In this document: in pieces, positions 1 through 64,000 of the stretch
Layout: every line of letters starts with the position of its first letter
How positions within the stretch are numbered: the first letter of the stretch is position 1
IMG/VR virus record: IMGVR_UViG_3300012347_000193
Location: 1-64,000 of that record
Reading direction: 5' to 3' (one strand)
From: a virus
Length of the DNA: 64,000 nucleotides
Position numbers and translations under genes: made by a program
The notes under the pieces: model-generated
The model's database searches: none
What the model saw: the letters and a program-made list of their open reading frames with translations, nothing else
Told to the model about the DNA's origin: nothing

Positions 1-301
1 AACTTATATTAGCTGAACTAGCATAGATTGTAACTACATCAGTTGTAGCTAATGTCAACCCGATAGTCATTGTTAGTACGTCATTTGCAGGGATACTAGT
101 ATCATAAGCAATATAGTGCTGTGCTGCAAGACTTGCTCCTGCTGGGCGAATTGCAATTCTAAATGAACCGGCAGTTGCTGCTTGATTGCAGATAGCAATT
201 GTTGAACACACTGCACTGGTCGTTGCCGGTACTGTATATAACGTTGTCTCTGTTGTTGCTGCAGGGTTTGATTGCCCTAATACTTTGTATGTGTTTGCCA
301 T
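1..301 (-). CDS. Small virion/fibre-associated adaptor protein, runs off window start (not in ORF track)
   Basis: Manual translation from ATG at 301: MANTYKVLGQSNPAATTETTLYTVPATTSAVCSTIAICNQAATAGSFRIAIRPAG..., no stop to position 1; starts 1 nt after the upstream stop; N-terminus resembles a common small phage tail-associated beta-sandwich protein. Confidence 0.75.
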   Translation of the reverse strand, partial: MANTYKVLGQSNPAATTETTLYTVPATTSAVCSTIAICNQAATAGSFRIAIRPAGASLAAQHYIAYDTSIPANDVLTMTIGLTLATTDVVTIYASSANIS

Positions 302-302
302 G

Positions 303-749
303 TTACATGCCTGCTAATAAAAATGGGTTCAATGGGTCCGGTACGGTAACTGTTGCAAAACTCAAGTTACCTGAACCATCTGTTTGTACGTACTGTCCAG
401 TAGAACCACCGGTAATATGAACATTACCTATTGCTCCCAATGTTGCATTACCTGTTACCGTCAAGTTAGACAAATTCCCGACACTAGTAATGTTGGGTTG
501 TGCATTTGTGTACACTGTTCCTGCTACTAAGCTGTTTGATACTTGTCCAGATACATTTGCAGCAGGGATTGACGAGACAGTGATTCCCGTCAATAAACTA
601 CCGTTGCCTTGAAAGTAATTACCAACGACTAAGTTGCCTAGGTTTGCCGAGCCTGCGTGGAGACTTCCGTCAATCTCTAAACTAGTTAAAGTACCGACAG
701 ATATAATTGTGTCGGTTTCAATATTCTCGCCGTTTACTTTAGTGGTCAT
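303..749 (-). CDS. Short tail-fibre-like protein
   Basis: 148 aa; has the cluster-wide modules YTNAQPNITSVGNL and GGSTGQYVQTDGSGNLSF; ends NPFLLAGM. Confidence 0.75.
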   Translation of the reverse strand: MTTKVNGENIETDTIISVGTLTSLEIDGSLHAGSANLGNLVVGNYFQGNGSLLTGITVSSIPAANVSGQVSNSLVAGTVYTNAQPNITSVGNLSNLTVTGNATLGAIGNVHITGGSTGQYVQTDGSGNLSFATVTVPDPLNPFLLAGM

Positions 750-753
750 TTAC

Positions 754-1113
754 TTACTCTGGTAAAACTACTTCAACCCATGCGGTTGTTGCTTCATCCC
801 AGTTGTACATTTTACCGTCATCTGGCATCGGTGTAGGTGCTTCATATTGACATGTGTTTTCATTCAATACCCAGCTAGCAAAACCTTTCGGTGGAATGAA
901 TGCATCACGACCTGAATCGTAAGTGTATCCGATACCTGCGTAGTTCTTACGCAATGGGGTGCCACCTAACTTGTGTTCACCTGCTTGTGTGTTATAACTT
1001 GTTTGGACCCATTTAGATGGATCACCTACAGCACCCGAATCAATAAAATCCTGCTCTGCTACGATAACGTTTGTGACGATGTTGTTTTCATCTATTTGTG
1101 CGAAATGTGACAT
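754..1113 (-). CDS. Conserved small phage protein, probably fibre assembly/tip-associated
   Basis: 119 aa MSHFAQIDENNIVTNVIV...RKNYAGIGYTYD...DAFIPPK...YNWDE, a family that commonly accompanies Gly-rich fibre proteins; AAGGAG SD upstream. Confidence 0.75.
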   Translation of the reverse strand: MSHFAQIDENNIVTNVIVAEQDFIDSGAVGDPSKWVQTSYNTQAGEHKLGGTPLRKNYAGIGYTYDSGRDAFIPPKGFASWVLNENTCQYEAPTPMPDDGKMYNWDEATTAWVEVVLPE

Positions 1114-1133
1114 TTCATTCTCCTTGTTTAAAT

Positions 1134-1331
1134 TTATCCTGTTGTCCAGTAAGTTGTGTTTGACGGACCTGACGTTGCATTTGGATCAACGTATGTAACG
1201 TTGTTACTAGCTTGAATTATTTTGGTATCATTTTGTACTTGCATGGGTTCTTGGATAGTCATGTTAGTAACTTCCAATACATCAAGAGTCACTCTAACTG
1301 AAGGTGTTGAAGTGGGTGTGATACTTGCCAT
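1134..1331 (-). CDS. Hypothetical protein (65 aa)
   Basis: Abuts upstream stop and fills the operon gap on the coding strand. Confidence 0.55.
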   Translation of the reverse strand: MASITPTSTPSVRVTLDVLEVTNMTIQEPMQVQNDTKIIQASNNVTYVDPNATSGPSNTTYWTTG

Positions 1332-2762
1332 TTACATTGCCCTCACTAGGTACATATCCTCGTTAAATACGATTGCGATGTACGGCTCATTATTTATAGT
1401 AAATGTTTGGTTCGCTGATACCCAATACAATTTCATCATTGCTAGCGGGGCCGTCATACTTTTGTACAATCCTCTAATAGCTCCACCTGGATTCCAAGCA
1501 CCTGAAATGTTTGTTCGAATTTCTATAGGTTCTGCATTTGGTACTAGGGATCCTGTAACAGGATCCACAGTTGGCATATTTTGAATATTACTAGTGAGTG
1601 AGGCTGCGGTAGGTCTCTTTCTCTGTCTATGGTTAATAATAGGGCAAACTAAACTCATAGTTCCGTTTGATTCCCCTGCTCCACCCGAGCCGCCACCTAA
1701 ATTCGATGATGACACTGGATCGTTAAGGCTACCGCCGTTGAACGGGCCATTTTGTTTTTTAATAGCAGTTCCGGTGATGACCCCATCATTTCCTATTGTT
1801 GCCATATACGCAACTGCAAGAGAAGGTGGTGCCGGGTCAGTATTATAAGCAAATGTGTTACTTTCTGGTAAATGCACCGATTGGATTGCAACCCAAGGTG
1901 GGTTGTAAGAAAGTGCATCTTCCCAAGACTGGGTAGTTCTTAATCCACAATAAAATAACGTTCCATATTGTGATCCAGTAGTACTTGGCGAAGTTGCCGT
2001 AGAATTAGATAGAGTCCATGATGAGGTGTTTGCATATCCACTAGCATATGAGTTCGAACGATGAACATCCCATATAATACAGTAATCTTTAGTAATCGCC
2101 ATGCGATAGTACACATTTGAGGAATTGTTAACATTAAACCCACCTCGACCGCCTGAGTAAGAAGTAGTTGCCATATAATTACTAAAATAACTATTCAACA
2201 TTGCACTTGTTGCCGCTGGTACCGGTGTATGAACTGTCCAAGAAGGTTTAAAGTTTGTATCTGATAAATCTGAAGCTGTGCTGCTACCATATGTCATCTC
2301 TATTTGACCTAAATAAGCAGCCCAGTTTCCATATGAACCGGTTCTGATATATCCTAATGCAGCGTCTCCGCTCATGCTTGCACTTGATGCTGCTGCGCCG
2401 CCGTGTGAATGAAAACATAGCTTCATGTAAGGTTGAGTACCTTTGTTTGAAGCAGTGTAAAAGTCTGCTTTCCATTGAAGGTCGAACGTTGTTTGACTGT
2501 TCATACTAGTAAATGTAGCCGAAGATGGTACATTATGACTTGCGCTAGTTGTCCATCCACCTGCTTCGGTATTTGCATCAATACTTACTATGCAGTTTTT
2601 TGTATTATCAACTGTTCCAGTGTTGTTTACATATGGATTAACCGTCAGTGTTGTTGTATTGGCAGCAGCCGTAGCGATTGCCGTTACGCAACGTAAAAAA
2701 TTTACGTAGATTGCATCACCTGATGCAGTGTTATTGATATAAGGGTCGAAGGTTACAATCAT
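1332..2762 (-). CDS. Ser/Thr/Asn-rich putative receptor-binding/structural protein
   Basis: 476-aa ORF, tightly packed in the fibre operon; no recognised motif. Confidence 0.6.
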   Translation of the reverse strand: MIVTFDPYINNTASGDAIYVNFLRCVTAIATAAANTTTLTVNPYVNNTGTVDNTKNCIVSIDANTEAGGWTTSASHNVPSSATFTSMNSQTTFDLQWKADFYTASNKGTQPYMKLCFHSHGGAAASSASMSGDAALGYIRTGSYGNWAAYLGQIEMTYGSSTASDLSDTNFKPSWTVHTPVPAATSAMLNSYFSNYMATTSYSGGRGGFNVNNSSNVYYRMAITKDYCIIWDVHRSNSYASGYANTSSWTLSNSTATSPSTTGSQYGTLFYCGLRTTQSWEDALSYNPPWVAIQSVHLPESNTFAYNTDPAPPSLAVAYMATIGNDGVITGTAIKKQNGPFNGGSLNDPVSSSNLGGGSGGAGESNGTMSLVCPIINHRQRKRPTAASLTSNIQNMPTVDPVTGSLVPNAEPIEIRTNISGAWNPGGAIRGLYKSMTAPLAMMKLYWVSANQTFTINNEPYIAIVFNEDMYLVRAM

Positions 2763-2765
2763 GGG

Positions 2766-3590
2766 TTAATCCACTAATAAAGAAAAGTCGTTGACGGTAA
2801 GTCTGTAAAGATTTGAACTATCTTTATACAACTTTGAGCCAGCCATTGCATTTATTGGAAGTTTATAAACTCCGTATAATAAATGATACACGTTTGAAGA
2901 CTGAGAAGCGTAAGTAAAAACCGGGTTTTCAGTTAATATAACTTTTCCCTGTGAGTCATATCGTTTTAACGGTGTTTGCACAAATATGCTTGTTACAATA
3001 GTACCGTATGATAATGAATCAAAATTGTAAGTGTACGGGATAGTTCCGCCAGTATTGGTTTTAAAATTAATCACGTTTGACATATCTTGAAACGCCATTA
3101 GCATACTTGAAGTATATGCACGTGAAGTTCCGTTATGACCCATATCAAATATACCTAGTTGGAACGAAGACATAGGTGAATTGAAACATATCATCTTATC
3201 ATTGATAATAATATCCAACCCGACCGGATAGTATGGATCAAATATGTAGAGCCCATGATTAACGGTTTGCACTGATGTATTGAGCAATGTATCTGTACCG
3301 CTAGTATAGTCTTGTGCTAAGGTTAGTGCAGTCAACATAGTAGAGTCAAAGGTTAATCTAAAATAATGAGTATACGTACTTTCAGTATGATGTTTCTTAC
3401 TATAAGTGTACGATGTTCCGTTCACACGTTCATAAATGTTTGATGGATACGATCCATAAATTTCACTATTAGCTCTAGCATTAGTACTTAATTGGTTGAC
3501 GGACGTTATAGTGCCTTGAATGATGCCATCTAAATCTGCCTTCAAATCGGCGATTGTTGTACCAGCAGTAGTTCTATATCTAACAAGCAT
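2766..3590 (-). CDS. Hypothetical virion-associated protein
   Basis: 274-aa ORF; start overlaps upstream stop (TAATG). Confidence 0.6.
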   Translation of the reverse strand: MLVRYRTTAGTTIADLKADLDGIIQGTITSVNQLSTNARANSEIYGSYPSNIYERVNGTSYTYSKKHHTESTYTHYFRLTFDSTMLTALTLAQDYTSGTDTLLNTSVQTVNHGLYIFDPYYPVGLDIIINDKMICFNSPMSSFQLGIFDMGHNGTSRAYTSSMLMAFQDMSNVINFKTNTGGTIPYTYNFDSLSYGTIVTSIFVQTPLKRYDSQGKVILTENPVFTYASQSSNVYHLLYGVYKLPINAMAGSKLYKDSSNLYRLTVNDFSLLVD

Positions 3591-3889
3591 TACAGTGTCT
3601 CCTCTGGTGGTGTTTCAACAGGGATAACTTCCTCAACTACAGGTTCGATTATTTCCGGTGTTAAATCTACAATTTCTTCAAAATAAGTAGATGTTACACT
3701 ATCTACTAAATCACTGTAGACAACGCACATGTTTTCCAAATTAACTACCACGATACTTACCAAATCTGTACCTGCATCTTTGATGAATTGTTCAGTGACT
3801 GTTGATGTTTCCGTAGGCAGGTTGTCCACAACACGGTAAACTTTACCTTTAGTCGATCCAAACATTGTTTGAAAGTGTGCTTTATTCAT
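3590..3889 (-). CDS. Hypothetical protein with acidic Pro/Glu tail
   Basis: 99 aa; TAAATA box 7 nt upstream of ATG. Confidence 0.6.
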   Translation of the reverse strand: MNKAHFQTMFGSTKGKVYRVVDNLPTETSTVTEQFIKDAGTDLVSIVVVNLENMCVVYSDLVDSVTSTYFEEIVDLTPEIIEPVVEEVIPVETPPEETL

Positions 3890-3896
3890 AGTCTTA

Positions 3897-3902
3897 TATT
3901 TA
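3897..3902 (-). promoter_or_regulatory. gp55-type late promoter (GATAAATA)
   Basis: Matches core of T4 late consensus TATAAATA in a short intergenic gap. Confidence 0.55.
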
Positions 3903-3905
3903 TCG

Positions 3906-6900
3906 TTAGGCCGCTACGTATTGCAAATCCATACGTAAGTCGTTTCCGTCGCCCGAAACAATGTTTACTGTCAAATAGTCACTAGTAGACAACATAATAT
4001 TCGCTGAGGTTTTAGTTAAGGTATACGAATTCGCAGATATAGTAAAAGCTGCTACGTTTGATCCATTCTTACATAACTGGAATGTCATATTTGCAGTAGG
4101 TGCAGTGCTTAAACTTGCAGATACATTATTAATATTAACGTTTCCGGGTGGATAGTAACGTGATGTTCCAGTAGAAGCACTAATGTTTCCAGTAGTGTGC
4201 ATAGTGATATATCTAGGGCTTGACAGTGTTCCAGTGGCTGCTGCTACATTAATTGCATTTGCTGTAAGTACACCGTTAGTAGTAGTGGCAGTCGAGATAC
4301 CGCCGGTAGATGATATGACTAATGCAGTTGGGTTAGGTTCAGCTACTGTCGCCGGTGGGACAAAAGCGATAGCTCCAGAAGTTACATCAGTTTTGATTTG
4401 TGCTCCGCCTAAGTCAATTGTATTACCTGACAAGAACAAATCTTTAAATCTATTTGTACTATTGCCCAAATTATATGTTACGTTTGCAGTGGGTACTATG
4501 TTCCCTGTAACACTGATGTTGTTTACAGAAAGCGTATTGGATGTTTTGTTGAATGTGAACTGTGCGCTATTGCCAAAACTTCCACCGTCATTAAACAACA
4601 CTTGAGTGTTTGATCCAACTGGCGTGATTGTTGCCACTGCAACTCCCAATTCACGTATTTGAATCTTAACGTTGTATCCAGGAGCAGTCGTGAATGTTAA
4701 CGTTGAGCCAGTTACAGTGTAGTCAGTTGTTGGTGTTTGAACTAAACCGTTTTCAGTTACTAGTATATTAGTTGCGTTTACACCAGCGGAGACAGTGTAA
4801 TCTGTCTGTACGCCGTCAGCCGTATAGTTTCTAACTGTCAGGTTACCTGATCCTGAAGTAACTCCCATCTGAGTTGTTACTTCAATGAGTGAGCCATTTG
4901 CAGGTGCTTCACTGAATGTGATGTCTTGACCACTTATTGTATATGCACTGCGCAATTGCAATGCACCATTATAGTTAATGAATGTTTGATTGATACTCTG
5001 AGGGGTAACACTCAAAGTGAACACAGTCTCTGTGCCGTCACCGGTAAAAGTGTCAACTGATGTTATAGTTGATTCACCGCCGCTGGTCCCGCCTGATGCT
5101 TGTGCAGCCCAGCTTAGATTACCCGTTCCGTCAGTAGATAAAACGTAATTAGCCGTTCCGCCGGTTAGTTTCAAGTTATCTGAACTAATCGTGATGTTAC
5201 CTGGACTTAAATTGCCAGTATATGTCGGTAAGTAAGATTCTACATTTGAATCAGTGTATCCTGCTGGTAAGCCAGTCAATTGACTACCATTACCAATGAT
5301 ATAGTTACCGGTTATATTACCAGTGACTAGTAAACTTGTTAATGTACCTACTGAAGTGATGTTTGGTTGAGCATTTGTATACACTGTACCAGAGACTGTT
5401 GCGTTAGCTACGACACCTGATACATTTGCTCCGGATACACTATTTGCAACAGCAGCATATGCAACTTCACCTACAACATTTGATCCACTTACACTATTCG
5501 CAATCGCTGCATATGCAACAGGACCACTTACATTTGAGCCTGACACTGAATATGCAGTGTTTGCAATGTTGGCAACAACTGCTAAGTTATCAACGAATGT
5601 CTTAGTTACACGTGCATCAATTGCCGAGTTTGCTCTAGTTTCAGTGTAGTAAAGATTCGTGCCTTCAGTTAGATTACTTGTTGTCTGTGTACTAATCCAG
5701 GTGTTTGCCGTACTTGTAAAGTTACTAGTTGACAATTTATTTGCCAATGCATTAGTAATAGTAGTCGAGTAACTTGCATCATTACCTAACGCAATCGCTA
5801 GTTCATTTAATGTATCTAGTGCTGCGGGAGCACTTGCTACTAAATTAGCTACTGCATTGCCTACATAACTTTCAGTTGCATAGCCTACTAAATTAGCCGG
5901 TTGTAGTGCAGTATCTGCTTTTGCACCTTGAGTGCTTGTGGCGAAATATGTGTCCGAATGTCCGTTCAACGTGTTAGCATTGACACTAAGGTTATCTACG
6001 AATGTCTTAGTTACACGTGCATCAATTGCCGCATTAGCATCTGTGTTAGTATATCCCGCTGGTAAGCCAGTCAATTGACTACCATTACCAATAAAGAAAT
6101 TAGCTGTTATTTCGTTAACGCCCGAAATATTTCCGCCTGTTCCATTGCCAGTAACAAATGTTCCGCTAGAAACATTCAATGTTCCTACGTTTGCGTTACC
6201 GGTAACAGTTAAACTTGTTAGTGTACCGACGCTTGTAATGTTGGGTTGGTCTGCTGTATATACAGTTCCTGCCACAAGTGCGTTTGCTACTTGCCCTACT
6301 ACGTTTGAGCCCGAAACACTATTTGCAATTGCAGCATACGCTACAGGCCCACTTACATTAGAACCACTAACCGAGTATGCAATGTTGGCGATATTGGCAA
6401 CGACTGCTAGATTGTCAACAAATGTTTTAGTAACTCTTGCATCAATTGCAGTATTTGCTCTTGTTACTGTATAGTATAGATTAGTACCTTCAGTTAGGTT
6501 ACTAGTTGATTGAGTTGATATCCATGTGTTTGCAGTACTTGCAAAATTACTTGTTGATAATTTGTTAGCTAACGCATTATTAATAGTAGTTGAATAACTT
6601 GCGTCATTACCTAACGCAATCGCTAGTTCATTTAGTGTGTCTAGTGCTGCAGGCGCGCTTGCTACTAAGTTGGCAATTGAATTACCAACGTATGATTCTG
6701 TCGCATAACCGGATAAGTTTGCTGCCTGTAATGCAGTATCTGCTTTTGCACCTTGTGCTGCCGTTGCATACGCAGTTGCATCAGTTGATGCCGCAGTACC
6801 TAGTGTAGGTTTATTTGATAGGTCAGTATATGAACCACTGAATAGAGTGGGCTTGTTTGCTAACGAGATATATTCACCGTCAAACAACGTAGGTTTGTCA

Positions 6901-7328
6901 ATTAAGTCAGTATAGCTCCCAGTTGTTGCTACTGTAGCCAAGTCTCCGGGCTGAACCGCAGTGTCAGCAAGACTTCCTTGAGTACTCGTAGCAAAATATG
7001 TATCTGAATGACCGTTCAATGTAACAGCGTTTACACTAGTAAGTGAGCTACCGTTACCTGAAATCTGTGCTACTGTTAATGTTCCAGTAGTTTTGTTGAA
7101 TGTAAGATTCGCATCACCGGCAAAACTATTACCGTCATTGAATTGAAGTTGAGTGTTTGTTCCAGCAGCGTTAGTGTTAAAAACGTATGCAGTACCGTTA
7201 GCATACAGTAAATGGTCAGTTTTAATGTTGCCAGCACTAACGTTACCCGTACTGGAAATACTATTAACTACATAGTCACCGGATACATCTATCCCTCTAG
7301 GTTTGATTGTTGTTATTGGTGCTGCCAT
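3906..7328 (-). CDS. Long tail-fibre protein with internal duplication
   Basis: 1140 aa; two APAALDTLNELAIALGND fibre motifs, three GSYTDL.KPT-type repeats, QPNITSVGTL repeats, two (F/Y)T(G/A)DG beta-sandwich domains, C-terminal beta-sandwich. Confidence 0.85.
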   Translation of the reverse strand: MAAPITTIKPRGIDVSGDYVVNSISSTGNVSAGNIKTDHLLYANGTAYVFNTNAAGTNTQLQFNDGNSFAGDANLTFNKTTGTLTVAQISGNGSSLTSVNAVTLNGHSDTYFATSTQGSLADTAVQPGDLATVATTGSYTDLIDKPTLFDGEYISLANKPTLFSGSYTDLSNKPTLGTAASTDATAYATAAQGAKADTALQAANLSGYATESYVGNSIANLVASAPAALDTLNELAIALGNDASYSTTINNALANKLSTSNFASTANTWISTQSTSNLTEGTNLYYTVTRANTAIDARVTKTFVDNLAVVANIANIAYSVSGSNVSGPVAYAAIANSVSGSNVVGQVANALVAGTVYTADQPNITSVGTLTSLTVTGNANVGTLNVSSGTFVTGNGTGGNISGVNEITANFFIGNGSQLTGLPAGYTNTDANAAIDARVTKTFVDNLSVNANTLNGHSDTYFATSTQGAKADTALQPANLVGYATESYVGNAVANLVASAPAALDTLNELAIALGNDASYSTTITNALANKLSTSNFTSTANTWISTQTTSNLTEGTNLYYTETRANSAIDARVTKTFVDNLAVVANIANTAYSVSGSNVSGPVAYAAIANSVSGSNVVGEVAYAAVANSVSGANVSGVVANATVSGTVYTNAQPNITSVGTLTSLLVTGNITGNYIIGNGSQLTGLPAGYTDSNVESYLPTYTGNLSPGNITISSDNLKLTGGTANYVLSTDGTGNLSWAAQASGGTSGGESTITSVDTFTGDGTETVFTLSVTPQSINQTFINYNGALQLRSAYTISGQDITFSEAPANGSLIEVTTQMGVTSGSGNLTVRNYTADGVQTDYTVSAGVNATNILVTENGLVQTPTTDYTVTGSTLTFTTAPGYNVKIQIRELGVAVATITPVGSNTQVLFNDGGSFGNSAQFTFNKTSNTLSVNNISVTGNIVPTANVTYNLGNSTNRFKDLFLSGNTIDLGGAQIKTDVTSGAIAFVPPATVAEPNPTALVISSTGGISTATTTNGVLTANAINVAAATGTLSSPRYITMHTTGNISASTGTSRYYPPGNVNINNVSASLSTAPTANMTFQLCKNGSNVAAFTISANSYTLTKTSANIMLSTSDYLTVNIVSGDGNDLRMDLQYVAA
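5469..6755 (-). repeat. Direct repeat, two ~462-nt copies (5469-5930 and 6294-6755)
   Basis: QGAKADTALQ...GSNVVG (154 aa) occurs twice 825 nt apart with mostly synonymous differences. Confidence 0.85.
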
Positions 7329-7346
7329 TTCTTAACCCTTATAGTA

Positions 7347-7352
7347 TATTTA
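7347..7352 (-). promoter_or_regulatory. Late promoter (GATAAATA)
   Basis: TAAATA upstream of the 1140-aa fibre gene. Confidence 0.55.
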
Positions 7353-7393
7353 TCTCAAGGAGCTGCAGCCAACCTGTCGAGATTCACTATTTT

Positions 7394-8848
7394 TTAAACC
7401 CTAAATGTACCTGAGGTGGTAAATTTGTAATACCGGTAACCGTCTACAGTAGTTACTGTTGGGTTACCAGTAGTAGCACTAAGGTTGCCGCTGGTATCTG
7501 CATATCTAAGAATAACAACTCCGCTTCCTCCGGCTTCGGCTACTTGAGATCCTGGATGGTATCCTGATGAGCCGCCGCCGCCGCCTCCAGTATTAACTGT
7601 ACCCGGTGTTGCAGGAGCAGTTAGTGTAGTATATGATCCTGCCGGGTACGTTGCTCCTCTTCCACCACCACCATTACCGCCGTTGCCCGGAGTGTAGCCT
7701 TGTGAATCAGAGTACGCAGCGCCGCCGCCGCCGCCTGCATAATAATTACCGTCACTCCACTGAACTCCTATGCCTCCATTACCGCCCGTAAATGATGCAC
7801 CGTTACTACCAGCAGCTCCGGCGCCGCCACCACCACCGGCGCCATAAGTGCCACCATTACCACCGTCATAGCCTTGTCGTGCTTGACTTAGATAAGTTGA
7901 TCCTGGATATACACCCTTACCAATACCTGCTTGATATCCTGATGCGCCGCCACCGGATCCCCCGTTAGCAGCTAGTGCGGCATTGCCTACACCTGATCCG
8001 CCACCTATAGCAGTGACAGTAGTAAATCCACTACCTGATATTGATGAGTTTGATCCGTTATTGCCCAAAGTGCCGGCGCCACTCATGGCTGCTCCACCTG
8101 CGCCAACCTGAACACTATATGTTGTTCCCGGAGTTACAGATACGCTAGTAGCTGAAAGTAAACCACCGGCGCCGCCGCCGCCTGCGTTGTAATAGCGACC
8201 ACCACTTCCGCCGCCTGCAACTACTAAGTAATCCAATGATGTAGGAACGTTTAATACACTTATACTAAAACTTCTACTAGTTGTTTGTTGCTGACTATCT
8301 GTTGCAGTAATAGTAAATGTACTAGTACCGATGGTACTGGGTGTAGTGCCAGTTATAGCGCCAGACGCACTATTCAAACTTAAACCAGTAGGCAGACTAC
8401 CCGAAGTGATACTATATGTGATAGTTCCATCACCAGTAGCACTCACGGTTTGTGTATATGATAACGATGCCGGAGAGCTAGGTAATGCGCCGCTTGCAGT
8501 AACCCATACAGGTACATTACTGTACACCAGACCAAGCGGAAACATACCAGAACTTCCGTCAGTATTGTATACATACAGATGGTATGACGCGACACTTTTT
8601 GCAGGGCTAATAAACGTTAAACTGGTCGGACTTACATAAGTCGTGCTACAAAGTGTAGTGTCGATATACACTTTAGCTCCAGTGTTGAATCCACTGCCAT
8701 TTACGGTGATTGTTTCACTACCGGCAGGGTTACCTGCAGTAGCACTTCCAGTATATGTTAGACTAGTTATCTTAACACCTGCGCTTGCAACGCTATTAAT
8801 AACAGAAGTTAATGCGGTTGCTTTTACTGCTTTTAAACTTGTTGCCAT
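7394..8848 (-). CDS. Ig-like (IPT/TIG + putative Ig) plus glycine-rich domain protein, probable adhesin/fibre tip
   Basis: ITVNGSGF...YVYNTDG (IPT-like); SGSLPTGLSLNSASGAITGT (putative Ig); YLVVAGGGSGG...GGSGVVILRY polyglycine-rich domain. Confidence 0.8.
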   Translation of the reverse strand: MATSLKAVKATALTSVINSVASAGVKITSLTYTGSATAGNPAGSETITVNGSGFNTGAKVYIDTTLCSTTYVSPTSLTFISPAKSVASYHLYVYNTDGSSGMFPLGLVYSNVPVWVTASGALPSSPASLSYTQTVSATGDGTITYSITSGSLPTGLSLNSASGAITGTTPSTIGTSTFTITATDSQQQTTSRSFSISVLNVPTSLDYLVVAGGGSGGRYYNAGGGGAGGLLSATSVSVTPGTTYSVQVGAGGAAMSGAGTLGNNGSNSSISGSGFTTVTAIGGGSGVGNAALAANGGSGGGASGYQAGIGKGVYPGSTYLSQARQGYDGGNGGTYGAGGGGGAGAAGSNGASFTGGNGGIGVQWSDGNYYAGGGGGAAYSDSQGYTPGNGGNGGGGRGATYPAGSYTTLTAPATPGTVNTGGGGGGSSGYHPGSQVAEAGGSGVVILRYADTSGNLSATTGNPTVTTVDGYRYYKFTTSGTFRV

Positions 8849-9939
8849 TATAATTCCAATACTTTCCAGCCATATGTGCTGTTGCTATATACCAAACCAA
8901 AGCTACTCTGATCCGTATCTACTAATAAATCCTGAGCAATATTTTGTATCTTGTGACCATTTCTCGCTACTGTTAGGTTGTTTGTACTAAATGTGCCAGC
9001 CAAGTCGTTAATGCGAATTGTGTCTCCTAGAGTTGCACTAGTCGGTAATGTCATGGTTGTTGCGCCTGCGGATGTGTCAACAAAGTACCCATTATTTACT
9101 GACATTGTTGTGTTACTAGATACAATATTCCAAGTCATAGATGAGCTTGAGCTTCCACCTGAAGTTGTTCCACGAACAAATGTACTGACTTCAATCACAC
9201 TGTTAGTTACCGGCGTGCTACCAAAGCTGATAGAATTTCCAAACAAGTCGAATGAGTCTCGCAACTGCATCACACCGTCAATGTTGATAATTATGAAATC
9301 TTTACTTGACGGAGTCACTGACAATTGAAAGGCGTTGTTTGATCCATCTGCGGTAAATGCATCTACCGCTACGTCAGGTAAAACTTCTTGAGTTCCACCG
9401 CCGGTCTGTGCGGTCCAAGAAAGATTTCCCGTTCCATCTGTTTTTAATACGTAGTTAGCAACGCCGCCAGTAATTTTTACATTACCGATATCACCTACTG
9501 TTACTAGACCATTAACAGTCAAGTTAGCAAGAGTACCGAGACTAGTGATGTTTGGTTGTGCAGCGATAGTAATATTACCTGCGTATGCCGCATAGTTTGC
9601 ATTGCCCACTGTGCCACTGACATTTGCACCAGTTAGGTTAGTAAGAAGACTTCCATCACCGCTGAAATAATTTGCAACTACAATATTGCCTAAATTTGCA
9701 TTATCTGCAATAACATTACCTGATACAATTATAGAATTAGCAGAGACAGTGTCCGATGATACATTACTCGATGTTACTGTATTTGAAGTAATGACGTTAG
9801 CATTTACTGTACCTGCAACAATATCACCACCGTTGCTCAATACCGCATCCACATACGCCTTGGTTGCAGCATCTTGGCTTGCCGAAGGAGCTGCCAAGTT
9901 CTTCAGTTGGGTGGGTGATGGGAAAGATAAAAATGCCAT
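8848..9939 (-). CDS. Fibre/adaptor protein with C-terminal T4 gp9/gp10/gp34-like repeat domain
   Basis: DAATKAYVD motif; FTADG beta-sandwich; C-terminal YFVDTS...TLP...GDTIRINDLAGTF.TNNLTV.RNG.KI...LVY...GW. Confidence 0.7.
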   Translation of the reverse strand: MAFLSFPSPTQLKNLAAPSASQDAATKAYVDAVLSNGGDIVAGTVNANVITSNTVTSSNVSSDTVSANSIIVSGNVIADNANLGNIVVANYFSGDGSLLTNLTGANVSGTVGNANYAAYAGNITIAAQPNITSLGTLANLTVNGLVTVGDIGNVKITGGVANYVLKTDGTGNLSWTAQTGGGTQEVLPDVAVDAFTADGSNNAFQLSVTPSSKDFIIINIDGVMQLRDSFDLFGNSISFGSTPVTNSVIEVSTFVRGTTSGGSSSSSMTWNIVSSNTTMSVNNGYFVDTSAGATTMTLPTSATLGDTIRINDLAGTFSTNNLTVARNGHKIQNIAQDLLVDTDQSSFGLVYSNSTYGWKVLEL

Positions 9940-9940
9940 A

Positions 9941-11581
9941 TTATGATGTAGTTACGATTGTCGTTACTTGACTGAAATTAGTAAAACCCCATACAGAATA
10001 TGTTTGACCTGATATTGTTACTTGCCCAGTTTCATCGGGTGTGTCAACAATATCAGAGCCTAAAAATACGTGCTTGAATGTATGTGATGTTGTGTTAGGT
10101 GTTGCAATCCAAAGATAGTTATTTGGATTAGTTCCAGTATTTGCTCCTTGACCTACGGTAAAGTTATTGCTATTGTGTGAGTCACCTGTTGTGAATGACG
10201 GAACACTGTTAGATGTTGTTGTTTTCCAAAACAACGGATAATATTTAGTAGCCGCTGATACTGTTCCGTTAATAGAACCTGTCATTGTACGTGAGCCTGC
10301 ACCGAAGCCGCCAGTACCTACATAATCACTACTGTTCATAATATATGTAAGTGTGCTATCTAGTGACGGGCTTGATCCTGATGTTGATCCAGTTGAGGTC
10401 AATGACCCTGAAATATTCTGTACACCGTTTGCATATGTTAAATTACCTGCGGTAGCAGTTGCTCCTGTTGTCGCAGTTGCGGACCAAGTGAACACCTGAT
10501 TAATGTCCCAATATGGAACAGAACTTGACGGGAATGAACCAGTGAATGCAGTGATGTTGAATGGTATAGGTTGATTGTTAGTTAATGTATTACCGGTAGA
10601 AGAGTAAACTCCTCTAGTTGTAGTTAAATTAAGACTAACAGTGTCAGTGGCTTGTGTTTGCGGTGTTGAGCTTAGATAACTACTAGGAATTGTGTAAGTA
10701 CCACTGTTTCCAGTAATTCCCAAAGCTACGATGTTTGCGCCAGTTACTGTGCTTCCACCAATCGTAATAGTATCAGTCGTTTTAATATCAAATGATGCGT
10801 TAGCAAGACTAAAAGTTATTGATACATTTTGTGAATTAATAGAATTAGTGATGTAGTTGATGTAAGCGTTCTTAGCTGTTCCACCACTCGCCCATGCCGA
10901 TGTTGTAGAAATGCTAACTGGACCTAGTTGATTAATAGTAAAAACACCAGCGGGGTAATTAGTATCAGAATAGTCTGATACGATTTCTAAAGTAGAACCA
11001 GCAACGATTGTGTTAACGTTTGACACGACACAAGCGTAAAAATTACCAGATAATGATGAAGTAGAGATTCCGGTAAGTTGACTACCATTACCAATAAAGT
11101 AATTTGCGTGTAGATTACCGTACTCATTGACAGTAACAACGTTGTTACTGACTGAAACATTACTTCCCAATACAAACTCGCCGGCTGAGTTATCCCAACC
11201 CATGAAAGCATCAACTGGTTGGGTAGTGAAGTAATGTAATAATTGACCACGATCCTTTGAATCGTTGTTAGTAAGTGCAGAACCGTTAGGGTTACCGCCC
11301 TGTTCAATCAACGGATCTTTTATGTTTAGTGTATCAACGTTAGAATATACAATATTACCGTTGATAATCAGATTGCCAGTAAAAACTGCATTGTTTGCAC
11401 CAATATCTTTAGTGACAACTAAATTGCCACCGATATATGCATTTCCGTTCGCGCCTAAACCACCGGTTACGACTAGTGCGCCAGAAGTCGGTGAAGTTGC
11501 GGCAACCGTTCCAGCAACGGTTAAAACGGTATCGATTTGTGCGTTACCGTAAACTCGTGTCCCTGAACGTAATAATGCCAT
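9941..11581 (-). CDS. Tail-fibre-like protein
   Basis: 546 aa; N-terminal region paralogous to the 1402-aa fibre (RVYG; DPLIE.GG...KDRG.LLHY...DAFMGWDNSAGEF). Confidence 0.75.
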   Translation of the reverse strand: MALLRSGTRVYGNAQIDTVLTVAGTVAATSPTSGALVVTGGLGANGNAYIGGNLVVTKDIGANNAVFTGNLIINGNIVYSNVDTLNIKDPLIEQGGNPNGSALTNNDSKDRGQLLHYFTTQPVDAFMGWDNSAGEFVLGSNVSVSNNVVTVNEYGNLHANYFIGNGSQLTGISTSSLSGNFYACVVSNVNTIVAGSTLEIVSDYSDTNYPAGVFTINQLGPVSISTTSAWASGGTAKNAYINYITNSINSQNVSITFSLANASFDIKTTDTITIGGSTVTGANIVALGITGNSGTYTIPSSYLSSTPQTQATDTVSLNLTTTRGVYSSTGNTLTNNQPIPFNITAFTGSFPSSSVPYWDINQVFTWSATATTGATATAGNLTYANGVQNISGSLTSTGSTSGSSPSLDSTLTYIMNSSDYVGTGGFGAGSRTMTGSINGTVSAATKYYPLFWKTTTSNSVPSFTTGDSHNSNNFTVGQGANTGTNPNNYLWIATPNTTSHTFKHVFLGSDIVDTPDETGQVTISGQTYSVWGFTNFSQVTTIVTTS

Positions 11582-11604
11582 TTCTTATATTCTCAATCTA
11601 GTAC

Positions 11605-11832
11605 TTATGCAATTCCTGAAGTCTCGTCAAAAACCCCAGCAATTCTCACAACACCATTGGCGTGTTGTTGCATCGCTCTACTATTTAGCGTACCTGAAAC
11701 TTCGTCAAATTCATAAGCAAACACCCCCGAAGGAGTGATGCTTATGTTTGATTGGCTAATTTCGTTAAAGACTACGCCATTGCTGGCGTAGAATGTACCT
11801 GAGCTATTCAACCTAGCTGCAATGTTAGCCAT
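11605..11832 (-). CDS. Small connector-like protein, paralog of the termini of the 284-aa protein
   Basis: 75 aa: ARL...GT...EFDEV...AM.Q..NG.....FDE. Confidence 0.7.
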   Translation of the reverse strand: MANIAARLNSSGTFYASNGVVFNEISQSNISITPSGVFAYEFDEVSGTLNSRAMQQHANGVVRIAGVFDETSGIA

Positions 11833-11841
11833 TTATCTTCC

Positions 11842-14800
11842 TTAGTTGAAGATGAAGTCTAAGCTGTTTGCAGAAGCGTTAAATTGAATATAAGCTGCAC
11901 TGTCTGTTCCACCGTTATTATTAGCGAAACCAACTGCTTTGCCTGTATAGATGTTACCTGTAGCACTCATACCACCTGCAACCTTAACAGTACCTGTTAC
12001 TGCGCTTGTTGTAGCAATGTCACCGCTTGCAACGATAACGTTTGCAGCAGTAATATTGTTAGCAGTAACGTTACCAGTAGCGTTAATAGCACCGGTTACG
12101 TTTGCACCAGTACCAGTAACTGCAATGATTTGACTTCCGCCAACGCTCAATGAGATGTTACCGTTTAGCGCAACTGAAACGTTGCTTGTACCATTGCTGA
12201 TAATGCTTGTGTCAACTGTAGCCCATGATAATGATCCTGTGCCGTCAGTCTTCAAGAATTGACCATCAGAGCCACCAGTAATAACAACATTACCGACTGG
12301 GCCTAAGTTAGATGTACCATCAACTGTTAGACCAGTTAGTGTACCAACAGTGCGAATGTTTGTCTGAGTAGCAGTAGTTAATGTGCCGCCCAAATTATCT
12401 GCATCAACAGTGGTCGCAGAAATTACGTTTGCACCGCTAATATTTCCAGTTACAGTCAACACATTTGTAGTGCTGTTGAACGTGAAGTTTGCACTTGCAG
12501 CTAAATCGTCACCAGCCGAAGACTTGAACTGAATTTCAGTTGCATTACCTGCTGCTGATTGGAAGTCGATTGGAGTTCCGTTTGCATAGTAATAGTTGTC
12601 AGTTTTAATACCACCGGTCGATACGTTTGCAGTAACACTCAATGATGACAATGTGCCAACGCTAGTGATGTTAGGCTGTGCTGCTGTGTAAACAGTACCT
12701 GCAACTAATGCATTACCTACTTGACCGTTAACGTTTCCACCGTCTACTGAGTAAGCAACATCAGCGATGTTAGCATGGTTTGCACCAGAAACATCACCTG
12801 ATACGTTGCCGCCTGATACTGAGTAAGCAGTACCAGCAGTTGTTGCGTATGTTGCGTTTGCGACTGTACCGGTTACGTTAGCACCAGTGATGCTCGACAA
12901 TGCTGAACCATTACCTTGGAAGTAGTTAGCAATAACCAAGTTACCTAAGTTAGCATTAGCTGAACTGATGTTACCAGTGACTGCCAATGACTCTAAATTA
13001 CCAACTGAAGTGATGTTTGGTTGAGCACTAGTTGTTAATGAACCTGCTACTGTATTAGCTGCAATATTATCAACAGTTAATGTACCACTAACATATGTGA
13101 AATTATTGTCATGCGCTAAAGTGTTGCCTGCGCCTACAAATTGCAATGCGCCTGCAACGCCGCCAACAGTGATGTTACCAGAGATGTTACCTGATACGTC
13201 ACCTACAACGTTACCGATGAAGTTTGGAGCAGAGATTGAACCGTTACCAATTGTTACGCCACCAATATACAAGTTACCAACAACGTTTGCGTCACCACCG
13301 ATTGTGATGTTACCTGTAGTTTCTAAACTTGTACCAGTTGCTGCACCAATGTTAGGTGTAACCAATGTTAAACCATCTTTTACTTGCAATGTATCTGCTA
13401 CGATAGTAAGTGTAGATTCGTCAACGTTAACGCTGAAATCTGTACCTGTTAAAGTTAAACCTGAACCTGCACTATATGCTCCTGCACCAGAGAACTGAGT
13501 GAAGTCAATATCACCTGAACCGTCTGTTGCACCCATTGCAGTAAATGTATCTGATGTTGCAGCAACTGTCCAACCTGTGTTCTGATTTGTTGCGCCTTCA
13601 GCTACGAATACGAAAGCACCCTTTACTTCGCTTGTCTTGTTCATGTCTAATGAACGAGTCAAGATTAATACAGGAGAAACTTGAGTGATATCATAGATAC
13701 CATTTTCCCAAGCATCTGCTTGATCCTTAACTAGAATACGTTGATTGATTTCGACTGCATGAGTATCAATGCTTGATATAGTAGTTGCAAATGTCAATGT
13801 TGCGCCTGCGCCGTCTGTACCATTGTCATATGTTGCATCTAAAGCTGCTGTTGTTGCGCTATGAGCACTAATCTTTACAGATAGACCTTGAGCAACACCG
13901 TCAACATATCCTTTGTTTGCTGCATCTGAACTTGCGTCAGGAGTAGCAACGCTAGTGATGCGCTTGTTAGATACATCAACTGTACCTGTGCCTGTAGGAG
14001 CAAGAACAACGTTACCGTTTGTGTCTGATGCACTGATAGTGATATCAGCAGTTGTAGCAACGATATCAGCAGTAGTTAGTTTAGGAGTATCGATGTTACC
14101 AGTAACTGATACATCGCCAGACGCATCAATATCACCTGTTGTGATACTACCTGAATCTGCGATTCCAGTTACAGAAATTGCAGCACCAGAGATGTTTCCA
14201 GTAACGTTAGCATTACCTGTTGCGTTTAATGAACCTACGTTAGCAGCTCCAGTAACAATAATGCTATCAGTTTTAACTAAACCGTTAGCAGAGAAGCCAA
14301 CATCCAATAATCCACCGCCGCCTTGTGATGCACTGTTATAAGTTAAGTTTGCACTTGAACCAAAGTCACCGTTGTTGTTGAATTGTAGTTGTGTGTTTGA
14401 ACCAGCAGCTTGTTGGAAGTCAACTGGAGCGCCGTTCGCATAGTAGTAGTTATCAGTTAAGATACCACCAGTTTGTAGGTTACCGACAACGTTTGCAACA
14501 GTTAAGTTACCCAATGAAGTTACATTTGGTTGTGCAGCAGTAGATAAAGTACCTTCTAATGTAGTTGCTTTAACTGTACCAGAGTTTGCATAAACGTTAC
14601 CTGAAATGACATTAGCTGAAGCGATTACGTTATTTGCAGCAAAATCAGCAGTTGTAGTCAATGCAGTTAAATTTGACTCGATGATTTGGTCACCTAAATA
14701 GATGGTGTTACCTGCTAAGTATAAGTCTTTCCAACGATTAGATGCATTACCTAAGTTGTATGTTACGTTAGCGTCAGGGATCAAGTTACCGTTAACTTGT

Positions 14801-16050
14801 CCAGCAATCTTTAGATTACCGATGTTTGCAGTACCCGTAGTATTGAAGTTTGCACCGTCAACGTTACCAGTTGCAACAACTGCACCAGTACCTAAGTTAC
14901 CTGTATTTGCATTACCAGTTACACTCAATGTACCTGTGAATACACCTGCAGTTGCGCCCAAATTGCCAACGTTTGCATTACCTGTTACAGATAATACACC
15001 ACCAGATTCAATGTTTCCACCAGCAATATTACCTGAAACAGTTAACGATGTCAATGTACCGACACTAGTGATATTACCTTGAGCAGGGTTTGTTACGGTG
15101 TTTGCGTTTACAACTTCACCTGAAACATTTCCACCGGCTACTGAGTAAGCAACGTTTGCAACGTTTGCGATAGTAGCGTGGTCTGCGTCTGGAACATATC
15201 CAGTTACGTTTGCACCTGTGATACTTGACAAGCCAGCGCCATTACCGCTGAATGCATTACCAGTGATAGTGTCACCAGTAATGTCACCAGAAAGTGTCAA
15301 AGCGTGAGTTGATTTGTTGAACGTGAAGCCGGAAATTGCGTTTACTGCGCCACCGTCGTTGAACAAGATATAAGTATTGCTACCAGGAGCAGCTAGAGAA
15401 CCTGAAACGTTAGCGTAGATAGTACCAGTAACTGTTAAATTACCACCAACTGTTGCGTTGCCTGTAATGTCAGTATCACCTGTTAGTGTGCTTGTACCAG
15501 TTACTGATAAGTCACCACCGATATCTGCATCTCCGGTAACTGATAAATCTACCAATGTACCAACACTAGTAATGTTTGGTTGACTTGATGCTGTTACAAG
15601 ACCTGCATATGAGGACATGTTAGCGTAAGCAACTGTACCGTCAACGTTTGCGCCAACGATATTTGTTAAACCTGCTGCGTTACCAAAGAATGTACCAGCA
15701 CGTAAATTACCGTATGTGTTGTAAGATACAACTTCACCTGAAACAGTAACATCGCTACCTAACGCAAATTCACCTGCTGAGTTGTCCCAGCCCATGAACG
15801 CATCTTTAGCTGCGCCGTTATAGTAGTGCAACAATGAACCACGGTCTTTGCCGTCGTTTGATGCTAACGCACCTGAATCTGCTCCACCTAATTCGATTAG
15901 TGGATCAGTGATTTTCATAGTATCTACATATGAGTAGATAGTATTTCCAGTAACTGTTAAGTTACCATTGATAGTCGTATCGCTTGAAACGGTTAATACA
16001 CTATCGATATCAAGATTACCGTAAACTCTAGAGTCTTTTAACTTTGCCAT
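11842..16050 (-). CDS. Long tail-fibre protein
   Basis: 1402 aa G/N/T/V-rich; about six QPNITSVGTL-like repeats, AGSNTQLQFN modules, DAANKGYVD, RILVKDQ...ENGIY domain; AAGGA SD. Confidence 0.85.
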   Translation of the reverse strand: MAKLKDSRVYGNLDIDSVLTVSSDTTINGNLTVTGNTIYSYVDTMKITDPLIELGGADSGALASNDGKDRGSLLHYYNGAAKDAFMGWDNSAGEFALGSDVTVSGEVVSYNTYGNLRAGTFFGNAAGLTNIVGANVDGTVAYANMSSYAGLVTASSQPNITSVGTLVDLSVTGDADIGGDLSVTGTSTLTGDTDITGNATVGGNLTVTGTIYANVSGSLAAPGSNTYILFNDGGAVNAISGFTFNKSTHALTLSGDITGDTITGNAFSGNGAGLSSITGANVTGYVPDADHATIANVANVAYSVAGGNVSGEVVNANTVTNPAQGNITSVGTLTSLTVSGNIAGGNIESGGVLSVTGNANVGNLGATAGVFTGTLSVTGNANTGNLGTGAVVATGNVDGANFNTTGTANIGNLKIAGQVNGNLIPDANVTYNLGNASNRWKDLYLAGNTIYLGDQIIESNLTALTTTADFAANNVIASANVISGNVYANSGTVKATTLEGTLSTAAQPNVTSLGNLTVANVVGNLQTGGILTDNYYYANGAPVDFQQAAGSNTQLQFNNNGDFGSSANLTYNSASQGGGGLLDVGFSANGLVKTDSIIVTGAANVGSLNATGNANVTGNISGAAISVTGIADSGSITTGDIDASGDVSVTGNIDTPKLTTADIVATTADITISASDTNGNVVLAPTGTGTVDVSNKRITSVATPDASSDAANKGYVDGVAQGLSVKISAHSATTAALDATYDNGTDGAGATLTFATTISSIDTHAVEINQRILVKDQADAWENGIYDITQVSPVLILTRSLDMNKTSEVKGAFVFVAEGATNQNTGWTVAATSDTFTAMGATDGSGDIDFTQFSGAGAYSAGSGLTLTGTDFSVNVDESTLTIVADTLQVKDGLTLVTPNIGAATGTSLETTGNITIGGDANVVGNLYIGGVTIGNGSISAPNFIGNVVGDVSGNISGNITVGGVAGALQFVGAGNTLAHDNNFTYVSGTLTVDNIAANTVAGSLTTSAQPNITSVGNLESLAVTGNISSANANLGNLVIANYFQGNGSALSSITGANVTGTVANATYATTAGTAYSVSGGNVSGDVSGANHANIADVAYSVDGGNVNGQVGNALVAGTVYTAAQPNITSVGTLSSLSVTANVSTGGIKTDNYYYANGTPIDFQSAAGNATEIQFKSSAGDDLAASANFTFNSTTNVLTVTGNISGANVISATTVDADNLGGTLTTATQTNIRTVGTLTGLTVDGTSNLGPVGNVVITGGSDGQFLKTDGTGSLSWATVDTSIISNGTSNVSVALNGNISLSVGGSQIIAVTGTGANVTGAINATGNVTANNITAANVIVASGDIATTSAVTGTVKVAGGMSATGNIYTGKAVGFANNNGGTDSAAYIQFNASANSLDFIFN

Positions 16051-16082
16051 TTTTTATTTTCCTTTTGGTTTTCTATAATGTA

Positions 16083-16937
16083 TTAACTTATAGTAGTTAC
16101 TTCGTCAATGATATTTGCAACTTGCAAAGTACCATCTCTTAATTGTTTCATTGCACCGTTATAAACAGTAGACAATGGAGTAGTTGAACTGTAAGCTGCG
16201 GAACCAGTATTAGTTAATACTTTGTCACCTGCAGTTGATGAATCAACAAGCATGTTTGCCTGATTAGCAACATTTAATAATATTACTGTGTTTTGCACAT
16301 CAGAAAGTGATTGCACTGGCATAGCAAAATTGCCTCTATACACTGCAATACCTTTAACAATTCTAAAGTTAGTAAAGAATCCATCTAATAGGTCTTCACC
16401 ATCTAAGTTTGCACCTAACGCCAACGGACGGCTGTTAGTTCCAGAGTAAGGTGAGTTGTCAGTGATATGACTTACGCCATTGATATAGACATCTACTACT
16501 CCGTTGTGTTTTTCTAATGCAACGTGAAACCATTGGAATTGAGGAATAGCACTTGGACCTGATGTTTGTACACCGTTTGCATCTGTGCCGTCCCAATAAT
16601 ATAATTTTCCATCTAGTACTTCTAAAGTGTCACCACCTGTGAAGAACCATAGTCTCATGTGCGCTGTGCTTCTAATAAAAAACCAGCCTTCAATTGTGAA
16701 GTCATCCTCGCCAAAGCCGAAATCAGCGGAACCCAATACAGTAATGTATTGAGTTGTTCCATTCAATTCAATAGAACCACCTGAGGGTAAACCTGCAGGA
16801 AGTGTAATCTCATCAAACTCGTCAGCAAAAATTCCGTCAGCTTTGATAGAATGAGTGGATTGGAGAGTTTCATCAAACTCCCCTGCTGTTACTAGCGTTC
16901 CATCATTGACTAATCTAGCCCCGATTGTTGTTGTCAT
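16083..16937 (-). CDS. LamG/concanavalin-A-like lectin domain protein inside a connector scaffold
   Basis: DFTIEGWF...QWFHVAL...VYINGV...FRIVKG.AVY is a phage LamG-like pattern. Confidence 0.75.
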   Translation of the reverse strand: MTTTIGARLVNDGTLVTAGEFDETLQSTHSIKADGIFADEFDEITLPAGLPSGGSIELNGTTQYITVLGSADFGFGEDDFTIEGWFFIRSTAHMRLWFFTGGDTLEVLDGKLYYWDGTDANGVQTSGPSAIPQFQWFHVALEKHNGVVDVYINGVSHITDNSPYSGTNSRPLALGANLDGEDLLDGFFTNFRIVKGIAVYRGNFAMPVQSLSDVQNTVILLNVANQANMLVDSSTAGDKVLTNTGSAAYSSTTPLSTVYNGAMKQLRDGTLQVANIIDEVTTIS

Positions 16938-16945
16938 AAAAAGTT

Positions 16946-17557
16946 TTACCCGTTAAAATTAAAATCTATACTTTCGACACCATCATTATAGTTAATGATT
17001 CCTCTAGAAGAAGTTCCCCCTAGACCATTAGCTAAATGAATTGCGCCGCCTATATATAAGTCTTTCGCAATGCCTACACCACCCGCCGTGACAATTGACC
17101 CGGTATCCGTGGATGTTGCATCTATAGTACTATTTATGACCAATTGCGTATTAACCGTTGCAGTGTCGGTATTTAGGCTAGTTATTGTAGCAGAATCTGC
17201 TACCAAAGTGTTGATATTTGCACTAGAAGCAGTGATTTCACCAGTGAAATTAATCCCTGTTGCGTTTGCAGAAATAGTCTGCGTTCCAATGTTTATAGTG
17301 TTAGCTAGGTATAAATCATTGAACTTTTGTGCAACGCTACCCAAGTCATATGCTGCATTTGTTTTAGGTATTAAATTAGAACCAACTACATCCGCTATTA
17401 ACTCTGCTGCGGAGACTTTAGTAGTAGCAATTATGTTTGCTGAGGTGACTGAGATTGAAGCAAATACACTGGCAGCATTGATGCCATCAGTAGCCGCATT
17501 AAGACTTATACCGCCCGTCTTTAACCCAGTTCTAACGTTAAATGCTTTTGTTACCAT
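16946..17557 (-). CDS. Short fibre segment protein
   Basis: 203 aa; YDLGS..KFNDLYL module; GSIVTAGGVGIAKDLYIG; ends SIDFNFNG. Confidence 0.7.
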   Translation of the reverse strand: MVTKAFNVRTGLKTGGISLNAATDGINAASVFASISVTSANIIATTKVSAAELIADVVGSNLIPKTNAAYDLGSVAQKFNDLYLANTINIGTQTISANATGINFTGEITASSANINTLVADSATITSLNTDTATVNTQLVINSTIDATSTDTGSIVTAGGVGIAKDLYIGGAIHLANGLGGTSSRGIINYNDGVESIDFNFNG

Positions 17558-17574
17558 TGTATTACATACTCGCT

Positions 17575-18954
17575 TTAATCAGCTAAGTAAGTCCCCATTA
17601 TTCTTATTGTTGTGTTGGCTGCAATGTTAGTCGCATACATCTCTATATTTCCTGCTGATATTTCTGCTGTTATCTCAACTACATCCATATCAACAGTAGA
17701 AATATCTCCGTAGATAGTAATGAATGCGTCAACGTCATCGTGTATCAACAGAACTTCTAGAGTTTGAAAACCTAAATCACTGCTTGCTCTTATTATATAT
17801 TTAGCTGACCTAAAATCTGTGGTAGTGAAGCTATCAACTACAGTGACTCCGTCAACTTCAATTATCGGGTTTGCGCTAACTAAACGAGGAGTAACTAGGT
17901 TACTTGTTGTTACTAAATTTCCTCTGACAGTAGTGTTACCAGTAGTAGAACCAATTGTTACATTACTAGAAAGACCCAAGTTAACATTAGAAACACCGGT
18001 GTTAAAAATTCCAGCAGTCTCATTAATAACTGCGATTGGTGATGAGCCTATTGTTAAAATACCACCAGTTACACTAACGTTTGCTACGCTTAGTAAGTTA
18101 GTAGAACTATTGAATGTGAAAGTGTCGTCACTAGAAAATCCGCTACCAGAGCCAAACATGACTTCAGTTGCAGGAACTGCTGCTGGATCTGATGACCCTG
18201 AAAGAACACGATATATAGTTACTTCGATATGTTGACCAGCTGCCGGAGCCTCATCAAATACGATAGCTCCGTTCTCTACAGTGAACACTGGTTCTTGCTG
18301 AACTAAACCATCGATGTTAACTACAACGTTGTCAACACTATGTGGGTCAGTTGTTAAAGCAAATACAGTTTCAGTTCCATTGGCAGTAAATCTATTTTTA
18401 CTAATCCCAATAAAACCTGATTCTACTACTGTGCCACTCGCTGAAGGTTCCCAGCTTACATCACCTTGACCATTTGTAGTTAATACATAACCAGATGCGC
18501 CGCCGGGTAGTACTAGATTATCAACTGCGGTTAGTGTTACTAACCCAGTTACATTTAAATTTTCTAATGTTCCTACACTAGTAATGTTTGCTTGAGCGTG
18601 AGTAGTTAGTGTACCGTTAATAAAGGGAGCAGATAGTAATCCTGTAGTCTTATTAAACGTGAATGTTTCGTCTGCGCCAAACAGACCCATATCATTAAAC
18701 TGAACGTAGGTATCGAATCCAACACAACCAACGTCTGCTGGATTAGTCCAAGATAAGTTACCTTCGCCGTCTGTCTGTAATACGAAGCCACCAGTACCAC
18801 CCTCGATTCGGATGTTGCCAACTTGTCCCAAATCAGTTAGATTAGTAACTGTTAGGTTATTAGCAGCAACGTTGGCAGCGTCATCAATGACTTCATGTAT
18901 GACAACATCTCCGACAGAGATGCCTGCGATTGCGTTGAACTTTTTAATTGCCAT
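17575..18954 (-). CDS. Fibre segment protein
   Basis: 459 aa; FNAIAG N-terminus, FTANG beta-sandwich, C-terminal FRSAKYII...IHD...IYG domain. Confidence 0.75.
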   Translation of the reverse strand: MAIKKFNAIAGISVGDVVIHEVIDDAANVAANNLTVTNLTDLGQVGNIRIEGGTGGFVLQTDGEGNLSWTNPADVGCVGFDTYVQFNDMGLFGADETFTFNKTTGLLSAPFINGTLTTHAQANITSVGTLENLNVTGLVTLTAVDNLVLPGGASGYVLTTNGQGDVSWEPSASGTVVESGFIGISKNRFTANGTETVFALTTDPHSVDNVVVNIDGLVQQEPVFTVENGAIVFDEAPAAGQHIEVTIYRVLSGSSDPAAVPATEVMFGSGSGFSSDDTFTFNSSTNLLSVANVSVTGGILTIGSSPIAVINETAGIFNTGVSNVNLGLSSNVTIGSTTGNTTVRGNLVTTSNLVTPRLVSANPIIEVDGVTVVDSFTTTDFRSAKYIIRASSDLGFQTLEVLLIHDDVDAFITIYGDISTVDMDVVEITAEISAGNIEMYATNIAANTTIRIMGTYLAD

Positions 18955-18974
18955 AATGGTTATTACTGTTGCAA

Positions 18975-21158
18975 TTAGATTGTTCTATACTGGACTGTCC
19001 AGACTGTTTCGTTACCTGATGATGGGTTAACGTTTAGTAGCACTAAATTATTTTCTCCATCATATACTACGTTAAATGTTCCAGTAGATGCACCTGAATG
19101 TACGCCACCGTATGTTGACCACTCAACTTCGTCAACACTATTGTGAACTGCTGAGATTGTTGCGACACTATATTTCTTAGGTGTGCTTACACTATCTTCG
19201 CCCTTGACAAAGAATTCAACTGCTCTAAAGTTTGCAACTGGTAGACCAATAATTGTGCGCTCTGTAGTAGCAGTAGTAGTTAGTGTAGCCGAGCCAACTT
19301 TACTATCACCGATTACTAAGTCGCCAGTGTTTGTTGTGCCAGTAACTGTTAAATCTTCATCAATCGTAGTTAATGTTTCTGAAATTACAACAACGTTTGA
19401 AACACCTGCTACGCTGATAGCAATATTACCACCCAATCCAGTAGGACTATCTGGTCCAGGACCAGTTACTGTTACATTGCTTGTACCGTTTGCTAATCTA
19501 TATGTATCGATTGTAGCCCAGTACAATTCACCTGCACCGTCAGTGCTCAAGACTTGGCGAATGTCACCATCGACTAATGGATACTGTAATCCGCTAGCTT
19601 CTAATGATGCAATGCTTGCATGAGTGTCTACAGTTAGTGTTCCTGCTACATCTAAATTTGTTAATGTTCCTACAGTAGTAATCTGTGTTTGTGACGCAGT
19701 TAGTATTGTACCTGATACATTACCGATAAACTTTTCAGCATGAATGTTTGCATACGTACCAGTAACAACTTCGTTTGTTACTGTTACACCAGTCATTGCA
19801 CGGAATTCGTCATTACCTGTGCTCCAGTACAATGCTTGATTGTTTACAGCAGTGTCATCTGAAGTTCTGTTACGTAACCACAAGCCACGGTCTTTACCAT
19901 CATAGGCTGATAAATTTCCACCGCTTCCAGAACCACCTAAACTAATTAAAGGATCTTTTATATCTAACGATGCTACGTTAATGTATGTTGTTGTACCACC
20001 AACTGTTAAGTTTCCTGATACAGTTACATCACCTTGCAACAATGCCTCATCTGCAATAGTTAGCTTGTTAGCGGTAATTCTGTTTGCAGCAGTTAATGCA
20101 TCAACTTGAATTACATTACCAATAGCACGAATGTAACCTAATGAGCTTCCTACGAATACATTTGAGCCAGCCCAGACATTGCGCCATGCTAGTGTAGAAC
20201 TACCCAAGTCAACGGTGTTGTCATTCGCAGGGATTAAACTTGTTAGAACTCTTGCACTAACACTTAAATTTCCAGTTTCTACATCAGTCGCAGTGATTGT
20301 TGTATCAACGTCTAAGTAATCCAATGTACCAACAGTATGAATGTTAGGTTGTGCGCTAGATGTTGCATCGAGTACACCATGGAAGAAATTTGCAGTAGCT
20401 AAGTTACCTAAGTCTGCATTTCCGGTAATCAAGTTACCAACCAATGTCAATACGTTTGAAGTATAGTCAAACTGTAGATTTGAACTGTAATATAAATTGC
20501 TACCTTTAGTGAACGCAATAGTTTTGTCAGTGGCGCCAATGTTAACATTACCACCAGAAATACTACCAATCAAATTACCAATGAATCTTGGTGCCTCAAC
20601 ATTACCAGTAACTACTGCTTTGCCGTCAATTGCAATATTTCCAGTAGTATGTAAATTGCCTGTTTCGATGTTACCCGTAACTGTCAATACACTTGAAGTT
20701 TTATCAAACGTGAAGTTAGTACTTGCATCAAAATTATCACCGGTATTGAATTGAATCTGTGTGTCAGAGCCTGCTGCTTCTTGCAAGTCCCATGCTACAC
20801 CGTTTGCATATAGCAAGTTATCAGTACGCAAGTTACCAGTCAACAATGTGTTTGTTACATTTGAGTTACCAGTGACAGTCAACGTATTAGTAATACTATT
20901 GAACGAGAAGTTAGCTGATGCACCAAACTGTCCGTCTAGATAGTACTGAACTTGTCCGTTAGCAGAACCAGCAGCTTCTTGAAAGTCCCAAGGTACACCG
21001 TTTGCGTATAGCAAGTGGTCTGTCTTTACATTACCTGCGTCTACGTTTGCAGTAAACGTAGCAAAATCGGTAGTAATGTCACCGTTTGCTAAAATAATCG
21101 TTTCGGGTGTTTCACCTACTGAGAATCCGCCTACCGAGTTAAAGGTTCTAATTGCCAT
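18975..21158 (-). CDS. Fibre segment protein
   Basis: 727 aa; FNSVGG N-terminus, TD.LLYANGV.WD.QEAAGS x2, C-terminal FRAVEF...VHN...TYG domain; AGGA SD. Confidence 0.8.
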   Translation of the reverse strand: MAIRTFNSVGGFSVGETPETIILANGDITTDFATFTANVDAGNVKTDHLLYANGVPWDFQEAAGSANGQVQYYLDGQFGASANFSFNSITNTLTVTGNSNVTNTLLTGNLRTDNLLYANGVAWDLQEAAGSDTQIQFNTGDNFDASTNFTFDKTSSVLTVTGNIETGNLHTTGNIAIDGKAVVTGNVEAPRFIGNLIGSISGGNVNIGATDKTIAFTKGSNLYYSSNLQFDYTSNVLTLVGNLITGNADLGNLATANFFHGVLDATSSAQPNIHTVGTLDYLDVDTTITATDVETGNLSVSARVLTSLIPANDNTVDLGSSTLAWRNVWAGSNVFVGSSLGYIRAIGNVIQVDALTAANRITANKLTIADEALLQGDVTVSGNLTVGGTTTYINVASLDIKDPLISLGGSGSGGNLSAYDGKDRGLWLRNRTSDDTAVNNQALYWSTGNDEFRAMTGVTVTNEVVTGTYANIHAEKFIGNVSGTILTASQTQITTVGTLTNLDVAGTLTVDTHASIASLEASGLQYPLVDGDIRQVLSTDGAGELYWATIDTYRLANGTSNVTVTGPGPDSPTGLGGNIAISVAGVSNVVVISETLTTIDEDLTVTGTTNTGDLVIGDSKVGSATLTTTATTERTIIGLPVANFRAVEFFVKGEDSVSTPKKYSVATISAVHNSVDEVEWSTYGGVHSGASTGTFNVVYDGENNLVLLNVNPSSGNETVWTVQYRTI

Positions 21159-21169
21159 TTTTCTTTTCC

Positions 21170-21859
21170 TTATTCTTTATAACTTGTTGCCATTATTTTG
21201 TATGTGATGCTATGTGATGTTGCAGGTTTAACAGTTAACGCTACATATCCTGAAACGTTTTCTACTTTAAAATCTGCAACGCCGGGACTAGTTACAGGAA
21301 CATCAATTGTTCCGTATTCAAAATATCCTACTTCACCGTCTAATACACTAGCAAACAGTTTGCTTGTTTGTCTACATCCAATCGTTCTATCAGTTGCAAT
21401 AATAGTGTAATCAACTGAACATATCGTTGATCCTAATTGTGAATGAAGTACTTGCCCAGCTGATGCACTTGTTGTAGTTGCAAACATCACTGATGCAGTT
21501 GAGAATTCGTTAGAACCTATTCCCAATGTGTATGCATTTGCAATTGCTCTACCATCAACCGTGAGTATTCGAGCATCGTAGTCAAAGGTAAGATGTGAAT
21601 CAGTACCTGCAAGACCTTGCTTGTTTATCAAAACATCTTTGTCATTACCAGTAACTGTTAGTTCACCTTCAATTTGACCTTGAAAACTTCCAACAAATAA
21701 TCCTGCACTTACATTACCACTAACTGTTACATCACCACCAACACTAACCGTATCAAACGTAGCAGAAGGTGCAGTAATTGCACCTGTCTCACTAATGATA
21801 GGTTGAGGAGGAATACCTACTGTATAACCGCCTACTGAATTGAATGGATCTACTGCCAT
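21170..21859 (-). CDS. Proximal fibre segment protein (start revised to MAVDPF)
   Basis: FNSVGG N-terminus aligns with neighbours; GGGA SD precedes 21859; C-terminal ...FEYG domain; late box at 21888-21893. Confidence 0.7.
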   Translation of the reverse strand: MAVDPFNSVGGYTVGIPPQPIISETGAITAPSATFDTVSVGGDVTVSGNVSAGLFVGSFQGQIEGELTVTGNDKDVLINKQGLAGTDSHLTFDYDARILTVDGRAIANAYTLGIGSNEFSTASVMFATTTSASAGQVLHSQLGSTICSVDYTIIATDRTIGCRQTSKLFASVLDGEVGYFEYGTIDVPVTSPGVADFKVENVSGYVALTVKPATSHSITYKIMATSYKE

Positions 21860-21924
21860 GAATGGTCCCAAATATAATCTTATACATTATTTATCATAAT
21901 TCGACAATAGCATCTGACAGCCGT

Positions 21925-21951
21925 AAAAAAGAGCACCGAAGTGCTCTTTTT
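21925..21951 (-). terminator. Intrinsic terminator with UUCG loop (potentially bidirectional)
   Basis: Minus strand AAAAAGAGCAC-TTCG-GTGCTCTTTTTT. Confidence 0.85.
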
Positions 21952-21971
21952 AAATTTGCAAAATTTAGTTA

Positions 21972-22313
21972 TTAAGCTAAAGTTGCGCCTGTCAATGACT
22001 TAGCAGTAACTGTAACTGATGCGCCAGTTGCAGCAGAAACAGCAGCGTCAATCATAGAAGCAGCAGTTGCGCCGTCTTCTGATGTAACAGTGTCTTCTGA
22101 AACTACAACAACGAATGCACCAGATGCTGGTGTACCCAAAGCGTAGATTTCAGCAACTTGCTGAATACCTTGAACTGCTAATTGGAAATCGCTTCCAACG
22201 TCAGCATAATCAGTATCTGCGCCAGAGAAGGCTACTGACAAGAAAGCCAATTTGCGTGTTGCAAAGTTTGTTTGTGGTAGTGTGCTACCGTGTAATTTAT
22301 TTGTGAATGCCAT
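21972..22313 (-). CDS. Small capsid-associated/decoration-like protein, paralog A (113 aa; start revised)
   Basis: MAFTNKLHG start preceded by AAAGGA SD and identical to paralog B start; own late box at 22361-22366. Confidence 0.7.
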   Translation of the reverse strand: MAFTNKLHGSTLPQTNFATRKLAFLSVAFSGADTDYADVGSDFQLAVQGIQQVAEIYALGTPASGAFVVVVSEDTVTSEDGATAASMIDAAVSAATGASVTVTAKSLTGATLA

Positions 22314-22377
22314 GATATATTTTCCTTTAAATTTTGCCTTCATATAGAAGTGCATAATATTATTTATGCTCGGAAAC

Positions 22378-22404
22378 AAAAAAGCACCCCGAAGAGTGCT
22401 TTTT
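22378..22404 (-). terminator. Intrinsic terminator with UUCG loop
   Basis: Minus strand GCACTC-TTCG-GGGTGC-TTTTTT (one G-U pair). Confidence 0.8.
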
Positions 22405-22422
22405 GCTTCATTAGATGAATGA

Positions 22423-22791
22423 TTAATCGTAGTTCAAGTTGTCGCCATCTAAACGTGCATTCCATGCCCATGCTCCGCTTTCGCCTGAAGTTTCACGAAT
22501 TGCTCTTGACAACGGGCTATTTTCGCCACCGTCATAAGCTGATTGACCGTCATCGTACGGTAATGTGTCGTCAGACAAGATTACTGTGAACAATTGTCCG
22601 TTTGGTTGACCCAATGAGTAGATTTCAGCAACTTGCTGAATACCTTGAACTGCTTTTTGATACAATGAATCGATTTGGTCGAAATCTGTTTCAACGTCTG
22701 TGTTCATGTCAACAACAACATAAGCTAGTTTACGTGTTGCAAAGTTTGTTTGAGGTGTAGTGATACCGTGTAATTTATTTGTGAATGCCAT
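22423..22791 (-). CDS. Small capsid-associated/decoration-like protein, paralog B
   Basis: 122 aa; shares MAFTNKLHG.T.PQTNFATRKLA and AVQGIQQVAEIY with paralog A; late box at 22838-22843. Confidence 0.7.
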   Translation of the reverse strand: MAFTNKLHGITTPQTNFATRKLAYVVVDMNTDVETDFDQIDSLYQKAVQGIQQVAEIYSLGQPNGQLFTVILSDDTLPYDDGQSAYDGGENSPLSRAIRETSGESGAWAWNARLDGDNLNYD

Positions 22792-22855
22792 TTTTAATTT
22801 CCTTTTAAAGTGTGTCTTCGTAAGAAGTACATATTATTATTTAGTCTACTAAAAC

Positions 22856-22879
22856 AAAAAAGCACTCCGAAGAGTGCTT
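22856..22879 (-). terminator. Intrinsic terminator after major capsid gene
   Basis: Minus strand GCACTC-TTCG-GAGTGC-TTTTTT. Confidence 0.85.
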
Positions 22880-22923
22880 GATTGTAACTTCCCATCCCGA
22901 GGGTTGATTAGTTTTCTATTTGA

Positions 22924-24126
22924 TTAATAGAATGATAGGTTAGCAGCATTGATACCGATAGCAGCCAAGTAATCAGCAGCGTTACCGAATGATGATGCTG
23001 TGTTTGTCAACTCAACATAACCGTAACGAGTCATAAATGATACGACTGGTTCGAATGTTTGTGGGTCTAGAACAACACCAGAACTCATCAATGGGATGTA
23101 TGGGCAATAGAATGCCGCTGCATCTGTCTCTGATGAACCTTTGTAACCAACCAATACTGGTGTGTTATCAGCAGCATATGTGTTAACGAAAACACGCATT
23201 GCGCCGTTCAATGTACCAACTAACTTAGTGTTTGTTGGAGCTTCGAAAGTACCTTCTGTTGTACGAGCAAACGCTGAAGTAGTTGCAGATTGCAATACTG
23301 TCAATGCAGCTGGAGAAACAACAGCCCAGTTACCAGCACCACGACGAGTGCGTTGAGCGATACGGTTAGCAGCGCGGTTGATAAGAACAGCCAATGCAGC
23401 GTGTTCGTCACCAACGAAAGTTGCTGTACCAGAAACGTTAGCTTGGTTGTACGTATCTTCAACAGTTGCCAATGAACCTAGAGACAATAGAATCTCTTGG
23501 TCGATTTCAGCAGTGATTTCTTGTGCTAGAGCAGCCATGATTTCTGCTTCAACGTCAATACCATGTTGAGACTGTGCATCTTGCGCAGCTTCGAATGTCC
23601 AACGTGCTTGCAACTTACGTGACTTAGCTTCAACAGCTTGACGCAAGATTTGTACGCTGATTTGCTTACCGCCGTTACCTTCTAAAGAAGAAGTGTTAGC
23701 GCCAGTGTAGCTAGATGTAGAAGTTTGACCGTTACGTGCTGTTGAGTACGCTTGAGCAATCTTGAATGGTGACAATGCTTCTTCGCCTGCAGTAACTGAA
23801 GTGTTTGCACCTGAGTTATCTGTTAGACCTTGAGCATAACGTACACGCAATGTGTGAATTTGACCGACTGGACCAGTCATTGGCTGAACACCAACCAACT
23901 CGTTAGCGATAACTGTTGGCATTACACGACGGATAACTGGAAGAATAACGCGGTTTAGAGTAGCGATATTACCAGATGTAGTTGTGCCGGCTGACGATTC
24001 AGACAACAATGCTTTTTTGGTGTTTTCTAAGATAACACCCATAGTTGAACGGCGAGTACCTTTTAAACCTTCTAGCAGGGTATCTTTGGTCTCGTCCCAA
24101 CGGCTTTCTAATAGAACTTGTGACAT
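22924..24126 (-). CDS. gp23: Major capsid protein, T4 gp23-like
   Basis: GVQPMTGPVGQI, AKSRKLQARWT.E.AQD..HGID.E, EI..EID.EI, FYCPYIPL, TFEP...FMTRYG; AGGAG SD. Confidence 0.95.
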   Translation of the reverse strand: MSQVLLESRWDETKDTLLEGLKGTRRSTMGVILENTKKALLSESSAGTTTSGNIATLNRVILPVIRRVMPTVIANELVGVQPMTGPVGQIHTLRVRYAQGLTDNSGANTSVTAGEEALSPFKIAQAYSTARNGQTSTSSYTGANTSSLEGNGGKQISVQILRQAVEAKSRKLQARWTFEAAQDAQSQHGIDVEAEIMAALAQEITAEIDQEILLSLGSLATVEDTYNQANVSGTATFVGDEHAALAVLINRAANRIAQRTRRGAGNWAVVSPAALTVLQSATTSAFARTTEGTFEAPTNTKLVGTLNGAMRVFVNTYAADNTPVLVGYKGSSETDAAAFYCPYIPLMSSGVVLDPQTFEPVVSFMTRYGYVELTNTASSFGNAADYLAAIGINAANLSFY

Positions 24127-24153
24127 TTTTATAATCTCCTAATTTATGTCTTT

Positions 24154-25254
24154 TTATAGCCCTGCCAAACGCTTCAAAGCGATAACGTTATCACGTTCTT
24201 CAACTTCGACATGTTTAATGGCAGCTTTATTACCAGTAACTTCTTTAACGCTTTCACTGATTACTTGTTTTTCAACTTTCTTCGATGCATTTGCGGTATT
24301 CAATACTGCTGGTAAATACTTGTCGAAAGCGGCTTGCAGACGAGGTGTCTGTACGCTTTCTAGTAAGTTACGCATTACGCTTGCTTTTTCTTCATTTAAA
24401 GAACCTAGCAATGTATCCATAGCTTTTTGGCGGCTATTAGATTCTTTGATAATACGAACTTCACGTTCTTTGCTTTCTACTAATTTCTTAGCAGTAGCAA
24501 CTTGTTGTGTAGATTCAGCTAACTGAGCTTCTTTCTGTGTTAATGCTTGCATTAACTTACGTGTCTCAGCCTTCTCATTCAAATGAGTAGCACTGAATTC
24601 TGTAGCGAAAGATTCGAAAATACGGCGACCAAAATCGTTTTCACGAGCAGTCTTGATATCTTCTTTCAATTGCGTCATTTCACCCTTTAGATGTTTAGAA
24701 ACAGCTTCGTTTACACGTTTAGCAGACTCAGACACAAAACGTGCCTTTAGTGCTTCTAACTGTGAACGACCTTCTGCAACTAACTTGACCTTAGCTTCTA
24801 CAACAGCTTGCTTGTCTTGTGAGAATTCTCTGATTTCACGCGCCAATGCGCCAACAACGAATTGTTCTAATTTGTTTTGGCTTTCTGTTTGTAGCTTACG
24901 TTCTGCACGTAGTTCTTTGATTTCTTCGGCTAAGTGTTTAACCATGAAGTCATTGAACTTGCTTACGTTTTCACGTAACTTTGATTGTGCTTTAACGCGG
25001 TCTTCGTTCATTGCTTGCTTTTCAGCTTGAAATTCTTCAATTTCTACTGTCAAGCCTTCTGTAACCATTCTATCTAGGGCTTCTACCATAACTGTCTTGT
25101 CATGTTCATAACGTTGTGCGAATTCTTCACGCAGTTCTGAACGTACTTGCTCACGAGCTTCATTCAACTTAGATTCCCATGCTTCATTCAAAGCAGAAGA
25201 TGTTTCTTCGTTGATAAGTCCACTCTCAAGTAATGGTTTGATAGCATCTAACAT
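24154..25254 (-). CDS. gp22: Prohead core scaffold protein, gp22-like
   Basis: 366 aa coiled-coil, Glu/Lys-rich, located between protease and capsid genes. Confidence 0.8.
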   Translation of the reverse strand: MLDAIKPLLESGLINEETSSALNEAWESKLNEAREQVRSELREEFAQRYEHDKTVMVEALDRMVTEGLTVEIEEFQAEKQAMNEDRVKAQSKLRENVSKFNDFMVKHLAEEIKELRAERKLQTESQNKLEQFVVGALAREIREFSQDKQAVVEAKVKLVAEGRSQLEALKARFVSESAKRVNEAVSKHLKGEMTQLKEDIKTARENDFGRRIFESFATEFSATHLNEKAETRKLMQALTQKEAQLAESTQQVATAKKLVESKEREVRIIKESNSRQKAMDTLLGSLNEEKASVMRNLLESVQTPRLQAAFDKYLPAVLNTANASKKVEKQVISESVKEVTGNKAAIKHVEVEERDNVIALKRLAGL

Positions 25255-25265
25255 GCATTTTCCCC

Positions 25266-25901
25266 TTATTTAATTTTGAGGTCATTGATAAGTCGAATTA
25301 CTTCTTCTCTCAAAAACTTCTGTACTTTTTTGTCACTCTGAGCATCTTTTGCAATCTCTAACGTTCTATGACCATGACGCATATTCATCATACCTTCATA
25401 GATTGCTTTAGGATAAGCATTAGGTGCGCTCGGTTGAGCAACAATATCCACAGTGACTATTTCAAAGTCACTAACTTGGCCGTTCATGTCGTTAACGTTT
25501 CCGCTACCACGTGAGCTGACTCCGAGTTTGACACCACTCTCCAACATGGTCGAAACTAATTGACCCATTGGAGTTGGTAAAATCTTTAGCTTGCCGAAAC
25601 CGTTAGGACCATCCATCCACATTTGAGTAATCATATGTGATACACGATCCAAGTTGATTTTTAAATCATCTGGGTGGTCGACTTCGCCGAGGACTGAGTA
25701 ACCGGTTTTGATTTGCTCGTTGAGAGTATCGACGGCAGCGCCGATTTCAGACACAGGGTAAACACGCTCATTTGCGTTTTTTACCCCGCCCTGAATGAAG
25801 ATCCCTTTCATGTAAAGAGACTTCTTGCTGCCATCACCTTCACTTTCAACAACGATATTAGCGTTGTCGAATGTTAGGTTTTCTCTGAGATACAAAGCCA
25901 T
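25266..25901 (-). CDS. gp21: Prohead protease, gp21-like
   Basis: GIFIQ...NAN.RVYP, GEVDHP (His), GVSSRG.G (Ser), DIVAQPSAPNA. Confidence 0.95.
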   Translation of the reverse strand: MALYLRENLTFDNANIVVESEGDGSKKSLYMKGIFIQGGVKNANERVYPVSEIGAAVDTLNEQIKTGYSVLGEVDHPDDLKINLDRVSHMITQMWMDGPNGFGKLKILPTPMGQLVSTMLESGVKLGVSSRGSGNVNDMNGQVSDFEIVTVDIVAQPSAPNAYPKAIYEGMMNMRHGHRTLEIAKDAQSDKKVQKFLREEVIRLINDLKIK

Positions 25902-25915
25902 TTGCTCAGGTATCC

Positions 25916-26737
25916 TTATTTAACAATACGCTTAGTAGTCTTGCGAGACTCACCAACGATTGATTTTGTATTTACACCGTCATCACCGTGTTTAGCTTTT
26001 GGAGCTGCTGACGGGTCAACGTTCTTGTTGCCTGGTGCATTCTTGAATTGACCAGCGCCTTTTAGGTCTTTAGTAGTTGGGTTCAACAAACCACCTTGTG
26101 TACCGCCCTTAGTAGACTCGCCACCAGCAGCTACAGCTTTAGCGCCGTTACCACCAACTTTTGGTCCGCCTGAAACGATTGACTTTGTGTTTTGACCATT
26201 GTCACCATGTGTTACGGAAACTTTTTGCAACTGTACAGCTTCTTCTAAAGTTTCTTCTTCGTCTTCTTCAGACTCTTCCAATTCTTCTTCTTCTTCGCCT
26301 TCCATGAATTCTTCGCCGCCTTCTTCGCCGCCGAAGTCTTCTTCGCCGCCCATGTCGCCGCCTTCAGAACCCATTAGTTCTTCGAATTCAGCCATTAGTT
26401 CGTCTAACTTGTCTTCCAAGTCAACAACGCGGTCTTCGATATTTTCTTCACCGGTTTCTTCGCCACCGATTTCGTCTGAACCTAGTTCAACTTCTTCACC
26501 TTCTTCGTCACCGATGTCAGCAAATTCGTCTTCTTCTTCAGTCATGCCTTCTTCTTCAGCAGAGATTTCATCCATCAATCCGCCTACTTGGTCTTGACCA
26601 CCGAATTCTTCGTCCATGATTGACTCATAGATTTCACGTGACTTCTCAACCACGATATCGTGGAACATAGCACGAGCTTGTTCTTCATTTTCGTTGATGA
26701 TTAAATCAATCAACGCTTCAAATTTTTTGTTGTCCAT
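25916..26737 (-). CDS. Highly acidic prohead core protein (gp67/gp68 position)
   Basis: 273 aa with Glu/Asp tracts and a short coiled coil; AGGAG SD; late box at 26774-26779. Confidence 0.65.
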   Translation of the reverse strand: MDNKKFEALIDLIINENEEQARAMFHDIVVEKSREIYESIMDEEFGGQDQVGGLMDEISAEEEGMTEEEDEFADIGDEEGEEVELGSDEIGGEETGEENIEDRVVDLEDKLDELMAEFEELMGSEGGDMGGEEDFGGEEGGEEFMEGEEEEELEESEEDEEETLEEAVQLQKVSVTHGDNGQNTKSIVSGGPKVGGNGAKAVAAGGESTKGGTQGGLLNPTTKDLKGAGQFKNAPGNKNVDPSAAPKAKHGDDGVNTKSIVGESRKTTKRIVK

Positions 26738-26791
26738 TGTTTGTCTCCTGAATAGAAATGGCTTTTGTAAAAATATTTAGTGGCTAGACAT

Positions 26792-26820
26792 AAAAATAGC
26801 ACAATAAGTGCTAGTTTTTT
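26792..26820 (-). terminator. Probable intrinsic terminator
   Basis: Minus strand TAGCAC-TTATT-GTGCTA-TTTTT. Confidence 0.6.
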
Positions 26821-26843
26821 GCATTTTCCGCTAAGATATATGT

Positions 26844-27068
26844 TTATAAGGTCGGTTGGTCTGGATTTACCGGCTTATACTGTGTTCGAACTTTTTTCAA
26901 ATTGGTAGACTTTTCGTAATTACGAACGTCCATCATCTTACGCAACTTACGAATCTGACGAAGGGTAAGTTTTGTTTTTCTAGTTTCCTTCCATTTGACT
27001 TTGCTGTTATCAGTCTTTACATCTTGATAACCGTCAATTGGTTGGCTGTACATTTCGAATAATTTCAT
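26844..27068 (-). CDS. Small basic head-module protein (start revised to MKLFE)
   Basis: RKTKLTLRQIRKLRKM; TAAATA 5 nt upstream of ATG 27068. Confidence 0.65.
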   Translation of the reverse strand: MKLFEMYSQPIDGYQDVKTDNSKVKWKETRKTKLTLRQIRKLRKMMDVRNYEKSTNLKKVRTQYKPVNPDQPTL

Positions 27069-27083
27069 AGAAGTATTTATCAA

Positions 27084-35829: not shown

Positions 35830-36839
35830 AGGTTGTTGTAAATCTCTAGCAAAATCTTTTTGTCGAATGTATTTGATTCAATACTGTTAATCTGGTCAAT
35901 GACAATCTGGTCAACTGACTCAAACTTTAAGCTACCTGAGCCTTCGACTTCAACGTGGTCTACCTTCATAGGGATAAGAGCCATTTCACGTAGTTTGTGT
36001 TCGGGTATCATAGTTTCACGTATAAAGTTTGCTTCTTCGTAGCTAATATCAATGTCAAGATGTACTCTAACATGACTGTCGGGCAATAGCAAGCCAGCTG
36101 GGTTTTCTAAAATATCAGATAGTTTGTAGACACGATATAAGGGTTGACCTGGCCAACTGCGAAACTCTGGGTCTTTGTCCCACTCTAAAATCATCATGCC
36201 ACGAGCATCATCGCCTGCGTCAGCATAGTTGTGAGGGAAAGCGTTACCAATGTACCAAACGTTTTTCTTTGCTTGACGTTTATGGAAGTGACCTGAGAAT
36301 ACCATTTCAAAACCCACTAAGTGTTCTGTATTGATTTCACCATGGTCTGGCATTTCTACCATAGCATTCATGTGAAAAGTGGGTAGCTCAAAATGCCCGA
36401 ACAAATACTTGCCCTTCATTGTTTTGAGTTTTTTATAATCTTCCTGTACGAGCCAGGGAGCAATAACTACGTTGCCCTCTGTATGAAAGTCATTAATGAT
36501 TTTAACATTCGGGAGGTGTTTCGCCCATTCCACAGAATGTATATCGCGGCGGTCACGATAGTACAAATCGTGATTGCCAGGGATAAAGTAGACAGTATCA
36601 AATGCAGCATTTAACTTCTCCAATGCTTGTAAGCCAAATTGTAATGTGTGAATGTTGATGCTTGCTCTGTGATGATTGAAATCACCTAGAAACAAACATG
36701 TCTCACAGTTTTCTTTCTTAGCCTCACTAATGAACCAATCTACGAAATTGGAACAGTCTTGGTTGTGAACTAAGCTGTTTGACTTTAAGCCAAAGTGAAT
36801 GTCCGTGAAAACGGCAGCTTTTTTAAATAGGTTACTCAT
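35826..36839 (-). CDS. gp47: Recombination nuclease, gp47/Mre11/SbcD-like
   Basis: DIHFG, LGD, GNHD, GHFE, SGHFH metallophosphoesterase motifs; ATGA overlap with gp46. Confidence 0.95.
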   Translation of the reverse strand: MSNLFKKAAVFTDIHFGLKSNSLVHNQDCSNFVDWFISEAKKENCETCLFLGDFNHHRASINIHTLQFGLQALEKLNAAFDTVYFIPGNHDLYYRDRRDIHSVEWAKHLPNVKIINDFHTEGNVVIAPWLVQEDYKKLKTMKGKYLFGHFELPTFHMNAMVEMPDHGEINTEHLVGFEMVFSGHFHKRQAKKNVWYIGNAFPHNYADAGDDARGMMILEWDKDPEFRSWPGQPLYRVYKLSDILENPAGLLLPDSHVRVHLDIDISYEEANFIRETMIPEHKLREMALIPMKVDHVEVEGSGSLKFESVDQIVIDQINSIESNTFDKKILLEIYNNL

Positions 36840-36846
36840 AAACGTT

Positions 36847-36883
36847 AGTATACAGGAAGAGGGGCTGCAAAAGCAACCCCTCT
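36847..36883 (-). promoter_or_regulatory. 11-bp hairpin overlapping a sigma70-like promoter for gp47
   Basis: Minus strand AGAGGGGTTGC-TTTT-GCAGCCCCTCT; TTGCTT-N18-TATACT. Confidence 0.5.
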
Positions 36884-36890
36884 GGTTAAA

Positions 36891-37790
36891 TTATTCTTCG
36901 TAAGTTGTGCTTGATGTGCCCTGGCGCGACCAGCTTGGGTTTAAGCCATTCATTTCTAAAATATCGTCACGAATGTTTTGGTTACGTTTTTCGGAATTTA
37001 GAACACGGCAGAAGCTGTTAGTGATAGCAGCCGTGTAGTATGCGAATGGATTAGCTGATTTGGCTTCGTTGAATCGTAGACCTACATATGTTAACTGTAG
37101 AATGGCTGAGTTGCGCATTTCATCGTTGTAAGTGTAGCCACGCCAATTGAACTTCATTGCGTATTTCTCACACATCATAATGTACATACGGGCAAGTTTG
37201 TTTGTAATCTGCCCATGATCCTTAGAGAACTCTCCGTTTTCTAATGAACCCTTCCAATGACTCTTCCCGATACAACGGGCAGTGTTTGTTTCGTCAAATC
37301 TAAAGTGCTGGAATGGCGGGAAATTAACTTTTACGTGGACCATGTCGTCAACTTCACCTTTGGTTGTGTGGTCTTCTAAATCAGCAAAAATCTCTTCACC
37401 GTCACCATCAAAGTCAAAAATATCTTTAGCAGTTTTTTTCTTGTCAGTTTTGCGCGGAGCCTTCGGCGCAACTGGAATATGGTCCCAAGTCATAACTCTA
37501 AACACTAAATCGGTGACAGGTATAGAATCTGGACTAACTGAGTCTTTCTCGCCTGCTTCTAAACTTAATCGAGTAGCTCTAGTTTCTTTTGCTTCTTGTA
37601 TTACTGCAGGACTTAGGGCATGTGCAAGGCTGTTTTCGATAGACTCTGTGGGCATGTCTACGATGAAGTCATATCTATGGTCAGTTGGTGTTAAAAATGA
37701 GCAATAATGCGTCTTGCTAGTGTGTATTTCTTTCAGAATATCTTTGTTGTTTAGATAGTTTACTGGTTTCTTGTGGGGTATTAGGGACAT
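36891..37790 (-). CDS. gp55: Late-transcription sigma factor, gp55-like, with large insertion
   Basis: NYLNNKD.L, NW.GYTY.DEM, F...KS.NPFAYYT....NSF...L..EK; directly upstream of gp47/gp46. Confidence 0.9.
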   Translation of the reverse strand: MSLIPHKKPVNYLNNKDILKEIHTSKTHYCSFLTPTDHRYDFIVDMPTESIENSLAHALSPAVIQEAKETRATRLSLEAGEKDSVSPDSIPVTDLVFRVMTWDHIPVAPKAPRKTDKKKTAKDIFDFDGDGEEIFADLEDHTTKGEVDDMVHVKVNFPPFQHFRFDETNTARCIGKSHWKGSLENGEFSKDHGQITNKLARMYIMMCEKYAMKFNWRGYTYNDEMRNSAILQLTYVGLRFNEAKSANPFAYYTAAITNSFCRVLNSEKRNQNIRDDILEMNGLNPSWSRQGTSSTTYEE

Positions 37791-37815
37791 AGTTCTCCGT
37801 TATTATGTTATGAAG

Positions 37816-37844
37816 ATTATAACACTTTTGTATTCAAAATACAA
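37816..37844 (-). promoter_or_regulatory. Sigma70-type promoter for gp55
   Basis: TTGTAT-N17-TATAAT with extended -10 TG; GGAG SD downstream. Confidence 0.7.
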
Positions 37845-37879
37845 CGTTTTACGGTAAAAATGGGTGTTTTTTTATGCGA

Positions 37880-37891
37880 TAAATATATTTA
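37880..37891. promoter_or_regulatory. Palindromic pair of late boxes
   Basis: TAAATATATTTA gives TAAATA on both strands. Confidence 0.55.
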
Positions 37892-37908
37892 GTAAAGGTA
37901 TAATCACT

Positions 37909-39261
37909 ATGGCACTAGATACGGAATCGCTATTAACAGAAAAAGCTAGGCTTGAAAAACAAATTAAACAAGCTGAACTTGAAATCAGCTACAACGGTGG
38001 ACTCGCCCAACTAAGCACCATCAACCCTAACAGTCCTACTGCCACCTCATTACGTGATTCAAAGGCGAGACTTGATTCTTCTACTTCTTACCTAGACACA
38101 ATTAACGAAAAGTTAGCTGCCTCAGAAACAAGTAGTACAGCACAACAATCAACGACCACACAAGAAAATACCCCATTATCTGAGCCTAAAGTAGTCGATG
38201 TTACTTCACAGCCTCCGGTTGTTCCGGTAGAAGCCGGCACACCGGCTGAGAAAGCAACTCCCACTGAAGAAGATCCAATGGCTGCAGCCATCGCTGCAAA
38301 TCAAGCAACCAATGAAGAAGAAAGTCCAACTGAACAAAAAGTAATTGACTCATCATCGGATGCAAAAATGTCACAGGAAGAACAGGGGCAGTTACGTGAG
38401 TACCAAGAGACTCAACGTGCTAAACTAAAAGCAGAAGAATCTATTGTACCTCCTAAGGCTACCCCTACCATCGATGTAGTAGCAAGTAGACCTAAAGATT
38501 GGCGAGTTAGAATGAGTCTTGCACCGTCCGCTGATTATCTATATAACGTTGCAAAAGAAGGGGACCTTTTATTCCCATTGCAAAAAACTCGTGGGGTCAT
38601 CTTTCCCTATGTGCCTACGGTACAAACAGGTTATAGAGCAAACTACGAACCGGCTGATATCGCACACACTAACTATAAAAGTTATTTCTACAAAAACAGT
38701 AGCGTTGATGACGTGTCAGTAACTGCGGAATTTACAGCGCAGGATATCACCGAAGCAAGATATTTACTAGCAGTGATACATTTTTTCAAGTCTGTGACTA
38801 AAATGTTTTACGGGCAAGATAAAGCACCTGTAGCGGGAACTCCTCCTCCGCTAGTATATTTGAGCGGCTTTGGGTCATATCAATATGACAATCACCCAAT
38901 GGTCATAACATCATTCACCTACTCTCTTCCCAACGATGTAGACTACATTAGAACTGAATCAACTAGTATATATAAGTCATCTAGTGGTACTACAACAAGT
39001 AAAACTGGAAGTTCTAGTATATTAGATACTATAAAGTCACGCTTGGGAATATTAAAGAAGGGTGGTGGCACGAACTCAACTGTACCTGATTACTCATATC
39101 TTTCAAGCAGCGAAGTAACATACGTACCTACTAAACTTCAAATCACACTAACAGGTCATCCTATCGTTACTCGTAGAGAAATTAGTCAACAATTTAGTTT
39201 AGCAGAGTATGCAAAAGGAACACTGAATAAGGGTTCAACTAGAGGAAGCGGAATATGGTAA
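37909..39261 (+). CDS. Baseplate/tail-tube initiator-like protein (gp54/gp48-like; start revised to MALDTE)
   Basis: GVIFPY.P...Y.ANY...HTNY, G.PPP.VYL.GFG, ITSF.Y.LPNDVDY; first gene of baseplate operon. Confidence 0.55.
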   Translation: MALDTESLLTEKARLEKQIKQAELEISYNGGLAQLSTINPNSPTATSLRDSKARLDSSTSYLDTINEKLAASETSSTAQQSTTTQENTPLSEPKVVDVTSQPPVVPVEAGTPAEKATPTEEDPMAAAIAANQATNEEESPTEQKVIDSSSDAKMSQEEQGQLREYQETQRAKLKAEESIVPPKATPTIDVVASRPKDWRVRMSLAPSADYLYNVAKEGDLLFPLQKTRGVIFPYVPTVQTGYRANYEPADIAHTNYKSYFYKNSSVDDVSVTAEFTAQDITEARYLLAVIHFFKSVTKMFYGQDKAPVAGTPPPLVYLSGFGSYQYDNHPMVITSFTYSLPNDVDYIRTESTSIYKSSSGTTTSKTGSSSILDTIKSRLGILKKGGGTNSTVPDYSYLSSSEVTYVPTKLQITLTGHPIVTRREISQQFSLAEYAKGTLNKGSTRGSGIW

Positions 39262-39557
39262 CTTATCCACAATCAAGCCCTTACGGGACTACGCAGGTCT
39301 ATAACAACAGTTTCTTAGACTTAATGAACAACAGACCTATACCACCTAACCTAGATGATACTGTTTGGGAAATAACTCAAACGTATCACCTCCGTCCGGA
39401 CCTATTAGCATATGATTTGTATGACGATAGTAGACTTTGGTGGGTGTTTGCACAGCGTAATCCAAACAAGATTCAAGACCCGTTGTTTGACTTTGTTGCC
39501 GGCACGACTATATTCATTCCGCAGATTCAAACTTTAAAAGATAGTTTAGGAATATAA
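39255..39557 (+). CDS. Baseplate wedge LysM-like protein, gp53-like
   Basis: RPDLLAYDLYDD.RLWWVF..RN. Confidence 0.75.
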   Translation: MVTYPQSSPYGTTQVYNNSFLDLMNNRPIPPNLDDTVWEITQTYHLRPDLLAYDLYDDSRLWWVFAQRNPNKIQDPLFDFVAGTTIFIPQIQTLKDSLGI

Positions 39558-39558
39558 C

Positions 39559-42069
39559 ATGGGATCAGATGCATTAGGTAATTGGATTCCAGATGATGAC
39601 TCACGTAACGATGTTAGTACACCTACCATCGATGCGCAAATCGCCGAAACACAGACTCAACTTAATAAATTAAAAGAAAGCATTAGGATAGCTAAACAGA
39701 GTTTAGCAAATATCGATCCTAAGTACGAATCAAACAAAGCGTACATTGCTAAACTTAACACAACGATTGAAACTGACCAAAAAGCATATGATTCGCTAGA
39801 GGGAAAACTATCGTCCCTAAAAAAGCAAAAAGAAAATGCAACAAAGAAGCCAGCAGCAACAACTAACAAAAACAAACAAGCAGTTGCATCAGATGACGCA
39901 TTACAAAAAGAACAACCAGTAACCGGTGAAGTAAAGAAAAACACTAAGAATAGAACATGGAACCCATTGGGTAAATTTTCAAGCTACACATATAAACTTA
40001 GTTTGTATATGTTGTCAGGTGATGCGATAAGCAACCATAATAAAACCGGTGTCTGGAATACTAAGCAGATGGAATTAGTCGCACAAAGTGCAGGTGTCAA
40101 TGACAAAGTAGATAGCCCGAGAGCAGCCGGATTTGATTATGACTTCTATATTGACAACTTGCAGATAACTAATCAAATTGGCGCAGCCGCCGCTCAATTT
40201 TCAGGTACTACGACTGACGTTTTCTTTGAAATATATGAACCATATGGAATGACCTTCCCCTCAAGATTATTGAGTGCGGCTCAAGCAATTGATGCTAAAA
40301 GTAATAGTAAGATGGGTGCCGCTACTCAAATCGGAGAAGCAATGTCTCATTATTATTTGATAGTTATCCGCTTCTTTGGATATGACGAAAAGGGGGCAGT
40401 GGTAACTGCTTCAAAACCCACTGTAGGTGATAATGCTAAAACAGATAATCTTGGATCGTTTGAACGAGCTATACCTATTGGGATTACTGAATTTAAAACT
40501 AGATTAGATAATAAGATTGTCAAGTACCAAATTAAAGCGACACCGCATCCTGAACTCGCCGCGCTTAGTATGTTCACTGGTGTAGTTAATGAACAAGTTA
40601 ATATTGCAGGCGACTCTGTTAGTGATGTACTATCAACTGGCGTAACTAGTTTGCAATCTATATTAAACGAAAAAGAAGAAGCTCTAGTTAAGTCTGGTAA
40701 AAAGAAAATAGCAAACAAGTATAAGATTGTATTTGAAGAACTCTCTGGGATTGAGTCTGCTTTATTAGTAGACAAGAATCATTATGTACCTGGACAAACT
40801 CCTATCTCTGGTTTACCTGGACCGGTTAACGTGAGAGTCGCTGAAAGTGGTAAAGGTGCTACTGTTAGTAAACAAAAGAGAACTATACAAGTTCCGGCAC
40901 ATACTCCTATCCCTCAAATCATTGAACAAGTTATTAGTCAAAGCACGTTTATCTCAGATTGTCTATCTATCATTAACAAAGAAGAAACACAACCGGTAAC
41001 AGAAAACGCTAAAACGTTCTCAACAAACCCCTCTCCTCAAATATTCAATTGGTTTACGATTGTCCCGCAAATTACACTCTTAGGAAAAGACACTGATACT
41101 AAGACTGACGCTTTTGAAATCACATATTTCGTTGTGAAGAAATCTATGCCTTTTATCAGGTCACCGTATATACCTAAGACAGACTCTTATCCGGGTCCTC
41201 ATAAAATTTATAATTACTGGTATACTGGTCAGAACGAGGGAGTGCTCTCGTTAGAAATCTCATATAATAATTTATATGCTTCCACTGCATCATTGTTTAG
41301 TGATGGCTTTGTAAAAAACGAAGATACTGCTCCTGTGAGATTAGTAGCTGCTTCTAGTAGTGCCACACCAGGCGTCACTCCAGGTACATCAGAAGAAGTA
41401 GCATCATTCAAGTCTTGGTTATATGCGCCGGGTGACCAGCAAACTGCAAATATGAAAATATTAGGCGACCCTGACTTTTTATTCACAGCACAGTATGGTA
41501 CCTTTGATGAAATGACTAGTACCTCAGTATCTGATGAGGCTCCTATCAACCCACTAGATGGACAAGTATTCATTGAAGTTGACATGCGCTCCGTCAATGA
41601 CTATTCTAACAAAACGGGAGTTATGAAACCAGAAAAGAATCTAATCTTCTGGAACTACACCGAGAGTATGCAGAAACAAACTGAAGGTAGAATGCTCTAC
41701 ATGATTTCTACAGTTAAGAGTAAATTTGTTAGAGGACAATTCACTCAAGAATTTCCTGAAATGACTATCCCTAACGTTTCAGTAAACGGCGATAAAACTT
41801 CTCCAAACGGTGAAACTCAACGTGAAGGTAGTGCTACTGCTAAGTCTACACCGACACAAGCAGACGTTAGAAAAATTGATAATAAAACTGTTAAACCTAC
41901 ACAAGTCGCAGAAGATGATAATTCATATGACGCAATGGGAAATTATCAAGGAATACCGTCGTCTACTAGTTATGCATCAGACACTAAACGAGAAACACCG
42001 GTATCACGCGGGCGTGGGTCAACACGCACCTACGAGACAACAAACAAAACTAGAATTTTAGGTAAATAA
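39559..42069 (+). CDS. Baseplate hub protein, gp27-like
   Basis: Between gp53-like and gp5-like genes; I.EPYG motif, M.ILGDP and S.F..GQFTQ hub-type C-terminal motifs. Confidence 0.55.
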   Translation: MGSDALGNWIPDDDSRNDVSTPTIDAQIAETQTQLNKLKESIRIAKQSLANIDPKYESNKAYIAKLNTTIETDQKAYDSLEGKLSSLKKQKENATKKPAATTNKNKQAVASDDALQKEQPVTGEVKKNTKNRTWNPLGKFSSYTYKLSLYMLSGDAISNHNKTGVWNTKQMELVAQSAGVNDKVDSPRAAGFDYDFYIDNLQITNQIGAAAAQFSGTTTDVFFEIYEPYGMTFPSRLLSAAQAIDAKSNSKMGAATQIGEAMSHYYLIVIRFFGYDEKGAVVTASKPTVGDNAKTDNLGSFERAIPIGITEFKTRLDNKIVKYQIKATPHPELAALSMFTGVVNEQVNIAGDSVSDVLSTGVTSLQSILNEKEEALVKSGKKKIANKYKIVFEELSGIESALLVDKNHYVPGQTPISGLPGPVNVRVAESGKGATVSKQKRTIQVPAHTPIPQIIEQVISQSTFISDCLSIINKEETQPVTENAKTFSTNPSPQIFNWFTIVPQITLLGKDTDTKTDAFEITYFVVKKSMPFIRSPYIPKTDSYPGPHKIYNYWYTGQNEGVLSLEISYNNLYASTASLFSDGFVKNEDTAPVRLVAASSSATPGVTPGTSEEVASFKSWLYAPGDQQTANMKILGDPDFLFTAQYGTFDEMTSTSVSDEAPINPLDGQVFIEVDMRSVNDYSNKTGVMKPEKNLIFWNYTESMQKQTEGRMLYMISTVKSKFVRGQFTQEFPEMTIPNVSVNGDKTSPNGETQREGSATAKSTPTQADVRKIDNKTVKPTQVAEDDNSYDAMGNYQGIPSSTSYASDTKRETPVSRGRGSTRTYETTNKTRILGK

Positions 42070-42071
42070 AC

Positions 42072-45000
42072 ATGGAAGATAATTTATCAGGCAAAGGCCC
42101 CGCAAGTGATTTTAGTGATAGCAAAGGTGGCGCTTCGTTATTAACTACTCCGGTTAAAGGTATTGTTAAAAACAATATTGACTCGACCCGCTCTGGGCGA
42201 ATTCAAGTTTTCATTAACAAATATAAAGGCAACAACCCGGATGATACTAACAGTTGGTTAAAGGTTGATTACCTAAGTCCCTTCTTTGGTTACACCCCTA
42301 ACACAGGCAGCCCCGACTCAAACGGCACGTATTCCGGTAACCCTAACAGCTATGGCTTCTGGGCAACACCCCCTGACATAGGTACGGAAGTACTATGTGT
42401 ATTCGAAAACGGTGATCCAAACTTTGGATACTACATTGGTAGCATTGTTAAACCCGGACTGAATCACATGGTTCCTGCAATAGGTTCTACTGATAAAATT
42501 ATTGCAAATGAAAGTGAAGCTGATGCATACGGCGGGGCAACTCGCTTACCTGCAGCAGAGTTCAACAACGCAAATGAATCACAAAGCGGCTCACCTGATT
42601 TATCTAATCAACCTAGACCAATACATAGCTACCAAGCAGCTATCTTAAATAAGCAAGGTTTGTTGCGTGATCCTGATAGAGGAACGATTGGATCAAGCAG
42701 TGTACGTGAAACTCCTAGTAGAGTATTCGGTATCAGTACACCAGGACGTCCTATCTATGGTGGCGGGTACGATGACATTTCTATTAAAGAAGCAGTAAAA
42801 GATACATCAGTACCGGATAGTAATTTTAAAGTAACCGGTCGCTTGGGTGGACATACGTTAGTAATGGATGACGGCGACTTACAAGGTCGAGACCAATTAC
42901 TTCGGTTGAGAACCGCTGCAGGTCATATGATTATGATGAACGATAGTGTAGGTGCAGTTTACATCGTTCATTCTAGTGGTCAAAGTTACATTGAGTTGGG
43001 TAAAGAAGGTACGATTGACATGTACTCAACCAACTCAGTCAACATACGCACACAGGGAGATTTAAACCTTCATGCAGACAACAACATGAACATTCATGTT
43101 GCAAAAGATTTAAGTATTCGTGCTGAAAATATCAAATTAGAAAGTACTAAAGAAACTTCTCAATTAGTTGGAACAAATTTAAAACAGCATGTTAAGGGCA
43201 ATCACACTGATAAAGTGGATGGTATGTTGTCTCTAGCATCTGCCGGCGACGGAAGTCTTAATGCCGGTGGCAATGCATTTATCAATGGTAAAAATGTAAA
43301 CTTAAACACAGGTGCAACATCACTTACTCCTGAAGTCGTATCTCCTCTAGTGTTAAACAAAATGAGTGACACATTGTATGATGAGAAAAAGGGGTATGCA
43401 TCAGCTCCCGGTAAACTCGAAAGTATTGCAAGCCGTGCCCCTGCGCACAGCCCATGGGAAGAAGCAGGCAAAGGCGTTGATGTTAAAGTTAATATGTCAG
43501 CATCAGCTAATTTACCTAGCGCACCTTCGCCGTCAGTGTCAGCAGCAAATGCAGCAGCTCCTGCATCTCCGGATGCATCTACAAGTCCTGCATTAACCGC
43601 AACTGTTCCGTCAGTTGCATCAGCTTCTCCGGCATTAGATAAAGCAACAACCGGAGCTATGGTGTCACAAATGGCAGTTAACGCAGCTACTGGACCAGCA
43701 GCCGATGCAGTGAAATCTGCGGCAGGTGTTGCAACAGTTGACGGAGTAAAAACTGCATCATTGGGCGCAATGGCAATGTCACCACAACAACTTGAAACTG
43801 CAGGGTATATTAAGCCCGGCGCAGGAGCCGCAATTGACGCAGCTATTCAAGGTGGTAAGAAACTAGAAGAAGCTATTCCGCCTAACATGATGACAGGTAA
43901 AGATGGCGTTAACACAGTATCAGATTTTGTAAAAAGTGTTTCAACTCAAACTAAAGCAGCTAGTGACTTGTTAGGCAAGGCATCTGACGGATTAAAGTCT
44001 GCTGGAATCATAACTGGTAAAGAAAGTCCTACTCAAACTGGTGGATTGATTATGGCAGCAGCTAGTGCAGGCGTCGGTGCAGTGGCTGGATTTATAAAGT
44101 CAGCGATGCCATCAACTGCTGGCATAACGTCAATTGCATCAGGCTTGGGATTAAATGCTTCTAAGATTCCTAATCCATTAGGAGGCGACATTGGTAAGCA
44201 GATTGCTAGTGGTAATTTTGCTAGCGGTCTTGCAGACAAAGCGTTGAGCGGCTTGGGAGGCTTAGGGGATAGTCTCAAGAGTGGATTAAACTCTGCAAAA
44301 GGAGCAGCGGCTGCGGCGTTTGATTCTGTAGTGTCTAAATTTAAATCATTTAAGGCAGGAGTCCCTATTAGTCTATCAGCAGAGAAGGCAAAAGTAGATG
44401 CAGAGAGTTCAGGATCGATGCTTGATTCTATCAAGTCTGGCGCCTCTGGTCTAATGAATAAAGCATCGTCAATGGCATCTGGTGCTGGATTAAAACTTCC
44501 AACATCGTTGACAAGTTTAACTTCAGGTCAAGGACTAAACTTAACTAGTGTTCTCAATGCTGCCAAATCATTGGGAGTACCTTCGAATATAACTGGTTCC
44601 ATCGCACTAGGTGGCTCACTGGTAAGTGGAGCTTCGTCACTATTAAGTAAAGTATCAGGCTCAAATCCATTATCATCTATGTCTACTGAATTGTCTGGTG
44701 GCAAACTAGCTGTACCTGGACTAAGTGAAATTGGTGATAAAGTCAAGGGATTAGCGAGTAACATTACGGGTGGTTCTGCATCTGATATCATGGGGAAAGC
44801 AAAGAGTTTACTAGGTGGTGGCGCAACACCGGACGGGCTAATGAAGATGGCTACTGCTGCCTTAGGCGGAGCATTGCCACCGGCTCTTAAAGGAGCATTA
44901 GGCTCGCTGGGCACAGGCGGCGGCATGGGAATTAAGTTGCCTACTATTTCAATCGGTGGCTTCGACTCTGGCGCTATCGCAGCACAAAGTAAAGCATTGT

Positions 45001-45233
45001 TGGGTGATCCTAAGATTCCTGCACTAAAATTTGGAGATGCTCCCCCTCTATTAGATTCTTCAGAGATGCTTAGAATATCAAGAGCTAGAACAGCAGCCTC
45101 GGATAAAGCACTTGCGGCTCAGGAAGTGTATGAAAAATCATTGGCTAAAACTGGTAGTAGAATTGATCCTGCTACATCGGCTGCGTTTGCAGAGTGGAAG
45201 CAAGCAATTGCTGATATAGACAAAGTAGCATAA
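42072..45233 (+). CDS. Central spike protein, gp5/VgrG-like, with long C-terminal extension
   Basis: OB-fold G.VKNN.D.TRSGRIQV...PPD.GTEV, GH...MDD, beta-helix repeats, RAP.H.PW; Ala/Gly/Ser-rich tail. Confidence 0.75.
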   Translation: MEDNLSGKGPASDFSDSKGGASLLTTPVKGIVKNNIDSTRSGRIQVFINKYKGNNPDDTNSWLKVDYLSPFFGYTPNTGSPDSNGTYSGNPNSYGFWATPPDIGTEVLCVFENGDPNFGYYIGSIVKPGLNHMVPAIGSTDKIIANESEADAYGGATRLPAAEFNNANESQSGSPDLSNQPRPIHSYQAAILNKQGLLRDPDRGTIGSSSVRETPSRVFGISTPGRPIYGGGYDDISIKEAVKDTSVPDSNFKVTGRLGGHTLVMDDGDLQGRDQLLRLRTAAGHMIMMNDSVGAVYIVHSSGQSYIELGKEGTIDMYSTNSVNIRTQGDLNLHADNNMNIHVAKDLSIRAENIKLESTKETSQLVGTNLKQHVKGNHTDKVDGMLSLASAGDGSLNAGGNAFINGKNVNLNTGATSLTPEVVSPLVLNKMSDTLYDEKKGYASAPGKLESIASRAPAHSPWEEAGKGVDVKVNMSASANLPSAPSPSVSAANAAAPASPDASTSPALTATVPSVASASPALDKATTGAMVSQMAVNAATGPAADAVKSAAGVATVDGVKTASLGAMAMSPQQLETAGYIKPGAGAAIDAAIQGGKKLEEAIPPNMMTGKDGVNTVSDFVKSVSTQTKAASDLLGKASDGLKSAGIITGKESPTQTGGLIMAAASAGVGAVAGFIKSAMPSTAGITSIASGLGLNASKIPNPLGGDIGKQIASGNFASGLADKALSGLGGLGDSLKSGLNSAKGAAAAAFDSVVSKFKSFKAGVPISLSAEKAKVDAESSGSMLDSIKSGASGLMNKASSMASGAGLKLPTSLTSLTSGQGLNLTSVLNAAKSLGVPSNITGSIALGGSLVSGASSLLSKVSGSNPLSSMSTELSGGKLAVPGLSEIGDKVKGLASNITGGSASDIMGKAKSLLGGGATPDGLMKMATAALGGALPPALKGALGSLGTGGGMGIKLPTISIGGFDSGAIAAQSKALLGDPKIPALKFGDAPPLLDSSEMLRISRARTAASDKALAAQEVYEKSLAKTGSRIDPATSAAFAEWKQAIADIDKVA

Positions 45234-45246
45234 GATAAATATTATT

Positions 45247-45702
45247 ATGGCAACATACATCGGCTTCAACTCTCAGTACACGGATAAAATCAAGACTCCA
45301 CAACAACCTCGCGGGATAGTTCCTATCGTAGGTTCAATGAAAACTCCTAACCAAGTTGGTAAGAAGTTTAGATTGACTGACGAACAATTAGTAATACAAG
45401 ACTTCATTAATGCGTTAAACATTAACTTGGGCGAGAAAGCTGGAAACCCTGCGTACGGAACCACTATCTGGGGTTTTATTTTCGAACCAAGTGACTTGGA
45501 AACTAAAGATAGACTTACGGAAGAACTCCGCAGAGTTGCCTCAGACGACCCTAGACTTACTTTGACGGATATCAACATGTACACCATGGATCACGCTGTC
45601 TTAGTAGAGATGCAAGTAACAGTAAATCCATATGATAACGCTATGGTATTACAAATCAAGTTCGACCAGGGAACTAACCAAGCCTACGCAAATAACCAAT
45701 AA
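45247..45702 (+). CDS. gp25: Baseplate wedge protein, gp25-like
   Basis: GEK..NP.YGT.IW..IFEP...DPR; TAAATA 5 nt before ATG. Confidence 0.85.
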   Translation: MATYIGFNSQYTDKIKTPQQPRGIVPIVGSMKTPNQVGKKFRLTDEQLVIQDFINALNINLGEKAGNPAYGTTIWGFIFEPSDLETKDRLTEELRRVASDDPRLTLTDINMYTMDHAVLVEMQVTVNPYDNAMVLQIKFDQGTNQAYANNQ

Positions 45703-45749
45703 AACAGCACTTTTTTGTATGATAAATACATAAAAGAGAGCATTTTAAC

Positions 45750-48700
45750 ATGGCTAACAGTTCAAGACAAACATCAATCTTCGGTATAAACGATTGGAAA
45801 TCAATCTATAAGAATTATAGTCAAGCTGACTTCCAAAGCTATGACTATGAAACTATTAGAAAATCGATGGTTGACTACCTTCGTGCTAATTACCCCGAGA
45901 CATTCAATGACTACACCGAGAGTTCTGAATACGTTGCGTTGCTTGACGTTATGGCATTCATGGGTCAAGGTCTTGCTTTCCGCAACGACTTGAACACCCG
46001 TGAAAACTTTATCGATACCGCTGAACGTAGAGATTCTGTCGTCAAACTAGCAAATTTAGTAGGATATACCCCTAAGCGTAACAACGCAGGTCAGGGATTC
46101 TTAAAGCTAATCGCACTCTCTACCTCAGAGCAAATTCGAGATATTAATAACTACCCACTGAACAACGTAACAGTATTGTGGAATGACCCAGCTAACGTCA
46201 ATTGGCAAGAGCAATTCAACTCAATTTTGAATGCAGCAATGATTGATGGTCAACGTGTTGGTCGTCCAGGACATTCAGCAAATCTATTAGATATTAAGAC
46301 AGATGAGTACAGCATAAGATTACCGGATGGTAAGCAACCTACTTTACCATTCAACTCAACCATTGACGGAATGAATATGTCTTTTGAGGCAGTCAGTGTT
46401 TCAAGTCTTGGTTCTACTAGACTTTACGAAATTCCTCCAGGGGATAGTCAACGATTCAACATGTTGTATCGTAATGACAAATTGGGTTACGGAAGTTCTA
46501 ACACAGGATTCTTTGTTTACTTTAAGCAAGGCACCCTACAGCAGTACCCTTTCTCAATCGAAACACAGATATCAAATCAACAAGTTGATGTAGACATTCA
46601 GGGCATCAATGATGAAGATACATGGCTGTATGCAATTGATTCTATTACTGGTGAATACACCGAATGGAAAAAAGTAGAAAGCATTTATGCAAGCTCGTCT
46701 CCTGAACGAAACAAACAAGTATTCAGTGTTGCGTCAAGATACAATGACCAAGTAACTTATAGCTTTGGAGACGGTGTGTTTTCTGATATGCCTATCGGTA
46801 ACTTCGTATCTTACGTTCGTTCAAGTAATTCGTTGACGTATGTAATTGATCCTAGCGAAATGCAAGGAACTACTGTTTCATTAAGTTATGTTAGTAAGAA
46901 CGGAAGAACCGAGACTCTTACAATGACGTTTGAATTACCATTACCAGTAGCAACTGCACAAGCACGTGAGTCTTTGGTGAATATCAAACAACGTGCTCCT
47001 CAACGTTACTACTCTCAAAACCGTATGGTTAACGGAGAAGACTATAACAACTTCCCCTTCACTCTGTACAGTTCAATTATTAAGAGCAAAGCTATCAACC
47101 GCTCAAGTGTAGGTGTTAGCCGTAACTATGACTTACTTGATCCTAGCGCAAAGTATTCAAGCACTAACGATTTTGCAGACGACGGTGGTTTATACTTAGA
47201 CAGAAATGATGATTTTGTAGTGTTTACTGCCAACACTACAAATGACGTTGTTAAATTCTTAACAGAGTCATTAGCTACTCTATTGGGTGGTCATCGTGCA
47301 TATCAATTCTATACACAAGCATACACACGCTTTTTAGTAGATGCAGATTCAGGTGACGGTACAACATACTGGAATCAGTCTTCATTCAATTCATCAAACA
47401 GTACAGGTTACTTTTATAATACGAGTGGCTCACCTATGCCAGTAGGATTGGTAACTTCAACTAATATCAAGTATTTTACTGAAGGAGCTATGGTTAAGTT
47501 CATTGCACCAGCAGGAAAATACTTCACTAAGAATAACAAATTGATATCAGGACTTCCTGGACCTAGCGACATAACAAGTATCTGGACTAGTGTGGCAAAG
47601 ATTGACGGAGAAGGTAACAACAACGGTTTAGGCAATCTAGCTTCCGGAGATGGACCTATTGCTTTGACAAATTTTATACCCGACGGTGCAGTTTTATCCA
47701 CTGTAATCCCATCGTTCACAAACGTGTTTAGCTCAGAGCTAATTCAAGAAATTGTTAATAAGATTCTGTTATCACAAAACTTCTCGTTAGTATTCAATAA
47801 TACATTACTAGCAAATCAAGAAAGATGGAGCACATCTACTTACGATTCTACTGAATATTTTGTTAGATTCAGAAGTTTGGGATATGGTAAATACGTTGTA
47901 TCATCTAGAGCAGTTGCTTTCTATTTTGGTAGTGTGTCAGATGTACGTTTTACATTTGACAGAGACAAGGTTATCTTCGATCCATCATCTGGGCAAGTAA
48001 TGCAAGATAGCATTACATTGTTAAAAACAAACGCACAACCAGGAACTAGTAACTACCCACTATCAACTGATATAAAATTAAATGTGAAGGGTCAGTCAAT
48101 GGAAGCCGACGGTTATGTTGACGACTTCAGTGTTGAAGTTAGTTCTGCTGATTTAGCTAGTCCAGGGACATACAAAGATCCTGACTTCTTTACCCAAGTT
48201 ACTGGATACCAGTTCAATACTAAAAATCTAACGCACTTTACTTTCTTTAAGATTGTGACAGACTCAAACCAACTTACTCGTGTTGAAATGGTTCCGTTGG
48301 GTGATGTTGTACAAAATTACGGAACACAAGCAGATATCGCAATTATTAAGTATGAGTACCCTGTTGGTCAAGTGTTCTATGCTGTTTTAGAAGACAAGTT
48401 CTACCAATCAGTAAATGACACGACTTCGGCAAATATTGTCAATCTTGAGTTACTATCAAACTATACAGTTAAGATAGGTCGTCAAGGTTTGTTCTTTCAA
48501 TACAAACATATTTCAAGCGAAACAACTAGAATTGATCCAGCAACCACTAACATTATTGACTTGTATTTGCTATCATCTTCATACAATACACAATATCAAA
48601 ATTGGTTACGTGACACAACTGGTTCAGTTGAAGAGCCAAAGAAGCCTACGCTTGCAGAGCTATCACAATCTTATAGCAAGATTAACGACTATAAAATGTT

Positions 48701-49106
48701 GACAGATAGTTTGGTATTAAATAGTGTAAGATTCAAACCGTTGTTTGGATCTAAAGCAGAACCAACATTACGTGCCACAATCAAAGTGATTAAATCAAGT
48801 TCCACCAATGCAAGCGATAGCGAGATCCGCTCTGCTATCCTTACTGAAATGAACAACTATTTCAATATAGATAACTGGGACTTTGGCGATAAATTTTACT
48901 TCAGTGAATTGAGTGCTTACCTACACTCATCGCTTGGTGATTTAATTAGTTCTGCGGTCTTGGTTCCCAACGACCCATCACTAGCATTTGGTGACTTGTA
49001 TGAAATTTCAAGCGCACCCTATGAGATTTTTGTAAACGCCGCACAGGCATCGGATATCGTTGTAATCTCTGCACTTACCCCGTCAGAACTACAACCAGCA
49101 GGTTAA
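45750..49106 (+). CDS. gp6: Baseplate wedge protein, gp6-like
   Basis: D.E.IR..M..YL, FNDY.ESS...LLD..A, ENF.DTA.RR.SV..LA...GY.P, FGDG, ES...IK..AP..Y..QNRMV..EDY; late box at 45723-45728. Confidence 0.85.
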   Translation: MANSSRQTSIFGINDWKSIYKNYSQADFQSYDYETIRKSMVDYLRANYPETFNDYTESSEYVALLDVMAFMGQGLAFRNDLNTRENFIDTAERRDSVVKLANLVGYTPKRNNAGQGFLKLIALSTSEQIRDINNYPLNNVTVLWNDPANVNWQEQFNSILNAAMIDGQRVGRPGHSANLLDIKTDEYSIRLPDGKQPTLPFNSTIDGMNMSFEAVSVSSLGSTRLYEIPPGDSQRFNMLYRNDKLGYGSSNTGFFVYFKQGTLQQYPFSIETQISNQQVDVDIQGINDEDTWLYAIDSITGEYTEWKKVESIYASSSPERNKQVFSVASRYNDQVTYSFGDGVFSDMPIGNFVSYVRSSNSLTYVIDPSEMQGTTVSLSYVSKNGRTETLTMTFELPLPVATAQARESLVNIKQRAPQRYYSQNRMVNGEDYNNFPFTLYSSIIKSKAINRSSVGVSRNYDLLDPSAKYSSTNDFADDGGLYLDRNDDFVVFTANTTNDVVKFLTESLATLLGGHRAYQFYTQAYTRFLVDADSGDGTTYWNQSSFNSSNSTGYFYNTSGSPMPVGLVTSTNIKYFTEGAMVKFIAPAGKYFTKNNKLISGLPGPSDITSIWTSVAKIDGEGNNNGLGNLASGDGPIALTNFIPDGAVLSTVIPSFTNVFSSELIQEIVNKILLSQNFSLVFNNTLLANQERWSTSTYDSTEYFVRFRSLGYGKYVVSSRAVAFYFGSVSDVRFTFDRDKVIFDPSSGQVMQDSITLLKTNAQPGTSNYPLSTDIKLNVKGQSMEADGYVDDFSVEVSSADLASPGTYKDPDFFTQVTGYQFNTKNLTHFTFFKIVTDSNQLTRVEMVPLGDVVQNYGTQADIAIIKYEYPVGQVFYAVLEDKFYQSVNDTTSANIVNLELLSNYTVKIGRQGLFFQYKHISSETTRIDPATTNIIDLYLLSSSYNTQYQNWLRDTTGSVEEPKKPTLAELSQSYSKINDYKMLTDSLVLNSVRFKPLFGSKAEPTLRATIKVIKSSSTNASDSEIRSAILTEMNNYFNIDNWDFGDKFYFSELSAYLHSSLGDLISSAVLVPNDPSLAFGDLYEISSAPYEIFVNAAQASDIVVISALTPSELQPAG

Positions 49107-49122
49107 TATATAGGTATAACTA

Positions 49123-52100
49123 ATGACATCTAGAATTAGAACACTTGATTTCTTACCAGAAATCTTTAAAACAAAGCCAAACGAACAATTCCTTTCTGCA
49201 ACGTTAGATACGCTAACGCAGCAACCTAAAGTAGAAAAGTTGCAAGGGTTTATCGGTAATAAATTTGGCTATGGGGTAAACTCAAAGGATAGTTACATTA
49301 ACGAACCAACAAAGAGTCGTAATAACTATCAATTAGAACCAGCTGTAATTTTTAAAAAGAAAGACACAGACGTTCCGTTAGACTTATTGACTTACTCTGG
49401 ATTAAACGATGCGCTCCGCTTAGCCGGTAGTAACCTACCTGAACACTCTCTGTATTCGAATCAATTCTATTCATGGGACAGTTTCACTGACCTTGACAAA
49501 CTAGTAAACTACAGCCAATACTATTGGTTGCCTACAGGTCCTGACCCAGTTACTGTAACCAACTTGAAGTTATCTACTACTGTGAGCTACACTGTCACTT
49601 CTCTTCCACTCTCTTATTCATTGAGCGCAAAGTCACAACTAGTAGGAGACTACAATCCTAAGCTCACGTTAGTGCGCGGTGGTGTGTACTATTTCAATGT
49701 GGATCAAACTACTCCCTTCTATATTCAAACGTCACCTGATATTTCAGGGAAACTAACTTCGAACCCAAGCATTAGTACAAGAGACATTTTTGGATTAACT
49801 AACAATGGTGCTACTACTGGAACAATTAAGTTCGTAGTACCACAGCTTAATGAACAGTCTGATTGGGAACTGACTTTTGGTTTAAATGCAGACCTGACGA
49901 CTGCAATGAGTTTGTCTGATATTGAGGCGAAACCGGTAGGCTCCGTGAGCATCGACGGCGTAACTGATTTAGAAGGTAAGACAATTCTATTTAGGTCAAA
50001 CACTCCTGGCACTAGAGCTAATCTAGTGTCATTATATGATGAAAATGATATCGGATTCGATGGTACTGAGTTCGACCCTACTACCGAGACACAATTAAAC
50101 AATCAACTATATACGGTGACGTATGTAGGAGATAATACTAACGGATTCTTTATCAACCTAGTTGAAGCAGATTCTCTTCCAATCAACAAGTTAATCAAAA
50201 TTCAATTTGGTGATGAATTCAATGGAAGAAGTTTTGTTAAAAATGCATTCGGTGAAATTTTACTAGTGCCACCAGTGACAGCTAACACTGACACTTACTA
50301 CTATGTCGATGGAGTAAATCCCGATAAGTATGGTGAAATCGAAATCGTAGATAGCATCGATAGTAGTTTTGTAAACGTTGAGCAAATTCTAGGTAAGAAA
50401 ACGTACACTAGCGCCAACGGCATCACATTCACTAATGGACTGTGTGTTCAATTTGCCGGTAATACTTTCCCAGCAGAATACACTAGAGGTTCGTACATCG
50501 TTGAGGGTGTCGGTGACAGCATCAACTTAATTTTGCTCTCTGAACTTCTTGTACCTGAGATATTTTCATATCAAGTATCGTCACCGTTCGATGCTCAATA
50601 CTTTGACACTTACTCGTTTGGCGAGACCTTCTTGTACCCTAAGGACAAAGACTATATTACAATTTCACGTAATGCAAAAAATAAAAATGCATGGAGCAGA
50701 AGTAATCGTTGGTTCCACGTTGATGTTTTAAAGGCTACTCTTGAATATAATCCTGACGCAGTTATTGTGTCGGAAGCTCTAGGTAATCCTGAAAAGATGG
50801 CAAAGCGTCCAATCATTGAATTCTATCCAAACCTACGCTTGATGAATTCTGGAGTCTCGTCAAAGAATAATGTATCTTATATTAATTTTACTGAATCTCA
50901 GGCATTGTTCACGGCTGCAGGTACTTCTGACTTTGTTCCAGATGGTTCTACTAGTTACTTGTATGATGGCGCGACAATAATTTTTGCTGCCGATGCGGAT
51001 TTAGCAGTGCGTTCTACGGTATACAAGATTCAAGTATCAGAAACGGTAAATACTGAAGTAATCTCAATCATCTCGTTATCCGGTTCATTGACAAATGCTG
51101 ATGGTAGCAAAGATGTAACATATCAAGTCTCTCCACAGACTAAATCGCTTCCTGCAAATAAATTGCTCTCTGTGTATGGAAATGAGAATGCATCGTTTAA
51201 TGGCACATTCAGAATTGTTTCAACGACCGCAACCACTATTACGTTGCGATACCCTACTGGAACATCGGGTACTTGGGATGAAATTAGTCCAACATATTTA
51301 AAAACTAATTTAGAAACTACGTTGACTGAGGATTCTACAGTAAACTACCTAGACCAAGTAGCAATTATATCTGGTTCAACTTACGGTGGAAAAACTTTTT
51401 ACTTCGACGGATCAAATTGGGTCTTAGCACAGCAAAAAGACAGAATTAATCAACCACCGTTATTTGACTTGTTTGATAATAACAATCATAGCCTTTCTGA
51501 TACCAACTTTTATCCTGCTAGTGATTTTGAAGGTTGCACGTTGTTCGAATATGCAATTGGTTCAGGAGTCAATGATACTGAATTAAACTTCCCTATCAAA
51601 TATAACTCAGTGGAGAATATTGGTGACATTGTTTTTAACAACTCACTTAACACACAGAAATTTCATTATGTACTAGGTAACGACTCAATCGAATCATCAG
51701 TTAGTATTGGGTATGCACACATTAGTACTTTTGAAAATGAGTTTACCCGACATTTAGGTTGGCAAACTGCAATTGAAGAAAGTTTTCAATATCAAGTCTT
51801 CAATATGCAATATACTGGCATACCGTTTACACCTACATTCATTTGTGATGTTCCGGTAAAAACTACGACAGCGTGGACTCCTATTGTAGTCTATGTTGAC
51901 AATGCACGTATTGCTGACACTGAGTATACTGTTTCAGTTAGCGGTGACATGACTACTATTAAACTAGTCAACTATCCGGTTATTGGTACTATGGTTGATA
52001 TCATGTTGCTAAGTGATACCCCTAGTAAAATCGGGTACTACCAAACACCTATCAACTTAGACCATAATCCATATAACTCACAAATTGAGACTTTAAGTTT

Positions 52101-55100
52101 AGGTGACATTCGTGGTCACTATAAGAGCATGTTCAACAATGCACCAAGTGTAACTGGTACAGCGTTTGGTCCTAACAATTTCCGTGATTCAGGTAATCTT
52201 ATCCCTTATGGAACTCGCATTATTCAAAATAGTGCCCCACTAACATTGCCAGCTTCATTCTTGCGTAACAATGATTACAATTTCTTTGAAGCACTAACGT
52301 TCAATAGTATTGAGTATATCAAGTACAAAGCAACAATGATTAATGCATTGGACAATAATGATTTCTCATATATTACTAGTGATGCTGCGTTGTTAGATGA
52401 AGTTATATCTATCATCACTGAACCTAAGACAGAAACAAGTCCCTTCTTTTGGAGTGACATGCTTCCATCTAAAAACATCACACAGTCAAAGACGTACTCG
52501 TTCAAGACCGTGCTCGATACTTCAATCTTCCAATTGTTGAAAGTTTATGATTATAACAATGCAAACTACAATAGCGTATTAGTATACCTAACTAGAAAAA
52601 CTGGTTCAGTAGTTAGCACCAAACAATTGATTAACGGAATCGACTACATAATTTCTGCGGAAGTAGCAGAGTTAACAGTACTAACTGATTTGATCCCAGG
52701 TGATAAAATTGTCATCAACGAATATGCACAGACGTTTGGTAACTTCGTGCCTAACACACCGACTAAGTTGGGATTATACCCTTCGTTTGTTCCTGAACTA
52801 ATATTAGATAGTAGTTACTTAACACCTACATACTTCATCAAAGGACATGATGGTTCTTATTCTAAGTTGTACGGTAATGTTGTCAATGGATACATGACTG
52901 ACGCACGTGACAGATTAGTATTCGAATTTGAATCTCGTATCTATAACAACTTAAAAGTATTGAATAAGACTATCTCGTTGAAGCGAGAGGATATTGTTCC
53001 TGGTTATTTTAGAAGTAACCAAACACAAGTAAACTCATTCAATGAAGCATACGAAACTCAACTATTAAATTGGGTAGGATTAAATCGAATCGATTTGAAT
53101 TCACAGTTCTATGACGCTACCAATGAGTTTACTTGGAACTACCGTGGATCTAAATTTAAGTTAGACAAAACATCCCTGTCGCAAGGTAACTGGAGAGGAA
53201 TTTACTTGTGGTTGTATGATACTGCTACTCCTAATGCAACTCCTTGGGAAATGTTAGGTTTGTCAAACAAGCCTTCTTGGTGGGATACGCATTACGGTGC
53301 AGCTCCTTATACGTCTGATAACTTAATAATGTGGACTGATATCGCTAATGGCTACGTATGGAATAACGGTGAGCCCTACACATCTGAAAACTTAAAGAGA
53401 CCGGGCTTATTGGAAATTTTACCAGTAGACTCTGCTGGTAAATTGATTTCTCCGTTCACTAGTTGTGTGGCTACCTACGATGCAAACACATTCAACACAA
53501 TGTGGGAGCCGCTTGACATGGGACCAGCAGAATACTCATATATCAAGAGTAGTTCTTGGCCCTTTGACATGGTTCGTATGATGGTACTAACTAAGCCGGC
53601 TAAATTCTTTAACTTAAACGTTGACTTAGATTTCTATCAATACAGTAGTGAATTCAATCAATATCTAGTTGGTGAGAGAATGCGTACACCTCCTACTGGA
53701 ATTAAAATTTACGGTACTGATGAAACAACTTCAGCACATAGTTATATCAACTGGATAGTTGACTACTCTACACAGTTTGGTGTAGTTGGATCAGATGAAA
53801 TCAAATCTATTTTCTCAAACACAGATGTTAGATTAGTTTACAAGGCTGCAGGATTCACTAGTAAAGATATGATTAAATTCTTTACAGAGAATAGTTCTTC
53901 TTCGTCAACTAAAGCATCGTTGATTCCTGAAGACAGCTACAGCGTTTTGTTATATAACAATCAGCCAACAGACACTATCATCTACAGCTCAATCGTTGTG
54001 CAAAAAACTTTGGCTGGATATAAAGTATACGGAAACAAACAGTCAAAGGCATACTTTACAGTTAGAACTCCTATATCTGGGTTGTATGAACCAGTAACAG
54101 TTAACGGTAAAACAGTTCAAATTGCAAAATCATATTCTCAGCAACAGATGAATGTTCCTTACGGTTTCGAGTTCAACACCATTGAACGATTGTTAGAATT
54201 TGTTAAAGGTTACGGTTTGTATCTTGAAAGTCAAGGTATGATTTTTGATGACATTGAAAATTCGCTAGAATTATCTTGGGATCAAATGTTAGCTGAAGTA
54301 TTGTATTGGACTCAGTCTGGTTGGGAAGTAGGAAGCACAGTAAGTATTAACCCTGCAGCTAACATCCTTCGTATTGATACCGGCAACGCATTAGTTCAAC
54401 CATTGACTCTAAGTAAGCAAAACTTTGTATTGAATCAGAACTTACTTCCAATCGCACTTAATGACTTATCAATCCACAGAGTAGGAACTGAGCTAAGTAT
54501 CAAGGCTTTAAATTCAGGTGATGCACTTAGTTTCTTTGTAGGAAATGTAAGCTCTATCGAGCACGTGATTGTATTCGATAATACAACTATATTCGGAGAC
54601 TTGATTTTTGATATCGTAACCGGACTAAGACAGCAGAGATTGTTTGTCAAGGGAACTAAAACAGCAGAGTGGAACGGCACACTAGATGCTGCTGGATTTA
54701 TTATGTCTCTTGATTCTATTACTGACTGGATACCTAATCAGAAATATAGTAAAGGCACTGTTGTTAAATTCAAGAGCGAGTATTGGATGGCAAACGTGTC
54801 AATCGTACAACCTAAAAACACATTTGACTACTCTGAGTGGTTAAAGACTACATATGAAATGGTTCAGCAAAGAATGTTACCTAACCAAAGCACTCGCTCG
54901 GCAGAAGCTGCTTTGTACTACAACAAAAATACTGCTAACCTAGCAAATGATGCTGACTTGTTAAGTTTCTCATTGATTGGATACAGACCAAGAGATTATT
55001 TAGATAGTGCAGACTTGGATGACTCCTCACAGGTTAATTTGTTCAGTAACTTCATCGAAGGCAAGGGAACAAATCAGACAGTTAGTGGTTTGAACGGAAT

Positions 55101-58100
55101 CACATTGAAAGATGATTCAGTTAATTATACTGTCCATGAAAATTGGGCTATTAAAACATCTGAGTTCGGTGGCGTACTAAATCATAACTACCTACAATTC
55201 ACACTAGATGAAAGTAAACTAGTTGGAAATCCTTCCGTAGTCAGCATCATTGAAGCAGACGCAGTTGAAGGTGCGCAACAACAAGTATCGATGCACAATC
55301 TTACAAACTACGGTAGAACCTTAGCATCTAACAACATTTTACCTCAAGTTGATCCAGATTCAATTGACTACTTACCTAGCGCTGGATATGTAAACTTAGA
55401 TGATGTCATCGAAATCGGATATAGAATCAACGACTTTAGTGATGCGGCGATAACCGGTGTCTACAAGAATGATTATCTATGGGTAGCTAATAAAAACAGC
55501 ACTTGGGATGTTTACACACCGGTGTCATCTGGTGCACTAGTTACTAGTGTAGTTAACAACTTAAACGATACTGTTGCTGTTATTTTTGATAAACCACATG
55601 CATTACTAGAAGGTCAGTCATTGGGCATTCTAAACTTTGATTCCCGTATAGACGGATATCACACAGTAGATTCAGTTACTAGTTTGACCAGCATCGTAAT
55701 TTCAATCACCTTGTCGGCAGCAGTTACGAACATCAATGGTTCAGGATTAGTCTTCTTGCTACAAAGTCAACGTGTAAGCACACCTAGAGACATACCAAAT
55801 CTACCGCTACTTAACACAGAGTACGATTCAACTAAAGTATGGGTCGACCAAGGTAAAGACGGGGGTTGGAAAGTATTCGAAAAGACTAACAACTATGAAC
55901 TTACTGATATTGAAAAAGAATTTCCAAATTCTTCTACAGGTACTGCGGTTGCATACGTACACGGTGTAGGATACCTTACAGGAGATCCAGCGACTGGTGA
56001 ATTGTCAGTCTATGACACTATCAATGACGACGGAAGATATTACGAAAAAGCTAAGATTAGCAAACCAAATACAACCTTTGGTCAAGTTATCGAACATAAC
56101 ACTGACGTAATTCTTGTTGCTGCTCCTAGTGACACTACAAGTCAGATTTTTGTTTATCGTAACGCATCTAGTGAAGGCATCACTAGACCGGTGTTTGAAC
56201 AAGTATTATCAGTATCAGGCGGTAAAGCAGGTACTGCACTTGCGATTTCAGGTGACAGTAACTATATCTATGTTAATGCAATTGACACTGATGCTGAAGG
56301 CGAAGCTCTACTAATGTTCTCATTAGATGCAAACTTATTGAAAACTGGTACAGGCATGACAACTGTATCTGACATTGCATTGTACTCAAAGACTTTTGTA
56401 GTTTCAGGAGACCAACGTGCTGCTATACAAGATGGTCAACGCATCTCTTTCATTACATCGTACTCATTAATTTCTACTATATCTGATACATTTAACTATC
56501 TAGTTACTAACGCATTCGATGGTACTAATTCTTCATTCAAGTTATCAGGTGACAAGAGAAGTCTATTAGGCAACGGCGATGTTGTTTCGTTTGGTAACTC
56601 AGGTGTCGATAAAAACAGATTGTACAATATCACATTGACTGGATATGACCCAACGTCAAATAAAACTACATTCTATGTAGAACAGCAACCTATATTCTGG
56701 GAAGACCCTGTGTTTGTTCCTCCTGTCGCAGGAACAAATGTATACAAGGTGTCATTTGCTACTGACGCGGTTTACACTGTAGCTACCGGAGCATACAATA
56801 CTCAAACACAGCAGACAACATTCTATATAACATCTGAGTTTAATCAAAGTATTGCAAGCGGTGCACAGGTTTACGTCGCCTCAATGAACTACGAGTTAGT
56901 TCAATTGTTTAACCCTTCACAAAGCTGGGTGTTCGGTGATGAGTATGCGGCAAGTATTGCTACTAACTATGATGGTAGTAAGATATTCGTCGGAGCTCCG
57001 AAGCACGACCAAAGTGCATCACAACAGTCTACTGGATTGATGTATGCATACGACCGACTATTCCAGAATTTTGAAATTCAACGTGACCAAAAGCCAGGGG
57101 CAATTTATGTTGTTAGATTACCTTGGTACCCTGCGATTTCATCTAAGGTATACTTGAATGGAAAGCTATTAGCATCTAACAAGTACACTCTAATTTTGAA
57201 CGCAATCATATTTGGACCTATCGGTATTCTTGCCGGAGACATTATTAAAGTAAGTAGCGACAATTTAGTATTGACTGGTACGTTTGTCAATGGTAATCCT
57301 AGTGACTTACGTTCTGGACAAATGTTTGGCTACGCACTTGATTGTAACAGAGAAGGTAGTGAGATAATTGTAAGTGCTCCTTATGCAGTTACTTCGGATA
57401 ATAAAGAAGGAGCGGTCTACCGCTTCACTGACCAAGGTAAACGTTACGGTACTTGGGTTGGAGTTACGTCTGCTGCATTAGTAGAACCTACTCAAATCTT
57501 ATTGAACGGATACAGAGCTAATTTGTTTAACGTGTTTGCTTTAAAATCAACTGTCACGAATGATTCAGCAGTTGGCGCAACATCTCATTCAGTATTTGTA
57601 AACCCAGCAGAAGCAGCATTAATGCCACCGTCAGGTTTGATTGGATTCAGAAAGATAGTATCCGGTGACACATATAACATTGCGTATCGCAGTGTTGATG
57701 CTACTACCGGAGAAATTAAATTTGCATACGCTGATGCAAACGATACTTCTTCTGATTACTTCAACCCACAAGTTTACGACTCTGTGCAGGGTGCATGGGT
57801 ATCTACTACTGTAACTCTTACAACCGATGACACTCAGATATATGCTCCTCTAGGAAGTGCAAGAAACATCGCTGATGCAATCGTTAAAGCGAACATAACT
57901 AATGTTTTTGCTTACTCGACTGAAGACAATCGTTTGGTAATTCGTTTACGTGATATGTCATTAGCTCCTAACATGAACAAACTATCTGTAGGTGTGTTCA
58001 ATGGTAATTATTGGACTATGCTAGGCATGCTACCGTATCCAATTGCTCAGACTATCACACCACCGCATGACGTTGCTCAAACAATGTTTGGTGCAGCATT

Positions 58101-61100
58101 AAAATTTAATGAAGCTAACTCTTTCGTAGTTGGAGCACCGACTGCTAAACGTTTACTACCTACTAAGTTTGACTTCAGCAACGATAAAAACGTACACAAT
58201 GATACGGTGTTCGATAATAACTTGACTGGATGGGAAGATAGTTTTGACGAAGCTGGCGCAGTGTACATGTACGATTATATTGATTCATATGATGAATCAT
58301 TGGACAACATCGGAAAATATATATACTCTCAGCCTTGTACAGATTTAGTGTCTGACTATGGTGTTAGACCTATGTTTGGTTTTGCAGTAGACTTCAACAA
58401 CTATAACGTTGTAGTAGGAGCACCTAAATTCAAAACATCAACAGTAGGTGGTAAGGCAGTAATCTTTAGAAATTACGCTAAGGAACCAAACTGGAAACTA
58501 TTCAGAGAGGCTGACCAAGTAGTTGATATTCATAAAATCAACAAGGTGCATTTGTTTAACAATGTAACAGATGTTACTAACATGGCTCTCGACTATATTG
58601 ATCCTCTACAGGGCAAGTTACTTGGTGTTGTCATTGAAAACTTAGACCATACTTCACCTGTAGATCCTGCATCATACAATAGTTCTGCGTCAACATCTAA
58701 CAAAGTATCTTGGAACAGTGCTCAATTAGGTAAGTTGTGGTTTGATACTAGTAACGTTCGTTTCTTAAACTACCATCAAAATGATGTAGCATACAACAGT
58801 AAATATTGGGGTCAAGTTTTCCCAGGAAGTGATGTTGCAGTGTACACTTGGATAGAAAGTTCAGTGCCTCCGGCTAGCTATACTGGTAACGGAACTCCGT
58901 TCGAACTAGAAAGTTATTCAGTCACATTCACTACGGATTCCACTGACACATTGGTACCTAAATATTATTTCTGGGTACGTGACACTAATATATTGAACAC
59001 CAAATACGGAAAGACTCTTTCGGATCAAATCATTGCTCGTTACATCGAGACACCTAAAGAATCCGGAGTTGCATTCTTAGCACCATTACGTGCAAACACA
59101 TTTGGATTGTATAATTCATACGATTACATCAATAACACATCTACTAATATCCATATAGGATTTAGCACAACTACAAATGACGTTTCAGGTCATAGTGAAT
59201 TCAAGCTAATTAGAACCGACTTCACAGAAGACTTCTTGCCTGGTTTCGTTGATATCAGAAAAGGATTCACTGAGCCAACTAGCTTGTACGAAAAATATAT
59301 TGATAGTTTTGCTGGTGCAGATAGTTCAGGTGCAGTAGTACCGGATCCAACTTTACCGTTGCTAATGCAAACTGGTATCAGTGTTCGTCCTAGACAGAGC
59401 ATGTTTGTTAACCGTTTGAGTGCGTTAGAAAATTATCTAACATACATCAATTCAGTATTAATTAATTATCCTATATTAGAGACTAGCCATGCTACCTTCT
59501 TGTATTCAGCGACTAATGAATTTGACACTACTGCGTATTGGGATGCAGTGTACTGGTGGGCAGAGGGATATTCTGCTACTACTCGTGCCAATCTTGAAGT
59601 ATCAGTTTATGACGACTTATATTCAGTTACTGCAAAAGAAAATCTAATAGTAGGAGTTTCTGCGAATGCTGTAGGAAAACGTGAGGTATATATTTACCAA
59701 AGCGGTACATGGAATAGAATTGGTCTAGAACAAGGCACCGTTCAATTCTCCTACAAATTATGGGACTACACAGCGAACAAAGTAGGCTTTGGTAATGAGT
59801 TCTTTGATACATCATTGTTTGATGCTTATCCATCGAACGAGACTAGAAACATCATTCGAGCTATTAATGAGCAACTATTAGTGGGTGAACTATTTGAATA
59901 TCGTAACAAGAGTTTAACTTTGATGTTTGAGTTTATTCAAAGCGAAAACGTTGAATTACATAATTACTTACCTTGGTTAAACAAGACACGTTTTGCCGAT
60001 GTTAGTTATGATATCCGCACGTTGAAGCAAACTCCTAGATACAAGGTAGATAACTCTCAGTTGCTAGAAGGTTACATCAATGAAGTGAAACCTTATAGTG
60101 TTGTAATCAAAGAATTCTTTGCAAAATATAATGTGATGGATACTGTTGCTAGTACTATTTCAGATTTTGATTTACCTTCATACTATGATACAGAGTTACA
60201 AAAGTTTGTGTCACCTCAAGTAGTATTTGGATCAACTGCTAGTCTAGATGAAAAAACTACAACTGATGCAATATGGAATGACTTTAAGTACTCAAATTGG
60301 AAAGACAACTTGGGTATGTTAATTAAAGGTGGCGAAACACGTTTAGTATCTTTCTTGAAAAAGTATGTCAGCTTAACATCGACCGACCTTGAAGTTGAGA
60401 ATGCCTACACGTTGCCAGTTGAAGGTATCTTAAAAATTAATTCGGAACAAATTGCATACAATAGAATAGACCGAGTTACTGGGAAATTAGAAGGCGTTAC
60501 TAGAGGAGTTAACGGAACAAGTACCGCAGTATACCTTACTGGAACCCCTGTCTATATGGACACACCGGATGTCACAGTGTTGGATTCAGGTAGAGATTAT
60601 GAATTTCCTCCTACTGTTACAGCATACATCAATACTACTGAATACCCTGCACCTCGCAGAGAAGCAGTATTAGAAGCAGTTATGAATAATGACCGAATGG
60701 TTGGTGTTAATGTAATTGACCCGGGTGAAGGGTATATAGTTGCTCCTGAAATTAAAATTTCAAGCAGCGTTGAGTATGTTTTTGACAACTTCGATTCATC
60801 CCAAGATGGTGCTACTAATTTTGTTGACCGCGAAAACAGTCAACTTCGTACAACAGTTGCCAACGTACTAGAAACAGGTGACACTGTACTAGTTACTAAT
60901 AACTCATCTTCATCAGTGCTAATACCTAATGGTTACTATTACGCACAAGTAGTGAAGAACACGTACGGTACTACTATTACCTTCTTCGATACTTTCCTTG
61001 AATCTTTCAATAGTTTAAATCCTATCAGATTCAATACGGGTGTAGTTACTTCTGGTTTCTCACTAACAGTGGGTATTGCAGCAAGAGCAATTGCAAATAC

Positions 61101-64000
61101 TGATACATCAGGTGTTAGAAACATATCGACTACTCTTAAATTTGACAGAGTAAGTTATACTAGTAGAGTAAAGAATTGGCAACCATACAAGTTCTGGTCT
61201 TCTGCATACACTAGTATTGGTAATGACGCATCATCTTCGGTTGACAGTAGTACTAATACAATGTTGTCTAGTTTACAGGGCGTTGTACTACCAATTCAAT
61301 ATTTGGACCCAACTGAAGAATTCGCAGTAGTCACTGTTGATTACAGCTATAGTAACATCTTACCAGGACAAGTAAATGAATCAATGTTGCAGTTCTACAA
61401 AGTAACCGGATCATACACTCCTGAGATTGTTGATGGTACTAATGGTAGAGCACACATTGAAATATACAGACCTAAATTTAGCAACGGTCAATTGTCTGAA
61501 GTATATACTATCAAGATTTTAGATGCAGGCTCAATCTATGCTAATGGTGATACTATTAGAATACAAGGATCAGACTTGGGCGGCGAAGACGGTACCAATG
61601 ATGCAACTATCTTAGTGAAGTTTGCAAATAAAGATACTGGTGCAATCCAAGTTGCTTCTATCTCAGGTCGTGCATCAGGCATCTTTGCAAAATATTATGT
61701 CAAAGCTATTGACAATACTAGACTGCAAATTTACTCAAACCCTACGTATACTCGCAAAGTACCTAGAGCGTCATTCGTATGGGGTGGTGAATTAAATGCT
61801 ACACAGAGCTTTGGTGCAGTAGGTAATGACTACGCATTCATGCCCGAGCCAATTGATGACGATTTCAGTGATTCGCATGATTCAGTTTCTTTAGTATCTT
61901 ACGCTGGCGTAATTTGGGCGTGTACTCAGAGTAATGCTGATGCTGAATTTAACCCAGCAAAGTGGCAACCTCTGACAACTACAGACTTGTCATTAACTGC
62001 ACTAGAAAGAATTGACGGATTCTATCAACCGGGTGTTGGAATGGTTCCAAAAGACCACCAACAATTATTGAAGGGTATCACTTATCCTAACCCAGTATAT
62101 CTAGGTAACAAATTTGCTCCCGATGAAGCGCTTCCAATCGATGTGGTATTGAATGATAACCAGTTTATCAAGAGTACATCAAACATTAAAGGTGTTGTCT
62201 TTAACGGTGAGACATATGTTGCTGTTGCAGAGACTGAAAACTCAATCACAGTGTTGGTCAGAAACGAGAATTTAACTTGGGATCCTGTTCCGTTATCGTC
62301 TGAACGCAAAACAGTTACTGGTATTTCATATTCAAATGAAATGTATGTAATCACAGTAGATGATGATGTGTGTCCAATGTATGTAAGTTTTGATTCTAAG
62401 AAATGGATTTCTACTTCTAAACAAACCTCATTCGACTCTTTAGATTATGATGACGGGTTATTTGACACATCATCAATCACGATTGAATCATTGGGACTGT
62501 TGGCTGTTAACAGAGTAGGTAATAGATTCTTTGTTAATAATACAGCTATCTCAACATCAGAAGATGGCATGATTTGGAAAAAAGTACACACGTTAGGTAA
62601 CAGAAAATACAGTATTATCAAAGATATCGCTTATGCTGAACTATCTGGATTTACAGGCTATATTGCTGTCGGAGAAGGGTACATTGTAACATCAGGGGCA
62701 AATACTCCTGCCCCGGTAGTAGAACTATCATCTAAAATCTTAATCAGTGCTGATGGATCAACATGGGAAGAAGTGTTGCCGGTGACTAGTGCATTTATAC
62801 CAGTCGCTGTTGCAACAAATGATGATGTGATAGTTATTGTTTGTAGAGATGGAAAGATATTTACAAGTGCTTCTCCTACTTCATGGGCAGAGTCAGTAAT
62901 TCTTGGTGATGATGTGACTGAGAATCTAATTGATGTAGCATTTGGTAACAATATGTTTGTTGCTATAGGTGAAGTTAATGCTGATGGCAATAGTGTAATT
63001 CTAATGTCATCTGATGGATTAACATGGACACAACAAACTAATGAGTTGATTGCAACTACTGCGTTGCATCACGTATACTTCGACGGCAGTAATTTCATCA
63101 TCAGTGGAGACCTTGGCACATTGATACAGAGTACAAACGGCGTAAACTGGGAGAATATCTTAGTTGTACGAAGCGAAGACCCGGTATACACCGTTAAGGG
63201 TAGTGACTTCTTGTTTGGTTATGGTCCAGAAGAATTAGTAGCGGGTGTAATCTCTGACAAACTTTCAATGAAAGTTAATACTGCCCCTGGTGCATATTGG
63301 AATCGCTCTGGTGCAGAAGAAATTTGGTACTATGCATCTGGATTTGGAATGAATCAGCAGTACTACACTGTTGATGGTCAACAGACTGTTAATTTTGATG
63401 GGCTAGCTGCAAATGGTATCGGGATGTCAGTATTCTTAGCTAATGTCGATGGAACAATGCAACGTTTGTATGAGGATAGAACTTATCCTAATATGGATTA
63501 TACATACAATGTCAACTGGAACTCTAAAGTTATTACATTTAATGATGTAGATTTAATCGGAGCTTCTGTCTTTGTTGAAGTGTATGAATTTGGAAACGCT
63601 GTAGAGAAGGCTCGCTCAAGTACTGATGCTCAGCCTCTTGTGCTTGATAGTTCTACTGGTCATAGTTCAATCTATACTGGTTTAGATTATGTAGCTTCTC
63701 CAGTAGATCCTGTGATATTTGCATACACTCCGACAACAGGCATGAAACAACTTGTACTTGGTGAAGATTTTAATATCGCAATAGAAGACGGTAAGTTGAA
63801 ACTCGCCCTCACAGAGGCATATAATCAAGAAACTGATTATGTTGTCTATACTATTCCTCGTACAGGTAAGAACCCTGATAATGTCGATGAACATTATGTA
63901 TCTTTCCCAGAAACTCAATTCTTTGTTAGCGGTGGTTCAGATTTTGTAATTGACCTTGATGTTTCACTACATAATATCCCTAACGCAATTGTAGAACTAA
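49123..64000 (+). CDS. Giant multidomain baseplate/adhesin protein (gp7-like position), >4959 aa, 3' end outside window
   Basis: ATG 49123 after AGGT SD: MTSRIRTLDFLPEIFKT...; spot-checked open in frame 1 and still open at ...NAIVEL at the window end; absence from the ORF track implies no in-frame stop; FG-GAP-like and Asp-box repeats. Confidence 0.85.
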   Translation, partial: MTSRIRTLDFLPEIFKTKPNEQFLSATLDTLTQQPKVEKLQGFIGNKFGYGVNSKDSYINEPTKSRNNYQLEPAVIFKKKDTDVPLDLLTYSGLNDALRLAGSNLPEHSLYSNQFYSWDSFTDLDKLVNYSQYYWLPTGPDPVTVTNLKLSTTVSYTVTSLPLSYSLSAKSQLVGDYNPKLTLVRGGVYYFNVDQTTPFYIQTSPDISGKLTSNPSISTRDIFGLTNNGATTGTIKFVVPQLNEQSDWELTFGLNADLTTAMSLSDIEAKPVGSVSIDGVTDLEGKTILFRSNTPGTRANLVSLYDENDIGFDGTEFDPTTETQLNNQLYTVTYVGDNTNGFFINLVEADSLPINKLIKIQFGDEFNGRSFVKNAFGEILLVPPVTANTDTYYYVDGVNPDKYGEIEIVDSIDSSFVNVEQILGKKTYTSANGITFTNGLCVQFAGNTFPAEYTRGSYIVEGVGDSINLILLSELLVPEIFSYQVSSPFDAQYFDTYSFGETFLYPKDKDYITISRNAKNKNAWSRSNRWFHVDVLKATLEYNPDAVIVSEALGNPEKMAKRPIIEFYPNLRLMNSGVSSKNNVSYINFTESQALFTAAGTSDFVPDGSTSYLYDGATIIFAADADLAVRSTVYKIQVSETVNTEVISIISLSGSLTNADGSKDVTYQVSPQTKSLPANKLLSVYGNENASFNGTFRIVSTTATTITLRYPTGTSGTWDEISPTYLKTNLETTLTEDSTVNYLDQVAIISGSTYGGKTFYFDGSNWVLAQQKDRINQPPLFDLFDNNNHSLSDTNFYPASDFEGCTLFEYAIGSGVNDTELNFPIKYNSVENIGDIVFNNSLNTQKFHYVLGNDSIESSVSIGYAHISTFENEFTRHLGWQTAIEESFQYQVFNMQYTGIPFTPTFICDVPVKTTTAWTPIVVYVDNARIADTEYTVSVSGDMTTIKLVNYPVIGTMVDIMLLSDTPSKIGYYQTPINLDHNPYNSQIETLSLGDIRGHYKSMFNNAPSVTGTAFGPNNFRDSGNLIPYGTRIIQNSAPLTLPASFLRNNDYNFFEALTFNSIEYIKYKATMINALDNNDFSYITSDAALLDEVISIITEPKTETSPFFWSDMLPSKNITQSKTYSFKTVLDTSIFQLLKVYDYNNANYNSVLVYLTRKTGSVVSTKQLINGIDYIISAEVAELTVLTDLIPGDKIVINEYAQTFGNFVPNTPTKLGLYPSFVPELILDSSYLTPTYFIKGHDGSYSKLYGNVVNGYMTDARDRLVFEFESRIYNNLKVLNKTISLKREDIVPGYFRSNQTQVNSFNEAYETQLLNWVGLNRIDLNSQFYDATNEFTWNYRGSKFKLDKTSLSQGNWRGIYLWLYDTATPNATPWEMLGLSNKPSWWDTHYGAAPYTSDNLIMWTDIANGYVWNNGEPYTSENLKRPGLLEILPVDSAGKLISPFTSCVATYDANTFNTMWEPLDMGPAEYSYIKSSSWPFDMVRMMVLTKPAKFFNLNVDLDFYQYSSEFNQYLVGERMRTPPTGIKIYGTDETTSAHSYINWIVDYSTQFGVVGSDEIKSIFSNTDVRLVYKAAGFTSKDMIKFFTENSSSSSTKASLIPEDSYSVLLYNNQPTDTIIYSSIVVQKTLAGYKVYGNKQSKAYFTVRTPISGLYEPVTVNGKTVQIAKSYSQQQMNVPYGFEFNTIERLLEFVKGYGLYLESQGMIFDDIENSLELSWDQMLAEVLYWTQSGWEVGSTVSINPAANILRIDTGNALVQPLTLSKQNFVLNQNLLPIALNDLSIHRVGTELSIKALNSGDALSFFVGNVSSIEHVIVFDNTTIFGDLIFDIVTGLRQQRLFVKGTKTAEWNGTLDAAGFIMSLDSITDWIPNQKYSKGTVVKFKSEYWMANVSIVQPKNTFDYSEWLKTTYEMVQQRMLPNQSTRSAEAALYYNKNTANLANDADLLSFSLIGYRPRDYLDSADLDDSSQVNLFSNFIEGKGTNQTVSGLNGITLKDDSVNYTVHENWAIKTSEFGGVLNHNYLQFTLDESKLVGNPSVVSIIEADAVEGAQQQVSMHNLTNYGRTLASNNILPQVDPDSIDYLPSAGYVNLDDVIEIGYRINDFSDAAITGVYKNDYLWVANKNSTWDVYTPVSSGALVTSVVNNLNDTVAVIFDKPHALLEGQSLGILNFDSRIDGYHTVDSVTSLTSIVISITLSAAVTNINGSGLVFLLQSQRVSTPRDIPNLPLLNTEYDSTKVWVDQGKDGGWKVFEKTNNYELTDIEKEFPNSSTGTAVAYVHGVGYLTGDPATGELSVYDTINDDGRYYEKAKISKPNTTFGQVIEHNTDVILVAAPSDTTSQIFVYRNASSEGITRPVFEQVLSVSGGKAGTALAISGDSNYIYVNAIDTDAEGEALLMFSLDANLLKTGTGMTTVSDIALYSKTFVVSGDQRAAIQDGQRISFITSYSLISTISDTFNYLVTNAFDGTNSSFKLSGDKRSLLGNGDVVSFGNSGVDKNRLYNITLTGYDPTSNKTTFYVEQQPIFWEDPVFVPPVAGTNVYKVSFATDAVYTVATGAYNTQTQQTTFYITSEFNQSIASGAQVYVASMNYELVQLFNPSQSWVFGDEYAASIATNYDGSKIFVGAPKHDQSASQQSTGLMYAYDRLFQNFEIQRDQKPGAIYVVRLPWYPAISSKVYLNGKLLASNKYTLILNAIIFGPIGILAGDIIKVSSDNLVLTGTFVNGNPSDLRSGQMFGYALDCNREGSEIIVSAPYAVTSDNKEGAVYRFTDQGKRYGTWVGVTSAALVEPTQILLNGYRANLFNVFALKSTVTNDSAVGATSHSVFVNPAEAALMPPSGLIGFRKIVSGDTYNIAYRSVDATTGEIKFAYADANDTSSDYFNPQVYDSVQGAWVSTTVTLTTDDTQIYAPLGSARNIADAIVKANITNVFAYSTEDNRLVIRLRDMSLAPNMNKLSVGVFNGNYWTMLGMLPYPIAQTITPPHDVAQTMFGAALKFNEANSFVVGAPTAKRLLPTKFDFSNDKNVHNDTVFDNNLTGWEDSFDEAGAVYMYDYIDSYDESLDNIGKYIYSQPCTDLVSDYGVRPMFGFAVDFNNYNVVVGAPKFKTSTVGGKAVIFRNYAKEPNWKLFREADQVVDIHKINKVHLFNNVTDVTNMALDYIDPLQGKLLGVVIENLDHTSPVDPASYNSSASTSNKVSWNSAQLGKLWFDTSNVRFLNYHQNDVAYNSKYWGQVFPGSDVAVYTWIESSVPPASYTGNGTPFELESYSVTFTTDSTDTLVPKYYFWVRDTNILNTKYGKTLSDQIIARYIETPKESGVAFLAPLRANTFGLYNSYDYINNTSTNIHIGFSTTTNDVSGHSEFKLIRTDFTEDFLPGFVDIRKGFTEPTSLYEKYIDSFAGADSSGAVVPDPTLPLLMQTGISVRPRQSMFVNRLSALENYLTYINSVLINYPILETSHATFLYSATNEFDTTAYWDAVYWWAEGYSATTRANLEVSVYDDLYSVTAKENLIVGVSANAVGKREVYIYQSGTWNRIGLEQGTVQFSYKLWDYTANKVGFGNEFFDTSLFDAYPSNETRNIIRAINEQLLVGELFEYRNKSLTLMFEFIQSENVELHNYLPWLNKTRFADVSYDIRTLKQTPRYKVDNSQLLEGYINEVKPYSVVIKEFFAKYNVMDTVASTISDFDLPSYYDTELQKFVSPQVVFGSTASLDEKTTTDAIWNDFKYSNWKDNLGMLIKGGETRLVSFLKKYVSLTSTDLEVENAYTLPVEGILKINSEQIAYNRIDRVTGKLEGVTRGVNGTSTAVYLTGTPVYMDTPDVTVLDSGRDYEFPPTVTAYINTTEYPAPRREAVLEAVMNNDRMVGVNVIDPGEGYIVAPEIKISSSVEYVFDNFDSSQDGATNFVDRENSQLRTTVANVLETGDTVLVTNNSSSSVLIPNGYYYAQVVKNTYGTTITFFDTFLESFNSLNPIRFNTGVVTSGFSLTVGIAARAIANTDTSGVRNISTTLKFDRVSYTSRVKNWQPYKFWSSAYTSIGNDASSSVDSSTNTMLSSLQGVVLPIQYLDPTEEFAVVTVDYSYSNILPGQVNESMLQFYKVTGSYTPEIVDGTNGRAHIEIYRPKFSNGQLSEVYTIKILDAGSIYANGDTIRIQGSDLGGEDGTNDATILVKFANKDTGAIQVASISGRASGIFAKYYVKAIDNTRLQIYSNPTYTRKVPRASFVWGGELNATQSFGAVGNDYAFMPEPIDDDFSDSHDSVSLVSYAGVIWACTQSNADAEFNPAKWQPLTTTDLSLTALERIDGFYQPGVGMVPKDHQQLLKGITYPNPVYLGNKFAPDEALPIDVVLNDNQFIKSTSNIKGVVFNGETYVAVAETENSITVLVRNENLTWDPVPLSSERKTVTGISYSNEMYVITVDDDVCPMYVSFDSKKWISTSKQTSFDSLDYDDGLFDTSSITIESLGLLAVNRVGNRFFVNNTAISTSEDGMIWKKVHTLGNRKYSIIKDIAYAELSGFTGYIAVGEGYIVTSGANTPAPVVELSSKILISADGSTWEEVLPVTSAFIPVAVATNDDVIVIVCRDGKIFTSASPTSWAESVILGDDVTENLIDVAFGNNMFVAIGEVNADGNSVILMSSDGLTWTQQTNELIATTALHHVYFDGSNFIISGDLGTLIQSTNGVNWENILVVRSEDPVYTVKGSDFLFGYGPEELVAGVISDKLSMKVNTAPGAYWNRSGAEEIWYYASGFGMNQQYYTVDGQQTVNFDGLAANGIGMSVFLANVDGTMQRLYEDRTYPNMDYTYNVNWNSKVITFNDVDLIGASVFVEVYEFGNAVEKARSSTDAQPLVLDSSTGHSSIYTGLDYVASPVDPVIFAYTPTTGMKQLVLGEDFNIAIEDGKLKLALTEAYNQETDYVVYTIPRTGKNPDNVDEHYVSFPETQFFVSGGSDFVIDLDVSLHNIPNAIVEL

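Follow-up and report, generated by a model that had tools for sequence, protein, structure and literature searches.

How are the parts of a tail fibre held together when the fibre is encoded as separate segments? An uncultured, giant, T4-like phage from a lake, whose tail fibre is encoded in this way, raises the question, and we analysed a stretch of 64,000 nucleotides of its genome (IMG/VR record IMGVR_UViG_3300012347_000193, positions 1 to 64,000; hereafter the window). To our knowledge, a single-copy hinge joining trimeric fibre segments is understood only for T4 gp35, and there only at ~7 Å. Five genes of the window probably encode one articulated fibre, consisting of three rods (203, 1402 and 546 aa) and two knees.

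Fibre ends that recur in the window

The five ORFs are all found on the minus strand, in the places given by the first-pass annotation, and their translations contain the strings quoted there letter for letter (Table 1). Exactly as that annotation had claimed, a fibre ending in S(I/L)DFxFN, an ARL…FDE protein and a fibre starting with MA.L…RVYGN follow one another on this strand twice in succession. Below, the conserved fibre ends are called C-terminal and N-terminal plugs, the ARL…FDE proteins connectors, and the two series candidate joints 1 and 2. In a six-frame translation of the 64-kb window, the motifs R[VI]YGN, S[LI]DF.FN and ARL..[SD]GT occur twice each and only at the fibre sites. By BLASTP, the 1402- and 546-aa proteins are 42% identical over their N-terminal ~160-200 aa (E-value of 1e-31), the 203- and 1402-aa proteins are 35% identical over their C-terminal ~110 aa (3e-9), and the two connectors match at both ends (1e-7 and 2e-4). 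Judged by the best of these E-values for each, the three parts of the joint are paralogous domains, chance motifs being excluded.

Table 1. Features of the fibre locus, in order of transcription except that each protein precedes its own parts.
Feature	Sequence	Coordinates	Strand	Remark or basis
Putative proximal fibre segment, 203 aa (P0001)		16946..17557	-	Contributes its C-terminal ~110 aa as the upstream half of candidate joint 1
C-terminal plug, joint 1 (end of the 203-aa protein)	INYNDGVESIDFNFNG	16949..16996	-	Translation and six-frame motif count
Connector 1, 284 aa (P0002)	IGARLVNDGTLVTAGEFDE ... AMKQLRDGTLQVANIIDE	16083..16937	-	Three-repeat domain interrupted by a LamG lectin-like insertion
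Connector 1, repeats 1 and 2, aa 1-46	IGARLVNDGTLVTAGEFDE, HSIKADGIFADEFDE	16800..16937	-	Translation, repeat HMM, connector profile
LamG/concanavalin-like insert, aa 59-194, cargo of connector 1		16356..16763	-	Pfam PF13385 (E-value of 1.6e-12), AF2, Foldseek
Connector 1, repeat 3, aa 260-284	GAMKQLRDGTLQVANIIDEVTTIS	16086..16160	-	Translation, repeat HMM, connector profile
Putative middle fibre rod, 1402 aa (P0003)	start MAKLKDSRVYGNLDIDSVLTV, end IQFNASANSLDFIFN	11842..16050	-	N-terminal and C-terminal plugs both present
N-terminal plug, joint 1	MAKLKDSRVYGNLDIDSVLTVS	15985..16050	-	Translation and paralogy with the 546-aa fibre
C-terminal plug, joint 2	AAYIQFNASANSLDFIFN	11845..11898	-	Translation and six-frame motif count
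Connector 2, 75 aa (P0004)	IAARLNSSGT ... FAYEFDE ... AMQQHANGVVRIAGVFDE	11605..11832	-	Bare three-repeat domain
Putative distal fibre segment, 546 aa (P0005)	start MALLRSGTRVYGNAQIDTVLTV	9941..11581	-	N-terminal plug present; translation, paralogy
N-terminal plug, joint 2	MALLRSGTRVYGNAQIDTVLTVA	11513..11581	-	Translation and six-frame motif count

Each of the genes has a start of its own. A Shine-Dalgarno-like AAGGAAG or AAAGGAAAA lies 5' of the 75-aa and 1402-aa genes, and the AAGGAAG of the 75-aa gene overlaps the stop codon of the preceding 1402-aa fibre gene; at the other two starts no such sequence is as clear. An internal domain of the 1402-aa rod is matched by orf22 of PDB entry 9efk.

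Among relatives, the C-terminal plug is preserved with the consensus I.YN....SIDF[KN]FNG, and a broader consensus for the end of the upstream rod reads Y..[FY]N....S[LI]D[FT].F[GN]. The N-terminal plug of the downstream rod follows MA[KL]L.SGTR[IV]YGN..[IV]D..L.V, and across divergent clades its conservation is limited to the first ~22 aa. Wherever an IMG/VR locus reaches far enough upstream, an orthologue of the 203-aa protein (149-268 aa) occupies this position, and orthologues of the 1402-aa protein (1273-1691 aa) are present in nearly all loci. The fibres are mosaic: unrelated fibre bodies bear similar plugs, and the N-terminal plug is far more conserved than the body behind it. This is consistent with the earlier proposal that segments are added or swapped as cassettes. 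Short conserved plugs on unrelated bodies would form natural recombination boundaries, which may aid the reading of host-range modules in metagenomic phages.

Two origins of the plugs were considered. That they are copies of the connector repeat is unsupported, as the repeat HMM gives them 1-4 bits, within background. A derivation of the C-terminal plug as a truncated form of an internal fibre repeat (IQFN..G.F..S.NFTFN..T.LTV) is weak: the YIQFN part of joint 2 alone scored 8-11 bits, where shuffles reached as much as 9.3 bits, and the C-terminal plug of joint 1 gave no score.

The connector family and its cargo

The connector is a domain of ~70 aa composed of three pseudo-repeats of 20-26 aa, each predicted to form a beta-hairpin and each ending in an invariant F-D-E. 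For the 75-aa protein, public data contain 49 homologues, 75-85 aa in length. A connector profile run against 1.84 billion representatives returned 149 matches, of which ~145 remained after the removal of four repeat-protein false positives. Two of these, P0063 and P0116, proved on reading to consist of Ig-like repeats; the other two, P0178 and P0193, matched over six and nine repeated stretches without the FDE spacing and were set aside unread on that basis. Almost all matches have three FDE motifs, ~20 and ~26 residues apart. The domain always lies at one end of the protein or is divided between both ends, and none of the representative matches has it fused to a fibre with a plug.

Within the window's own contig, the connector profile recovered the 75-aa gene (E-value of 1.5e-33) and both parts of connector 1 (16797-16931, E-value of 6e-16; 16086-16160, E-value of 2e-5). 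An HMM of repeat 3 scored up to 15.5 bits on the N-terminal repeats, whereas none of 1600 shuffles exceeded 7.2 bits. The connector domain, whether from the window's proteins or from divergent ones, matched no family in Pfam or PHROG, a profile search of the PDB with the connector alignment gave nothing below an E-value of 0.3, and the clusters found in the ESM Atlas were all viral and unnamed, with scores below 0.9. The connector is a real and widespread family that was previously undescribed.

Connectors are either bare, as in the 75-aa protein, or bear cargo, and bare forms of 70-80 aa are common. Three sites can take cargo: ahead of repeat 1, between repeats 2 and 3, and behind repeat 3. 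In the 284-aa connector, a LamG domain stands between repeats 2 and 3, and the family alignment has conserved ends with variable inserts. This insert belongs to LamG PF13385 by its score (48.2 bits, with a gathering cut-off of 27.6) and with the support of a jelly-roll fold. Of the 81 cargo-bearing members, 37 have LamG; Gly_rich_2, sialidase/BNR and Ig/fn3 domains also occur, and the largest connector-bearing proteins reach 1900-2000 aa. The lectin-like and other cargo argues for the connector being a part of the virion.

In AF2 monomer models, pLDDT exceeded 90 over the LamG core of the 284-aa protein but was 40-60 in both of its connector segments, and it was 60.6 for the bare 75-aa connector. 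Such low values would fit a part that needs its partners in order to fold, or may simply reflect shallow alignments. The connector models were too poor for fold searches; Foldseek with the 284-aa model returned LamG, pentraxin and PAPP-A folds at E-values of ~1e-8, the LamG insert being the sole part reported.

Gene order and the readings it allows

We scanned IMG/VR with patterns for the C-terminal plug alone and the N-terminal plug alone, as independent starting points. Starting from the C-terminal plug, the next gene contained a connector domain at 92 of 100 usable sites. Where the DNA downstream of a connector was readable, an N-terminal plug followed within 120 nt in 68 of 71 cases, two genes later in two, and as a spelling variant in one. 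From the N-terminal plug, a connector was found directly upstream at 45 of 71 sites, itself preceded by a C-terminal plug in 28 of the 30 testable cases; the sites with no adjacent connector mostly had the same triad with one extra gene of ~1000 aa inserted. Neither scan contained a case of a C-terminal plug gene followed directly by an N-terminal plug gene. Connector genes start -1 to +13 nt from the C-terminal plug gene and overlap its stop in many loci. In environmental phages, the order of C-terminal plug fibre, connector and N-terminal plug fibre was found in about 100 distinct contigs. The first-pass annotation had named gene-order statistics as a check and independent occurrence of the motifs as the outcome that would count against it; the opposite was found, with the motifs co-occurring in order. 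Its proposal of a dedicated small coupler fared less evenly: the connector does lie between fibre ends (92/100 and 68/71), but it often bears cargo and is not always small.

The carriers are T4-like phages. As every carrier found comes from a single broad group of T4-like aquatic phages, inherited synteny could account for part of the conserved order. No instance was found in 185,579 prokaryote genomes, and a DNA search of the cultured phage collection was likewise negative, as were those with the proteins P0004 and P0110. The one cultured carrier found, Synechococcus phage S-SRM01, was matched only via the divergent connector P0060; its three genes are gp331, gp332 and gp333, with gp332 as the connector.

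By analogy, the connector most likely joins fibre segments as the gp35 "kneecap" does in T4. We infer contact of the three parts, a 3:1:3 stoichiometry and a flexible hinge. The rods are presumably trimers, and each knee would comprise the C-terminal domain of the upstream rod, one copy of the ~70-aa connector and the N-terminal ~22 residues of the downstream rod. With its three pseudo-repeats, a single connector chain could offer a pseudo-threefold face to two threefold rods, as the gp35 monomer does through its tower domain. The connector may double as a mounting point, so that knee 1 would display the LamG lectin-like domain and knee 2 would be bare. The 1402-aa rod, bearing both kinds of plug, would form the middle link.

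The close spacing of the connector gene behind the C-terminal plug gene (-1 to +13 nt) also suits an arrangement in which the connector caps the fibre or acts as its adhesin, sitting as a monomer on the C-terminal tip of the upstream trimer and showing its cargo there, while the next fibre is a separate appendage elsewhere. T2/S16-type gp38 adhesins sit on gp37 in this way, a triple repeat is suited to capping a trimer, and the cargo of many connectors is lectin-like or very large. We consider this arrangement unlikely all the same, given that cargo-free connectors of 70-80 aa are common, that the next gene has an N-terminal plug in 68 to 71 of the 71 testable cases, that this plug is conserved well above the fibre bodies behind it, and that a rod with plugs at both ends fits a middle link. 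The T2/S16 gp38 adhesin and PAAR on gp5/VgrG resemble the connector as monomers at a trimer end, and PAAR has three internal repeats with pseudo-threefold symmetry. They differ in forming fibre or spike termini, whereas here a plug-bearing fibre gene always comes next, and they have no sequence relation to the connector.

A site directly after a fibre gene is classic for a fibre chaperone as well as for a tip adhesin. Chaperones of the Tfa type (T4 gp38, P2/Mu Tfa, lambda Tfa) are likewise encoded by a small gene directly downstream of a fibre gene, and a connector of the T4 gp38 or P2/Mu Tfa kind would aid trimerisation of the neighbouring fibre end with no structural link. The start/stop overlap in many loci and the unfolded state of the connector alone in AF2 fit this role. 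It would, however, leave the strict coupling to the downstream N-terminal plug unexplained, and LamG, sialidase-like and Ig cargo and proteins of 1000-1900 aa would be unexpected; unlike the Tfa type, connectors often carry large structural or lectin cargo, and no chaperone family was matched in Pfam or PHROGs by the window's connectors or by divergent ones. We therefore regard a chaperone as distinctly improbable. Mere tandem duplication of a three-gene block by descent, with functionally unlinked motifs, would fit the paralogy of the two joints and the relatedness of the T4-like carriers, but is hardly credible when plug and connector sequences are kept while fibre bodies, lengths and cargo are replaced, and when the order is held in about 100 distinct contigs.

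If the connector is a joint, the 75-aa protein would be a minimal version of a single-copy hinge. The family provides a natural comparative set of ~145 representative clusters, with bare and cargo-loaded forms and one or two joints per fibre, and with such natural variation the interface rules could become directly testable. The articulated-fibre reading also makes sense of a gene block, present in freshwater jumbo phages and in S-SRM01, whose members are labelled "hypothetical" or wrongly named "baseplate wedge".

Comparison with T4 gp35 and its partners

T4 gp35 is a monomer between (gp34)3 and (gp36)3 (PMC3004832). Residues 1-21 together with 324-372 make up its tower-like domain of ~70 aa, into which ILEI and CBM-like domains are inserted (bioRxiv 10.64898/2026.03.06.709160), and a repeat is visible inside this tower (AEFGQGYVQTPFLSES, AEFGVNGIRVNYICES). 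The phages studied here are T4-like, and here as in T4 the gene in question lies between those for the proximal and distal rods, the T4 order being 34-35-36. An internal repeat in a small domain is common to the two proteins, and in sequence architecture the 284-aa connector resembles gp35 in having N- and C-terminal segments (aa 1-46 and 260-284) around a lectin/CBM-like insert. The insertion follows the first ~21 residues in gp35, whereas here it follows repeat 2. The connector has no ILEI domain, and, unlike gp35, it also occurs bare at 75 aa, twice in series in one fibre, and in fusions of up to ~2000 aa.

Homology searches did not connect the two. Alignment of the connector family with gp35 by hhalign found nothing, and the connector HMM gave 0 bits on the concatenated T4 tower, a score equalled by 10% of 2000 shuffles; a detectable gp35 homologue was rejected on these two results. 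Neither window connector matched PF15711 (ILEI) or the gp35 PHROG, whereas T4 gp35 itself matches PF15711. The analogy to gp35 drawn in the first-pass annotation thus stands for gene position and for the tower-like architecture of the end segments in the 284-aa protein, but does not extend to sequence homology.

A broader reading is possible, though we hold it only tentatively and think it somewhat less than even. The FDE three-repeat domain may serve T4-like aquatic phages as a general joint, single-chain and pseudo-threefold, for building multi-jointed and branched fibres from interchangeable rods. Paralogous joints of a single phage would then be mutually orthogonal, fixing the order of assembly, and side branches of up to ~2000 aa could be attached. 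The domain might represent the "long-sought" ancestral gp35 tower, or might have arisen by convergence as a way to fit a monomer to two trimers despite their symmetry mismatch.

The neighbours of the connector gene can be compared with those of gp35 as well. The fibres here had no match to Pfam PF03903 (gp36), and the likeness lies in the short conserved ends beside the connector gene. T4 gp36 starts with MADLKVGS...; its start MADLKVGSTTGG compares with MAKLKGGTRIYG in relatives of this phage, a resemblance at motif level only. At the same motif level only, the final strand of T4 gp34, KFEWVE, which is alternating hydrophobic, resembles LDFIFN here.

Two serial modules in the fibre cluster

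The source is a T4-like uncultured phage with gp23-like major head, gp20-like portal and gp46-like genes, and its contig of 110,650 bp is 32% complete according to CheckV, which points to a jumbo genome. Within the long fibre cluster of the window, five minus-strand genes follow in succession (table). Each has its own start codon, and a Shine-Dalgarno-like sequence is clear upstream of the 75-aa and 1402-aa genes. The first-pass annotation had described a conserved fibre C-terminus (C-plug), a small connector and a conserved fibre N-terminus (N-plug), recurring twice in this order. All the strings it quoted are present in the five translations, and in a six-frame translation of all 64 kb the motifs R[VI]YGN, S[LI]DF.FN and ARL..[SD]GT each occur exactly twice, at the five genes only. 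The 1402- and 546-aa proteins share 42% identity over their N-terminal ~160-200 aa (E-value of 1e-31), the 203- and 1402-aa proteins 35% over their C-terminal ~110 aa (3e-9), and the 284- and 75-aa proteins are similar at both ends (1e-7 and 2e-4). As these similarities extend beyond the short motifs, a module of C-terminal domain, small protein and N-terminal domain occurs twice in series. By sequence, the 1402-aa protein belongs to both modules as the middle link, with the N-terminal part of one and the C-terminal part of the other.

Features discussed in this section, with coordinates in the window unless another record is named
Feature	Position	Strand	Description
203-aa gene	16946-17557	minus	C-plug of joint 1
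284-aa gene	16083-16937	minus	connector of joint 1
1402-aa gene	11842-16050	minus	N-plug of joint 1, C-plug of joint 2
75-aa gene	11605-11832	minus	connector of joint 2
546-aa gene	9941-11581	minus	N-plug of joint 2
Third junction type	8848-9941	minus	546-aa/363-aa genes
484-aa gene	7394-8848	minus	glycine-rich core
Four successive genes	16946-21871	minus	233, 727, 459 and 203 aa
ORF >4959 aa	49123-63999	plus	continues past the window end
S-SRM01 triad (locus L236)	NC_070963, 214608-220791		Synechococcus phage S-SRM01; gp331, gp332, gp333

Gene order and carriers of the triad

The five-gene series is repeated in 20 IMG/VR loci found via the 75-aa family. Since these are fairly close relatives, we made three independent pattern scans of IMG/VR. 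The first, for the connector end G.FDEVTGI, recovered the triad in divergent phages as well, and in some of them two serial joints (loci L025, L031, L109 and L112). The second, for the C-plug alone (Y..[FY]N....S.DT[VI]FG followed by a stop), returned 102 distinct sites, 100 of them with downstream DNA. The proposed gene order was borne out: the next ORF held the connector domain in 92 of the 100 (E-value ≤ 1e-3), and an ORF starting with the N-plug lay within 120 nt of 68 of the 71 connectors with readable downstream DNA. The other eight C-plug sites were mostly cut ORFs, of classes with the connector at the far end, and the remaining three connectors had the N-plug two genes later (two cases) or a variant, MAYLSDNTIVYG (one case). 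The third scan, for the N-plug alone, yielded 83 ORFs, 71 with an upstream ORF; the connector was directly upstream in 45, and the C-plug preceded it in 28 of 30 testable cases. The main exception, a ~1000-aa protein ending SWTEAQA between connector and fibre, is the same triad with an inserted fourth gene. Neither the C-plug nor the N-plug scan of IMG/VR contained a C-plug gene followed directly by an N-plug gene.

In one sub-lineage (L099, L061, L110, L124, L057 and L077), the ~1000-aa gene (MARKAILETGYTFTPST ... SWTEAQA) comes after a LamG-type connector gene and ends 3 nt ahead of the start of the N-plug fibre. In L038, L191, L214 and L232, the C-plug gene is followed by a 54-62-aa gene (M.KIDFQFDTQYGKF.DAL.L...) and then by a large MA[ND]RYWVGG.GTWD... 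protein, which has the connector domain at its C-terminus in the sole complete case (L038).

The connector-end and C-plug patterns were both absent from 185,579 prokaryote species, represented by one genome each, and each was found in >120 IMG/VR stretches. This places the module in virulent environmental phages rather than prophages. A T4-type major head gene was also present on two of the divergent contigs tested, so the carriers make up a broad group of aquatic T4-like phages, most of them jumbo. The sole cultured carrier found was the freshwater cyanophage S-SRM01, in which gp331 and gp333 are annotated as 'baseplate wedge subunit' and gp332 as 'hypothetical protein'. By sequence, these are a C-plug fibre segment (gp331), an N-terminal connector protein (gp332) and an N-plug-like fibre of 1540 aa (gp333).

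The connector and its likeness to T4 gp35

Homologues of the 75-aa protein number 49, with lengths of 75-85 aa (alignment A1), and the connector profile matched 149 of 1.84 billion representative proteins. Two matches, P0063 and P0116, were rejected on reading as Ig-like repeat false positives; P0178 and P0193, matched in many repeated stretches without the FDE spacing, were set aside unread. True members share a ~70-aa domain of three units, each with a near-invariant terminal [FLI]-D-E-[VI]-T (consensus of alignment A2: RLT.TG.L...G.FDEVT / S.IS.T....FA.EFDEVT /.A.R....G.L.VSG.FDEVTGI), and the FDE motifs are spaced about 20 and then about 26 residues apart in almost all of them. An HMM of unit 3 only scored up to 15.5 bits on N-terminal units, versus 7.2 for the best shuffle (n = 1600), which identifies the domain as an internal triple repeat. 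It always occupies a protein end, either whole at one terminus (N or C) or divided between the two, in which case units 1-2 open the protein and unit 3 closes it. The 284-aa protein has this divided arrangement, with an inserted LamG domain (PF13385; Foldseek agrees). The connector itself had no named match in Pfam, PHROGs, PDB sequences or the ESM Atlas.

LamG was found in 37 of 81 cargo-bearing members, a glycine-rich domain in six, and sialidase/BNR, Ig or fn3 domains in a few; the remaining cargo had no Pfam match. Some connector-bearing proteins reach 1100-2000 aa. If the connector were a tip-bound cap or adhesin, its cargo would be accounted for, but not the existence of bare 75-aa forms, nor the N-plug that almost always lies downstream. 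A chaperone role would account for the gene position, yet it leaves both the cargo and the coupling to the next gene unexplained.

[quoted passage not shown] A 2026 preprint resolves a tower-like domain of gp35, formed by residues 1-21 together with 324-372 and holding ILEI-like and CBM-like inserts, and likens it to the fold at the C-terminus of the gp34 trimer (bioRxiv 10.64898/2026.03.06.709160). A repeat is plain to see in the T4 sequence of this ~70-aa tower: AEFGQGYVQTPFLSES (6-21) and AEFGVNGIRVNYICES (329-344). The window connectors have the same size, ends-plus-insert architecture, internal repeat and gene position, and one of the two has a lectin-like insert. Based on these likenesses, we interpret each connector as one chain between two trimeric rods. 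Homology to gp35 was tested and none was found; we therefore propose for the connector a function like that of gp35, and do not claim membership of the gp35 family.

The three hairpin units of such a chain would offer a pseudo-threefold face between the rods, and by breaking symmetry the connector might allow the fibre to bend, while also providing a site for accessory domains. Contact among the three parts, copy number and presence in the virion are all inferred. AlphaFold2 pLDDT values were >90 for the LamG insert, 40-60 for the connector segments and 60.6 for the bare connector, which is consistent with a connector that needs its partners in order to fold, although shallow alignments could have the same effect. 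On paper, the three invariant acidic D-E pairs of the connector would lie opposite K3 and R9, both conserved, on three N-plug chains. The plugs showed no detectable relation to the connector repeat, and that of the C-plug to an internal fibre repeat was weak at best.

Conservation of the downstream fibre across clades is limited to the first ~22 residues (alignment A5). Where plugs are 75-90% identical, the bodies lack meaningful similarity in 70% of fibre pairs, and fibres with similar plugs vary in length between about 125 and >2200 aa. Similar plugs on unrelated bodies fit the earlier suggestion of cassette-like segment exchange at the joints. Pure inherited duplication leaves unexplained why joint parts are conserved while all surroundings are replaced.

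Other candidate fibre junctions

A third type of junction, which lacks a connector gene, occurs in the window and in L001-L020; nearly every related locus has its gene pair. The C-terminus of the distal fibre is ...[WY]GFTNFSQVTTIVTTS, and 1 nt further on comes a gene that opens with MAFLSFPSPTQLKNL..P....DAATK.YVD. The 484-aa protein has GGGGAGG runs in its core and the C-terminus ...GYRYYKFTTSGTFRV; its Gly_rich_2 domain is also found among connector cargo, and in L005, L009 and L016 its relatives form two to three tandem paralogues ending ...YR.YKFTASGSITF.

The 233-, 727-, 459- and 203-aa genes have related start peptides (FNSVGG[FY][ST]VG, FNAIAGISVG, FNVRTGLKTGG), apparently another chaining code, upstream of joint 1. 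The 727-aa protein contains an internal DPLI.LGG...DGKDRG domain, the same as that behind the N-plug in the 1402- and 546-aa fibres. Another candidate joint comes from L006, L014 and L026, in which the distal fibre is divided between two genes: the upstream part closes with ...GGGDYWFNITPPA or DFFYDFLPPTF, and a peptide of the G..Y.Y.W..VGW type opens the gene after it.
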